Origin: Clostridium sp. CAG:710
Lineage (GTDB): Bacteria; Bacillota_I; Bacilli_A; RF39; UBA660
Direction of reading: 5' to 3'
Assembly: GCA_000432595.1 (NCBI GenBank)
Contig: HF996867.1
Span: 1,551-65,550 of the forward strand
Length of the DNA stretch: 64,000 nt
Shown here: positions 1-64,000 of the stretch, piece by piece
Layout: each line of letters begins with the position of its first letter
How positions within the stretch are numbered: position 1 is the first letter of the stretch
Made by a program: the position numbers and the translations under genes
Notes under the pieces: generated by a model
The model's input: only the letters and a program-made list of their open reading frames with translations
The model's database searches: none
What the model was told of the DNA's origin: nothing

Positions 1-23
1 AAGTAAAAGATTACACTGATAGA

Positions 24-218
24 ATGACAGATAAATATTATGAAATAACTGAAAAAATATGTACTGAAATGGGTACTACTGCTTGTAATCAGGCAAAAAA
101 AGATGTAGAAAAAATGAAAGTAAACTTTAATTTAACACTTGATCTTGCTAAAATTCTTGGTAAATCAGCTGTTGAAAGTTTAAAAGAGTGGTATGAAATC
201 TTTAAAAGCACTAATTAG
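24..218 (+). CDS. small hypothetical protein (64 aa)
   Basis: ORF followed by rho-independent terminator hairpin (aagcactaattagtgctt + T-run); no recognisable motif. Confidence 0.3.
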   Translation: MTDKYYEITEKICTEMGTTACNQAKKDVEKMKVNFNLTLDLAKILGKSAVESLKEWYEIFKSTN

Positions 219-229
219 TGCTTTTTTTC
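206..229 (+). terminator. rho-independent terminator
   Basis: hairpin aagcac-taatta-gtgctt followed by TTTTTTT. Confidence 0.6.
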
Positions 230-282
230 TTGATGAAAAAATGTTTATATAGTAAAATTTATATTAGTTTTGAGGTGAAAAA

Positions 283-1875
283 ATGATTCAATTAAATAAT
301 GTAACATTAAAATTTGGTAAAAGAACACTTTTTGAAGATGTTAATATAAAATTTACGCCAGGTAATTGCTATGGACTAATAGGGGCAAATGGTGCAGGTA
401 AATCTACTTTCTTAAAACTATTATCAGGAGAGCTAGAAACAACACATGGTGATATAGTAATCACAAAAGGAGAAAGAATCGCAGTTTTAAAACAAGATCA
501 TTATAAATATGATAATGAAAGAGTAATAGATACAGTTATTATGGGAAATACAAAACTTTATCAAATAATGAAAGAAAAAGAAGAATTGTATTCTCATACA
601 GAATTTACTGATGAAGATGGTATAAGATTAGGTAACCTAGAAGCCGAGTTTGCTGAACTTAATGGATGGGAAGCAGAAAGTGAAGCAAGTGAATTATTAA
701 ATAATCTAGGGGTAGAACTAGACATTCATTATTCACTTATGAAAGATATTCCAAATAATAAAAAAGTAAAAGTATTATTAGCTCAAGCACTATTTGGTAA
801 TCCAGATATCTTATTATTAGATGAACCAACTAACAACTTAGATATAGATGCAATTGAATGGTTAGAAGAATTCTTAATTAACTTTAATAACACAGTAATA
901 GTAGTCTCACATGATAGGCATTTCTTAAACAAAGTGTGTACACATATTGCTGATATTGATTATAACAAGATTAAGCTTTATATAGGAAATTATGATTTCT
1001 GGTATGAATCAAGTCAATTAGCGCTAAAGCAAATGAAAGAAGCCAATAAGAAAAAAGAAGAAAAAATAAAGGAATTACAATCTTTTATCGCAAGATTCTC
1101 TGCAAACGCTTCAAAATCTAAACAAGCAACATCAAGAAAAAAGATGCTAGAAAAAATAGAATTAGATGAAATAGTGCCATCATCAAGAAAATATCCATAT
1201 ATTGACTTTAAAATAGAAAAACCAGCAGGAAAAGAAATACTATCAGTAAATAAATTATGTAAAACAATAGATGGAAAAAGAATACTTAACAAAATTAGCT
1301 TTACAGTCTTAAAAGGAGACAAAATAGCATTTGTCGGTAGTGATAACATCGCAAAAACGACTCTTTTTAAAATACTTATGAGAGAAATGAAAGCAGATAG
1401 CGGAGAAATAACATTTGGTAAAACTATAGTAAAATCATATTATCCACAAGACAACACAGAATACTTTAAAGAAGATGAAACCATCATGAAATGGATTGGT
1501 CACTATTATAATATAGATGATGAAACAGTACTAAGAGGATTCCTAGGTAGAATGTTATTCTCAGGAGACGATGTTTTTAAAAGAGTACCAGTATTATCAG
1601 GTGGAGAAAAAGCAAGATGCATGTTATCAAAATGTATGCTTGAAGCGCCTAACTTTCTTATACTAGATGAACCAACAAACCACCTAGATCTAGAAAGTAT
1701 CACGGCACTTAATAATGGACTTATGAGATTTGAAGGCGAAATATTATTTGCTTCACATGACCATCAATTTATTCAAACAGTTGCCAATAGAATTATTGAA
1801 ATAAAAAGCGATGGAACAATAATAGATAGAAGAATGACTTATGACCAATATCTAGAAGAAAAGAAAGGTAAATAA
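283..1875 (+). CDS. ABC-F family ATPase (two tandem ABC domains, no TM domain)
   Basis: Walker A GANGAGKST, signature/Walker B LLLDEPTNNLD in domain 1; second domain with SGGEKARCML..LILDEPTNHLD; charged linker between domains; 530 aa; RBS gaggtg upstream. Confidence 0.85.
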   Translation: MIQLNNVTLKFGKRTLFEDVNIKFTPGNCYGLIGANGAGKSTFLKLLSGELETTHGDIVITKGERIAVLKQDHYKYDNERVIDTVIMGNTKLYQIMKEKEELYSHTEFTDEDGIRLGNLEAEFAELNGWEAESEASELLNNLGVELDIHYSLMKDIPNNKKVKVLLAQALFGNPDILLLDEPTNNLDIDAIEWLEEFLINFNNTVIVVSHDRHFLNKVCTHIADIDYNKIKLYIGNYDFWYESSQLALKQMKEANKKKEEKIKELQSFIARFSANASKSKQATSRKKMLEKIELDEIVPSSRKYPYIDFKIEKPAGKEILSVNKLCKTIDGKRILNKISFTVLKGDKIAFVGSDNIAKTTLFKILMREMKADSGEITFGKTIVKSYYPQDNTEYFKEDETIMKWIGHYYNIDDETVLRGFLGRMLFSGDDVFKRVPVLSGGEKARCMLSKCMLEAPNFLILDEPTNHLDLESITALNNGLMRFEGEILFASHDHQFIQTVANRIIEIKSDGTIIDRRMTYDQYLEEKKGK

Positions 1876-1906
1876 TGTTTGCCTTTTTTTCATATATTGA
1901 AAATGG

Positions 1907-2179
1907 GTGATAAGTATTTTTAATGAAGAAGATATAAATAATATTATAAAGAAATTAAATATAAAATTTGATAAATTTACAAAAGATGACTTTATAACAG
2001 GTATAAATATAGAGTTAGAACATGGAACAATTAACAAAGTAACTAATGTAACAGATAATGATCTAGAAAAAACCTCAAAAATAGCACTTGCACATTTAAA
2101 TGAATTTCCTAATTATTATAATAAAGAATATGGACTACCAATGTTTGAAAAATACCTCCAATATAGATTAAATAATTAA
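1907..2179 (+). CDS. small hypothetical protein with ELEHG motif
   Basis: ORF only (GTG start); weak RBS. Confidence 0.3.
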   Translation: MISIFNEEDINNIIKKLNIKFDKFTKDDFITGINIELEHGTINKVTNVTDNDLEKTSKIALAHLNEFPNYYNKEYGLPMFEKYLQYRLNN

Positions 2180-2221
2180 TTGATAATGAAAACCTACATA
2201 TAATAAAGTGGAGGTATAGCA

Positions 2222-2506
2222 ATGAATGACATTACTGTATTACAGTTAAAAAGTTTAATTCCTGGTGTAAAAATAATAGATATTAGAGATAATTATCAAT
2301 ATAATTTAGGCAATATTCCAACCTCAAAAAATGTACCAGTTAACTTTTTACTGACTAATCCAAACCTATATTTAAATATGCAGGATAGATATTATATTTA
2401 TTGTGAATATGGTAGTACAAGTAGTAGTGCTTGTGAAAAATTAAGAAGAAAAGGATATAATGTAGTTAATATCATTGGGGGATATAACGAATATAAGAGG
2501 TTGTAA
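2222..2506 (+). CDS. single-domain rhodanese-like sulfurtransferase
   Basis: 94 aa, rhodanese fold pattern ..IIDIRD...YCEYGSTSS..ACEKLRRKGYNVVNIIGGY; strong RBS ggagg. Confidence 0.65.
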   Translation: MNDITVLQLKSLIPGVKIIDIRDNYQYNLGNIPTSKNVPVNFLLTNPNLYLNMQDRYYIYCEYGSTSSSACEKLRRKGYNVVNIIGGYNEYKRL

Positions 2507-2512
2507 AACCTC

Positions 2513-3028
2513 TTATTTTATGTATCCATTTTGTACATATTTAGTTTCAGTTACAATAAAGAAGGAGTTTTTATCAACTGAGTAAGCAAGAGCCCTTAAG
2601 TGTTTAAGACTCTTGTTTTTAATTTCTACAAACAACATATATTTATCTTCTTCATTCATTCCATTAACATTAACAACTGATACTCCATATCCATTCTCTC
2701 TTATAACATTAACCAACTTATATTTAGTAGTAATTATTTGTATACTTAAAATAGATTCAATAAAGTGTTTAGATAATATAGAACCAATATATGTTCCAGT
2801 AGAAAATCCAAGTGAATAAGATATCGCAATCCATATACTACTTTCATTAGTACTTAATGCTTCTCTTACTACTAAAAACCAAACAAACACTTCAATAAAT
2901 CCAATTATACTAGCATAAATTGCCTTTCCCTTAACTGTAATTATAGTTCTAAAAGTACCTAAAGATACATCTATTATTCTAACAAAAAAGATTTTAACGC
3001 ATAATAAAAACAAAGCTAAATTCATAGA
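2513..3028 (-). CDS. UPF0316/DUF2179-type small membrane protein
   Basis: 3 predicted TM helices followed by C-terminal GYGVSVVNVNGMNEEDKYMLFVEIKNK...FIVTE (DUF2179-like); ORF-track N-terminal extension to 3118 looks non-coding so internal Met chosen. Confidence 0.5.
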   Translation of the reverse strand, partial: SMNLALFLLCVKIFFVRIIDVSLGTFRTIITVKGKAIYASIIGFIEVFVWFLVVREALSTNESSIWIAISYSLGFSTGTYIGSILSKHFIESILSIQIITTKYKLVNVIRENGYGVSVVNVNGMNEEDKYMLFVEIKNKSLKHLRALAYSVDKNSFFIVTETKYVQNGYIK

Positions 3029-3112
3029 ATCACCATTAATATTATTCCTAATTATTAAGTTATTATGTTTAAAATAATAGTAAAGTGTATTATAATAATT
3101 AATGGTGATAAT

Positions 3113-3688
3113 ATGCAAGAAATTATAAATTCATTTGTAAATAATATAGTAACCTATTTGCAGACATTTGGAATACCATTTGGCTGTTTTATAGTTATAT
3201 TAGAATCAATTATTCCAGCACTTCCATTAGGAGTATTTATTGCCTTTAATATGATGGCATTTGGCAATGTAGTAGGATTTTTAATATCTTGGTTATCAAC
3301 GAGTTTAGGATGTACACTTTCTTACTTTTTCTTTAAAAACTTTGTTGGTAAGAAGATGGAAAAAGTAATAAAAAAATATCCAAAAGTAGAAAAGCCATTA
3401 AAAGCAGTAAAGAAAATAAGTTTTAGTAATTTAGTACTTATAATTGCACTTCCATTTTCACCAGCTTTTCTTATAAATATAGCGTGTGGTTTATCTAAAA
3501 CAGATTTTAAAAAATTTATAACAGCAATATTAATAGGTAAATTATCTATTATATATTTTTGGGGATTTGTATCAAAAAGTTTGTTAGAAAGCATCACTGA
3601 TATAAAAACACTAGTAATAATTGGAATACTATTAATTGCTAGTTATACATTATCTAAAATAGTAAATAAAAAATTAAAATTTGAATAG
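3113..3688 (+). CDS. TVP38/TMEM64 (DedA/SNARE-associated) family membrane protein
   Basis: multi-TM, motif region FGIPFGCFIVILESIIPALPLGVF and GNVVGFLISWLSTSLGC; RBS ggtga before ATG 3113. Confidence 0.6.
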   Translation: MQEIINSFVNNIVTYLQTFGIPFGCFIVILESIIPALPLGVFIAFNMMAFGNVVGFLISWLSTSLGCTLSYFFFKNFVGKKMEKVIKKYPKVEKPLKAVKKISFSNLVLIIALPFSPAFLINIACGLSKTDFKKFITAILIGKLSIIYFWGFVSKSLLESITDIKTLVIIGILLIASYTLSKIVNKKLKFE

Positions 3689-3749
3689 CTTTACTTAATT
3701 TACATCTAAAATTATAAATGATATAATATAGTAAACTATGGAGGTAAAT

Positions 3750-4847
3750 ATGGAATACATAATAATTGGACTACTAGTACTATTAATCGTTTTAGTAATT
3801 GTATTAATTTCTAAAAATAATGTCAAAAGCAGTAATGAAGCTAACATGACAGAGCGTCTTGGTAGATTTGAGGTAAATATTAATAAAGAGATAAATGATT
3901 TTAAAAATGAACTAAATAGGGGATTAAATGAAGATTTTGATAAGTTAAATAATAAAATAGAGGCTAGACTTAACTTAATAAATGATAAAGTAAATGAAAG
4001 ACTAGATCAGAATTTTGAAAAAACAAATAAAACATTTACTAATGTATTAGAAAGACTAAGCAAAATAGATGAGGCGCAAAAAAAGATAGATGGATTATCC
4101 AATGATATAGTATCTCTTCAAAGTATACTTACTGATAAAAAAAGTAGAGGTATCTTTGGTGAAGTAAATTTAAAACATATATTAGTAAGTGTCTTTGGAG
4201 AAAAGAATGACAAAATATATTCTCTTCAATATACACTTCCAAATGGTACAATCGCAGATTCAGTTTTATTCGCACCAGCTCCATTAGGAACAATCGCAAT
4301 AGACTCCAAATTTCCATTAGAAAGTTATAGAATGATGGTTGATAAAAAACTTCCACAAGAAATAAGAGAACGTTATGAAAAACAGTTTAAATCAGATGTA
4401 AAAAAACATATAGATGCAATTAGTAGTAAATATATAATTGAAGGAGTAACATCTGATCAAGCAATAATGTTTTTACCCGCTGAGGCAATATTTGCTGAGA
4501 TAAATGCATACCATCAAGATATAATTGAGTATGCCTATAGAAAGAAAGTATGGATTACTTCTCCAACAACATTAATTTCAACATTAACGGTTATTCAAAT
4601 GATTATTAAAAATATAGAAAGAGATAAATATACATCAGTAATTCATGAAGAATTAAATAAATTAGGAGTAGAATTCTCAAGATATAAAGAACGTTGGGAT
4701 AAACTAGCTAAAAGCATTCAAACGGTTAATAAAGATGTAGAAAGTGTATATATAACAACAGAAAAAATATCTAAGAAATTTGACGTAATAAGTGGAGTAG
4801 AAATAGATAAAATTAATAATGAAGATTATGATAAATTAAATGTATAA
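3750..4847 (+). CDS. rmuC: DNA recombination protein RmuC
   Basis: N-terminal TM, long coiled-coil, C-terminal RmuC-like nuclease-fold region; ggagg RBS directly before ATG 3750. Confidence 0.65.
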   Translation: MEYIIIGLLVLLIVLVIVLISKNNVKSSNEANMTERLGRFEVNINKEINDFKNELNRGLNEDFDKLNNKIEARLNLINDKVNERLDQNFEKTNKTFTNVLERLSKIDEAQKKIDGLSNDIVSLQSILTDKKSRGIFGEVNLKHILVSVFGEKNDKIYSLQYTLPNGTIADSVLFAPAPLGTIAIDSKFPLESYRMMVDKKLPQEIRERYEKQFKSDVKKHIDAISSKYIIEGVTSDQAIMFLPAEAIFAEINAYHQDIIEYAYRKKVWITSPTTLISTLTVIQMIIKNIERDKYTSVIHEELNKLGVEFSRYKERWDKLAKSIQTVNKDVESVYITTEKISKKFDVISGVEIDKINNEDYDKLNV

Positions 4848-4952
4848 ACTAAGAGAATCAAAAGAATTGATTTTCTTTTTCTTTTGAATAAAAAATAGAT
4901 ATAAATACATAATATTATTGTAAGAAAAACATAAAATCTAATAGGTGAAATT

Positions 4953-5174
4953 ATGATAAGGACACTTCTTTTTTTACTGGGTTTTGGTCTAACAGTAATT
5001 GGATTCATGTATATAATCTTATATTTAAATTTACTTACTATGGGATATTCAGTAGTTGATTATATTATGTTTGTTTTAAAAAGAAGAGAGTGTATCTATG
5101 CCATAATTGGACTTATTATAATAACTATTACTATTTTTTGTAAGGGAGAAAACGATAATGTTATATATATATGA
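4953..5174 (+). CDS. small integral membrane protein
   Basis: 73 aa, two hydrophobic helices. Confidence 0.3.
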   Translation: MIRTLLFLLGFGLTVIGFMYIILYLNLLTMGYSVVDYIMFVLKRRECIYAIIGLIIITITIFCKGENDNVIYI

Positions 5175-5805
5175 TATTTTACTAAATTGGTGTAGAGATA
5201 AATTATATGATTTCTTTGAATGGGAAAAAACCGACAAGCTAGAACACGTTAAAAAGATACCACTAATTAGGGTAGAACGAGGACTAATTAATAAATTGTC
5301 AACAGAAACAATAAAATTAGACGAATCATTTCCTTCAAAGATTTATAACTTAACAGAAATATATAATTCAAAAAATGTAACAAAAGTACCATACGCAATT
5401 TTATTAACTGATGGTTTATCTGCACTAGCAATTAAACTTGACAAATCAGGAAACATAAAATTTAGAAGCAAACTATTAATAGATGAAGAAGAGGAAATAT
5501 TATGCTTTTGTAATAGACTAGATAAATATAAATTAAAGTATACTGAAAGGCCAGGAAATACTATAGAAGACTTCACAACAAGAAATGAGAAAAAAATAAG
5601 AACCTTTTTACTTAATGATATAGAAACAACATATAAAAAGAAAGATTATGAAAAACTAAAATATTTATATAATGAATATTGTGGTATTACAACAAATAAT
5701 ATGGAATTAATCTATAATAACTTAATAGAAAGTATCCATTATGAAATAAATAGTGGACACATAAAAATTTACAATTTGCTTCAACTAATAGGAAATAAGA
5801 ACTAG
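5158..5805 (+). CDS. hypothetical protein
   Basis: 215 aa ORF, no recognisable motif. Confidence 0.35.
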   Translation: MLYIYDILLNWCRDKLYDFFEWEKTDKLEHVKKIPLIRVERGLINKLSTETIKLDESFPSKIYNLTEIYNSKNVTKVPYAILLTDGLSALAIKLDKSGNIKFRSKLLIDEEEEILCFCNRLDKYKLKYTERPGNTIEDFTTRNEKKIRTFLLNDIETTYKKKDYEKLKYLYNEYCGITTNNMELIYNNLIESIHYEINSGHIKIYNLLQLIGNKN

Positions 5806-5864
5806 TTTGTATTGGCACTAGTTTTTATTTATGATATAATTAAGAAGAATAGAGGGTGTAGCAA

Positions 5865-7502
5865 ATGAAAGATAAAAAAGGATTTACATTAACTGAATTA
5901 TTAGCAGTAATTGTTTTAATAGGTGTAATACTAGCAATAGCAGTGCCATCATATCAAAGTTATGTTACTAGGACTAGAAAAGAAGTACTAAAGTCATATC
6001 AAGCAAATATAATTGATGCCGCAAATCAGTATGCAGCAGAATGCTTCCAAGAGAACAAATTAGGAGAATGCAAGAGAAATGAAAATATATGGGATGACAT
6101 TAAAAAAAATTTAAAGAATAGTAATGACATATTAAAAGAATATAATGTTACAGTTAAAATAGATAATGGACCTTCTAACGTAAGTGATCTTTATAGTATA
6201 ACTTTAGAAATGACAAAAAAGGGTTCAACTAAACCAATCACTATAAAGACGTCTAATACTAATACAAGTGGTTCTACGGGAACCCAAACTGATTCAAGTA
6301 TTAATATAAATGGGAATGCTTTAAATACCGAAAAGAATACTATTGAAGGAATATTTCCTACAAACACAACATTAAATATAACCGGTAGCGTACAAAAAGT
6401 AATGTTAAAAGACAAAGAAACCACTTGCACATCCGAAGATAGCTTATTTAATTATACAACAACATGTAATTTGAAGTTAGAAAATGGAGAAAACAAAATT
6501 AAAATCACATATAAAGATGGAAACGCAAAAGAAATAACCATAAATGCAGACACAATTAGTCCGAAAATAGAACCAAGCAATATTAATACATCACCAACCA
6601 ATAAAGTAGAATTTACAGTTACAATAACCGATGAAAATTTGAAGGAAGTAACAAAATTTCCTAAAGAATGTAAAATAGTAGAGGACAAAGAAAAGATTAA
6701 AAGATATACCTGTACTATAACCGAAAATGGTAGATATAGTTTTAGTGCAACTGACAAAGTTGATAATATCGAAACAAAAGATATTACAATATCAAACATT
6801 ACAAGTGAAAAGCCATCTGTAATCTTAAATATAGATAGTGAAGCAGTATCAAAATCAAAAATCATAGAAATAGAATACATATCAGGATCAAATGGCAATG
6901 AGATAGGATTTAATACTGATCAAAAACTTAAGTGGAGCTTAATTAATACATCAAATAATCAAGAAGAAAGAACAGGTGAATTTACTAATCTAAGTAACAA
7001 AGGAAGTCAAAATGTTAAAATAGAGGGTCTTACTGGAACATACAGTTTCATTGTTAAAGGTTTAACAAACAAAGCCGGTAATAAAAATGATGATGAAAAA
7101 CTTACAATTCATTTGGATAATACACCACCTTCAGCAGCTGTGGTTTCAAAGCCAAGTAAAGATGAAGAAAAAACAAAATCTGTAGAGTGTGGAGGCCTTG
7201 ATAATAATGGAAATAGAGAATGCAAAGTGGTATTTTATGGTGGATTTCTTGGCGCAGAAGTAAAAGCTAAACTGAATTTTACTGTAGAAGACATTGGAAG
7301 TAGTGAAGTAGGAAAAGTATATTATAGAACTACAACAACAGGAAACTTTACAGAAACAACAGTAAATGCAATAAATGATTTACATCACAAAGACTTTAAC
7401 AAAGGACAGCTAAACCTATATATAGAAGTGGTTTTTGCAGATGCACTAGGAAACATTGACTACACTAAAAACATAACAAAAATTACATTTGTTAAGAATT
7501 AA
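5865..7502 (+). CDS. large type IV pilin-like protein with prepilin (class III) N-terminal signal
   Basis: N-terminus MKDKKGFTLTELLAVIVLIGVILAIAVPSY = G|FTLxE cleavage/methylation motif followed by hydrophobic helix; 545 aa with T/S/N-rich beta-rich body; TGn -10 tgatataat upstream. Confidence 0.6.
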   Translation: MKDKKGFTLTELLAVIVLIGVILAIAVPSYQSYVTRTRKEVLKSYQANIIDAANQYAAECFQENKLGECKRNENIWDDIKKNLKNSNDILKEYNVTVKIDNGPSNVSDLYSITLEMTKKGSTKPITIKTSNTNTSGSTGTQTDSSININGNALNTEKNTIEGIFPTNTTLNITGSVQKVMLKDKETTCTSEDSLFNYTTTCNLKLENGENKIKITYKDGNAKEITINADTISPKIEPSNINTSPTNKVEFTVTITDENLKEVTKFPKECKIVEDKEKIKRYTCTITENGRYSFSATDKVDNIETKDITISNITSEKPSVILNIDSEAVSKSKIIEIEYISGSNGNEIGFNTDQKLKWSLINTSNNQEERTGEFTNLSNKGSQNVKIEGLTGTYSFIVKGLTNKAGNKNDDEKLTIHLDNTPPSAAVVSKPSKDEEKTKSVECGGLDNNGNRECKVVFYGGFLGAEVKAKLNFTVEDIGSSEVGKVYYRTTTTGNFTETTVNAINDLHHKDFNKGQLNLYIEVVFADALGNIDYTKNITKITFVKN

Positions 7503-7517
7503 AAGGTGAGTGATAAA

Positions 7518-7829
7518 ATGAATAATAAAAAGAAGATATATATTGCACTTGCAGTATTAGCAATTATCATATTGGGGATAGGAATAATACTTAATTTTAC
7601 ATCTAATAATGAAAAGCAACCAGCTAAAAGTAATTCCACCGCTAAATATAGCTCAAATGATGCGATAGTAGAATTAAATAAACTATATAACTTAAAAGGC
7701 TATTCATTAAATCTTGTCACAGAAACAAAAGAAGAATATGTATTTCAAGTAGTAGTGCAAAATAAAACAACCATTTATAAATTTAATAAAAATACTGGTG
7801 AGGTTAAGACCTCAACAAAGTTTGAATAG
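7518..7829 (+). CDS. small membrane-anchored protein
   Basis: N-terminal TM then soluble domain; RBS aaggtg. Confidence 0.35.
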   Translation: MNNKKKIYIALAVLAIIILGIGIILNFTSNNEKQPAKSNSTAKYSSNDAIVELNKLYNLKGYSLNLVTETKEEYVFQVVVQNKTTIYKFNKNTGEVKTSTKFE

Positions 7830-7848
7830 TGTAAACTTTACTATTAAA

Positions 7849-7880
7849 GGCTGTAAATGTATTTACAGTCTTTTTCTTTT
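7849..7880 (+). terminator. rho-independent terminator
   Basis: hairpin ggctgtaaatgtatttacagtc + T-run. Confidence 0.6.
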
Positions 7881-7908
7881 AATATATACTATTAAATAGA
7901 GGAAGATT

Positions 7909-8652
7909 ATGAGAAAAAATAATAAAGTTATATATATATTAGATTTTTTAGTAGTAATTGCAATAGTAATAAGCATTATTTCTGCAAATTATATAAAAAC
8001 ACCAAGTAAAAGTGTTGTTGCTAAAAGTGAATCCCTTACAACATATTTAACCACAAATTACTTTGCAAAAGAAGAAGAGACTGATAATTCTAGCGAAGAA
8101 AAAGAGTCAGTTGAAGAAAAAGAAGAGAATATTAAAGAAGAACCAGTTGAAGAGGTTAAAACTAAGGAAAAAGTAGAAGAAAAAAAACAGATAAAAGAAC
8201 CAGTAAAAACTGAAGAGTCAAAAAAGAAAGAAACAAAAAGTAATACAAAAGAAGAGGCAAAGCAAGAGAATAAACCATCTAATGAAGAAAAGGTTATAGA
8301 AAAGTTAACAGGCTCTCTTGCAGGATATGGTCCAGACTGTTATGGATGCACTTCATTTAGAACCGCATCAGGCAAATATATTGGTGATGGAAATATATAT
8401 TATGAAGATAAAGAATTTGGAAAAATAAGAATAGTTGCTGGTGATAAATCCTATCCATATGGAACAATCGTAAAATTATCTAATACTGGATATTATTCTA
8501 AGCCAATATATGCGGTAGTATTGGATAGAGGTGGAGGAGTAGGTAAAGGTAGAAAATTCTTATTTGATTTACTCTTTGAAACAGAAAAAGATGCTCTTAA
8601 AATGGGAAGTAGAAAAAACGTTACATTTGAAATATTAAGATTGGGATATTAA
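7909..8652 (+). CDS. 3D-domain cell-wall protein (YuiC/YocH-like) with E/K-rich linker
   Basis: N-terminal TM, low-complexity EEKEE linker, C-terminal 3D domain YGPDCYGCTSFRTASG...DRGGGVGKG. Confidence 0.7.
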   Translation: MRKNNKVIYILDFLVVIAIVISIISANYIKTPSKSVVAKSESLTTYLTTNYFAKEEETDNSSEEKESVEEKEENIKEEPVEEVKTKEKVEEKKQIKEPVKTEESKKKETKSNTKEEAKQENKPSNEEKVIEKLTGSLAGYGPDCYGCTSFRTASGKYIGDGNIYYEDKEFGKIRIVAGDKSYPYGTIVKLSNTGYYSKPIYAVVLDRGGGVGKGRKFLFDLLFETEKDALKMGSRKNVTFEILRLGY

Positions 8653-8707
8653 ATTTCAATCTTTTTTTAATCTTTATTTTATGTTAATATTAAAATAGGA
8701 GAAGTGT

Positions 8708-9970
8708 ATGAAAGATAGAACTATATTTAAAACAATTTTAGCAATAGCATTTTGTATAATTCTTTTAATAGGATTATATATTTTAACAAACTCATTTAAT
8801 AAGGAGTACACAAATGAAAACGAGAAAATAAAGCAAGAAAACATCATAAAAGAGATAAATTCTTCTTACAACAAATATGTTAAAACTAATAAAGAAGCAA
8901 AGCTTTATACATTAGATAATAATAAATATGAAGAAATTGGCACAATATCAGCTGATGTAGAATTAGAATTAAATGAAAAGAAAGATGATAATGAATACTT
9001 TTCTATAAAAGGAATGGATTATTATATAAACTATAAAAATGTACAAAAAATAAATAAAATTAGTGAGAGTAATAATACAAATTATAAAAAGTATATACCG
9101 TTTAATGAAAATATAATAACAAATTCACCAACAAAATTTTATAAAGACGGAAAAGTAAAATATACAATAAACAAAAGTATAGAGGCAAAAATAATTATAA
9201 AAGATATTGATAAGTATTATATTGAATACAATAATGAATTATTATATGTAACAAAGGATAATGTAAAAGAAATAAAAAAATCAAAAAACTCAAGCGACAT
9301 GCCAAGGACTAACATAAGAACACTTACATACCATACTATTTATAATACTAAAACCGAAACATGTACTAATACAGTTATATGTCATCCAATTGAACAATTT
9401 ATGGAGCATATGAAGTATTTAAGTGATAATAATTACTTAACTTTAACAATGAATGAACTAGAACTTTATTTGGATGGAAAGATACAAGTTCCTAAAAAGA
9501 CTATAGTAATAACATTAGATGATGGAAAATATGCAACTAATGCGATAAAAATTGTAGAAAAATATAAAGTATATGCAACTTATTTTATAATTACTGGAAG
9601 ATATGATGTACCACCTAAAAGTGAATATATGAAATATGAGTCTCATACTGACAATCTACATAACAACTATAAATGCAGTGGAGGTAATCAAGGAGGAGAA
9701 CTTCTTTGCGCTAGTGAAGAGAAAATTTTAAAGGATTTAAAAACTAGTCAAGAAAGACTGGGGGGGGGGTCATTTGCAATGGCATATCCATTCTTTGATT
9801 TTAATGAAAGAGCAATAAAATTATTACGACAAGCAGGATTTAGACTAGCATTTATAGGTCAATATGATACAAATGGATATTCAACACCAAAAACAGATAG
9901 GATGAAATTAAGAAGAAAAACTATTTTCTCTAGTGACCCATTATCTACATTTGTAAGTTATTTAAAGTAG
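8708..9970 (+). CDS. polysaccharide deacetylase (NodB homology) family protein, membrane-anchored
   Basis: N-terminal TM; NodB motifs TIVITLDDG and HT..H region; contains internal G10 homopolymer at 9764-9773. Confidence 0.7.
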   Translation: MKDRTIFKTILAIAFCIILLIGLYILTNSFNKEYTNENEKIKQENIIKEINSSYNKYVKTNKEAKLYTLDNNKYEEIGTISADVELELNEKKDDNEYFSIKGMDYYINYKNVQKINKISESNNTNYKKYIPFNENIITNSPTKFYKDGKVKYTINKSIEAKIIIKDIDKYYIEYNNELLYVTKDNVKEIKKSKNSSDMPRTNIRTLTYHTIYNTKTETCTNTVICHPIEQFMEHMKYLSDNNYLTLTMNELELYLDGKIQVPKKTIVITLDDGKYATNAIKIVEKYKVYATYFIITGRYDVPPKSEYMKYESHTDNLHNNYKCSGGNQGGELLCASEEKILKDLKTSQERLGGGSFAMAYPFFDFNERAIKLLRQAGFRLAFIGQYDTNGYSTPKTDRMKLRRKTIFSSDPLSTFVSYLK

Positions 9971-9978
9971 GAGAAAAA

Positions 9979-11412
9979 ATGAAAAAATATAGATGTAAAT
10001 CATGTGGATATATAACTGATGAAGAAATAAAAGAAGATTTTTTATGTCCATTATGTGGAGTTAATAAAGAATATTTTGAAGAAATAATTGTATTAGATGA
10101 AGAAGAAAAGCCAAAATCAATTCCAGTTGATGAGGATAATCCATCAATACAAAGAATAGTAAAAAGATGTATTAATTGTGGAAGATGCAAAACTATATGT
10201 GAAAATATAGTTGGAATAAAATATGATAGAGAAAAATGTAAAAACAATATTTGTATAGGATGTGGGCAATGTATTTTAAATTGTCCAGTAGGTGCACTTG
10301 TTACAAAATATAATTATAAAGCAGTAGAACAAGCAATAAATGATGATTCAAAAGTAGTTGTATGTATCACTGCACCAGCGGTAAGAACAAGTCTTGGTGA
10401 GTCATTTGGAATGGAACCAGGTACTTTAGTTGAAAAAAAGATAACCTCATCATTAAAAGAAATTGGTTTTGATTATGTATTTGATGTAACCTTTGGAGCA
10501 GATTTAACAGTTATGGAAGAAGCAACTGAATTAATTGATAGAATTCAAAATAATAAACGACTTCCAATGTTTACTAGTTGTTGTCCATCATGGGTTAAAT
10601 ATGCTAGAGTTTTCACTCCATTCTTATTAGATAATTTATCTACAACAAAAAGTCCAATTTCTATACAAAGTACAATTATAAAAAAGTACTTTTCAAAGTT
10701 GAAAGGCATAGATGAATCTGATATAATTGTAGTAGCACTTACACCTTGTACTAGTAAAAAATTAGAAAGGACTATAAGTGACCTTGACACTACAGATTTT
10801 GTAATAACTGCAAGTGAATATAGTATTTGGTTAAAAGAACGAGGAATAGATTTTGGTAAATTACAAGATAAAGAATTTGACTCTCTATTCGGACGTGGTA
10901 GTGGTGCAGGTATAATATTTGGCGCCAGTGGTGGAGTATGTGAAGCCATTACTAGAACAATGTATTATATGCTTACAAATAAAACTCCTTCAAAAAGATT
11001 ATTAGAGTTTACTGAGATAAGAGGTCTAAAAAAGGCAAAAGAAGCAACAGTAATTATAAATGGTATCAAAATAAATGTCCTCGTAGTACAATCTCTACCA
11101 GCACTTTCCAATATTATAGATGAAGTAAAAGAGGGAAATTCAAAATATCACTTAATAGAGGTTATGAACTGTGTAGGAGGATGTATTGGTGGAGGAGGAG
11201 AACCACTAAGCATAATATCAAAACAGGATGAAGTAAGAATAAAAAGATGTAAAACTCTTTATGAATGTGATAAAGATACTAAAATAAAATCATCATATGA
11301 AAACCCTGACATTAAAAGAATCTATAAGGAATTCATTGGAAAACCAAGTAATGAAAAAGCACAAGAATTATTACACATAAAGTATAAAGATGAAAGTGAC
11401 TTATTAAATTAG
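9979..11412 (+). CDS. hydA: [FeFe] hydrogenase with N-terminal rubredoxin-like domain and two [4Fe-4S] ferredoxin motifs
   Basis: Cx2C...Cx2C rubredoxin-like N-term; [11 protein letters not shown] and [12 protein letters not shown] ferredoxin motifs; H-cluster motifs [29 protein letters not shown]. Confidence 0.8.
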
Positions 11413-11422
11413 GAGAGGGAAT

Positions 11423-11962
11423 ATGAATATAAAAGGAACAAAAACAGAACAAAATTTAATGACTGCATTTGCAGGTGAATCACAAGCTAGAAATAAATAT
11501 ACTTATTTCGCAAGTAAAGCTAGAAAAGATGGCTATGAACAAATAGCAGCAATATTTGAAGAAACAGCTAATAACGAAAAAGAACATGCTAAAATTTGGT
11601 TTAAATTACTAAATGGTGGAGAAATATCTGGAACAGAAGAAAATTTAAAAAGTGCAGCTGAAGGTGAAAACTATGAATGGACAGATATGTATAAAAACTT
11701 CGCAGAAACTGCAAAAGAAGAAGGATTAGATGATATCGCAACTTTATTTGAACAAGTTGCTGCTATAGAAAAAGAACATGAAAATCGTTATAAGAAATTA
11801 CTTAAAAATATAGAAGATGAAGTTGTATTTTCAAATGATGGAGATACTATTTGGATTTGTCGTAACTGCGGACATATAGTAGTTGGTAAAAAAGCACCAG
11901 AAGTATGTCCAGTTTGTAAACATAAACAAAGTTTCTTTGAAAGAAAAGCAAATAACTACTAA
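11423..11962 (+). CDS. rbr: rubrerythrin
   Basis: ferritin-like di-iron motifs (EKEH repeated) and C-terminal rubredoxin-like CRNCGH...CPVCKH. Confidence 0.85.
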
Positions 11963-11967
11963 TACAA

Positions 11968-11995
11968 AGTTGCCAAAAGCAACTTTTTTCTTTTC
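11968..11995 (+). terminator. rho-independent terminator
   Basis: hairpin aagttgccaaaagcaactt + T-run. Confidence 0.65.
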
Positions 11996-12036
11996 CATAA
12001 AAAACAAGACATGATATAATGATAGAGGAGGATAAT

Positions 12037-14187
12037 ATGAATACAGATATAATTAAACAAATAGGAAAAGATTTAAATATTAAAGAAAGACAAGTTGAAG
12101 TTGTATTAAACTTATTAAAAGAAGGAAATACAGTTCCATTTATCGCAAGATATAGAAAAGAAGCAACTGGTTCATTAGATGAAGAAGTAATAAGAAGTAT
12201 TAATGAGGTATATGAATATCAAGTAAACTTATTAAAAAGAAAAGAAGATGTAATAAGATTAATTGATGAAAAAGGTATGCTTACTGACGAATTAAAAGAA
12301 GAAATATTAAAATGCCAAAAATTAGTTGAAGTAGAAGATCTATATAGACCATTTAAAGAAAAGAAAAAAACAAAGGCTACAGAAGCAATAAAAAATGGAT
12401 TAGAGCCACTTGCTAATATGATTATGGAATTTAAAAATAGAGATATCAAAAAAGAAGCAAAAAGCTTTTTAAATGATAAAGTAACATCAACAGAAGAAGC
12501 AATAGAGGGTGCAAAATATATAATCGCAGAAGCAATTAGTGACAATGCAGAATATAGAAAATACATAAGAGAAAATATTGTTAAGTTTGGAATTATTACA
12601 AGCAAGGTAAAGAAAAAAGCACAAGAATTAGACCAAGCTAAAACATATGAAATGTATTATGATTATAGTGAAGCTATAAAATCTATAAAACCACATAGAG
12701 TTTTAGCAATCAATAGAGGAGAAAAAGAAGGAATTTTATCAGTTAATATTGATGTAGACTTTTCATATATAATTAATTATTTAGAAAAGAAAGTAATAAA
12801 AAAATCAAATACTAGTGAAGAAATTTATGTAAAAGAAGCTATATTAGATAGTTATAAAAGATTAATATTTCCTAGTGTAGAAAGAGAAATAAGAAGTGAA
12901 TTAAAAGAAACCGCAGAAATAACTGCGATTGATAACTTTTCAAAAAATGTAGAAAATTTATTACTTACACCACCTATGAAAGGAAAAACAGTACTAGGAT
13001 ATGACCCAGCATTCCGTACAGGATGTAAATTAGCCGTATTAGATTCAACTGGTAAGCCCCTAAAAATAGAAGTTATATATCCAACTGAGCCACATAATAA
13101 AATAGAAGAAAGTAAAAAAATTGTACTTGATTTGATAGATAAATATAATATAGATATAATTGCGATAGGAAATGGAACTGCATCTCGTGAGTCAGAAGCC
13201 TTTACCGCAGATTGTATAAAAGATGCTAAAAGAAAAGTTGAATACATAATAGTTAGCGAAGCAGGTGCAAGTGTATATTCAGCATCAAAACTAGCAAGCA
13301 GTGAATTTCCTGATTTAACAGTAGAGAAAAGAAGCGCTATATCAATTGGTAGAAGACTACAAGACTCGTTATCAGAACTTGTAAAAATAGATCCCAAAAG
13401 CATTGGAGTAGGACTATACCAACATGATGTAACACCTAAGAAATTAGATGAATCTCTAAACTTTGTAGTCACAAAAGTTGTTAACCAAGTAGGTGTTAAT
13501 GTAAATACTGCCTCATCTTCACTTTTAAGTTATGTCTCAGGAATGACTAAAAAATCAATAGACGCTATTTTAAATGAAAGAGATTTAAAAGGAAAATTCA
13601 CTTCACGTGAAGAAATAAAAAAACTAAAAGGAATAACTCCTAAAGTATATGAACAGGCAATTGGTTTTATTAGAATACCTGATGGAGTTAATCCACTTGA
13701 TAAGACATCAATCCATCCAGAAAGCTATGAAGTTACAAAAAAATTACTTGAAAGTATTGGAATGAATCTTAATGATATTGGTACAGATAAATTAAAAGAA
13801 AAACTAGATAACATTGACATAGATAAGGTATGTCTTGATATAAAAACAGATAAGTATACACTAAAAGATATAATAGATGACCTAGAAAAGCCAGGAAGAG
13901 ATTTACGTGATAATATGCCAAAACCAATATTAAAAAGTGATGTCTTAACACTAGACGATTTACATATTGGTGATAAACTTCAAGGAACAGTAAGAAACGT
14001 AGTTGACTTTGGAGTATTTATTGATATTGGTCTTCACAACGATGGACTTGCACATATTTCAAAACTGACTAATAAATATATAAAACATCCAAGTGAAGTA
14101 GTTAGTGTTGGTGATATAGTAGATTGCTATGTTATAGATATAAATAAAGAAAAAGAAAAGGTAAGTTTGAGCCTAATAGAAATTTAG
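12037..14187 (+). CDS. tex: transcription accessory protein Tex (YqgF/HhH/S1 domains)
   Basis: N-terminal Tex signature PFIARYRKEATG, C-terminal S1 domain; gaggagg RBS before ATG 12037. Confidence 0.85.
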   Translation: MNTDIIKQIGKDLNIKERQVEVVLNLLKEGNTVPFIARYRKEATGSLDEEVIRSINEVYEYQVNLLKRKEDVIRLIDEKGMLTDELKEEILKCQKLVEVEDLYRPFKEKKKTKATEAIKNGLEPLANMIMEFKNRDIKKEAKSFLNDKVTSTEEAIEGAKYIIAEAISDNAEYRKYIRENIVKFGIITSKVKKKAQELDQAKTYEMYYDYSEAIKSIKPHRVLAINRGEKEGILSVNIDVDFSYIINYLEKKVIKKSNTSEEIYVKEAILDSYKRLIFPSVEREIRSELKETAEITAIDNFSKNVENLLLTPPMKGKTVLGYDPAFRTGCKLAVLDSTGKPLKIEVIYPTEPHNKIEESKKIVLDLIDKYNIDIIAIGNGTASRESEAFTADCIKDAKRKVEYIIVSEAGASVYSASKLASSEFPDLTVEKRSAISIGRRLQDSLSELVKIDPKSIGVGLYQHDVTPKKLDESLNFVVTKVVNQVGVNVNTASSSLLSYVSGMTKKSIDAILNERDLKGKFTSREEIKKLKGITPKVYEQAIGFIRIPDGVNPLDKTSIHPESYEVTKKLLESIGMNLNDIGTDKLKEKLDNIDIDKVCLDIKTDKYTLKDIIDDLEKPGRDLRDNMPKPILKSDVLTLDDLHIGDKLQGTVRNVVDFGVFIDIGLHNDGLAHISKLTNKYIKHPSEVVSVGDIVDCYVIDINKEKEKVSLSLIEI

Positions 14188-14197
14188 GCTTTTCTTA

Positions 14198-14226
14198 TTG
14201 AAAAAATTGTGAATTTATGGTATAAT
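14198..14226 (+). promoter_or_regulatory. sigma-A-like promoter (TTGAAA-17-TATAAT)
   Basis: consensus hexamers with 17-bp spacer upstream of Fic gene. Confidence 0.5.
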
Positions 14227-14250
14227 ATGCCGTAATTAAGGGGTGATAGT

Positions 14251-15126
14251 ATGTCTGAAAACGAAAAAATACTAAAAGCTGTTGACCAAGTAGGGGCAGA
14301 ATTTCTTATTAGAGAAATTTTCTTAGGATATAAATACAGAAAAGATTGTGGGATATTATATGATACTGATTCGGATATTCCTGAAAAACTTATTAGCTTA
14401 TATTATGGTTTAAAACCAGATGATACAACATTTGATTGTATGAAAAAAGCCTTTGTTAGACATTATATAAGAAATGAAAGCGAAATAGAAGGAATAAATG
14501 ATAAAAGCATACATGGTGAAGAAGAAATGAAAGGTTTAGAAGCAATGTATGACTATATTCACTCAGAGGATGTTAATTATTTATTTGATGTTTATACATT
14601 AAAAGATTTAAATCGTATGTTATTCTCTTTTGCACCGTTTCCAGAATATGCAGGAGAATTTAGAAACTATACAACATTTTTACCAACAACAGGTACTGAT
14701 CTTTGCCCATGGGAAGATATACGTTTCTTATTAGAAAATGTAGATATTGATGTTCAAAAATTAGTTAAAAAAGCACCTTCAGTAAAAAATCATAATGATA
14801 TGAATGCTATGCTTGAGTATCTAGATGATTCTGTTGAAGTAATGTGTAAACTTATTAAAATTCATCCGTTTGGAGATGGTAATGGTAGAACAATAAGAGG
14901 ATTTACAAACAAATTATTTGAAGATGCGGGGCTACCACCAATATATATAAAAGCAAATGAAAGAACTGAATATCATAAAGCAATGAACCTTGCAAATAAT
15001 GAAAATGATTATACTGCAATAAAACAGTTCTACAGATATAAAGTTTGTGATTCAATAATTGAATTAGATATAAATGAAAGATTAAAAGAAGAAGAAAAAC
15101 CAAAGCAAATGAAAAAAGCCAAATAA
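14251..15126 (+). CDS. Fic/DOC family protein (putative AMPylator)
   Basis: Fic active-site motif HPFGDGNGRTIRG; 291 aa. Confidence 0.7.
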   Translation: MSENEKILKAVDQVGAEFLIREIFLGYKYRKDCGILYDTDSDIPEKLISLYYGLKPDDTTFDCMKKAFVRHYIRNESEIEGINDKSIHGEEEMKGLEAMYDYIHSEDVNYLFDVYTLKDLNRMLFSFAPFPEYAGEFRNYTTFLPTTGTDLCPWEDIRFLLENVDIDVQKLVKKAPSVKNHNDMNAMLEYLDDSVEVMCKLIKIHPFGDGNGRTIRGFTNKLFEDAGLPPIYIKANERTEYHKAMNLANNENDYTAIKQFYRYKVCDSIIELDINERLKEEEKPKQMKKAK

Positions 15127-15139
15127 TTGGCTTTTTTTT
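15113..15139. terminator. bidirectional rho-independent terminator between convergent Fic and trpS
   Basis: hairpin gccaaataattggc flanked by A-run and T-run. Confidence 0.6.
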
Positions 15140-16148
15140 AGTAATCAATCATCATAGCGGATTTAACATGTTTCATTACTTCTTCTGCTTTTTCTTTTGC
15201 AATTTTTGTTCCATCTTTTAATATTTGGTCAACTTCATCAGGATGTTCTTCATAATATTTTCTTTTTTCTCTAATAGGAGCTAGGAACTGATTCATATGA
15301 TTAATTAGTTCCTTTTTACATTGAACACATCCTCTTTTTCCTTCCTTGCATTCACTACAAACAGTATCTAAATCAGGATTTTGTATTAATTTATGATAAT
15401 AATAAACCATACATTTATCTGGATCAGCAGGGTCATCCTTTCTAATTTTGTTAGTATCAGTAACCGCACTCATTATTTTTTTACTTATTGTCTCTTCATC
15501 ATCTTTAAGATAAATTGCATTTCCTAAGCTTTTACCCATTTTTTCATTACCATCAAGACCTTTAATTCTAGGAAAAGGACTTAATAATGGTTCTGGTTCA
15601 ATTAGAGTAGGTCCATATATATTATTAAACTTTCTAACAATTTCACGACATTGTTCAATTAGAGGAAGTTGGTCCTCTCCAACAGGAATTAATTCTCCAC
15701 TAAATGCAGTAATATCAGCTGCCTGGCTAACTGGATATCCCACAAAACCATAAGTAACACTCTCACCATCATTACCAAATATAGCTTTCTTTTGAGCAAT
15801 TTCAGTTTTAACAGTAGGATTTCTATAAAGTCTAGCCATAGTAACTAAATTAGAATAGAAAACAGTTAATTCAGCAATCTCAGGTATCTGTGATTGAATA
15901 AATATAGTTGCCTTTTTAGGATCAATTCCAACAGATAATAAATCAATTGTCAACTCACGAACATTAACTCTAACTTTTTTTGGATCATTAAAATTATCAG
16001 TAAGAGCCTGTACATCTGCGATTTCAATATATGAATTATATTCATCTTGTAATAAAACCCAATTTCTAGTTGCCCCAAAATAATGTCCTAAATGTAGATT
16101 TCCAGTAGGTCTAATTCCAGTTAAAATATTTTTTTTCATGTTTCTCAC
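15138..16148 (-). CDS. trpS: tryptophanyl-tRNA synthetase
   Basis: class I motifs GIRPTGNLHLGHY (HIGH) and KMGKSLGN (KMSKS); 336 aa. Confidence 0.85.
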   Translation of the reverse strand: MRNMKKNILTGIRPTGNLHLGHYFGATRNWVLLQDEYNSYIEIADVQALTDNFNDPKKVRVNVRELTIDLLSVGIDPKKATIFIQSQIPEIAELTVFYSNLVTMARLYRNPTVKTEIAQKKAIFGNDGESVTYGFVGYPVSQAADITAFSGELIPVGEDQLPLIEQCREIVRKFNNIYGPTLIEPEPLLSPFPRIKGLDGNEKMGKSLGNAIYLKDDEETISKKIMSAVTDTNKIRKDDPADPDKCMVYYYHKLIQNPDLDTVCSECKEGKRGCVQCKKELINHMNQFLAPIREKRKYYEEHPDEVDQILKDGTKIAKEKAEEVMKHVKSAMMIDY

Positions 16149-16285
16149 TTCCTAGATAAAGTTTAACACAAACTAAAAAAAAAATTAATAAAAATTTAAA
16201 ATAAGTATTAAAAAATTCAAAATATTTGCTATAATTATATGCATAGTAGTAAGCAAATCGTTAACAGAGAATAAAGAGGTATTAT

Positions 16286-16405
16286 ATGAAGGATTTATTT
16301 TATAAAGTTTTTTCTCCAGAAAACATTAATATATTAATTTTAATATTTATTATTCTAATAATATGTTTATTAACATTAACCATTTTTACTAAATATGATA
16401 AATAA
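16286..16405 (+). CDS. possible small hydrophobic peptide (39 aa, single TM)
   Basis: aagagg RBS 6 nt before ATG; below ORF-track size cut-off. Confidence 0.25.
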   Translation: MKDLFYKVFSPENINILILIFIILIICLLTLTIFTKYDK

Positions 16406-16421
16406 TTTTGCTTTTTTAAAT

Positions 16422-16448
16422 AAATGTGTTATAATATGAAACACATTT
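16422..16448. promoter_or_regulatory. perfect 9-bp inverted repeat (aaatgtgtt-N9-aacacattt) overlapping TGn -10 (tgttataat)
   Basis: palindrome read directly; candidate operator over the promoter of the sigma-like gene. Confidence 0.45.
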
Positions 16449-16460
16449 AGGGGGATTATT

Positions 16461-17288
16461 GTGAGAGACATTATTATAAAAAAGGAGTTTGAAAAAGCAA
16501 AGTCTGGTGATAAAGAGGCAAAAACTTTACTTTTTAAACATTACTACAAAGCATATTCTGAATTATTTGAACTTAATAAAGGTATACCAAATATTAAAGA
16601 AGAATATGCAAGAATTATTAATGAGAGTATAGATAAATATTTTGCTTCATTACCAAAAATTGATCTTAGTGCGTATATAACAACGCAATTATATACATAC
16701 ATAAAAAATTACAATGGAAGAAGAAATTTAAAAAGAAAAGAATCAGAAGAAATAAGCAATTTATTAAAAAAGGCAAAAGCATCTGATGAATCAAGAAAAT
16801 TACTTATAGAAAAATGCATGTATTTAATTGATGAATATCTAATAAGTGCCCAGTTTGATTCTAACTTTACTAAAGAGGATGCTAGACAAGAAGGATATTT
16901 ATTTTTAACTAGAAGAGTTAATGCATTTCTAGATTCACACCAAGAAAGCGGATTAGAGTATGGACCGTTTACAATCTATCTAAGACAAGCAATTGATAAA
17001 ACATACTTAAATTTAATTTTAAGAGAAAGACAAAAAGAAAAAGAACATCAAGAAGTAAAAGGAATGTTAAGTAGGAAAGATAAATTTAAAGAATTTGAAA
17101 CAGAATTTGAATTTATAGATTATGTTAAAAACTTAGACATAAGTAGTTCAATAAAAGATAGTATAATAAAATCTATTTATTATACTGTAAAAGACTTAGC
17201 GGAAGCGGAAAATATAACAAGACAATCGATAGAACAGAGAATAGAAAGTAAAAAAGTATTAATAAAAAAATTCTTTGATATGAAATAA
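16461..17288 (+). CDS. divergent sigma-70-like protein (region 2-like and region 4.2-like HTH segments)
   Basis: FTIYLRQAIDKTY resembles region 2.3/2.4; C-terminal ITRQSIEQRIESKKVLIKK resembles region 4.2 HTH; GTG start with agggg RBS. Confidence 0.3.
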   Translation: MRDIIIKKEFEKAKSGDKEAKTLLFKHYYKAYSELFELNKGIPNIKEEYARIINESIDKYFASLPKIDLSAYITTQLYTYIKNYNGRRNLKRKESEEISNLLKKAKASDESRKLLIEKCMYLIDEYLISAQFDSNFTKEDARQEGYLFLTRRVNAFLDSHQESGLEYGPFTIYLRQAIDKTYLNLILRERQKEKEHQEVKGMLSRKDKFKEFETEFEFIDYVKNLDISSSIKDSIIKSIYYTVKDLAEAENITRQSIEQRIESKKVLIKKFFDMK

Positions 17289-17328
17289 AATTAAAAAAAT
17301 GTATATAATAAAATATAGAAAATGTAGC

Positions 17329-17607
17329 TTGACAACAAGAAAAGAATTTACTATAATCTAGTCAAACGATGAACAAAAGAAGTAACAATAGATTCTTTTA
17401 TAGAGAGTTAGTGATTGGTGTAAACTAACAAAGATATATTGTGAATAACATTTGTGAGTGCTTAAAGAAATTAAGTAAACTAAGCCGTATATCTACGTTA
17501 CAGATAAGAGTGATCAATTTTGATAACTAGGGTGGTACCGCGGATTCAACAGTTATTCGTCCCTTATGGGATGTTTAACTGTTTTTTTTAATTTTAGGAG
17601 GGTAAAT
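17329..17607 (+). promoter_or_regulatory. promoter (TTGACA-18-TATAAT) plus T-box riboswitch leader for asnS
   Basis: conserved T-box sequence AGGGTGGTACCGCG at 17529-17542; terminator/antiterminator hairpin and T8 run at 17548-17590 immediately before asnS RBS. Confidence 0.8.
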
Positions 17608-18990
17608 ATGTTAGATGTAAAAGATTTATATGAAAAACTAGATGAATATTTAGGCAAAGAAGTAACATTACAAGGATGGATAAAAAACCATAGAAAACAA
17701 AAAGAATTTGGATTTATTGATTTCTCAGATGGAACATATTTTAAACATGTTCAACTAGTATATGATAACAACCTAACCGATTTTGATACTATTCAAAAAT
17801 ATCATATTGGATGTGCAATAACTGTAGTAGGAGAAGTAGTAACTTCAGAAGGCGCTGGTCAAGAGTTTGAGGTTAAAGTAAAATCTATAAAACTAGAAGG
17901 AGATTGTCCTGAAGATTATCCAATGCAACCAAAACGTCATTCAATGGAATTCTTAAGAGAACAAGCCTATCTAAGACCAAGAGTAAATTTATTTCAAGCA
18001 GTATTTCGTATAAGAAGCGTCGCAGCTCATGCAATACATGAATATTTTCAATCACATAATTATGTATATGTTCACACTCCATTAATCACAACCGCAGATT
18101 GTGAAGGTTCAGATCAAATGTTTAAAATAACCACATTAGATTTAAATCATCTACCAAAAACAGAAGATGGAAAAGTTGATATGTCAAAAGATTTATTTGG
18201 AAAAACTGCTTTTGTAACAGGTACAGGTCAATTACATGGTGAAGCTTTCGCAATGGCATTCAAAAAGATTTATACATTTGGACCAACCTTCAGAACAGAA
18301 AAATCAAATACAAAAACACACGCAAATGAATTTTGGATGATAGAACCAGAAATAGGATTTTGCGATTTAAATGGATTAATGGATGTAGAAGAAGAAATGT
18401 TAAAATTTGTTGTAGGATATGTACTAGATAATTGTAAAACTGAGATAGAATTCTTAGATAAATTTGTTCAAAAAGGCCTAAAAGAAAAATTAGAAAAACT
18501 AGTAGGTTCTAAATTCACAAGAATTACTCATCATGATGTTATAGACATACTAAAAAAAGCAGATGTAAAATGGGAATTTACTCCAGATTATTCTTCTGAT
18601 ATCGCAAAAGAACATGAAAGGTATATTACTGAATATTTTAATGGACCAGTATTTATAACAGATTGGCCAAAAGATATAAAAGCATGGTATATGAAAGTTA
18701 ACCCAGATAATAAAACAGTTGCCGCAGTTGACCTAGAAGTCCCAGGAGCTGGAGAATTAATGGGTGGATCACAACGTGAAGAAGATTATGATAAATTAAT
18801 CAAAAGATGTAGAGAAATGAATGTTGACTATGATACAGTTGATTGGTTCTGTAATCTAAGAAAATTTGGAGGATGTTACCACTCTGGATTTGGTATGGGA
18901 TTTGAAAGATTGCTAATTTATCTAACAGGTGTAGAAAATATTAGAGATGTAATTCCATTCCCAAGAACACCAGGAAGCTGTGATTTTTAA
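17608..18990 (+). CDS. asnS: asparaginyl-tRNA synthetase
   Basis: class IIb aaRS motifs FRTEKSNTKTHANEFWMIEPE, GSQRE, GFGMGFERL; aggagg RBS; ORF-track upstream extension overlaps the T-box terminator. Confidence 0.85.
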   Translation: MLDVKDLYEKLDEYLGKEVTLQGWIKNHRKQKEFGFIDFSDGTYFKHVQLVYDNNLTDFDTIQKYHIGCAITVVGEVVTSEGAGQEFEVKVKSIKLEGDCPEDYPMQPKRHSMEFLREQAYLRPRVNLFQAVFRIRSVAAHAIHEYFQSHNYVYVHTPLITTADCEGSDQMFKITTLDLNHLPKTEDGKVDMSKDLFGKTAFVTGTGQLHGEAFAMAFKKIYTFGPTFRTEKSNTKTHANEFWMIEPEIGFCDLNGLMDVEEEMLKFVVGYVLDNCKTEIEFLDKFVQKGLKEKLEKLVGSKFTRITHHDVIDILKKADVKWEFTPDYSSDIAKEHERYITEYFNGPVFITDWPKDIKAWYMKVNPDNKTVAAVDLEVPGAGELMGGSQREEDYDKLIKRCREMNVDYDTVDWFCNLRKFGGCYHSGFGMGFERLLIYLTGVENIRDVIPFPRTPGSCDF

Positions 18991-19042
18991 AAAATTGTAT
19001 AAAAATAAAAAAAGTGTAAAAAATACTACTGAGGAGGCAAAT

Positions 19043-19588
19043 ATGAAAAAGCTAATTTTAGTAGTATTTTCTTTATTATTAATTACTTGTGGTTGTGATA
19101 GTATGATGAATACCCCAACAAAAAGAGTAGAAGAATTTCTAAATAAATATCAACGACTTGATTCAGATGTTCTAACTCAATTAGATGAAGTAATAAAAAA
19201 TGCAACATATACATTTAATGATACACAATCTACTTCATATAAAGAGCTTATGAAAAAACAATATAAAGATTTAACTTATACTATCAAAGAAGAATTAATT
19301 GATGGAAATAACGCAACAGTAACTGTTGAAATAGAAGTATATGATTATAATAAAGCCATTAATGACGCAGAAACATACTATAAAAACAATCCAAACGAAT
19401 TTAAAAATTCTGATGGCGGAATAGATGAAGAAAAATACATGGATTATAAAATAAAGAAAATGGAAGCAGTTAAAGATAAAATAAAATATACACTTAATTT
19501 AACATTAACAAAAAAAGATAAAAAATGGGTACTAAATGATATATCTGAATCAGATAGACAAAAGCTTCATGGATTATATAATTCGTAA
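19043..19588 (+). CDS. lipoprotein
   Basis: signal peptide with lipobox LLITC; gaggagg RBS before ATG 19043. Confidence 0.5.
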   Translation: MKKLILVVFSLLLITCGCDSMMNTPTKRVEEFLNKYQRLDSDVLTQLDEVIKNATYTFNDTQSTSYKELMKKQYKDLTYTIKEELIDGNNATVTVEIEVYDYNKAINDAETYYKNNPNEFKNSDGGIDEEKYMDYKIKKMEAVKDKIKYTLNLTLTKKDKKWVLNDISESDRQKLHGLYNS

Positions 19589-19606
19589 TAAATGTAAACT
19601 ATTGTA

Positions 19607-19637
19607 AAAAGAGACAAGAGAATATGTCTCTTTTTCT
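19607..19637 (+). terminator. rho-independent terminator
   Basis: hairpin agagacaagagaatatgtctct + T-run. Confidence 0.6.
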
Positions 19638-19656
19638 ATAATATGATAAAATATAA

Positions 19657-20364
19657 TTGGAGGGTAATATGGAATATAAAAGAGTACTTCTAAAATTAAG
19701 TGGAGAAGCAATAAAAAATAAAAGAGATGGAATAGTTGATTTTGATTATGTATTAAAAATATGTAAAAGTATTGCTTCTATAAAAGATAGGAAAACATCA
19801 GTCGCAATAGTTGTGGGTGGTGGAAACATATGGAGAGGAAGACAAAATTCCTATATTGATTCTTCATCATCAGATAAAATAGGAATATTAGGAACAAGTA
19901 TAAATGCATTAATACTAAAGTCAGCATTTGATAAATTAGGAATAAAATCATGCCTATTTAATTCATTTGAAGCAAAAAATATAATGAAAAAAACACCAAA
20001 CAATGAAGAACTTATTAAACTAAGTAGAGACAATATAATTATATTTGGTGGAGGAACAGGCAATGTGGGTTGTTCAACAGATACTGCATCTATATTAAAT
20101 GCCATAAAATTAAAATCTGATTTAATTGTAAAACTAACAAATGTAGATGGAATATATAATAAAGATCCACACATCTATAATGATGCATTAAAATATAATG
20201 AAATAACATTTGAAGAAGCAATTAATAAAAATTTAAATGTAATGGACATTAACTCAATAAAATTAAGTAAAGAAAACAATATAAAAATACTAGTGACAAA
20301 TATAAATAGTTTATTTGATATAGATAAAATGATAAGTACTAAAGCTTATAGTATTATAAAGTAA
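19657..20364 (+). CDS. UMP kinase-like (amino-acid kinase fold) protein, outside tsf-pyrH-frr context
   Basis: PyrH-like motifs RVLLKLSGE and AIVVGGGNIWRG. Confidence 0.55.
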   Translation: MEGNMEYKRVLLKLSGEAIKNKRDGIVDFDYVLKICKSIASIKDRKTSVAIVVGGGNIWRGRQNSYIDSSSSDKIGILGTSINALILKSAFDKLGIKSCLFNSFEAKNIMKKTPNNEELIKLSRDNIIIFGGGTGNVGCSTDTASILNAIKLKSDLIVKLTNVDGIYNKDPHIYNDALKYNEITFEEAINKNLNVMDINSIKLSKENNIKILVTNINSLFDIDKMISTKAYSIIK

Positions 20365-20400
20365 CATCTACCACTAGGTAGTGTAAATAAAGGAGGAAAT

Positions 20401-21453
20401 ATGGAAAAACTTAAAGTTGTTCAATATGGATGTGGAAAGATGTCCAAATACACAATGAAATACGTACTTGATAATAATTGGGAAATAGTGGGTGCCGTTG
20501 ATATTAACCCTAATGTGATAGGTCATGATATTGGTAGTGTTATTGGTATAGAAAATCAAGGAATAACTATAACAGATGCTGCTAAAGCAAAAGAATTACT
20601 ATTATCTACTAAACCGGATATATGTATTGTTACTACAATGAGCTTAATGAAGGATGTAGAAGATATATTACTTTTATGTGCTAGTCTTGGAATTAATGCC
20701 ATAACAACATGTGAAGAAGCATTCTATCCGTTTAATTCATGCCCAGAATTAACAAATAGAATTGATTCACTAGCAAAAGAAAATAATTGTACAATTACCG
20801 GAAGTGGATATCAAGATGCTTTCTGGGGAGGATTAATTACAACACTATGTGGCGCTACTCACAATATAACTAAAATTAAAGGTAGCTCATCATACAACGT
20901 AGAAGACTACGGAATAGCACTTGCTAAAGCACATGGCGCAGGATTAACTAAAGAAGAATTCGATCGTGAAGTGGCTTCAGCCGATAATATAAGTGATGAA
21001 GAAAGACAAAAACTAATTGATAATGGTGATTTCTTACCAAGTTATATGTGGAATGTTAATGGCTGGCTTTGTGATAAATTAGGATTAACTGTAAAAAGAC
21101 AAACTCAAAAATGTATTCCAACAACATGTAGCCATGATATAACATCTTCTACATTAGGAATGACTGTAAAAAGTGGTATGGCAACAGGAATGAGCGCAGT
21201 AGTAACTACAACTACTGAAGAAGGAATAACTCTAGAAACAGAATGTGTTGGTAAAGTTTATGCAGAAGAAGATTGTGATAGAAATGATTGGACTATTGAA
21301 GGAGAACCAAATACAAATATGGTTATAACAAGACCTTCAACAGTTGAACTTACTTGCGCAACTATAGTAAATCGTATAGAAGATGTAATATCTGCAAGAC
21401 CAGGTTTCGTCCCAACATCACAAATGAATGAATTAAAAAGCATTATTAAATAA
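20401..21453 (+). CDS. DapB-like NAD(P)H-dependent amine dehydrogenase / 2,4-diaminopentanoate dehydrogenase family
   Basis: N-terminal Rossmann VVQYGCGKM..VGAVD resembling DapB/Ord family; 350 aa. Confidence 0.45.
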   Translation: MEKLKVVQYGCGKMSKYTMKYVLDNNWEIVGAVDINPNVIGHDIGSVIGIENQGITITDAAKAKELLLSTKPDICIVTTMSLMKDVEDILLLCASLGINAITTCEEAFYPFNSCPELTNRIDSLAKENNCTITGSGYQDAFWGGLITTLCGATHNITKIKGSSSYNVEDYGIALAKAHGAGLTKEEFDREVASADNISDEERQKLIDNGDFLPSYMWNVNGWLCDKLGLTVKRQTQKCIPTTCSHDITSSTLGMTVKSGMATGMSAVVTTTTEEGITLETECVGKVYAEEDCDRNDWTIEGEPNTNMVITRPSTVELTCATIVNRIEDVISARPGFVPTSQMNELKSIIK

Positions 21454-21589
21454 ATAAAATAAATAAACAAGGCTATCAATATATGGATATTTTTGATAAA
21501 ACTTGTTTTTTTAAAAAAAAGTAAAAATAAAATTTGACCTTCCAGTTAACTGTAATGATAATCTCACTCTTGAAAAGGAGGAGATTATT

Positions 21590-21868
21590 TTGGGTTGTTG
21601 TAGTTGTAAATATCTTAATGAAAATAAAAAAGTGGAAGGTAGAGTAAATGGTAGTTTATATTATTGCTCTAAATTAAAAACATATGTAAATGGTGCTAGC
21701 GGTAGCTGTGATAACTACTGTATAGACCATGGAAGAAAAATATATACACGAGATGAAATATATGATGATGGAAAAAAATATTATAATGATACAACACCAG
21801 TAGGTTTTTATTTAGTAGTGTTAATAATATTAATAATACTAGGCTTATTTTTAGGAGTATTTAATTAA
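21590..21868 (+). CDS. small Cys-rich protein with C-terminal TM anchor
   Basis: MGCCSCK... multiple Cys, C-terminal hydrophobic helix; TTGACC-17-GATAAT promoter-like upstream. Confidence 0.35.
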   Translation: MGCCSCKYLNENKKVEGRVNGSLYYCSKLKTYVNGASGSCDNYCIDHGRKIYTRDEIYDDGKKYYNDTTPVGFYLVVLIILIILGLFLGVFN

Positions 21869-21889
21869 CAATAATTTAGGAGGTGACTC

Positions 21890-22588
21890 ATGTTATATAG
21901 AATAGGAGATTTTTCACAAAAAACAGGAATTCCAGTAAAAACCCTAAGGTATTATGATGAAATAAATTTATTTAAGCCATCTTACACCGAACGTTTTTCT
22001 GGATATAGATATTATGAAATAAATCAAATAAAGGATATTAAGTTAATTTCAAAACTAAAAGGACTTGACCTATCATTAGAGGAAATAAAACAATTTTTAG
22101 AAACTAAAGACATTAAAATAATACTTAACAAAAGAAAAAATTTTGAAGAAAAATTAGAAAGGATAGAAGAATTTATGAATGTAAAAGAAGATGCACCTAT
22201 TTACAATATTGAAGAAGGTGACTATAGAAAATATATTGAAATTAATGGTATAAAACATTCTAGATGTGCACAAGCATTAGCTGTTAAGGATTTAAATGCT
22301 AAATATTTTATTGTATATAAAGATGATGAATTCTACACTGATTTCTGTATTTATAAAAAAGATAATTGGCTCACTCTTGATAAAAAGTACTTTTTTGAAG
22401 AGGAACTAATTGATTTAATAATTAGTTATATAAGTGTAGAAGTAAATTATGTTACAATTTATCTACCAATAGAAGATGATAAACTATATATGGTAATAAA
22501 AAATACATTTAAAAACATAGAAGAAACAGAATACATACAAGATAGATATAAATATAGGTGTTTAAAAATAAAACTAGAAGAAAATTAA
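21890..22588 (+). CDS. MerR family transcriptional regulator
   Basis: N-terminal MerR HTH YRIGDFSQKTGIPVKTLRYYDEINL. Confidence 0.7.
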   Translation: MLYRIGDFSQKTGIPVKTLRYYDEINLFKPSYTERFSGYRYYEINQIKDIKLISKLKGLDLSLEEIKQFLETKDIKIILNKRKNFEEKLERIEEFMNVKEDAPIYNIEEGDYRKYIEINGIKHSRCAQALAVKDLNAKYFIVYKDDEFYTDFCIYKKDNWLTLDKKYFFEEELIDLIISYISVEVNYVTIYLPIEDDKLYMVIKNTFKNIEETEYIQDRYKYRCLKIKLEEN

Positions 22589-22627
22589 ATCTATATAACT
22601 AATTCAAATTAGAAGGAGTAAATATTA

Positions 22628-23056
22628 ATGTTTAAAATTGCAAAATTAGAACAAGTAAGTAATGAAAAAGTTAGTATTAATTTTATTTTACAAGAAAAAA
22701 ATAATTATGATAATTGTAAAAATATAAAAGATGAAAGATTTAAGACATTATCATTTAAGGTTTCAGGGAATAATTATTCAATTGAATTTAATCTAAATTG
22801 TAAATTAGAAAAACTATTAGAAATTCCAATGGAAGAAACAATAGATTTTAAAGAGTATTTATCAATTGGAGAAACTTTATTAAATATTAATGGAGTAAAT
22901 TTTATAGAACCACAGATAAATATAAAAATCAGAAGATATCTAAAAAACCAATTTAGTATATTTTTAACTTTTAATACGGAATATAATTATGATAATATCG
23001 ATTATAGTGGAATAGTAGAATTTACATTTAACTTAGATAATTATTTAAAAAAGTAA
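22628..23056 (+). CDS. hypothetical protein
   Basis: 142 aa ORF followed by terminator. Confidence 0.35.
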   Translation: MFKIAKLEQVSNEKVSINFILQEKNNYDNCKNIKDERFKTLSFKVSGNNYSIEFNLNCKLEKLLEIPMEETIDFKEYLSIGETLLNINGVNFIEPQINIKIRRYLKNQFSIFLTFNTEYNYDNIDYSGIVEFTFNLDNYLKK

Positions 23057-23073
23057 ATAACAACTGACTATAA

Positions 23074-23103
23074 AAAATCAGGACTATAACAAGTCCTTTT
23101 TTC
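23074..23103 (+). terminator. rho-independent terminator
   Basis: hairpin aggactataacaagtcct + T-run. Confidence 0.6.
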
Positions 23104-23129
23104 ATATAATTTCTTAGGTGAGTAACTAT

Positions 23130-24209
23130 ATGAAAAAACTAGTACTTTTTTTATTGCTTGTAATTGTACCTCTAAAAACTTATGCATTAACTGATACTGC
23201 CAAATCAACAATCGCAATGGATATGGATAGTGGAAGAATATTATATGAAAAAAATGCTAACGAGCAAAGATTAATTGCTTCTATAACAAAGATTATGACC
23301 GCAACAGTCGCAATAGAAAACGGCAATTTAAATAAAGAAATAACAATAGGAGAAGAAGTGCTTAAGATGTATGGATCAAACATATATGTTGAATTAGGAG
23401 AAAAGATGACTCTTAAAAATCTCTTGTATGGATTATTACTTAGAAGTGGAAATGATGCAGCTGTAGTAATCGCAAATAATGTAGCTAAAGATGAAGAAAG
23501 TTTCGTAGAAATGATGAATAAAAAAGCAAAAGAATTAGGCATGAAAAACACAATATTTAGAAATAGTCATGGTCTAGATGAAGAAACAAAAAACTATTCA
23601 AGTGCGAAGGATATGGCAATACTATCAAGCTATGCAAATACATTACCTGTTTATAAAGAAATTTCTAAAACAAAAAAATGGACAGTGCAAAGTGATAAAA
23701 AAAGCTATGTATGGAATAATAGAAACAAATTACTTTATTCTTATAAATATGCAACTGGTGGTAAAACAGGATACACCCCAAAAGCAGGTAGAACTCTAGT
23801 AACAACTGCCTCAAAAGATAATTTAAATCTAACCATAGTAACATTAAATGATGCAAATGAATACCAAACACATGAATCATTATATAAATATTGCTTCAAC
23901 AAGTACAAAAATTTTCTAATAGTAGACAAAGATAATTTCGACATAGATGATAATTTCTATAAAGGAAATTTATATATAAAAAAGTCATTTAGTTATCCTC
24001 TTACCAAAGAAGAAGAATCTCTTGTAAATATAGTAATAAAATTAGATAAATTGGATAATTATAAAAATAATGATCAAGTAGGAAGTGTAATAGTAAATTT
24101 AAAAGATAAAAAAATATTTGAAACAGAAGTATATGTAAAAAAAGATAAAAATAAAAAAGGAAATCTATTAAAAAGAATAATAAAGTTTTTAAAAAAACTA
24201 TTTAAGTAA
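23130..24209 (+). CDS. serine-type D-Ala-D-Ala carboxypeptidase (peptidase S11, PBP5-like)
   Basis: signal peptide; SITKIMT (SxxK), SGN and KTG motifs. Confidence 0.75.
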   Translation: MKKLVLFLLLVIVPLKTYALTDTAKSTIAMDMDSGRILYEKNANEQRLIASITKIMTATVAIENGNLNKEITIGEEVLKMYGSNIYVELGEKMTLKNLLYGLLLRSGNDAAVVIANNVAKDEESFVEMMNKKAKELGMKNTIFRNSHGLDEETKNYSSAKDMAILSSYANTLPVYKEISKTKKWTVQSDKKSYVWNNRNKLLYSYKYATGGKTGYTPKAGRTLVTTASKDNLNLTIVTLNDANEYQTHESLYKYCFNKYKNFLIVDKDNFDIDDNFYKGNLYIKKSFSYPLTKEEESLVNIVIKLDKLDNYKNNDQVGSVIVNLKDKKIFETEVYVKKDKNKKGNLLKRIIKFLKKLFK

Positions 24210-24258
24210 GCCTATTTTTAAATAATAAACTGTGTTATAATTCTACTAGGTGATTTAA

Positions 24259-24984
24259 GTGGAACGATTACAAAAAATAATTTCAAATAGTGGAATTGCA
24301 TCTAGAAGAAAAGCAGAAGAATTAATTAAAGAGGGCAGAGTAAAAGTAGACGGAGTAGTAGTAACTGAATTAGGAACTAAGGTAAGTAAAAAAAATATAG
24401 TTGAAGTAGACAATGTAAAAATAGGAACTGAAGAAAAAGTTTATTACTTATTAAATAAACCAAGAGGAGTTGTAACTACTACTAGTGATGAACATGGTAG
24501 AAAAACAGTTGTTAGCTTAATTGAAACAGATAAAAGAATATATCCAGTGGGAAGATTAGATTATGATACTACCGGACTTATATTATTAACTAATGATGGA
24601 GAATTTACTAATAATATTACACATCCTAAAAATAAAATAGACAAAACATATGTTGCGAAAATTAATGGTATACTAACAATCGCAGATATTATGGCATTAA
24701 AAAAGGGTGTAATGATAGATAATTTTAAAACATCCCCTGCAAAAGTAAAAGTAAGAAAAATAGATAATAAAAATAAACATTCAATTGTAGAAATAACAAT
24801 TCATGAAGGAAAAAATCATCAAGTAAAAAGAATGTTTGAATCTCTAGGGTATGAAGTGTTAAAGTTAAAAAGAGAAAGAATTGCATTTTTAACATTAAAG
24901 GGATTAACATCAGGAGATTATAGAATGCTTACACCAAAAGAGGTAAACCAACTATATGTATTATCTCAAAATGTAGGTAAATAA
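24259..24984 (+). CDS. pseudouridine synthase, RsuA/RluB family with S4 domain
   Basis: S4 domain N-term; catalytic PVGRLDYDTTGLILLTNDG motif. Confidence 0.8.
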   Translation: MERLQKIISNSGIASRRKAEELIKEGRVKVDGVVVTELGTKVSKKNIVEVDNVKIGTEEKVYYLLNKPRGVVTTTSDEHGRKTVVSLIETDKRIYPVGRLDYDTTGLILLTNDGEFTNNITHPKNKIDKTYVAKINGILTIADIMALKKGVMIDNFKTSPAKVKVRKIDNKNKHSIVEITIHEGKNHQVKRMFESLGYEVLKLKRERIAFLTLKGLTSGDYRMLTPKEVNQLYVLSQNVGK

Positions 24985-25058
24985 TATTGGTAAGTATATT
25001 TTAATATTTGAATAGAAAAGAATGTTTTCATTAAAAAAAATATAGCACCACGCTATAT

Positions 25059-25247
25059 TTATTCTTCTACACTGATTGCACCAGTTGGACAACTTTCGCT
25101 AGCATCAATAACTTCATCCTTATTAGATTCAGTAACTTCACCCTTAGCGCATGCTAGTCCATCATCTTCAAGAGCAAATACATCAGGTACAATTGCGGCA
25201 CAAGCACCACAGCCAATGCATTGATCTTTATTAACTTTAGCTTTCAT
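25059..25247 (-). CDS. fdx: ferredoxin (single 4Fe-4S type, 62 aa)
   Basis: CIGCGAC...C cluster motif, acidic small protein. Confidence 0.8.
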   Translation of the reverse strand: MKAKVNKDQCIGCGACAAIVPDVFALEDDGLACAKGEVTESNKDEVIDASESCPTGAISVEE

Positions 25248-25375
25248 TATTTAAACACCTCAAAACAATTATATAATAAAAAAAAGATTAATACAATCAA
25301 TGAATATAAATATCTTTTATATCTTTAAATTTTTACTAAAGTATGATAAAATGAAACAGAATAGAGGTGTGTATA

Positions 25376-26220
25376 TGAGAAGAAGAACAGATAGGCACAT
25401 TGAAGAATCAGGATCATCTCCTACAAGATTAAGCAGGATGTCTAAAAATAAATATCTATATGATGATATAAATAATGTAATTGGTTATGAAGAAATAACT
25501 GATTTTAATCCAGAGAATGGAATTGATTTATCTAATATAAGAAATACAAATAGTAGAGAAGAATATAAAAAATATAAAGACTATCAAGATATATTTGGTA
25601 AAACAGAAGAAAAAAAAGAAGAAGCTGTAGAGGAAGAAGAAAAGAAAATCTATGACATAAATAGTGTGTTAGAAGATGCTAAAAGAAACAGAAATAAATA
25701 TGATGAGTTAGAAAAGAAAAGAAAATTAAAAGAAAATAAATATGCGACACTAGCAGATACTGCACAATTGAATTTAGAAAATGCTGAATCTCTAGAAAAA
25801 GCATCTGGAAATGACATAGATGAAAAAGAACTAACTGATTTGATTAACACAATAACTTCTCATAATTTACTAAAAGATATAAAAGATGCAGAATCATCAA
25901 ATGATGAAAAAGAAGATGAAGCAGATCTATTATCCGATTTACTCGCAACACATGTTGATTTGAACTTAGAAGAAGGAATAGCTAGTGAATACCTTGCAAA
26001 AGAACATGAAGAAAGTGAAAAAGAAGAAAAAGAAATAGATAATTCTTTTTATACAAAATCAATGGATTTATCAGAACAAGACTTTGAATTTAGTGATGAA
26101 ATAGAAGCAGAAAGAAAAGCCAAAATTAAAGTTATAATAATAATTGTAGTAATACTATTACTTATAGTTATTGGAGTAGTTACATTTTTATTTTTAAAAC
26201 AAAAAGGGATTATTAAATAA
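25376..26220 (+). CDS. acidic E/K-rich protein with C-terminal TM anchor
   Basis: low-complexity acidic body, single C-terminal hydrophobic helix; RBS agaggtg before ATG 25376. Confidence 0.35.
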
Positions 26221-26284
26221 TTCTTTTTTTCTTTGTATTTTTAAAAATTTATATTATAATACGTTTGTACAAAGAGGTGAACTT

Positions 26285-27028
26285 ATGTCAAAGGTTGTCT
26301 TAGTAACAGGCTCTAGTAAAGGACTAGGCAGTGAAATAATAAAAAAATATGCAAAAAATGGTTATAACGTAGTTATAAATTATAACAAGGATAAAATATC
26401 CGCAGAAGAATTAAAAGATTTTGTAGAAAAGAATTATAAAGTAGAAGCACTTGTTGTAAAAGCAGATGTTAGTGTAGAAGAAGAAGTAATTAATATGATA
26501 TCTACTATAATAAAGAAATTTAACCAAATAGATGTAGTAGTAAATAATGCTGCAATAGAGTTATCTACAGAAATAAAAGAAAAGAATGCATCTTCCTTTA
26601 GAAAAGTATTAGATACAAATTTAATTGGAACTTTCCTAGTAAGTAAGTATGCATCAGTTGAAATGTTAAAAAGAGAATCTGGTAGTATTATTAATATTTC
26701 ATCTAACAATGGAATAGATGCATTTGATCCTTACACAATGGAATATGATGCTTCTAAAGCTGCAGTAATAAATCTAACTAAAAACTTAGCTAAAGAATTT
26801 TCCCCATATATAAATGTAAATTGTGTGGCACCAGGTTGGATTAAAACAGAAAAAGTTATAAAATTAGATAAAGAATTAAATGGAATGCTTATAAAAGAAG
26901 AAAGTAAAAAAATATTACTTAAAAGATTCGCAGAAAAAGAAGAAATCGCAAATGTTGTATATTTCCTATCAAGTAAAGATGCAACTTATATAAATGGAAC
27001 TATAATAAGAGTGGATGGTGGATATTAA
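26285..27028 (+). CDS. SDR family oxidoreductase (FabG-like)
   Basis: TGSSKGLG cofactor motif, NNAA, Y..K catalytic YDASKAA. Confidence 0.75.
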   Translation: MSKVVLVTGSSKGLGSEIIKKYAKNGYNVVINYNKDKISAEELKDFVEKNYKVEALVVKADVSVEEEVINMISTIIKKFNQIDVVVNNAAIELSTEIKEKNASSFRKVLDTNLIGTFLVSKYASVEMLKRESGSIINISSNNGIDAFDPYTMEYDASKAAVINLTKNLAKEFSPYINVNCVAPGWIKTEKVIKLDKELNGMLIKEESKKILLKRFAEKEEIANVVYFLSSKDATYINGTIIRVDGGY

Positions 27029-28269
27029 TGAATTATGAAATAAATGATGAATTTTTAAATATAGTAAATAAAGTAGATAATAAGATTAAACCAAAATTAG
27101 ATGAGATAGACACATTATGTGAAAAGAATAGTCTAAAGGTATTAAATGCATTTAGAATAAATCATGTAAGTGAATCAGATTTTAATTCAACTACCGGATA
27201 TGGTTATAATGATACAGGTCGTGATGTGGTAGAAAGAGTATATAGTTCTGTATTTGGCGCTGAAGATAGTCTTGTTAGAAACCAATTCATCTCTGGAACA
27301 CATGCCCTAACAGTCGCACTTTTTGGGATATTAAGACCAAATGATATAATGCTATCTGTAAGTGGTAAGCCATATGATACATTAGATGAAGTAATTGGTA
27401 TAAAAGAAAATGCAAGTTCATTAAAAAGTTTTGGAATAAAGTATGACCAAATAGAGTTAATAAATGATGACTTTGATTATGAAAAAATAAGAGAATATAT
27501 TAGTAAAACACAAGTAAAAATAGTATATATACAACGTTCAAAAGGCTATTCAACAAGAAAAAGTATATCAGTAGAAAAATTAGAAAAATTAGTAAAACTT
27601 ATAAGAGAAATAAATAAAGACCAAATAATAATGGTAGATAACTGTTACTGTGAATTTGTAGAAGAAAAAAGTCCAATAGAAGTAGGAGCAGATATAATAA
27701 TAGGTTCACTAATTAAAAACCTTGGAGCAGGTATAGCATCAAATGGTGCGTACATTTCTGGTAAAAAGAAATATATTGAATTAATAGCGGAAAGATTAAC
27801 AACACCAGGACAAGGTAAGGAAGTAGGACCAACGCTAGGAGCAAACAAAGAATTTTTAAAAGGAATGTTTTTTGCACCATCGGTTGTTGCATCAGCTTTG
27901 AAAACTGCCATATTTACAAGTGCCCTTTTAGAGGAGTTAGGATATAGAGTTGAACCTAGTTATAATGATAGAAGAGTAGATATAGTACAAAATATAATAT
28001 TTAATGATCCAAATAAGTTAATTAAATATGCACAAGGAATACAAGCATATTCACCAATAGATTCAAATGTTTTACCAATACCAAGTGATATGCCAGGATA
28101 CAATGACCAAATAATAATGGCCTCTGGTTCATTTACTCAAGGATCATCAATAGAACTATCTTGTGATGGACCACTTAGACCACCTTTTATCGCATATCAA
28201 CAAGGCTCACTAACATATCAATATGGACACATTGCAGTTATGCATGCGGCAAGCAGTATCCAAGAATAA
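27028..28269 (+). CDS. PLP-dependent Cys/Met-metabolism fold protein, aluminium-resistance (YnbB) family
   Basis: family-like N-terminal region and length; call by resemblance, not verified. Confidence 0.5.
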   Translation: MNYEINDEFLNIVNKVDNKIKPKLDEIDTLCEKNSLKVLNAFRINHVSESDFNSTTGYGYNDTGRDVVERVYSSVFGAEDSLVRNQFISGTHALTVALFGILRPNDIMLSVSGKPYDTLDEVIGIKENASSLKSFGIKYDQIELINDDFDYEKIREYISKTQVKIVYIQRSKGYSTRKSISVEKLEKLVKLIREINKDQIIMVDNCYCEFVEEKSPIEVGADIIIGSLIKNLGAGIASNGAYISGKKKYIELIAERLTTPGQGKEVGPTLGANKEFLKGMFFAPSVVASALKTAIFTSALLEELGYRVEPSYNDRRVDIVQNIIFNDPNKLIKYAQGIQAYSPIDSNVLPIPSDMPGYNDQIIMASGSFTQGSSIELSCDGPLRPPFIAYQQGSLTYQYGHIAVMHAASSIQE

Positions 28270-28336
28270 ATATTACTAAAAAAGTAATATTTTTTCTGTT
28301 AACATAATATTATTTATTGTAAAGGAGAGAACTTTT

Positions 28337-28975
28337 ATGATAAATAAACAAAATTTATGGTTTTTGACATTATTTAGTTTGATACTAGTATTAAGCGTAT
28401 ATTATGTAACAATGCCAAATGATTTACTGTTAACAAATAATGGTGCGGTAGGCTCTAAGAAAAATGAACAAACAAGCGTGTCAAAAGATACAAATACAGA
28501 CACAACTAAAAATGAAGATACAAAAAAAGATGATATGAAATCTACAACTACAAAAGATAATAAAGATAATAAAGACACAAATACAACCACAAAAGATAAT
28601 AAAGATAATAATACAACAGTCACAATAAAAGAAAGTGAAACACTAGAGGCATTAAGAGTAAGCTTAAATCAAGAACGAGAAGCAGAAAAGACAAAATTAC
28701 AATCTCTTCTTACTAATAGTTCAGCTACTAGTGAAGAAAAAAATAATGCCTATGAGAAATTACAAGAAATAAATACTGTGACAAGTGAAGAGGCAACTCT
28801 AGAAAAAAAATTAAAAGAAAAATATAAAATGTCAGTATTCGTAAAAATAGAAAATAAAGAAATTACAGTAGTAGTTGATAATGATAAACATGATACAACA
28901 CTTGCGAATAACATAATGAGAAGTGTACAAGAAAATTTTAAAGAAAAAAGATATATAACGGTACAATTTAAATAG
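28337..28975 (+). CDS. SpoIIIAH-like sporulation membrane protein (detached from any spoIIIA operon in this window)
   Basis: N-terminal TM, polar linker, C-terminal SVFVKIENKEITVVVDND...RSVQENF...ITVQFK matching SpoIIIAH/YscJ-like C-terminus. Confidence 0.45.
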   Translation: MINKQNLWFLTLFSLILVLSVYYVTMPNDLLLTNNGAVGSKKNEQTSVSKDTNTDTTKNEDTKKDDMKSTTTKDNKDNKDTNTTTKDNKDNNTTVTIKESETLEALRVSLNQEREAEKTKLQSLLTNSSATSEEKNNAYEKLQEINTVTSEEATLEKKLKEKYKMSVFVKIENKEITVVVDNDKHDTTLANNIMRSVQENFKEKRYITVQFK

Positions 28976-29072
28976 CGCAAAGCTATTTTTTTGGTTAAAC
29001 ACCCTCAACTAAAATGTACTACAACATAGAATATTATGAGACAAAATATATAAAAGAGAGAGGGTTGAATTT

Positions 29073-29276
29073 ATTAAAGGAATATTAACACTTCGTGAAA
29101 GAGAAGTTTTTGAACTTTTGATTCAAAATTACAGTACAAAAGAAATCGCATCGAAATTAAATATTAGTGAAAAGACCGTCAGAAATCATATATCAAATAC
29201 AATGCAGAAACTTGGTGTAAAAGGAAGATCAGGAGCAGTAGTAGAATTATTAAGATTAAAGGAACTTTCGTTGTAA
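29073..29276 (+). CDS. gerE: GerE-type LuxR-family sporulation transcription factor, apparently initiating at ATT
   Basis: translation ..LTLREREVFELLIQNYSTKEIASKLNISEKTVRNHISNTMQKLGVKGRSGAVVELLRLKELSL is near-colinear with B. subtilis GerE; no in-frame ATG/GTG/TTG between upstream TGA (29037) and the HTH; RBS agagaggg 9 nt before ATT 29073. Confidence 0.55.
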   Translation: MKGILTLREREVFELLIQNYSTKEIASKLNISEKTVRNHISNTMQKLGVKGRSGAVVELLRLKELSL

Positions 29277-29321
29277 TGAATAAATGTTAAGTATTTTCAT
29301 ATATATTTTATAGGTGATATA

Positions 29322-30248
29322 ATGCTTAAACAAAAAGCTCTAAGGAAAATGCTTATTACTTCAATAACGGTCGTTATCCTTTTAATGATATATTTAATGC
29401 CAACTAATTCTAAAACATCTACAAATATATTAGATGTAGATAAAAAAATAGAATATACACAAAAAGATGTTGGATATATATATTTATTAAATGATAACGA
29501 CCTATTAATTAGGGTAAATGTTTTATTAGATAGTAAAGAGTCCTTAGAAAATAGGGTAACATCAATTATAAATAATTTGTTAAATACAAATGTAGGACCT
29601 AAAAACTTAAAATCATTGCTTCCTAATAAAACAAAATTAGTTGATATAGATATAGATGATGATTACTTATCAGTTAGCTTTTCAAAGAACATATTAGAAA
29701 TTGACAAATTGTATCAAGAAAAGTTAATAGAAGAAATTGCTTATTCAATATTTGATCTAAAAGAAATAAAAAAAATAAGCATATATGTAGAAGATGAAAA
29801 TATAAATAAATATTTTAAAGACATCCCAGAAGTAATAACAAGAGATTTTGGAATAAATAAGAAATATGACATTAAAAGCTTTAAAAACATTCAAAAAGTA
29901 GTTGTATATTATATGGAAGAAATAGATAAAAACAAATATTTTGTTCCGGTCACAAGCTATATAAATGATGATGAGGAAAAAGTAAAAATAATAATTGAAA
30001 ACCTATCAAGTAAATATATATATGAGCCCAATTTAATAAGTTTATTAAATAGTAATACAGAATTACTAAATTATGAGATAAATGATGATATAATGACACT
30101 AAACTTTAATAACAGTATTTTTATAAGTGATGGAAATGTGTTAGAGGAAGTAGTTTATACAATAAGTAACTCTGTATTTGATAATTATGATATAGATAAA
30201 ATAATTTTTAATGTAGAAAATAAAACTATCAATGAGATAAAAAGGTAA
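29322..30248 (+). CDS. GerMN-domain (GerM-like) membrane-anchored protein
   Basis: N-terminal TM, two GerMN-like repeats; tentative. Confidence 0.35.
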   Translation: MLKQKALRKMLITSITVVILLMIYLMPTNSKTSTNILDVDKKIEYTQKDVGYIYLLNDNDLLIRVNVLLDSKESLENRVTSIINNLLNTNVGPKNLKSLLPNKTKLVDIDIDDDYLSVSFSKNILEIDKLYQEKLIEEIAYSIFDLKEIKKISIYVEDENINKYFKDIPEVITRDFGINKKYDIKSFKNIQKVVVYYMEEIDKNKYFVPVTSYINDDEEKVKIIIENLSSKYIYEPNLISLLNSNTELLNYEINDDIMTLNFNNSIFISDGNVLEEVVYTISNSVFDNYDIDKIIFNVENKTINEIKR

Positions 30249-30275
30249 AAACTTTTAAAAAAAGTAAAAAATGTA

Positions 30276-30304
30276 TTGAATAATAAAAATTAATGGTGTA
30301 TAAT
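30276..30304 (+). promoter_or_regulatory. promoter TTGAAT-17-TGnTATAAT for tRNA-Arg
   Basis: consensus hexamers with extended -10. Confidence 0.6.
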
Positions 30305-30324
30305 CTAGAATGTATCTTGATTAT

Positions 30325-30401
<77 letters not shown>

Positions 30402-30410
30402 TATGATAAT

Positions 30411-30440
30411 AAAACGACTTTTAAAGTCGTTTTTATTTTT
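30411..30440 (+). terminator. rho-independent terminator after tRNA-Arg
   Basis: hairpin aaaacgacttttaaagtcgtttt + T-run. Confidence 0.65.
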
Positions 30441-30475
30441 GCCTAAGCATGCATATAATTAAATGGTGAAGTCCA

Positions 30476-31231
30476 TTGAAAAGAATAAAATTAAAGAAAA
30501 ACACTAAATTAAAACGTATAAAAATATTTATAATAATTATTATAAGTGCCATCATATTTGCACTAGTACAAGTAGAATATGTAGCAAAAAAAGTTGAAAA
30601 AAAATTATTCACATTCGCAGAAATAGAAGTAAATAAATTATCAAAAGCAATAGTTAATCAAGCAGTAAATGATGTAATAGCTAATAAATTTGCTGATGAA
30701 GACTTATTTGAAATAGGAAAAAACTCTAATGATGATATTCAAATAGTAGACTTTAACCCCCAAAAAGTTAATTTAATATTAAACGCTATAAATGAAAATA
30801 TAAACTCTTATTTTGAAAGGTTAGAAAATGGTGAAAAAGCTATATTAGATATAAAAAGAAACACTATAACAAATACTCTAATAAATACTAACAAAAAAGG
30901 GGTAGTATTTGAACTACCTATTGGTATGGTAAGCAATAATGCTTTTTTATCAAACCTAGGGCCAAAGATTCCTGTTAGGGTATCACTAAATGGAGAACTA
31001 GAGTCATGTATAAAAACAAGAGTAGAGAACTACGGGATAAATAATGCAGTTATAACGGTATATGCTTATATAGAAGTTAGTGAACAAATTCTACTTCCAA
31101 TAACCAGTAAAAAAATAACAATAAAAAATGAAATTCCAATATCAATAAAAATGATGCAGGGGAATGTTCCTAATTACTATTTTAATGGATTAAATACAAC
31201 CTCAGATATCAAAACCTTTTCAACAAAATAA
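30476..31231 (+). CDS. yunB: sporulation protein YunB-like
   Basis: TTG start with ggtga RBS; basic N-terminus, TM helix, then YunB-like region FAEIEVNKLSKAIVNQAVNDVIANK. Confidence 0.5.
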   Translation: MKRIKLKKNTKLKRIKIFIIIIISAIIFALVQVEYVAKKVEKKLFTFAEIEVNKLSKAIVNQAVNDVIANKFADEDLFEIGKNSNDDIQIVDFNPQKVNLILNAINENINSYFERLENGEKAILDIKRNTITNTLINTNKKGVVFELPIGMVSNNAFLSNLGPKIPVRVSLNGELESCIKTRVENYGINNAVITVYAYIEVSEQILLPITSKKITIKNEIPISIKMMQGNVPNYYFNGLNTTSDIKTFSTK

Positions 31232-31260
31232 AAACTATGTTATAATCAAGAAAAGAAGGT

Positions 31261-31563
31261 ATGAAAATGAAAATATTACATTTAGGAAAAAATAACTATG
31301 AAATAGTAAAAAATAATAAAGATTGTATAGATGAGGAAGAATTAAAATCTCTATTTACTGAATATTTTGAAACATTTGACTATGTACTTGGAGATTATTC
31401 TTATGGAAGATTAAGATTAAAAGGATTTTATGAATCAAAAAATAAATTAACAAAAAAAATTAATGATATAAAGTATTTAGATGATTATCTAAAAGATTTT
31501 TGTGCGTGCCAATGTCCATATTTTTTAATAAAAAAACAAATAAATATTGAAAAAGTACAATAA
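31261..31563 (+). CDS. YutD-like (DUF1027) protein
   Basis: ~100 aa, pattern ..YEIVKNNKD..EELKSLFTEYFETFDYVLGDYSYGRLRLKGFY resembles YutD family. Confidence 0.45.
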   Translation: MKMKILHLGKNNYEIVKNNKDCIDEEELKSLFTEYFETFDYVLGDYSYGRLRLKGFYESKNKLTKKINDIKYLDDYLKDFCACQCPYFLIKKQINIEKVQ

Positions 31564-31617
31564 ATATATTAAAATGATACTAGAATATAGGTAGAATAAA
31601 TAGGAGGAATATATTTT

Positions 31618-31890
31618 ATGGATACAAAAAAAGAAATTATGTCAATTGTACAAGAAGATGGTTCAATTGATGAAGTTGAAGTGCTAGTTTCATTTGAATT
31701 TACTGATACTAAAAAAGCATATGTTGTGTATACAAAAAACGAAGTAGATGATAGAGGAAATATTACTGTTTATGCATCATCATTAATTGACGGTCCTAAT
31801 GGAAAAAGATTAGGTGGAGTAGAAACAGATGAAGAATGGACTAGAATAAAAGAAGTCCTAAGAAAATTAGCAAAAGAAGGACAAGAATAG
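31618..31890 (+). CDS. DUF1292 (UPF0473/YrzB-like) protein
   Basis: 90 aa acidic protein; VQEDGSIDEVEVLVSFEF..KAYVVYTKNEVDDRGN pattern. Confidence 0.55.
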   Translation: MDTKKEIMSIVQEDGSIDEVEVLVSFEFTDTKKAYVVYTKNEVDDRGNITVYASSLIDGPNGKRLGGVETDEEWTRIKEVLRKLAKEGQE

Positions 31891-31910
31891 TTTAGAATGG
31901 AGGCGCTATT

Positions 31911-33323
31911 ATGAATGGTAGCATAATAAATTTTGTAGAAACACCAAAAGAAGTGGGCGTAGACATATCATCAAAAAAGGCAAAATTGTCTTCTAGAAGC
32001 TTTGCACTTATTAAAAAAGCAGCCTCAAAAATAAGAAAAAGTTTAGCACAAAAAATGGAAGCACAAAAAGTGGAACTTGCTAAACAATATCAAGAGGCAC
32101 ATGAAGCAGTTAGAGCAGAAGCACAAAATCAAAATACTAAAAATAGAAATGAATATGATGGAGATAGATTACAAAGACTTACAAATGCATTAGGAAGTAT
32201 TGGAGTAAAGTTAATCTTATCAGATTATGCAGCATCTAGGTTAAGCGTATATGGTCAACCAAAAGCAATAAAAATGCCAAACTTTTGGAGTAATATAAAG
32301 GATACATTATCAAATGCTCATATGGTAGACAGAGAATATAAAGATATTGGACGTGCATTTAAATATGGTGGAAGTGAAAGAGGAATCGAAGGTTTAGACA
32401 GCATGTATAAGATGATGAATGAATCTAAAAACATTCAAAATCCAGAAAAAAGGGAAGCACCGGTACAAAAACCAGTGCAACCTAAAGTACCAGAACAACC
32501 AAAATCAGGAATCAATATTGATGATTATCTTAAAAATTTTGCTCCACAACAACCAAGCATTGAAGCTGCAAATAAAGAAGTAGATGCTCGATTAGCAGAA
32601 ACAGAAGCTGGCATAAATGATAGATTTTCACAAATGATGTCAAATCTTGGAGGAAATGAACATGAACAAGTTGTACAACCAGTTGAAACACCACAAATAG
32701 AAAAACCTGTAAACCAAGCATTTATTCCTTCAGAGGCTAAAAAGGAAGAACCAAATAGATCAGAACTTAATGCTAAAGTAGCAAATGTATTTGAGAGTTT
32801 ACTAGAAAAAAAAGTTCAAGAAGAAGCAAAAGCTTCAAATAGTGAACCAGTTACCACTTCAACAACTGCTACAACTAACAAATCAGAAGAAAATTTAGAT
32901 AGAGAAGCACTAATGCAAGACTTGATAAATAGGTATGGTATAAATCAAAGTGTTGCTGCAACACCATCGGTTGTGCCAACACAAAAAGCCGATACAAAGG
33001 TTTCAACACAACCTTCAATACAATATCGTAACTCTACAATAGGGGAGATTTATACTTCTGAACCAAAGCCTGAAGTACAAGAGGTAACAAAAAATAAAGC
33101 TTCAGATGATTCAAAAGAAGAAACTCGTGAAGAAATGATAAAAAGAATCTATGTAGAACAGACAATGAAAGAGTTTGATGAAAAAATGAAGGCACAAGCA
33201 GAAGCTAAAAAATACAAAGACTTGGCTAATAGTTTAGAAGAAAAAGTAAAACAATTAGAAGAGCAATTAGCAAAATCTGAACCTAATCCAAACTTTGTAG
33301 GAGTTAATCCACGTACCAGATAA
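31911..33323 (+). CDS. hypothetical coiled-coil / low-complexity protein
   Basis: 470 aa, Q/E/K/P-rich, no motif. Confidence 0.35.
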   Translation: MNGSIINFVETPKEVGVDISSKKAKLSSRSFALIKKAASKIRKSLAQKMEAQKVELAKQYQEAHEAVRAEAQNQNTKNRNEYDGDRLQRLTNALGSIGVKLILSDYAASRLSVYGQPKAIKMPNFWSNIKDTLSNAHMVDREYKDIGRAFKYGGSERGIEGLDSMYKMMNESKNIQNPEKREAPVQKPVQPKVPEQPKSGINIDDYLKNFAPQQPSIEAANKEVDARLAETEAGINDRFSQMMSNLGGNEHEQVVQPVETPQIEKPVNQAFIPSEAKKEEPNRSELNAKVANVFESLLEKKVQEEAKASNSEPVTTSTTATTNKSEENLDREALMQDLINRYGINQSVAATPSVVPTQKADTKVSTQPSIQYRNSTIGEIYTSEPKPEVQEVTKNKASDDSKEETREEMIKRIYVEQTMKEFDEKMKAQAEAKKYKDLANSLEEKVKQLEEQLAKSEPNPNFVGVNPRTR

Positions 33324-33331
33324 TAGCATTT

Positions 33332-33370
33332 AAGAATTAAGATTGAATTCAACTTAATTCTTTTTTTTCT
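33332..33370 (+). terminator. rho-independent terminator
   Basis: long hairpin aagaattaagattgaattcaacttaattctt + T8. Confidence 0.65.
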
Positions 33371-33398
33371 GTGCAAGCATATACTTAAGTGTGATACT

Positions 33399-34304
33399 AT
33401 GAAAAAATATATAGAATACTTTTATGATGTAGAACTACAAAAAATAATTAATGTAGGAGATAATTACTTCTTTAACATTAATGGAATTAATTACTGTTTA
33501 TATGAAGTAAAAGGGGAGATTAATAGAGTCAATATAGAGACCATATTGAGACTAACTTCATTTATGTACGAATTCCATAATGTCATTCTAACAAAAGATA
33601 ATCAGATTTTCTGCGTTGTAGAGGGTAAAAAATATTCACTTTTGAAGATAAATTTAAAGTCAAACAGAATAATAAACTTAAATGATCTACTTAGATTTAA
33701 AAATTACACAATAAATATGTCTAAAAAAGCATATACACCAAATTGGATAGATTTATGGAGTAGAAAGATTGATTATTTAGAATACTACATTAATAATAAA
33801 GATAATTTAAAAAGTGAAATAAAAGGTATATTATACTATTTTATAGGACTAGGAGAAAATGCAATTAAGTATATAAAAGACAGTCTAAAAACAAGCGGAT
33901 TTAATCAAAACAAAATAGTATTATCTCATTATAGAGTTGATTCTGATAGTACGTTATATAGCCTATATAACCCATTTAATTTAATGCTAGACTATTCAGT
34001 AAGAGATATCGCAGAATATATAAAATCAATGTTCTATAGTGATAAAATAGACTATATTGAGATAGAAAACTTAGTAAATAAAAATATATTATCAGAAATG
34101 GAATATAAATTATTATTTGGAAGACTATTATTTCCTACCTTCTTTTTTGATATGTTTGATAAATACGAAGACAATAAATTGGATAACAAAAAATTAATTT
34201 CTATATACAACAAGACAACAGAGTATGAAACGTTTTTACACAATGTATATTTAATAATAAAAAAAAGAAACAACATTATAAGTGTTCCATGGTTAAATAA
34301 ATAA
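33399..34304 (+). CDS. CotS/YutH-like spore-coat-associated (kinase-fold) protein, tentative
   Basis: length and N-terminal pattern reminiscent of CotS family; position next to NifU-like gene mirrors B. subtilis yutH-yutI. Confidence 0.35.
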   Translation: MKKYIEYFYDVELQKIINVGDNYFFNINGINYCLYEVKGEINRVNIETILRLTSFMYEFHNVILTKDNQIFCVVEGKKYSLLKINLKSNRIINLNDLLRFKNYTINMSKKAYTPNWIDLWSRKIDYLEYYINNKDNLKSEIKGILYYFIGLGENAIKYIKDSLKTSGFNQNKIVLSHYRVDSDSTLYSLYNPFNLMLDYSVRDIAEYIKSMFYSDKIDYIEIENLVNKNILSEMEYKLLFGRLLFPTFFFDMFDKYEDNKLDNKKLISIYNKTTEYETFLHNVYLIIKKRNNIISVPWLNK

Positions 34305-34547
34305 TTAATCTTCAATTTGAACAACGCTTTTAACCTCAGGTATTTCATTAATAAGCATTGCTTCAATTCCATCTTTTAAAGTGAAGTCAATCATCGCACA
34401 ATGGCTACAAGCACCAAGCATTTTAATATATACAATTCCATCTTCATATTTAACAAATTCCAAATTACCACCATCCGCAATTAGATATGGTCTAATATCA
34501 TCAATAATATTTTTAATTTTTTCTTCTGTTTTCAAAATAATCACCAA
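34305..34547 (-). CDS. NifU-like (Nfu-type) Fe-S cluster assembly domain protein
   Basis: IRPYLIADGGNLEFV...GACSHCAMIDFTLKDGIE (CxxC Nfu motif); 80 aa. Confidence 0.7.
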   Translation of the reverse strand: MVIILKTEEKIKNIIDDIRPYLIADGGNLEFVKYEDGIVYIKMLGACSHCAMIDFTLKDGIEAMLINEIPEVKSVVQIED

Positions 34548-34633
34548 GAAAATTATACAATGAATTAATTCTATAGTAAAGAAATTTGCTAAAAATTAAA
34601 TCGTTTGGTATAATACCTATGAAGGTGTATAAA

Positions 34634-34978
34634 ATGAAATATGAAAATGGAAAAATTATAAAAGGATGTGTAACGGGAATTGAAAGCTATGGTATATTCA
34701 TGAGTTTTGATGAATATTATAGTGGATTAATTCACATATCAGAAATTTCAAATAACTTTGTTAGAAATGTTAATGATTATGTTAATATTGGTGAAACAAT
34801 AAGAGTAAAAATAATAGATACTGATCATGAAAATTGCCAATTAAAATTAAGTATAAAAGATATAAATTATCGTATAAATAATAAAAGAAGAACAAAAATT
34901 GTTGAAACAGGCACTGGATTTTATTGCTTAAAAGAAAATCTAGATAGGTGGATTGAAGAAAAAAAACAAGAAAAATAA
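34634..34978 (+). CDS. S1 RNA-binding domain protein (general stress protein 13/YugI-like)
   Basis: S1 fold pattern GKIIKGCVTGIESYGIFMSF...GLIHISEIS; gaaggtg RBS before ATG 34634. Confidence 0.55.
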   Translation: MKYENGKIIKGCVTGIESYGIFMSFDEYYSGLIHISEISNNFVRNVNDYVNIGETIRVKIIDTDHENCQLKLSIKDINYRINNKRRTKIVETGTGFYCLKENLDRWIEEKKQEK

Positions 34979-34997
34979 AATAAATTAAAAAAATAAG

Positions 34998-35026
34998 TTG
35001 ACAAAGCCTTTTGGAAATGTTATAGT
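34998..35026 (+). promoter_or_regulatory. promoter TTGACA-17-TATAGT for tRNA cluster 1
   Basis: consensus -35 and near-consensus -10 about 25 nt upstream of tRNA-Val. Confidence 0.6.
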
Positions 35027-35050
35027 TTTATTTGTCAATGCGATGTTAAT

Positions 35051-35127
35051 GGGCGATTAGCTCAGTTGGTTAGAGCACTTGCCTTACAAGCAAGGGGTCA
35101 TAGGTTCGAGTCCTATATCGCCCACCA
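35051..35127 (+). tRNA. tRNA-Val (TAC)
   Basis: hand-folded cloverleaf; anticodon stem cttgc/gcaag, loop cttacaa; CCA-encoded. Confidence 0.85.
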
Positions 35128-35133
35128 TTAAGT

Positions 35134-35209
35134 GCCGAAATAGCTCAATTGGTAGAGCAACTGATTTGTAATCAGTAGGTTACGGGTTCAAGTCCTGTTT
35201 TCGGCACCA
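35134..35209 (+). tRNA. tRNA-Thr (TGT)
   Basis: acceptor gccgaaa/tttcggc; anticodon stem actga/tcagt, loop tttgtaa. Confidence 0.8.
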
Positions 35210-35216
35210 TTTTTGT

Positions 35217-35300
35217 GGAGAGGTAGCGAAGTGGCTAAACGCGGCAGACTGTAAATCTGTTCCATTTGGTTCGATGGTTCGAATCCATCTCTCTCCACCA
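35217..35300 (+). tRNA. tRNA-Tyr (GTA), long variable arm
   Basis: acceptor ggagagg/tctctcc; loop ctgtaaa; extended variable arm typical of bacterial Tyr. Confidence 0.8.
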
Positions 35301-35307
35301 CGTATTT

Positions 35308-35382
35308 TGCCTCGTAGCCAAGCGGTAAGGCACGAGACTTTGACTCTCGCATGCGCTAGTTCGAATCTAGCCGAGGCAGCCA
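35308..35382 (+). tRNA. tRNA-Gln (TTG)
   Basis: U1-A72 acceptor tgcctcg/cgaggca; anticodon stem cgaga/tctcg, loop ctttgac. Confidence 0.8.
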
Positions 35383-35388
35383 TTTATT

Positions 35389-35464
35389 GTTCCGCTAGCT
35401 CAGTCGGTAGAGCATTTGACTTTTAATCAAAGGGTCTGGAGTTCGAATCTCCAGCGGGACACCA
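35389..35464 (+). tRNA. tRNA-Lys (TTT)
   Basis: acceptor gttccgc/gcgggac; anticodon stem tttga/tcaaa, loop cttttaa. Confidence 0.85.
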
Positions 35465-35473
35465 TTTTTGATG

Positions 35474-35498
35474 TAAACTGCGTAAGCAGTTTTTTTCT
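35474..35498 (+). terminator. rho-independent terminator after tRNA cluster 1
   Basis: hairpin aaactgcgtaagcagttt + T-run. Confidence 0.65.
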
Positions 35499-35580
35499 TG
35501 CAAAAAAACTATCTTTTTGTTGGTTATAAGTAATTGAAAATAATATTTACTGATGATACAATTAAAATGGTGGTGATAAT

Positions 35581-36579
35581 ATGAAAAGAAAAATAAAATT
35601 AAAGCAAGTGATAATATTATTGCTACTAGTATTTATGTGCATATTTGCACTTTCAAATTACAAAAACTATAAATTACTAAAAAATGGTTATAGTATAAAT
35701 GAAGTAAAGGAAATAAATAAAAATTTAATCAGTGACGATATAAAATCTTTAATAAAAAGAAATTATACAAAAGATGTAATTAGAATAATAGAAAGTCAAA
35801 AATTTAAACCAACAAATTTCAATAACTATCTAAAATTACTTGATGAATTAGGTAATTATAATGATAAAATAATAGATATCGTAAATGAAAAGTATTATAA
35901 AAGGACTCTATCTAAAAGATATATAAATTACTATAAAAATAACAAAGATATAACATCAAGGCAAATAGTCGAAGATGTTAATTGTAATTTAGATTATGAA
36001 TATTATAAAGTGGATTATAAAGTTGATTTAACTAAAAAATATCAAGTTCTAGTTAATAAGTTTTATAAATTAGATAAAGAATATATCCCAAATAATCTAG
36101 TTAAAATAGATAAAAAATATGGTAGAGAAAGACAAGTCGAAAAAAGAGTATATGAAGCCTTTATTGAAATGTATAACGCAATCGAAAAAGAAGGTATGGG
36201 TATATATATAACTTCTCCATATAGAAGCTATAGCTATCAAAAAAGTTTATACAATAATTATGTAAAAGATAATGGCACTGAAAAAGCAGATACATTCTCA
36301 GCAAGAGCAGGCTATTCAGAACATCAAACAGCGCTAGCAATAGATATTGCAGCTAAGGGCTCAATGTATACAAAGTTTGCTACAACAAAAGAATTTGAGT
36401 GGATGTTAAAAAACTGTTATAAATATGGATTTATATTAAGATATCCAAAAGACAAAGAAAGACAAACAGGTTATATGTTTGAATCATGGCATTATAGATA
36501 TGTTGGCAAGAAAATAGCAAAATATATACATGATAATGGAATAACTTATGATGAATATTATGAATATTTTATAAAATAA
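35581..36579 (+). CDS. peptidase M15 D-alanyl-D-alanine carboxypeptidase (VanY-like), membrane-anchored
   Basis: N-terminal TM; Zn-binding pattern SPYRSYSYQ...SEHQTALAIDI...ESWHYRYVG. Confidence 0.7.
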   Translation: MKRKIKLKQVIILLLLVFMCIFALSNYKNYKLLKNGYSINEVKEINKNLISDDIKSLIKRNYTKDVIRIIESQKFKPTNFNNYLKLLDELGNYNDKIIDIVNEKYYKRTLSKRYINYYKNNKDITSRQIVEDVNCNLDYEYYKVDYKVDLTKKYQVLVNKFYKLDKEYIPNNLVKIDKKYGRERQVEKRVYEAFIEMYNAIEKEGMGIYITSPYRSYSYQKSLYNNYVKDNGTEKADTFSARAGYSEHQTALAIDIAAKGSMYTKFATTKEFEWMLKNCYKYGFILRYPKDKERQTGYMFESWHYRYVGKKIAKYIHDNGITYDEYYEYFIK

Positions 36580-36633
36580 AGAGTATATTTATAAAAAAGT
36601 AATAAAAAATAGTAAAAAAACATAAAAAAGTAC

Positions 36634-36662
36634 TTGATAATTAAATTTATTTAATGTATAAT
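36634..36662 (+). promoter_or_regulatory. promoter TTGATA-17-TGnTATAAT for tRNA cluster 2
   Basis: near-consensus hexamers with extended -10 about 35 nt upstream of tRNA-Leu. Confidence 0.6.
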
Positions 36663-36695
36663 CAAGTAGTCACTTGAAAAAAGTGATGAAAATGT

Positions 36696-36784
36696 GCCTG
36701 AGTGGCGGAATAGGTAGACGCACAGGACTTAAAATCCTGCGAGATTCAACCCTCGTGTCGGTTCAAGTCCGACCTTAGGCACCA
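36696..36784 (+). tRNA. tRNA-Leu (TAA), long variable arm
   Basis: anticodon stem cagga/tcctg, loop cttaaaa; long extra arm. Confidence 0.8.
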
Positions 36785-36788
36785 TTTT

Positions 36789-36881
36789 GGAGGAATACCC
36801 AAGTCTGGTTGAAGGGACCGGTCTTGAAAACCGGAAGGTCGTGCAAGCGGCGCAGGGGTTCGAATCCCTTTTCCTCCGCCA
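36789..36881 (+). tRNA. tRNA-Ser (TGA), long variable arm
   Basis: acceptor ggaggaa/ttcctcc; anticodon stem ccggt/accgg, loop cttgaaa. Confidence 0.8.
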
Positions 36882-36894
36882 ATTTGATTTATAT

Positions 36895-36971
<77 letters not shown>

Positions 36972-36973
36972 AT

Positions 36974-37049
36974 GGTCTCGTGGTGCAGTGGCTAACACGT
37001 CTGCCTGTCACGCAGAAGATCGCGGGTTCAATCCCCGTCGAGACCGCCA
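36974..37049 (+). tRNA. tRNA-Asp (GTC)
   Basis: acceptor ggtctcg/cgagacc; anticodon stem tctgc/gcaga, loop ctgtcac. Confidence 0.85.
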
Positions 37050-37057
37050 TTTTTTTT

Positions 37058-37132
37058 GGCTCTGTAGCTCAGTCGGTAGAGCAAGGGACTGAAAATCCCT
37101 GTGTCGATGGTTCGATTCCATTCGGAGCCACC
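37058..37132 (+). tRNA. tRNA-Phe (GAA)
   Basis: acceptor ggctctg/cggagcc; anticodon stem aggga/tccct, loop ctgaaaa. Confidence 0.85.
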
Positions 37133-37172
37133 ATTAAATTGTTATCTAAGAGGAGTTTTCCTTTTATATGAT

Positions 37173-37250
37173 TGCACCCATAGCTCAATTGGATAGAGCG
37201 TTTGACTACGGATCAAAAGGTTATGGGTTCGACTCCTATTGGGTGCACCA
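37173..37250 (+). tRNA. tRNA-Arg (ACG)
   Basis: acceptor gcaccca/tgggtgc; anticodon stem tttga/tcaaa, loop ctacgga. Confidence 0.8.
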
Positions 37251-37255
37251 TAATT

Positions 37256-37332
37256 CGGGAAATGGCTCAACTTGGTAGAGCACTTGGTTTGGGACCAAGG
37301 GGTTGCAGGTTCAAATCCTGTTTTCCCGACCA
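37256..37332 (+). tRNA. tRNA-Pro (TGG)
   Basis: acceptor cgggaaa/tttcccg; anticodon stem cttgg/ccaag, loop tttggga. Confidence 0.85.
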
Positions 37333-37342
37333 GTTAGAAATG

Positions 37343-37371
37343 AACGTTGATTACTCAACGTTTTTATTTTT
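37343..37371 (+). terminator. rho-independent terminator after tRNA cluster 2
   Basis: hairpin aacgttgattactcaacgtt + T-run. Confidence 0.65.
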
Positions 37372-37458
37372 GAATTTATTTTGAATTAAATTTACATACA
37401 AATAACTAAGTGATATAATATACTAAATTATTAGTTCCATTAAGAAAGGAAGTGCCAT

Positions 37459-39144
37459 ATGATTAATAAGATAATAGAAGAACTATTCAAAAAAAATGGA
37501 ATAGAAGATATAAAAGTTTCTAAATCTAATAGACCTGATTTATGTGATTATCAATCTAATGATATATTTAAAATTGCAAAAAAAGAAGGGAAATCTCCAA
37601 TAGAAGTTGGTAAAGAAGTAGAACTAAAAATTAATGATATAAAAAACTTTAATGACTATTTTGAAAGCGTACAATTTGTAGCACCTGGCTTTTTAAATAT
37701 AAAGATAAATAACAACTTTATCTGCAATGTATTAAGAAAAATGAGTAACGATAACAAATTTAATATTCAATTACCGGAAAAAAGTGAAACATTTGTTGTC
37801 GATTATTGTGGCGCCAATGTAGCGAAGCCATTGCATGTTGGTCATATGAGAACCACAATAGTTGGAGAAAGTATCGCAAGAATAATTAGATTTATGGGAC
37901 ATAAAACTATTTGCGACGTACACCTAGGTGATTATGGGCTTCAAATAGGTGAAGTAATATATGCAATATTAGAAGATAAAATACCACTAGAAGATATAGA
38001 TATAAATTACTTAGATGTAGCTTATCCAAAGATGAGCGCACGTTGTAAGGAAGATGAAAAATTAAAAGAAGAATGTGCAAGAATAACAAAAGAATTACAA
38101 GATGGAAATGAAGAATATAGAAAACTATGGAAAAAAATATTAGATGTTAGTGTTGAAGACATAAAGAAAAATTGCAATTACTTAGGAGCAAAATTTGATT
38201 ATTGGTATGGTGAAAGTGATGCATATCCATATATTCCAAAAATAGAGAAAATACTTAATGAAAAAGGGCTTTTAAGGCAAAGTGAAGGCGCTTTGGTAGT
38301 AGATGTAGAAGAACCTACTGATAAAAAAGAAATACCGCCACTACTATTTAAAAAGAGTAATGGAGCTTATTTATATGCTTCTACCGATTTAGCATGTCTA
38401 CTACAAAGAAAAGAAGATTTCAATCCAGATCATGTACTTTATGTTACTGATTTAAGACAAGCACTACATTTTGAACAGGTTTTTAGAACAATAGAAAAAT
38501 GTGGAATATTTAAAAGAACACAACTAGAACATTTAGGTTATGGTACAGTAAACGGATTAGATGGTAAACCATTTAAAACAAGAGAAGGAACAGCGCCTAA
38601 ATTAGAAAGTCTATATAATGACATAAAAGAAATATTCATATCAAAAAAAGAAGAAAATAAAAATCTATCAAACGAAGATTTAGATAAAATAGTAAACTCA
38701 ATATTAAAATATGGCGATCTACAAAACTCAAAAGAAAAAGACTATATATTTAATATAGAAAAATTCTCAGATACAATAGGAAAAACAGGTCCATACATAC
38801 TTTATACATACTTACGTGTTAATAAAATACTTAAAGATAATTGTTATACACAAAAAGATTTAAGCAGTAAAATTTATAATGAATCAGACAGAAACTTAAG
38901 AATGAAATTATTTGATGTAGAGGATTACATATATTTAGCATATAATAATAGAAATCCATTCTATCTAGCCGATTATGTATATGATTTATGCTTATTGGTT
39001 AATAACTTTTATCAAAATAACAATATATCTAATTTGACTGATGAAGAAAACAAAAATGATTGGTTATATGTATTGAATTTATCAAATAGAATAATTAAAG
39101 AAGTGTTAGATTTATTGGTAATACAAATACCAAGTAAAATGTAA
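37459..39144 (+). CDS. argS: arginyl-tRNA synthetase
   Basis: class I HIGH region CGANVAKPLHVGHMRTT; length 561 aa; anticodon-binding C-terminal domain pattern. Confidence 0.85.
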   Translation: MINKIIEELFKKNGIEDIKVSKSNRPDLCDYQSNDIFKIAKKEGKSPIEVGKEVELKINDIKNFNDYFESVQFVAPGFLNIKINNNFICNVLRKMSNDNKFNIQLPEKSETFVVDYCGANVAKPLHVGHMRTTIVGESIARIIRFMGHKTICDVHLGDYGLQIGEVIYAILEDKIPLEDIDINYLDVAYPKMSARCKEDEKLKEECARITKELQDGNEEYRKLWKKILDVSVEDIKKNCNYLGAKFDYWYGESDAYPYIPKIEKILNEKGLLRQSEGALVVDVEEPTDKKEIPPLLFKKSNGAYLYASTDLACLLQRKEDFNPDHVLYVTDLRQALHFEQVFRTIEKCGIFKRTQLEHLGYGTVNGLDGKPFKTREGTAPKLESLYNDIKEIFISKKEENKNLSNEDLDKIVNSILKYGDLQNSKEKDYIFNIEKFSDTIGKTGPYILYTYLRVNKILKDNCYTQKDLSSKIYNESDRNLRMKLFDVEDYIYLAYNNRNPFYLADYVYDLCLLVNNFYQNNNISNLTDEENKNDWLYVLNLSNRIIKEVLDLLVIQIPSKM

Positions 39145-39150
39145 AATCAG

Positions 39151-39182
39151 GCGATATCATAAAAAGATATCGCTTTAACTTT
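39151..39182 (+). terminator. rho-independent terminator
   Basis: hairpin gcgatatcataaaaagatatcgc + T-rich tail. Confidence 0.5.
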
Positions 39183-39254
39183 AAATATAATATGGAAAAA
39201 TTATAATAAATATGATATCTTTAATAAAGAAAAGCACTAAAAGGAGATGATAGT

Positions 39255-48252: not shown

Positions 48253-48885
48253 ATGAATGCATTAAAGAAAAATATAAATATATTATTTAAAGGAATTTAC
48301 GCAGGAATGATGATTGGAATAGGTGGAACAGTTTATTTAAGCGTCTCCAATTCAATAATAGGCGCTATATTTTTCTCAGTAGGACTACTTACAATATGTA
48401 TATATAAAATGAACCTATATACAGGAATGATAGGCTATATTATAGAAAACAAATTAAATTATATTGTGACTTTACTTTTAACTTTAATTGGCAATTTTAT
48501 AGGTACAATGATTACATCTTTATTAGTACTTAATACAAGAATTGCAAATCTAAGTGTAAGAGCAAAAGAAATATCTTCAATTAAAATTAATGATAATTAT
48601 CTAAGCATTTTTATACTATCAATTTTTTGTGGAATGCTTATGTATATTGCAGTTAATACCTTTAAAAAAGGAAAAGATTCAATAGTAAGATATTTAGCAA
48701 TATTTATATGTGTAATTGTATTTATTTTATCAGGGTTTGAACACTGCATAGCTAATATGTATTACATATCATTAGCCAAGTTATGGTCCTTAAAAGCAGT
48801 TTTATCTATGTTAATTATGATACTTGGAAACAGTGTTGGTTCAATATTTATAGCAATTTTTAATAATAAAATAAAAGAAAATTGA
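48253..48885 (+). CDS. formate/nitrite transporter (FNT) family-like membrane protein, short form
   Basis: motif SGFEHCIANMYY resembling FNT GFEHSIANM signature; 6 predicted TM; 210 aa is shorter than canonical FocA. Confidence 0.5.
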   Translation: MNALKKNINILFKGIYAGMMIGIGGTVYLSVSNSIIGAIFFSVGLLTICIYKMNLYTGMIGYIIENKLNYIVTLLLTLIGNFIGTMITSLLVLNTRIANLSVRAKEISSIKINDNYLSIFILSIFCGMLMYIAVNTFKKGKDSIVRYLAIFICVIVFILSGFEHCIANMYYISLAKLWSLKAVLSMLIMILGNSVGSIFIAIFNNKIKEN

Positions 48886-48902
48886 AATGAAAGGAGAAAT
48901 AT

Positions 48903-49289
48903 ATGTTGAAGAAAAAAGAAGCAATTGCGGTATTAATAGGTATATTGTTCTTTGCAATGTTATCATACTTTACTTATAGTCAAATAACAAAGCAAAAAAA
49001 AGAAAAGGAGTTTATTCTTGACGCAACTATTGAAGAAATAATAGAAAAAGATGATAAATCCACACTTTTAATCAAAGGATTACCATCTAATAATAAAAGT
49101 AAACAAGGAGAATATGAGATAGAAATTACTGACAGTACTAACATAGTTTTAAATAATAATAAGGTAACAAGAAAAAAACTTAAAGAAGGACAAAAGATTA
49201 GGATAATAGCATCAGACATTGTTTTAATAAAAGAACCACCAATAATACCACAAATTACTAAAATAATAATAATGAACGAGTCATTATAA
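48903..49289 (+). CDS. membrane-anchored hypothetical protein
   Basis: N-terminal TM, 128 aa. Confidence 0.3.
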   Translation: MLKKKEAIAVLIGILFFAMLSYFTYSQITKQKKEKEFILDATIEEIIEKDDKSTLLIKGLPSNNKSKQGEYEIEITDSTNIVLNNNKVTRKKLKEGQKIRIIASDIVLIKEPPIIPQITKIIIMNESL

Positions 49290-49585
49290 CAACAAAATAA
49301 CAAACTAATAATCTTTTTAAGACTCTTTCTTACTTATAACTCTTTAAAAAGTAAAAATGTATTTGTAAGTATAAATATCACGTTTCGTGAATAAAACAAT
49401 AATAACACCAGAATTTAAGTCTATGAAAAACAAAAAGGTTTTTATCTAAAAAGAGAAGTGTTATAGATGGAAACAACTAACGCAAATTAAAATTAAAACT
49501 ATCTTATTTTTTATTCTTTTGTTCATATTTATAAAAATACTTGTTTTTTCTTTTGCTAATATAGTATACTTATAGTGGTGATAAT

Positions 49586-49897
49586 ATGAAGTATGAATAT
49601 TTAATAATAATTTTAATATTGGTTATAATCTTACTTGCAGTTTTAAAATCTGTAAAAAAAGATGCCCATTTAAATATGAATAAATTAGTTGATTATTTAG
49701 GTGGAAAAGATAATATAATAAAAACAGAAGTTAATTTATCAAGATTTAAAGCAACTCTTAAAGACGTAACACTTGTAAATAAAGAAGGAATACAAAAATT
49801 AGGAGCCAAAGGAATTGTTGAAATTGATAACCAAGTAAAAATAATACTAGGTCCAGAATCAAAACAATTAAAAAAATATATCGACGATTTAAAATAA
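49586..49897 (+). CDS. membrane-anchored PTS EIIB(Glc)-like domain protein lacking the phospho-Cys
   Basis: LVDYLGGKDNI...NLSRFKATLKD...GAKGIVEIDNQVKIILGP aligns to EIIB (LGGKENI..HCATRLRFTVKD..) with the catalytic Cys replaced by Asn. Confidence 0.45.
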   Translation: MKYEYLIIILILVIILLAVLKSVKKDAHLNMNKLVDYLGGKDNIIKTEVNLSRFKATLKDVTLVNKEGIQKLGAKGIVEIDNQVKIILGPESKQLKKYIDDLK

Positions 49898-49974
49898 AAT
49901 TTGATAAAAAGTAACATAATTCGACAAATATTGACAAAAAAAGTTCATATAATTAATTCGAAAGAGGCGATTAT

Positions 49975-51225
49975 ATGGATTTTTTTAATACAATTTTACT
50001 TAGTGTTATATGCATAATGTTTCCATTATTATTATATTTAATTTACTTAACATACCTAAACGCAAAAAATGAAAACTTAAAATATGAAGAAGTAGTATTT
50101 GAACTTGCCCTAATAACAGGATTATTTTTAACAATTGAGCTGACAAAAGGAGTACGCACGAACTATTCAATAGTACTTTTAAATATACCAATATTATTTT
50201 CATATTTAAGAGGTAAAAGAGGTATAGGTATAATTTTATCAATCATATTAGGAATCTATTATATAACATCTTTTAAATATAATGCCTATATGGTTATATT
50301 TGAATACTTAGTTTATTATATTTTCTTTTTAATTGAATCAAATAAAAACACAACAACACTTAGAAACATAAGCTGGTTTACTATAATAAAAACATTTTTC
50401 TTTTCCTTCTTTATTTATTATTTTAATCCTAATATAACATTTATGGATGCATTTAATAACATATTTGTAGCTATACTAGTATTTTATGTATGTTCAATTC
50501 TTTGTTATAAGCTTTTATCAAAAAGTGAAGATGTAATAAATTTAAATAACTCACTAAAAGAATTAGAAAAAGAAAAAACGCTTAGAAATTCATTATTTAA
50601 ACTTACACATGAAATTAAAAATCCAATTGCAGTATGCAAAGGATATTTAAATATGATAGATCTTAGTAATAGAAAGAATTCACAAAGATATATAGAAGTA
50701 ATTAAAGGCGAAGTAGAAAGAACATTAGTCATAATGGACGATTTTTTAGATTATACAAAAATTAAAGTTGATAAAAATATAATGGATATTAACTATCTTT
50801 TAGAAGATACACTAGTGTCAATGAGTTCATTATTTAATAGTAAAAATATATTAACTAAATTTAAAATAGGTGATGACGAGGTATTTATAAATGGAGATTA
50901 CAACAGATTAAAACAAGTTTTAGTAAACATAATAAAAAATTCAATTGAGTCCCAAAAAGAAGATGAAAAATTAAAACTTACTATAACCACTAACCAAGAA
51001 GGAAACAATTATAGAATAACTATAAAAGATAATGGTATAGGAATGGATAAAGAAGAACTAAATAATATTGGTAAAGCTTTTTATACAACTAAAGTAAAGG
51101 GTACTGGATTAGGAGTAATGTTATCTAAAGAAATAATAGAACTTCATGATGGAAATTTAATTTATTCTTCAAATAAAAATGAAGGTACATGTGTAGATAT
51201 TATTTTACCAACAATAGAAATATAG
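49975..51225 (+). CDS. sensor histidine kinase (orphan; polytopic N-terminal sensor domain)
   Basis: H-box LTHEIKNPIAV, N-box NIIKNSIES, G1 DNGIGM, G2 GTGLGVMLSKEI; ~7 N-terminal TM helices. Confidence 0.8.
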   Translation: MDFFNTILLSVICIMFPLLLYLIYLTYLNAKNENLKYEEVVFELALITGLFLTIELTKGVRTNYSIVLLNIPILFSYLRGKRGIGIILSIILGIYYITSFKYNAYMVIFEYLVYYIFFLIESNKNTTTLRNISWFTIIKTFFFSFFIYYFNPNITFMDAFNNIFVAILVFYVCSILCYKLLSKSEDVINLNNSLKELEKEKTLRNSLFKLTHEIKNPIAVCKGYLNMIDLSNRKNSQRYIEVIKGEVERTLVIMDDFLDYTKIKVDKNIMDINYLLEDTLVSMSSLFNSKNILTKFKIGDDEVFINGDYNRLKQVLVNIIKNSIESQKEDEKLKLTITTNQEGNNYRITIKDNGIGMDKEELNNIGKAFYTTKVKGTGLGVMLSKEIIELHDGNLIYSSNKNEGTCVDIILPTIEI

Positions 51226-51287
51226 GTTATTGTTAAAAATAAATATTAATGATATAATTACTATAAGATAAGGTTGGTGTGTAAAAA

Positions 51288-51794
51288 ATGGATTTAAAAA
51301 AGAAAAAGAAATTAATATTGATTTTACTTATATTCTGTTGTTGTTTTGTTGCAGTAGGTTACTTTGTATTAATAAGGTCTGTAGTTATAGAAGGAAAAGT
51401 AAGAGTAGAACCAGCTGTATGGGATGTTAGATTTGAAGATATTAAAACAATAAAAACAATAGGTAAGGCCGAAAACTACAAAGATCCAGAATTAGATAGT
51501 CAAATTATTAAATTCTATGCAGGTTTTAATGATGTAGGAGATTCAATTACATATAAAATAAAAATAGCTAATAGAGGCAATTTAAATGCACAACTTGCAA
51601 GTATTAACTTTATTTCTGACAATAAAAAATATATAGATTACAGTATTAAAGGAATAGAAGTAGGAACAAAACTAAAAAGTGGTAAAACAAAAACTATAGA
51701 AGTAAAATTAAAATATAATGGAAACATAGATGATAGTTTTAAAGAATATAGCGACATTAAATTAATACTTAATTGGAAACAAGATACAAAATAA
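51288..51794 (+). CDS. TasA/camelysin-like paralogue 3 (small, 168 aa)
   Basis: VAVGYFVLIRSVVIEGKVRVEPAVWDVRFEDIKTI and YKIKIANRGNLNAQLASI align with paralogues 1 and 2. Confidence 0.5.
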   Translation: MDLKKKKKLILILLIFCCCFVAVGYFVLIRSVVIEGKVRVEPAVWDVRFEDIKTIKTIGKAENYKDPELDSQIIKFYAGFNDVGDSITYKIKIANRGNLNAQLASINFISDNKKYIDYSIKGIEVGTKLKSGKTKTIEVKLKYNGNIDDSFKEYSDIKLILNWKQDTK

Positions 51795-51818
51795 AAGAAG
51801 GAATTTCCTTCTTTTTTA
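51795..51818. terminator. bidirectional rho-independent terminator
   Basis: hairpin aagaaggaatttccttctt + T-run between convergent genes. Confidence 0.6.
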
Positions 51819-53003
51819 ATTATCTGAATAATTATCAAAATATCCTTGTATAAACACAACTGGAGTTCCCTTATCTCCACTACCACTTGTAAGATCAGCT
51901 AAAGAACCAATTAAATCAGTAATTCTTCTAGGGGTAGTTCCCTGTGTTTCCATAGTACCTTTTAAATTTTTTGATTTGTTTTTAATTTCGTTTTTCATTG
52001 CATTATTAAGTTCTTCCCCATGTAAATTGGATAACTTATTATCAGATATATATTTAAGTTTAATCTCATTAGGAGTACCACGCAATCCATCTGTATAAGC
52101 AGGCGAGACAACCGGATCTGCAAGTTCCCAAATACCACCAACAGGGTCTTTAAAAGCACCATCACCATAAACCATAACTTCTATATTACATCCCGTTTTA
52201 TCTAACATCTCATTTTTAATTTTATTAACTAAAATTTCCCCAGTTCTGGGAAATAGTTTTAATCTCTCCTCAGTAGATTTGTTAGAACCAAGTAAGCCAT
52301 ATGCTTCATTATATCCGGAGCCATCAATAGAAGAGTTCATAATATCAGTAAGCATATAAATATTGTCACAACCAGCATCAACTATAGCTTTTTTGGTTTT
52401 TTCTCTTGTATGAATATCACACACCAAAACATCCTTATTATAAGAAAGTATCTCAGTAGGGTCATTTGAAAAAACAAATTTAACCGCACAATTCTCACTA
52501 GCAACTAAATCTCTATAAAATTCTACCATATTGATTCCAGTAAAAGGATGAATATAGCTACTAAAATGTTTACTATAATCAACTTCACTAATTACGCTTG
52601 AAATATTAAATTCCGACTTATTAAGTATTTCCTCATCAAGTATCCCATTACCAACTTCATCCTTGGGAAAACTAAGCAAAATAGTAATACTCTTCATTGC
52701 TCTAGCAATGGCTTTAAGTATCATAGAAAATCTATTTCTACTTAATATTGGAAATACTACGCCAACCTCTCCACTAGGAAATTTCATCTCTAGATCACGT
52801 ACAATTTGGTCTATAGTAGCATAATTTCCTTCACTAATACCAACTACGGCCTCGGTAATTGCGATAACATCCTTATCCCTAAATTTAAATCCTTCACTAA
52901 TAGATGCATTAATAACTGAATCAACTACGATTCTAGCTAAATCATCATTTTCCTTAATAATTGGAGTTCGTATACCACGAACCACTGTACCTACATTTCT
53001 CAT
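51816..53003 (-). CDS. F420-0:gamma-glutamyl ligase (CofE)-like fold family protein
   Basis: N-terminal VGTVVRGIRTPIIKENDDLARIV and C-terminal VMVYGDGAFKDPVGG patterns resembling PF01996 family; strong aggagg RBS. Confidence 0.4.
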   Translation of the reverse strand: MRNVGTVVRGIRTPIIKENDDLARIVVDSVINASISEGFKFRDKDVIAITEAVVGISEGNYATIDQIVRDLEMKFPSGEVGVVFPILSRNRFSMILKAIARAMKSITILLSFPKDEVGNGILDEEILNKSEFNISSVISEVDYSKHFSSYIHPFTGINMVEFYRDLVASENCAVKFVFSNDPTEILSYNKDVLVCDIHTREKTKKAIVDAGCDNIYMLTDIMNSSIDGSGYNEAYGLLGSNKSTEERLKLFPRTGEILVNKIKNEMLDKTGCNIEVMVYGDGAFKDPVGGIWELADPVVSPAYTDGLRGTPNEIKLKYISDNKLSNLHGEELNNAMKNEIKNKSKNLKGTMETQGTTPRRITDLIGSLADLTSGSGDKGTPVVFIQGYFDNYSDN

Positions 53004-53119
53004 ATATCCTCCTAAAATAATATTACAAATTATTTAAATCATTGTCAAATAAATAATATGCATAATCTTAATAAAGAAGTAAAATAAACATAAAATTAAG
53101 TAAGAGGTGATAAAATAAA

Positions 53120-53497
53120 GTGATAGAGCTAGAAAAATATATAGATTTAAGTATAGGAAAAATAAACACATCAAACTGTATAAAAACACTAAAAGATTTA
53201 GAAAGAAATAGAAGAGCTAATACGTTAATAATGATAAGAGAATACTTAGAAGATTATTGCATAAAAAAAGAAATAACTCCACTTGAATTTAATGTAGCAA
53301 TTAATAGTATTGTTCTGCATGAACTATGTATCACAAAAATAGTATCAGAAACAATAAAGCAAAGTAAGAAATATCAAAGGGAATTAAATAAAAGAATTAA
53401 TCAAAGTATAGATATTATTAATGAATTAAAAGATGGAACTATTATAATAGATGGTTTTGAAAATAAAAACATACAAGATTATATTAAGAAAAAATAA
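53120..53497 (+). CDS. hypothetical protein
   Basis: GTG-start ORF 125 aa. Confidence 0.3.
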   Translation: MIELEKYIDLSIGKINTSNCIKTLKDLERNRRANTLIMIREYLEDYCIKKEITPLEFNVAINSIVLHELCITKIVSETIKQSKKYQRELNKRINQSIDIINELKDGTIIIDGFENKNIQDYIKKK

Positions 53498-53548
53498 CTA
53501 TTGTATAGAAAGTAGATTTAATTTATAATTATTATAGTAGGTGATGAT

Positions 53549-53929
53549 ATGAAAAAGATAATTACGATTTGTTTAATAACAATTACATTTGTATTAACTG
53601 GATGTAGTAATAGAGAATATAATGTAACATGTACAAAAGACTTTACTACAAAAATTTCTAAAGAAGAAATTAAGTATAGCGCTAAAATAGAAATAAAAGA
53701 TACTAATGATAAAATAGAAAAATCACTGCTTACAATGAAATTTAATGAAGAAGATTATGCAGAAGAATTATGTGATATTTTAAAAAATGATTATAGTGGT
53801 AATGTATCATGTGAGAAAAAAGAAATAAAAGTAAACAACTATTATGAATTAAAAAGTATGAAAAATATGAATACATCAAAAAAAGAAGCAGTGAATGCAT
53901 TAAAAAAAGAAGGATTTAAGTGCAAATAA
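53549..53929 (+). CDS. lipoprotein
   Basis: signal peptide with lipobox LTGC. Confidence 0.5.
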   Translation: MKKIITICLITITFVLTGCSNREYNVTCTKDFTTKISKEEIKYSAKIEIKDTNDKIEKSLLTMKFNEEDYAEELCDILKNDYSGNVSCEKKEIKVNNYYELKSMKNMNTSKKEAVNALKKEGFKCK

Positions 53930-53946
53930 AAAGTACCAATAGGTAC

Positions 53947-54519
53947 TTATTTTTCTAGATAAATTGTATCTGGAAGAAGTTTATCCAAGTAATTCAAAAG
54001 TTCATCTTTAGTATATTTACTATTAGCAAGCCATCTCATACCAACATTAGATATAGCCCCTAAATAGAATGCAGTAACAATATCCATTGGAACTCTTTTA
54101 ATATCACCATCTTGTAATAGTCTATTTGATACTTCTTCATTTAAAGCATCATATACCATATCTACTATTATGCTGTTTTTATTATTGACCATGACAGATA
54201 TATATATCTGTTTTTTTTGTTCTATATGATTAAGCAATATTCTAATAAGTTCTAAATAATATTCTTTTGTTCCAGATATATTCGCATTTTTATTTAACTC
54301 CTCTTTTAAAGTAATTTTTAAATCTTGTATATAGCTAGATAAAAGTTCATACTTATCGGAAAAATGTGAATAAAAAGTTGATCTATTTATAAGAGCTTTA
54401 TCACATATATCAGATACCTTTATCTCTTCAAAAGAATTATCTTCTAAAAGTTCAAGCAAGGCATCATATAAAACCCTATATGTTTTGACTACTCTTAAAT
54501 CTTTTTTCTTTTCCTTCAT
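53947..54519 (-). CDS. TetR/AcrR family transcriptional regulator
   Basis: N-terminal TetR HTH FEEIKVSDICDKALINRSTFYSHF; divergent from MMPL transporter gene. Confidence 0.75.
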   Translation of the reverse strand: MKEKKKDLRVVKTYRVLYDALLELLEDNSFEEIKVSDICDKALINRSTFYSHFSDKYELLSSYIQDLKITLKEELNKNANISGTKEYYLELIRILLNHIEQKKQIYISVMVNNKNSIIVDMVYDALNEEVSNRLLQDGDIKRVPMDIVTAFYLGAISNVGMRWLANSKYTKDELLNYLDKLLPDTIYLEK

Positions 54520-54700
54520 AATAGAACCTCCTTACAACAATATTATATTACAAAAACTACATTTGTAAAGATAAACAACACAAGTTGTCAAATTAGCAAT
54601 ACAAAAATAAAAAAGTGTATGTTAACAAACAAAATTTAATATATGCGAGTGGTTTTAATACATTCATTGGAATATAATGCTAACTGATGGAGGGATTTTG

Positions 54701-56776
54701 ATGAAAAAGATTGGAAAATTTATAACAGAACATAGTTTGCTTATTGTAATAATCTCACTAGTCTTGTTAATACCAGCAATGATTGGATTTATTAGTACAA
54801 AGACAAATTATGACATTCTAGTTTATTTGCCAGAAGATATTGAAACAGTACAAGGACAAAATATCTTGACAGATGAATTTAATCTTGGCGCATTTTCATT
54901 TGTAATAACAGATGCAGATAGTTACAACATTTTACAAATGGAAGAAAATATTAAAAAGATTGATGGAGTAAATCAAGTAATTAGTATTGCTGATGTAACA
55001 GATACTACAATACCTATTAATATGCTTCCAGATGATGTAAAAGATAAACTATATAAAGATGATAGGACAGTAATAGTTGTAACATTTAAAACTTCAACCA
55101 GTGAAGAAACAACAATAAATGCGATAAGAGAACTAAGAAAAACAGTAGATAAATCTTCACATGTAAGTGGTATGACAGCAATGGTACTTGATACAATGGA
55201 TTTATCAAATAAAGAAGTAGTAGCCTATATCATAGTAGCAGTTGTACTTTGTTCTATAGTATTATTACTAGCAACAGATTCATATCTAGTTCCAGTATTA
55301 TTACTTGGAAACATAGGAGTAGCAATACTATATAATATGGGAACAAACATAATATTTGGAGAAATATCTTACATAACAAAAGCAATAAGTGCAGTATTAC
55401 AACTTGGTGTAACAACAGACTTCTCTATATTCTTATATCATAAATATGAACAAGCAAAAGAAGAAAATAGTGATAAGAAAAAAGCAATGCAAATTGCAAT
55501 ATCAGAAACATTTAAATCAGTAATAGGTAGTTCACTTACTACAATCGCTGGATTCCTTGCATTATGTTCAATGGATTTAACATTAGGAAAAGATATTGGT
55601 CTAGTAATGGCAAAAGGAGTATTCTTTGGATTAGTATGTGTACTAACATTATTCCCAGCACTTCTTCTTGCGTTAGACAAATATATTGAAAAAACAAAAC
55701 ATAAATTACTATTACCAAAATTTGATAAAATAAATAGTTTTTCAATAAAGCATTATAAAGTAATATTAATAGTTTTATTATTATTAATGTTCCCAGCATA
55801 CTATGGTAATCAAAATGTAAATGTTTATTATAAACTAGATAAATCATTACCAGCAACATTACCAAGTAGTATTGCAAATTCAGAATTAAAAGAAAAATTT
55901 AATATTGTTTCACCTGAAATAGTATTAATAGATAAAAATATTTCCGGAAATGAATTAAGTGAATTAACTAATAAGTTAAAAGAAGTTAAAGGAGTAGACT
56001 TAGTTCTAGCACCAAATAGTATTACAGAATTTGGTATACCTACTAGTATGTTACCAGATGATTTAGTAGAGATATTTGAAAATGATAAATATCAGTTAAT
56101 TATATTAAATTCAACTTATGAGGTAGCATCAGATGAATTATCAACCCAAATAGATGAAGTTAACAAAATAGTAAAATCATATGATAAGAAAGCAATAACC
56201 GCAGGTGAAGGTCCATTAACAAAAGACTTAACAACAATCGCAGATCACGATTTTAAAATGGTTAACTACACATCAATAATAATTATATTTGTAATAATGC
56301 TTATAGTACTAAAATCAGCTGGTTTACCAATAATTTTAGTAAGTGCAATTGAATTTGCAATATTTGTAAATATGTCTATAGCATATTATACAGGAGTAGA
56401 ATTACCATTCGTTGCTTCAATTGTTATTGGTACTATTCAATTAGGCGCAACAATAGACTATGCAATACTTATGTCAACTAAGTACCTAGAAGAACGTAAA
56501 AAGAAAAATAAATTTGATGCTATGAAAGAAACATTATCAAAAACCTCAACTTCAATAATAGTTTCAGCATTCTGTTTCTTTGCAGCTACATTTGGAGTAG
56601 CAATGTATTCTAAAATAGATATGATTGCTTCAATATGTAATTTATTAGCACGAGGTTCAATAATAAGCATGTTAGTTGTTATATTAATATTACCTTCATT
56701 ATTACTTTTCTTTGATAAGTTTATAATGAAAACTACTAAAAATATGAAAGAGGGAGTTTTAAATGAAAAAAATTAA
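54701..56776 (+). CDS. MMPL/RND-superfamily membrane transporter
   Basis: two 6-TM bundles each followed by extracytoplasmic domain; ~690 aa; ggaggg RBS. Confidence 0.7.
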   Translation: MKKIGKFITEHSLLIVIISLVLLIPAMIGFISTKTNYDILVYLPEDIETVQGQNILTDEFNLGAFSFVITDADSYNILQMEENIKKIDGVNQVISIADVTDTTIPINMLPDDVKDKLYKDDRTVIVVTFKTSTSEETTINAIRELRKTVDKSSHVSGMTAMVLDTMDLSNKEVVAYIIVAVVLCSIVLLLATDSYLVPVLLLGNIGVAILYNMGTNIIFGEISYITKAISAVLQLGVTTDFSIFLYHKYEQAKEENSDKKKAMQIAISETFKSVIGSSLTTIAGFLALCSMDLTLGKDIGLVMAKGVFFGLVCVLTLFPALLLALDKYIEKTKHKLLLPKFDKINSFSIKHYKVILIVLLLLMFPAYYGNQNVNVYYKLDKSLPATLPSSIANSELKEKFNIVSPEIVLIDKNISGNELSELTNKLKEVKGVDLVLAPNSITEFGIPTSMLPDDLVEIFENDKYQLIILNSTYEVASDELSTQIDEVNKIVKSYDKKAITAGEGPLTKDLTTIADHDFKMVNYTSIIIIFVIMLIVLKSAGLPIILVSAIEFAIFVNMSIAYYTGVELPFVASIVIGTIQLGATIDYAILMSTKYLEERKKKNKFDAMKETLSKTSTSIIVSAFCFFAATFGVAMYSKIDMIASICNLLARGSIISMLVVILILPSLLLFFDKFIMKTTKNMKEGVLNEKN

Positions 56777-58361
56777 TTATACGATAGGTGCAGTAGTGCT
56801 AGCGTTGGCCTTAGCACCATTATCCGTAAATGCAATGACAAAAAATGAAATAATTTATTCTAATATGAATTATAATGGTGAGTTTTATAAAACCATAGTA
56901 AATAATCATCTAACACTAGATGGTGAAAAAGAAGAATTAGAAGATGAAACAAAATTAAAAAATATATTAAATTTAAATGGTAAAGAAACATATAAATTAG
57001 ATGGTAGTAAAGTAACATGGCAAAATCTAAGTAAAGATATCTTCTATAGTGGAGAAATAGAAAAAGAACAACCTATTAAAACAGAAGTAAAATATTACTT
57101 AGATGGTGAAGAGACAAATCCAACTGATATAGCTGGTAAAAAAGGTAAAGTAAAAATAGAATTTAAATTTACAAATGATTTAAAAAATAAAGTAAAAGTA
57201 AACGGAAAATATGAAAATTTATATACACCATTTGTAGTAACTATGGGTACAGTAATTGATAATAAAGTAAATAGTAATATTACAGTTACTAATGGTAAAG
57301 CAGTAGATACAGGTTCTAGAAATATGGTAGTTGCACTAGCTTCCCCTGGATTATATGAAAGCTTAGGTATTAAAGAGTTAAAGGATATGGATAAAATAAC
57401 TCTTGAATATGAAACTACTAACTTTAGTTTAAGTAATGTATATATTGCTGCGACTCCAAAACTAATTGAAGAAGAAGACTTAAAAGTATTTGATGAAGTA
57501 GATTCTGTATACAACAATGTACAAAAACTACAATTAAATATGGACAAATTAACAGAAGGTACAAAATCATTAGATGAAGGTGCAGCTAAACTATCAAATG
57601 GTGCAGAAGCATTATCTAAAAATATCAAAATCGCATCAGAATCCATAAAAAAAATCCAAAACGGTTCAATTTCACTAAATAAAGGAATAGAAGATGCAAT
57701 TGAAAAAATATCTAAAGCAACTGCTTCATTAAATAGTGATGAAACACAAAAATCTATAGAAACATTAAAATATTTAAAATCACAAAATACTAATGCAATA
57801 AATACTATTGTAAAGAAATCAGGAGTAAGCTTCGAAATGCTTGAAGCTATCTACAAACAAAACAATTTAAAAGAATATACTGGAGATAATGAACAATTAA
57901 AGCAAGTAAAAGAAGCTTATGAATTAATAACATTATTGCAAGGAAATAATATGGCAATAGATCAAACAATTAAAACAAGTGAAGAAACACAAAAAACTCT
58001 AGCAAGCTTAGTACAACAATTAACTAGTGGATTAATTAAAGCTAGAGATGGTTCTAAAGAATTAAGCGATGGATTAACTAAATTAAATATTGGGGTTTCT
58101 AAAATATATGATGGTTCAGTTGAACTTAAAGAAGGAACCGAAAACTTAAAAGATGGAACAAACACTATAAAAGAAGGAACAGCTAAATTAAATAAAGAAG
58201 GTATAAACAAGTTAAGTGGCTATGCTAAAACAATAAAAGGTTATAGTGATAAAGCAGAAGCATTAGTTAACTTGAGTAAAGAATATAAAGGATATGCTTC
58301 AGATAATAGTGACTCAACTATGTTTATATACTTAATTAAATCTTTAAAAAGTAATAAATAA
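56763..58361 (+). CDS. secreted protein with heptad coiled-coil repeats (YhgE/Pip N-terminal-like), co-operonic with MMPL
   Basis: signal peptide ALALAPLSVNA; repeated LxEGxxKLxxG modules; start overlaps MMPL stop. Confidence 0.4.
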   Translation: MKKINYTIGAVVLALALAPLSVNAMTKNEIIYSNMNYNGEFYKTIVNNHLTLDGEKEELEDETKLKNILNLNGKETYKLDGSKVTWQNLSKDIFYSGEIEKEQPIKTEVKYYLDGEETNPTDIAGKKGKVKIEFKFTNDLKNKVKVNGKYENLYTPFVVTMGTVIDNKVNSNITVTNGKAVDTGSRNMVVALASPGLYESLGIKELKDMDKITLEYETTNFSLSNVYIAATPKLIEEEDLKVFDEVDSVYNNVQKLQLNMDKLTEGTKSLDEGAAKLSNGAEALSKNIKIASESIKKIQNGSISLNKGIEDAIEKISKATASLNSDETQKSIETLKYLKSQNTNAINTIVKKSGVSFEMLEAIYKQNNLKEYTGDNEQLKQVKEAYELITLLQGNNMAIDQTIKTSEETQKTLASLVQQLTSGLIKARDGSKELSDGLTKLNIGVSKIYDGSVELKEGTENLKDGTNTIKEGTAKLNKEGINKLSGYAKTIKGYSDKAEALVNLSKEYKGYASDNSDSTMFIYLIKSLKSNK

Positions 58362-58398
58362 TAAGATTTAATCCATAATAATTATAGGAGGAAAAAAT

Positions 58399-58806
58399 AT
58401 GGAAAAAAAAGGAATTAAAAAGATGGTAACAGTAGCAGCAGCAAGTGCTGCAGTAGGAGCAGGACTTGGAATTATGTTTGCTCCAAAAAAAGGTAGCGAT
58501 ACTAGAAAAGATATTATGAAAACACTTAATAAAGTCGCAGACAAAGTAAAAAACTTTAGTAAAGAAGACGTAAAAAAAGATTTTGAAAAAAAGATCAAAA
58601 GTATTGAAAAACGTCTTGAATCACTAAACAACGAAAAAGAAGTAAAAAAAGTTCATAAAAAAGCAAATGAACTAAAAGATAGTGTAGAAGATTTATGGAA
58701 TTCAGCTTATGAAAAAGGTGATGAAGTAATCCAAAAAGCAGTAGATGAATTAAAAACAAAAGTAAATAAAGCTATTTCATCAATAGAAAAACATTTAGAA
58801 GATTAA
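58399..58806 (+). CDS. YtxH-like (DUF948) stress protein
   Basis: N-terminal GAGLGIMFAPKKGSDTRKD motif followed by coiled coil. Confidence 0.5.
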   Translation: MEKKGIKKMVTVAAASAAVGAGLGIMFAPKKGSDTRKDIMKTLNKVADKVKNFSKEDVKKDFEKKIKSIEKRLESLNNEKEVKKVHKKANELKDSVEDLWNSAYEKGDEVIQKAVDELKTKVNKAISSIEKHLED

Positions 58807-58813
58807 TTTATTA

Positions 58814-58836
58814 AGACACCAAAAGGTGTCTTTTAT
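58814..58836 (+). terminator. rho-independent terminator
   Basis: hairpin agacaccaaaaggtgtct + T-run. Confidence 0.6.
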
Positions 58837-58896
58837 TGTGTATGTTTTGACAAATATATTAGTATTTGATATCCTAATTATAGGAGAATAAGGTAT

Positions 58897-60885
58897 ATGG
58901 ATAACGTTAATTTAAATAAAGACATAAATTATTTTTTGAATTTAGATTATGACCAACTAGTAAAATATTTGCTAACTGCTCCAACCGAAGAAAAAAAGCT
59001 AATTCTAAAAAATCAAGAAATAAAGAGAAAGTTAATATCTCCAGAAAATAGGCATGAATTTTCATGGCTAGCACAAGAAAATAGTAAAGATATTATTCCA
59101 TATCTATTGGATGGAGAGGGCATTGAAATATTAAAGGAAAGCGAATATTTAATTGATAAGATGAATGCAATTTTAACAAGCAACGCAATATATGTTGATA
59201 CAATAGTCAGTTTTAAAGCATTTCAAAAAATAATATTTGATAATTTTGACGAATTAAAAGATTACTTGTATGTATTAACACCTGTTAGTGGACAATATTT
59301 AATTAAAACCGCAGAAAAGCAAAATTTTAATTTGATGGAACTAATTTCAAAATTTTCACAACAAACCCAGACTGAAGTATTAAAAACTCAGGAATTATCA
59401 AATGAAGATTATTGGGAAATGATATCATATGCATATGAAGAAACCGCCTCAATGTTATTAGAAGAAAAATCAGTAGGTAAGAGTTTAACAAATATAAGAC
59501 TACCGATAATAGAAACAATTGCATCGAAAGATATAAAATTACCTTATCAAATACTAGAAGAACCAGAGTTTATTAAAAGAATAAGTGAAATCACAGATGT
59601 AAAAACTTATAGATTTCTAGTAAATGATTTAGAAAAGTCAAATGATGTTGAAAAGCTAGAAAAAGCACGTGAAAAGTATTACGAAAATCAAATAAATAGT
59701 TTTAATAAAAAAAGTGGAATGCTTAAAGTATATGAATCTCTTTATGAAAAGTTAGCTTCAATGGAAGAAATAAATCCATTCTCACTTATGCAAACAGCAC
59801 GAGAAATATTTAAAGATGCAAGCGATGATGAAATATTTAACTTGTTAAATCAAATAAATAAACTAAATCTAGAAAGCGGATTAAATGGAATAAAAGAAAT
59901 TTTAAAAGAGAAAAGTAACATCATGCTTGGTAATATGATTATTGACTGCCATTTCAAAGATTATTATCTTAATGTTTTAAAAGATGTAAAACAACTTTGT
60001 AATTTTGATGTGCTTGGTGGAAATGTACTAAGTAATGATAAAATAGAAATCTATAAAAAAATCATTGAAATAAATAACCTTTCATATGAAGAAAAGCTAG
60101 AACTTAATACGAAGTTAGGCAAGAAAAATTATGTGGAAAAGTTCTACAATGATGTTAGAAATTCAAGAAATAAGATGTATTCATTAATACGTGAAGAAAT
60201 ATTAAATGAGGATAAAATAAGTAAATATTTAGACAAAGAAGAAACTGACAAATTTGGAGTAAATATTTATAGACTAGAAGGAGAACCATTTTTTGCTTTA
60301 GTAAAATCATTTTCAATAAATAAAGCATTTGAATTATCATCAGGAGATATCCATTCATATAAGGATTCTGGATCTTTTTCAATAGATGCCTCTAATAAAT
60401 TAAGAACATTTCATGATCCTAAAGATAACTATAATTTAATATTTAATAATTTTAATATAGATCAAGTTGTTCATATGTTCCCGGTAGATTCATTTAGTGG
60501 ATATACAAGGGGAGAAAAAGCAACAGATAGAGTAATAGAACTTCTAACCCCAAAAGAATTTACAGGAAGAAGTAGAAATTATAATGAAGTCATAATCGCG
60601 CAAAAAAACATAGGCAAGCCAAGCGATATGGATGATAGATTACCACTTCCTAAACCATTCGCAATATACTGCTACGATGAAATAGGACCAAATGATATAG
60701 AAAGTGCAAAAAACCTTGGAATTGGAATAGTAGTAGTAAACACCAAAAAATATAATATTGAAAAAAACGATTCACAAATATCTATGTTTGACACAATGTC
60801 ATCTGGAAAGTATAATTACGATTTTAAATATGTAGATAATAAATCTCAAGCCGTGCTAGTGGAAAGCCAGGCAAATAGAAAATAA
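58897..60885 (+). CDS. large hypothetical protein (662 aa), no recognisable motif
   Basis: long uninterrupted ORF with RBS ggaga; flanked by terminators. Confidence 0.4.
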   Translation: MDNVNLNKDINYFLNLDYDQLVKYLLTAPTEEKKLILKNQEIKRKLISPENRHEFSWLAQENSKDIIPYLLDGEGIEILKESEYLIDKMNAILTSNAIYVDTIVSFKAFQKIIFDNFDELKDYLYVLTPVSGQYLIKTAEKQNFNLMELISKFSQQTQTEVLKTQELSNEDYWEMISYAYEETASMLLEEKSVGKSLTNIRLPIIETIASKDIKLPYQILEEPEFIKRISEITDVKTYRFLVNDLEKSNDVEKLEKAREKYYENQINSFNKKSGMLKVYESLYEKLASMEEINPFSLMQTAREIFKDASDDEIFNLLNQINKLNLESGLNGIKEILKEKSNIMLGNMIIDCHFKDYYLNVLKDVKQLCNFDVLGGNVLSNDKIEIYKKIIEINNLSYEEKLELNTKLGKKNYVEKFYNDVRNSRNKMYSLIREEILNEDKISKYLDKEETDKFGVNIYRLEGEPFFALVKSFSINKAFELSSGDIHSYKDSGSFSIDASNKLRTFHDPKDNYNLIFNNFNIDQVVHMFPVDSFSGYTRGEKATDRVIELLTPKEFTGRSRNYNEVIIAQKNIGKPSDMDDRLPLPKPFAIYCYDEIGPNDIESAKNLGIGIVVVNTKKYNIEKNDSQISMFDTMSSGKYNYDFKYVDNKSQAVLVESQANRK

Positions 60886-60888
60886 TAA

Positions 60889-60912
60889 TAGTGCAATTAA
60901 GCACTATTTTTT
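60889..60912 (+). terminator. rho-independent terminator
   Basis: hairpin tagtgcaattaagcacta + T-run. Confidence 0.6.
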
Positions 60913-61020
60913 GGTTGAAAACAAAATCATGTCTACATTATGTTTCATATTTTATTATAGGGAGGTGTAAGTATATAATAACTATTAAATAATTTAATGG
61001 TTAAATACTAAGATGAGGAA

Positions 61021-62100
61021 ATGAATAAAAAGAGAAAAGTTGTTGTGTATGCAATTTCCAAAAACGAAGAGAAATTTGTAGATAGATGGTATGAAAGTAT
61101 GAAAGAAGCTGATGCTATATATGTTCTAGATACTGGTTCAACTGATAAAACTGTAGAAAAGTTAAAAAAACATGGAGTACACGTTGTAAAAAAGAAAATA
61201 GATCCTTGGAGATTTGATAGTGCAAGAAATGAGTCATTAAAAATTATTCCAAACAAATATGATATATATGTATGTACTGATTTAGATGAAGTGTTTTTAA
61301 CAGGATGGAGAGATTCGCTTCTTAAAAATTGGCAAGATGATACAACAAGAGCAAGATATAACTATAATTGGCAATTAGATGAAAATGGACACCCATTAGT
61401 AAATTTTTATCTAGATAAAATTCATATAAGAGAAGACTATAAATGGATTCATCCAGTACATGAGGTATTAACAACCACAAAAAAGGAAAACTTTGTAACA
61501 ATAGATGATATTACACTAAATCATTATCCAGATACTAATAAAAGTAGAAAAAGTTATTTAAAACTTTTAGAAATATCCGTAAGAGAAAACCCACTAGATG
61601 ATAGAAACATGCATTATTTAGGAAGAGAGTATATGTATTACGGAAAATGGAATGAATGTATTGATACACTAATAAAACATTTAAATATGAAAAGTGCCAC
61701 TTGGAAAGATGAAAGATGTGCATCAATGAGATTTATCGCAAGAGCATATAAAAATCTAGAAAGAATAGAAGAATCAAGAATGTGGCTTGATAAGGCAATA
61801 AGTGAAGCACCATATCTAAGAGAACCATGGATAGAGAAAGGAATACTAGAATATGAAACAGAAAACTATAAAGATGCAATCTACTATTTAGAAAATGCTC
61901 TAAAAATAAAGTCACATACTAAAACATATATAAATGAAAAATTTAGTTGGGATGAAACACCATATGATGTGTTATCTATTTGTTATTTCAATATAAAAAA
62001 TTACACTAAATCTCTAGAAAACATAAATAAAGCATTAATATTAAATCCAAAAAACGAAAGAATTATAAAGAATAAAGAAATAGTAAAAAATATGATATAA
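61021..62100 (+). CDS. glycosyltransferase family 2 domain fused to C-terminal TPR repeats
   Basis: N-terminal GT-A pattern VVVYAISKNEEKFV...YVLDTGSTD...CTDLDE (DxD); C-terminal TPR-like repeats. Confidence 0.6.
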   Translation: MNKKRKVVVYAISKNEEKFVDRWYESMKEADAIYVLDTGSTDKTVEKLKKHGVHVVKKKIDPWRFDSARNESLKIIPNKYDIYVCTDLDEVFLTGWRDSLLKNWQDDTTRARYNYNWQLDENGHPLVNFYLDKIHIREDYKWIHPVHEVLTTTKKENFVTIDDITLNHYPDTNKSRKSYLKLLEISVRENPLDDRNMHYLGREYMYYGKWNECIDTLIKHLNMKSATWKDERCASMRFIARAYKNLERIEESRMWLDKAISEAPYLREPWIEKGILEYETENYKDAIYYLENALKIKSHTKTYINEKFSWDETPYDVLSICYFNIKNYTKSLENINKALILNPKNERIIKNKEIVKNMI

Positions 62101-62117
62101 TAACATTAGGTGGTAAT

Positions 62118-62660
62118 ATGAATAGATGTACTTGGTGTAATATGAAAAATCCCATTTATATTAGTTACCATGACAATGAATGGGGAATATTAAATACTTG
62201 TGAAAAATATTTATACGAAATGTTAATACTTGAATCGTTTCAAGCAGGATTATCATGGGAGTGCATTTTAAATAAAAGAGAAGCTTTTAGAAAAGCATAT
62301 GATAACTTTGATATAAATAAAGTTATTAACTATAACGATACCAAAATAGAAGAATTATTAAAAAATAAAGAAATCATAAGAAATAAGTTAAAAATAAAAG
62401 CAAGCATAAATAACTCAAAAATATTTAAAAATATTCAAAAAGAATATGGATGTTTTAGTAATTATTTAAATACTTTTACAAAAGGAAAAATAATATATGA
62501 TTCAATATCAACTACATCAGATTTATCTAATGAAATATCAAAAGATTTGACCAAAAGAGGAATGAAATTCACAGGGTCAACAATAATTTATTCATATCTA
62601 CAAGCAATAGGAATTATAAACTCACACGAAAAAGAATGCTTTTTATATAAAAAGTGTTGA
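62118..62660 (+). CDS. tag: DNA-3-methyladenine glycosylase I
   Basis: CTWC...YHDNEWG Zn-binding/Tag signature and LILESFQAGLSW. Confidence 0.8.
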   Translation: MNRCTWCNMKNPIYISYHDNEWGILNTCEKYLYEMLILESFQAGLSWECILNKREAFRKAYDNFDINKVINYNDTKIEELLKNKEIIRNKLKIKASINNSKIFKNIQKEYGCFSNYLNTFTKGKIIYDSISTTSDLSNEISKDLTKRGMKFTGSTIIYSYLQAIGIINSHEKECFLYKKC

Positions 62661-62708
62661 CTCTCCCCTTAAGTGTAGTGATATAAAGATATCGAAAGGA
62701 GAAATAAT

Positions 62709-63857
62709 ATGTATAGAATTGGAGAATTTTCTTATTTATGTAGTATGAGCATTAAGACACTAAGGTACTATGACAAGATAGGGGTCTTAATTCCGGCAAG
62801 TGTAGATGAACTAACTGGTTATAGGTACTATGATATAGATCAATTAGAACAAGTACAAAAAATAAAGAGCCTTCAAGAGGCATCATTTACACTTGAAGAG
62901 ATAAAAGCTATATTAAAAGAAAAAAATACCGAAATACTTTTATCAAAAGAAAAGCAAATAAGAAAAGAAGAACTTAATAAAATACAGAAAATCAATAAAA
63001 TGAAAAAAGAATTAAATAACGAAGAAGTAGAGGTACTAGAAAACCCTAATCTTTATATTACAGGGGACTTTAAAAAACTTAAAAGCTATAATAACTTTGA
63101 TGAAGAAGTAGAAAAACTAAACATAAATTATCATGATAATAACTGGAAAAAAGTATTTGTAAATCTTGAAGAAGGATATAAAGAAGAAAATATAAAATGC
63201 TTTATAGGAAAACTAATCAGCAAGGAAGATGAAATCTCTTACTTAAGTAGTTTATATAATAATTTAAAAGAAGAAACATTAAATGAAAAATTAGACATAA
63301 ATAAAATCAATAAATATCCATTAATATATGATACAAAAGAGTATAATAAATATTTATATATAGTAACAAAAAATAGAATAGATGGATATAGAAAGCTAAT
63401 TAATTATGCCAAAGAAAACAACTACCAAATAGATGAGGCATTTATAGAGGTTGAAAATAATGAAATAAAAGAAATATATGTAGGAGTAATAGATACAAAA
63501 GAAGAAAATATTGATTATAAAAGATTTTATGAACAAACACTAAAAAATCTAAAAGATATTCATGAAGATAAATATGTAGGTAAATGGATATTAGTTGGTG
63601 AAATAAAAAGAAAATATTCTACTATATTTAAAGATGAAGAACTATTACAAGCTAATGAACAAGCAGTAGAACTTATAATAAATAGAGATGGTACAACTAA
63701 TATAGATAACATTATCTGGAAAGGTTCATACTTAATTAAAGACAATACTAACTATATGAAAATGACTGTAAATGATGAATACTTAGATATATTAGTAAGT
63801 GATAATCCACTATATAAATCTATACCACATGAATATAGATATAAAAAAGAAGGCTAG
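62709..63857 (+). CDS. MerR family transcriptional regulator with large C-terminal effector domain
   Basis: MerR HTH YRIGEFSYLCSMSIKTLRYYDKIGVL; paralogous N-terminus to 21890-22588. Confidence 0.65.
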   Translation: MYRIGEFSYLCSMSIKTLRYYDKIGVLIPASVDELTGYRYYDIDQLEQVQKIKSLQEASFTLEEIKAILKEKNTEILLSKEKQIRKEELNKIQKINKMKKELNNEEVEVLENPNLYITGDFKKLKSYNNFDEEVEKLNINYHDNNWKKVFVNLEEGYKEENIKCFIGKLISKEDEISYLSSLYNNLKEETLNEKLDINKINKYPLIYDTKEYNKYLYIVTKNRIDGYRKLINYAKENNYQIDEAFIEVENNEIKEIYVGVIDTKEENIDYKRFYEQTLKNLKDIHEDKYVGKWILVGEIKRKYSTIFKDEELLQANEQAVELIINRDGTTNIDNIIWKGSYLIKDNTNYMKMTVNDEYLDILVSDNPLYKSIPHEYRYKKEG

Positions 63858-63939
63858 TCCTTCTTTTTATGTGGAGTAAATACTTGAAAAATGATGAACT
63901 TTATGTTAGTATATGAAGCTAACTAAGAGGGGGATTAAC

Positions 63940-64000
63940 ATGAAAAACGTGTCAATTGATGAAATATATACAAAATATATAAATGGATCAAGCGTTGAAG
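63940..64000 (+). CDS. 5' end of an ORF truncated by window edge
   Basis: gagggg RBS then ATG 63940; partial. Confidence 0.3.
   Translation, partial: MKNVSIDEIYTKYINGSSVE

Follow-up and report, generated by a model that had tools for sequence, protein, structure and literature searches.

AUU and AUA initiation codons, which are discriminated against by IF3, are used in Escherichia coli by infC and pcnB (PMC5499595). Ribosome profiling of Staphylococcus aureus revealed conserved AUU (cvfC1) and AUA (ccpN, infC) starts with extended Shine-Dalgarno sequences on small regulators; the non-canonical start of ccpN is common to S. aureus and B. subtilis, and AUU or AUA starts in S. aureus reporters give about 10% of the AUG output (PMC13009471). 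The gerE locus analysed here resembles infC and pcnB of E. coli and cvfC1, ccpN and infC of S. aureus and B. subtilis in combining a conserved AUU/AUA codon at the start position with a long Shine-Dalgarno sequence and a small regulatory protein as product. In contrast to these genes, gerE acts in the sporulation cascade and not in translation or central metabolism, and its AUU is specific to one clade and not family-wide, the sister clades having ATG, GTG or TTG; its start is a prediction from sequence. Literature searches revealed no paper on a non-canonical gerE start. The ATT start as such is already annotated by NCBI, in two MAGs of the same species (e.g. L081:3001).

B. subtilis GerE (PDB 1FSE) is a sigma-K-dependent late mother-cell regulator. 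The GerE encoded in the window (the whole 64-kb stretch of DNA that was analysed) shares with it the single-domain LuxR/FixJ-type helix-turn-helix architecture of about 70 aa, and both genes are preceded by a CATA---TA -10 element with an upstream AC. The proximity of gerM, which lies 1-2 kb downstream of gerE in Bacillaceae, is a further likeness. Bacillaceae gerE has a weak TTG start in at least 17 of 20 loci (among L048-L078), with an in-frame stop a few codons upstream. The window gene differs from B. subtilis gerE in having ATT and not TTG as its putative start and in a spacing of 15 nt and not 17 nt between the -35 and -10 elements. Its product lacks 7 residues at the N-terminus, a feature shared with the ATG-started relatives in the lineage, and would be only a putative regulator of coat and late sporulation genes.

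The host of this gerE is an uncultured, low-GC human-gut member of the Bacilli (26% GC in the window). The related genomes are MAGs of uncultured gut bacteria that bear the label "Bacilli bacterium"; some are mislabelled Tenericutes or Mycoplasma. One relative with gerE and gerM, L022 (OZ006981.1), is a circular chromosome of 1,309,958 bp, and contigs of 1.27-1.36 Mb bear other homologues. For a lineage in which sporulation genes are retained, such a genome would be very small.

Translation of the frame 29040-29276 (+) yields DKIYKRERVEFIKGILTLREREVFELLIQNYSTKEIASKLNISEKTVRNHISNTMQKLGVKGRSGAVVELLRLKELSL, followed by two stops and preceded by an in-frame TGA (29037-29039). The sequence-only reading of this DNA had recognised a near-perfect GerE in this frame, and database comparison bore this out. 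Residues 2-67 align to residues 9-74 of 1FSE with E=2.2e-26, and identity to GerE from Bacillaceae loci is 73-79%. The PF00196 GerE domain is recorded on the orthologue from the same species. Together with the close similarity to characterised GerE, this domain places the predicted product in the single-domain GerE class of about 70 aa. Counted from the ATT, the 67-aa product is colinear with the 67-68 aa products of ATG-started relatives. The features of the locus are listed in Table 1.

Table 1. Position and basis of assignment of features at the gerE locus (window coordinates).
Feature	Position	Strand	Basis
SpoIIIAH-domain protein, upstream neighbour, 212 aa, low-complexity T/K/D/N-rich middle	28337..28975	+	ORF; PF12685 SpoIIIAH on same-species orthologue in L081
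Weak terminator-like element between upstream gene and gerE, TAGC-GCAAA-GCTA hairpin then T7	28973..28992	+	Read from sequence; under terminator-scan threshold
C(T/G)CAAC box, candidate -35 element (AC of sigma-K promoters)	29004..29009	+	Found in 11/11 ATT/ATA-clade species, always exactly 15 nt 5' of CATA
CATAGAATA, candidate -10 element	29025..29033	+	Matches sigma-K consensus CATA---TA
TATGAG just 3' of the -10; its ATG (29036-38) opens a 5-codon out-of-frame ORF	29035..29040	+	Conserved in relatives
Shine-Dalgarno sequence AGAGAGAGGG	29055..29064	+	Predicted duplex with 16S 3' end, -11.6 kcal/mol
ATT, inferred initiation codon	29073..29075	+	Colinear with starts of relatives; clade conservation; constraint boundary; NCBI gene call
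gerE coding sequence, 67 codons + TAA, stand-alone LuxR/FixJ-type helix-turn-helix protein	29073..29276	+	1FSE match; PF00196; dN/dS
In-frame TTG, opens the 52-aa ORF found by ORF finders, not a start	29118..29120	+	Inside helix 1; TTG in the window's species only
GerM-like protein (Germane domain), downstream neighbour, 308 aa	29322..30248	+	PF10646 on orthologue; served as phylogenetic marker
Sporulation protein YunB	30476..31231	+	TIGR02832 spo_yunB, E=7.9e-40, over curated cut-off

The gene lies in a sporulation-gene context, being flanked by the genes for the SpoIIIAH-domain, GerM-like and YunB proteins; a YutD-like protein is also encoded among its neighbours. The same gene order is found in L081, L085, L086, L087 and L088. 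The SpoIIIAH-domain protein is 12 residues longer in the window than in the MAGs of the same species (212 versus 200 aa), and the alignment breaks at the repeat, around 28572-28582. The window also contains 13 tRNA genes (30325-30401, 35051-35464, 36696-37332), among them two clusters and an isolated tRNA-Arg(TCT) gene located between gerM and yunB; a listed ORF (36809-37171), probably spurious, overlaps the second of the clusters. A T-box leader (17360-17567; 139.5 bits) lies directly 5' of a class II (Asp/Lys/Asn-type) aminoacyl-tRNA synthetase gene at 17566-18990.

No canonical in-frame start is present between the TGA at 29037 and the conserved GerE domain. The sequence-only reading had gone further and stated that no in-frame ATG, GTG or TTG follows this TGA at all. 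This holds up to the conserved domain, but not within it, where the TTG at 29118 and an internal Met ATG are both present inside the helix-turn-helix. Because of this TTG, the ORF list shows only a 52-aa fragment of the gene. The codon at this position is TTA or CTA in the 10 other species of the clade described below. An alternative genetic code with TGA read as Trp, prompted by the Tenericutes/Mycoplasma labels, was considered and rejected: reading through the TGA at 29037 still exposes no ATG, GTG or TTG back to the TAA at 29010, and the window is closely packed with long table-11 ORFs.

Re-reading of the coordinates showed that the positions first given for the ribosome-binding site, the ATT (29073), the ATA (29082) and the TGA (29037) were correct. 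The Shine-Dalgarno sequence AGAGAGAGGG is separated by 8 nt (29065-29072) from the ATT. A stronger compensating Shine-Dalgarno sequence was not seen in the ATT clade, with a median predicted duplex energy of -11.6 kcal/mol versus -12.5 kcal/mol in ATG-type relatives. No Rfam hit indicated a leader regulatory RNA at the locus, and the fold of the leader (29038-29115) was not better than that of shuffled sequences (z = -0.97).

Comparison with species representatives and database contigs revealed a non-canonical codon at the same position in ten further species: ATT-AAA in L085, L086, L087, L088, L005, L007, L008, L009 and L018, and ATA-AAA in L022. With the window's own species included, the clade has ATT in 10/11 species and ATA in 1/11. 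In all ten further species this codon follows the GAGG/AGGG core of a Shine-Dalgarno sequence at 6-8 nt, a working distance like that in the window. Eight of the 11 species have no in-frame ATG, GTG or TTG between the nearest upstream stop and the ATT/ATA; the distance to a stop is only 6-7 codons in L018 and L022. In other relatives the site, or the codon before it, is ATG (44 loci), TTG (5 loci) or GTG (5 loci). The alignment is exact where L050, L076 and L080 (ATG-AGA-GGA-ATA-TTA-ACA) are set against ATT-AAA-GGA-ATA-TTA-ACA, the two stretches being colinear codon by codon.

Phylogenetic conservation of the non-canonical codon is seen in its restriction to a single clade, in a dN/dS of about 0.11 for the gene and in a constraint boundary at the codon itself. 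In a neighbour-joining tree of the GerM protein the ATT/ATA loci form one clade (bootstrap 89/100). Within this clade, identity to the window's GerM is only 39-48%, and the ATT state is therefore old. The TTG loci of five uncultured-lineage species (L015, L019, L023, L034, L043) form a clade of their own on the same tree (bootstrap 95/100). Since TTG is found in Bacillaceae as well, and the TTG species of the uncultured lineage group together, the type of gerE start codon behaves as a clade-level trait. Pairwise Nei-Gojobori comparison of gerE within the ATT clade gave a median pS of 0.54, a median pN of 0.09 and a dN/dS of 0.11, with synonymous sites close to saturation; gerE in this clade is under strong purifying selection. 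From codon 0 (the ATT) to codon +16 the residues are almost invariant while their codons vary synonymously (the Arg at +7 is encoded by CGT, CGC, AGA or AGG). At codons -1 to -8 the number of different residues ranges from 2 to 6 (with 5 at each of codons -1 and -2), and stops occur. The onset of aa constraint coincides exactly with the ATT. That the third base of the ATT is conserved is not diagnostic alone, because the Ile codon at +3 is conserved to the same degree (ATA in 10/11 species).

Within the species, ATT was found in 19 of the 20 other assemblies (2 NCBI MAGs, 16 gut-metagenome contigs and 1 short contig), and in 18 of the 20 the promoter, Shine-Dalgarno sequence and ATT are identical to those of the window. 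Among these are the two NCBI MAGs, L081 and L082, with 99.3% nt identity. GCA_029226995.1 and GCA_034179745.1 are MAGs of the same species. The metagenome contigs were retrieved with a probe of 35 nt from gerE codons 8-19, so that the start codon lay outside the probe; it returned 16 contigs with 16 different assembly accession numbers, and the ATT region was identical in 16/16. Variation among these 16 contigs in the region is confined to the loop of the terminator-like element or its T-run. The short contig (L084, 678 bp) keeps the ATT and carries one G-to-T change in the Shine-Dalgarno sequence that turns AGG into ATG. This change (L084:75-90, corresponding to 29061-29063 in the window) creates a new in-frame ATG four codons 5' of the ATT and weakens the ribosome-binding site; it is also the source of a 71-aa protein in the databases (P0001).

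The remaining same-species contig, L083 from sample ERZ27233097, has a canonical ATG at gerE behind a different upstream sequence. From 29075 onward it shows 99.1% nt identity to the window, and its GerM is 100% identical at the aa level. The upstream 150 nt are unrelated to those of the window; they bring a -10 element of their own, CATAAAATA, and end in a canonical ribosome-binding site plus ATG-TCT-AAA-GGT, as seen when L083:1-175 is set against window 28920-29095. Within gerE, the breakpoint falls in codons 1-9, and only 149 nt of contig precede the gene. No significant match to this segment was detected in any fetched locus. L083 is either a recombinant ATG allele or an assembly chimera, and in neither case does it represent a point correction of the ATT. 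An ATG-started gerE allele may, given L083, exist and be tolerated in the species.

Gene callers disagree on the start of gerE, which bears on whether another codon in the same frame could be used, namely the ATA at 29082, an upstream ATA at 29046 or the TTG at 29118. In the sister species, NCBI places the start at the upstream ATA in L085 (L085:1501) and, in L087, at a CTG that adjoins the ribosome-binding site (L087:1501), so that its calls for the orthologues are discordant (ATT, ATA, CTG); other gene callers over-extend gerE to 71-99 aa in the databases, and ORF finders return the ORF opened by the TTG. The ATA at 29082-29084 is in frame and conserved as Ile, but it is an unlikely start because of its distance of 17 nt from the ribosome-binding site. 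The ATA at 29046 precedes the Shine-Dalgarno sequence, lacks one of its own and, in L018 and L022, is separated from the gene by stops, and the CTG of L087 leaves no space at all between itself and the Shine-Dalgarno sequence. Initiation at the TTG, a codon unique to the species, would remove the conserved LTLREREVFEL helix, which is under purifying selection. We consider a start at any of these codons improbable. The comparative data argue that the homologous ATT is the start in all orthologues despite the discordant NCBI calls.

In B. subtilis the sigma-K consensus consists of AC, 16-17 nt and CATA---TA. The sequence-only reading had pointed to a SigK-like -10 element upstream of gerE with candidate -35 AC dinucleotides at 15 and 22 nt, and both positions are correct: upstream of CATAGAATA, the distance is 15 nt to the dinucleotide at 29008-09 and 22 nt to that at 29001-02. 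The shorter of these spacings falls outside the 16-17 nt of the B. subtilis consensus. It is nevertheless invariant in the ATT clade, where all 11 species share the arrangement C(T/G)CAAC-N15-CATAnnATA, and where 39-40 nt separate the end of the -10 from the ATT. A single CAAC-N15-CATAnnnTA is present in the 64-kb window, compared with 0.22 expected occurrences. Among related loci of the uncultured lineage, CATAnnnTA was found 5' of gerE in 60/60 and an AC at 15-17 nt in 57/60; the corresponding upstream sequence in the B. subtilis group is AC-N17-CATATGATA. Scans detected no sigma-70-like promoter 5' of gerE and, by the criteria of the scan, no terminator around the gene. Judged by motif conservation, the upstream element is probably a sigma-K-type promoter.

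The TATGAG that follows the -10 is kept across most of the uncultured lineage (L001-L047), more than the sigma-K consensus requires, and may belong to the transcription-start region or serve as a regulator site. Its conservation would also fit a reading in which the true start is the promoter-proximal ATG at 29036, giving a protein of about 78 aa, with the window either frameshifted or subject to programmed frameshifting. Database entries of 78-80 aa (P0006-P0008, P0094) do start there and read in frame through the ribosome-binding site, because callers use this ATG where it is in frame. In the ATT clade this is the case in 2/11 species only (L086 and L088, where it is also open); in the other clade species it is out of frame or blocked by a stop. 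Being only 2 nt past the -10, the ATG probably lies 5' of the transcription start. It has no Shine-Dalgarno sequence, and the extra residues that would be encoded from it show no conservation. All 19 assemblies of the species with ATT share the frame of the window, since their sequence from this ATG to the start is identical apart from the one substitution in L084. Initiation at this ATG is thus highly unlikely.

The chance that a sequencing or assembly error produced the ATT, or that a recent start-codon lesion has left gerE a pseudogene here, is close to negligible: the absence of a canonical start and the single ATG contig L083 would speak for it, but L083 differs by its unrelated 150-nt upstream segment and not by a point change at the ATT, nearly all same-species assemblies and ten other species share the ATT/ATA state, substitutions are strongly biased towards near-saturated synonymous sites, and a shared systematic artefact is implausible across 16 assemblies with different accession numbers. 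Of the two outcomes first envisaged for this gene, a rare non-AUG start and a start-codon lesion, alignment with relatives favours the former (ATT in the species and in nine others, ATA in one). The lesion is contradicted by the fixation of ATT in the species, by the single clade on the gerM tree and by the strong purifying selection.

Taken together, we regard it as likely that the window encodes a functional gerE with a probable sigma-K-type promoter of its own, that translation most likely starts at the AUU at 29073, and that this AUU was inherited within the clade. On the comparative evidence, the putative AUU start is an inherited trait of the whole clade and not a lesion. Transcription would proceed from CTCAAC-N15-CATAGAATA, and the initiator tRNA would then decode the AUU, positioned by the long Shine-Dalgarno sequence 8 nt upstream. 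The predicted product is a protein of 67 aa with the N-terminus fMet-Lys-Gly-Ile-Leu-Thr. By analogy with the described AUU/AUA genes, the AUU should cut GerE synthesis to a fraction of the AUG level and confer sensitivity to IF3. We infer the use of the AUU as the actual start codon, the dependence on sigma-K and the reduced or IF3-gated expression from these comparisons. The gene for IF3 itself, infC, was sought as a possible second gene with an ATT start but was not found in the window: neither four ORFs of 168-180 aa nor 26 other ORFs scanned encode IF3.

Weak gerE starts are found in several groups: nearly all Bacillaceae and one uncultured clade have TTG, scattered loci have GTG, and the ATT clade has AUU/AUA. 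It is conceivable, though rather doubtful, that selection has favoured weak initiation as a design feature of gerE throughout the spore-forming Bacilli. The AUU would in that case couple GerE synthesis to the stringency of IF3, GerE would accumulate only once initiation fidelity relaxes late in the mother cell, and translation would act as a delay or gate on the step from sigma-K to GerE.

The locus adds a clean case, supported by phylogeny, of probable AUU initiation in the gene for a late-sporulation master regulator, from an abundant uncultured lineage of the human gut. It also shows how easily such a gene escapes annotation, as gerE is missed or truncated (52 aa) by ORF finders or over-extended (71-99 aa) in databases. 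Because gene callers miss, truncate or over-extend the gene, or disagree on it, surveys of sporulation genes in gut MAGs could wrongly score gerE as absent or broken. For the biology of the family, the weak start codon suggests that the dosage of GerE is kept low by start-codon choice, which would match the conserved TTG start of gerE in Bacillaceae.
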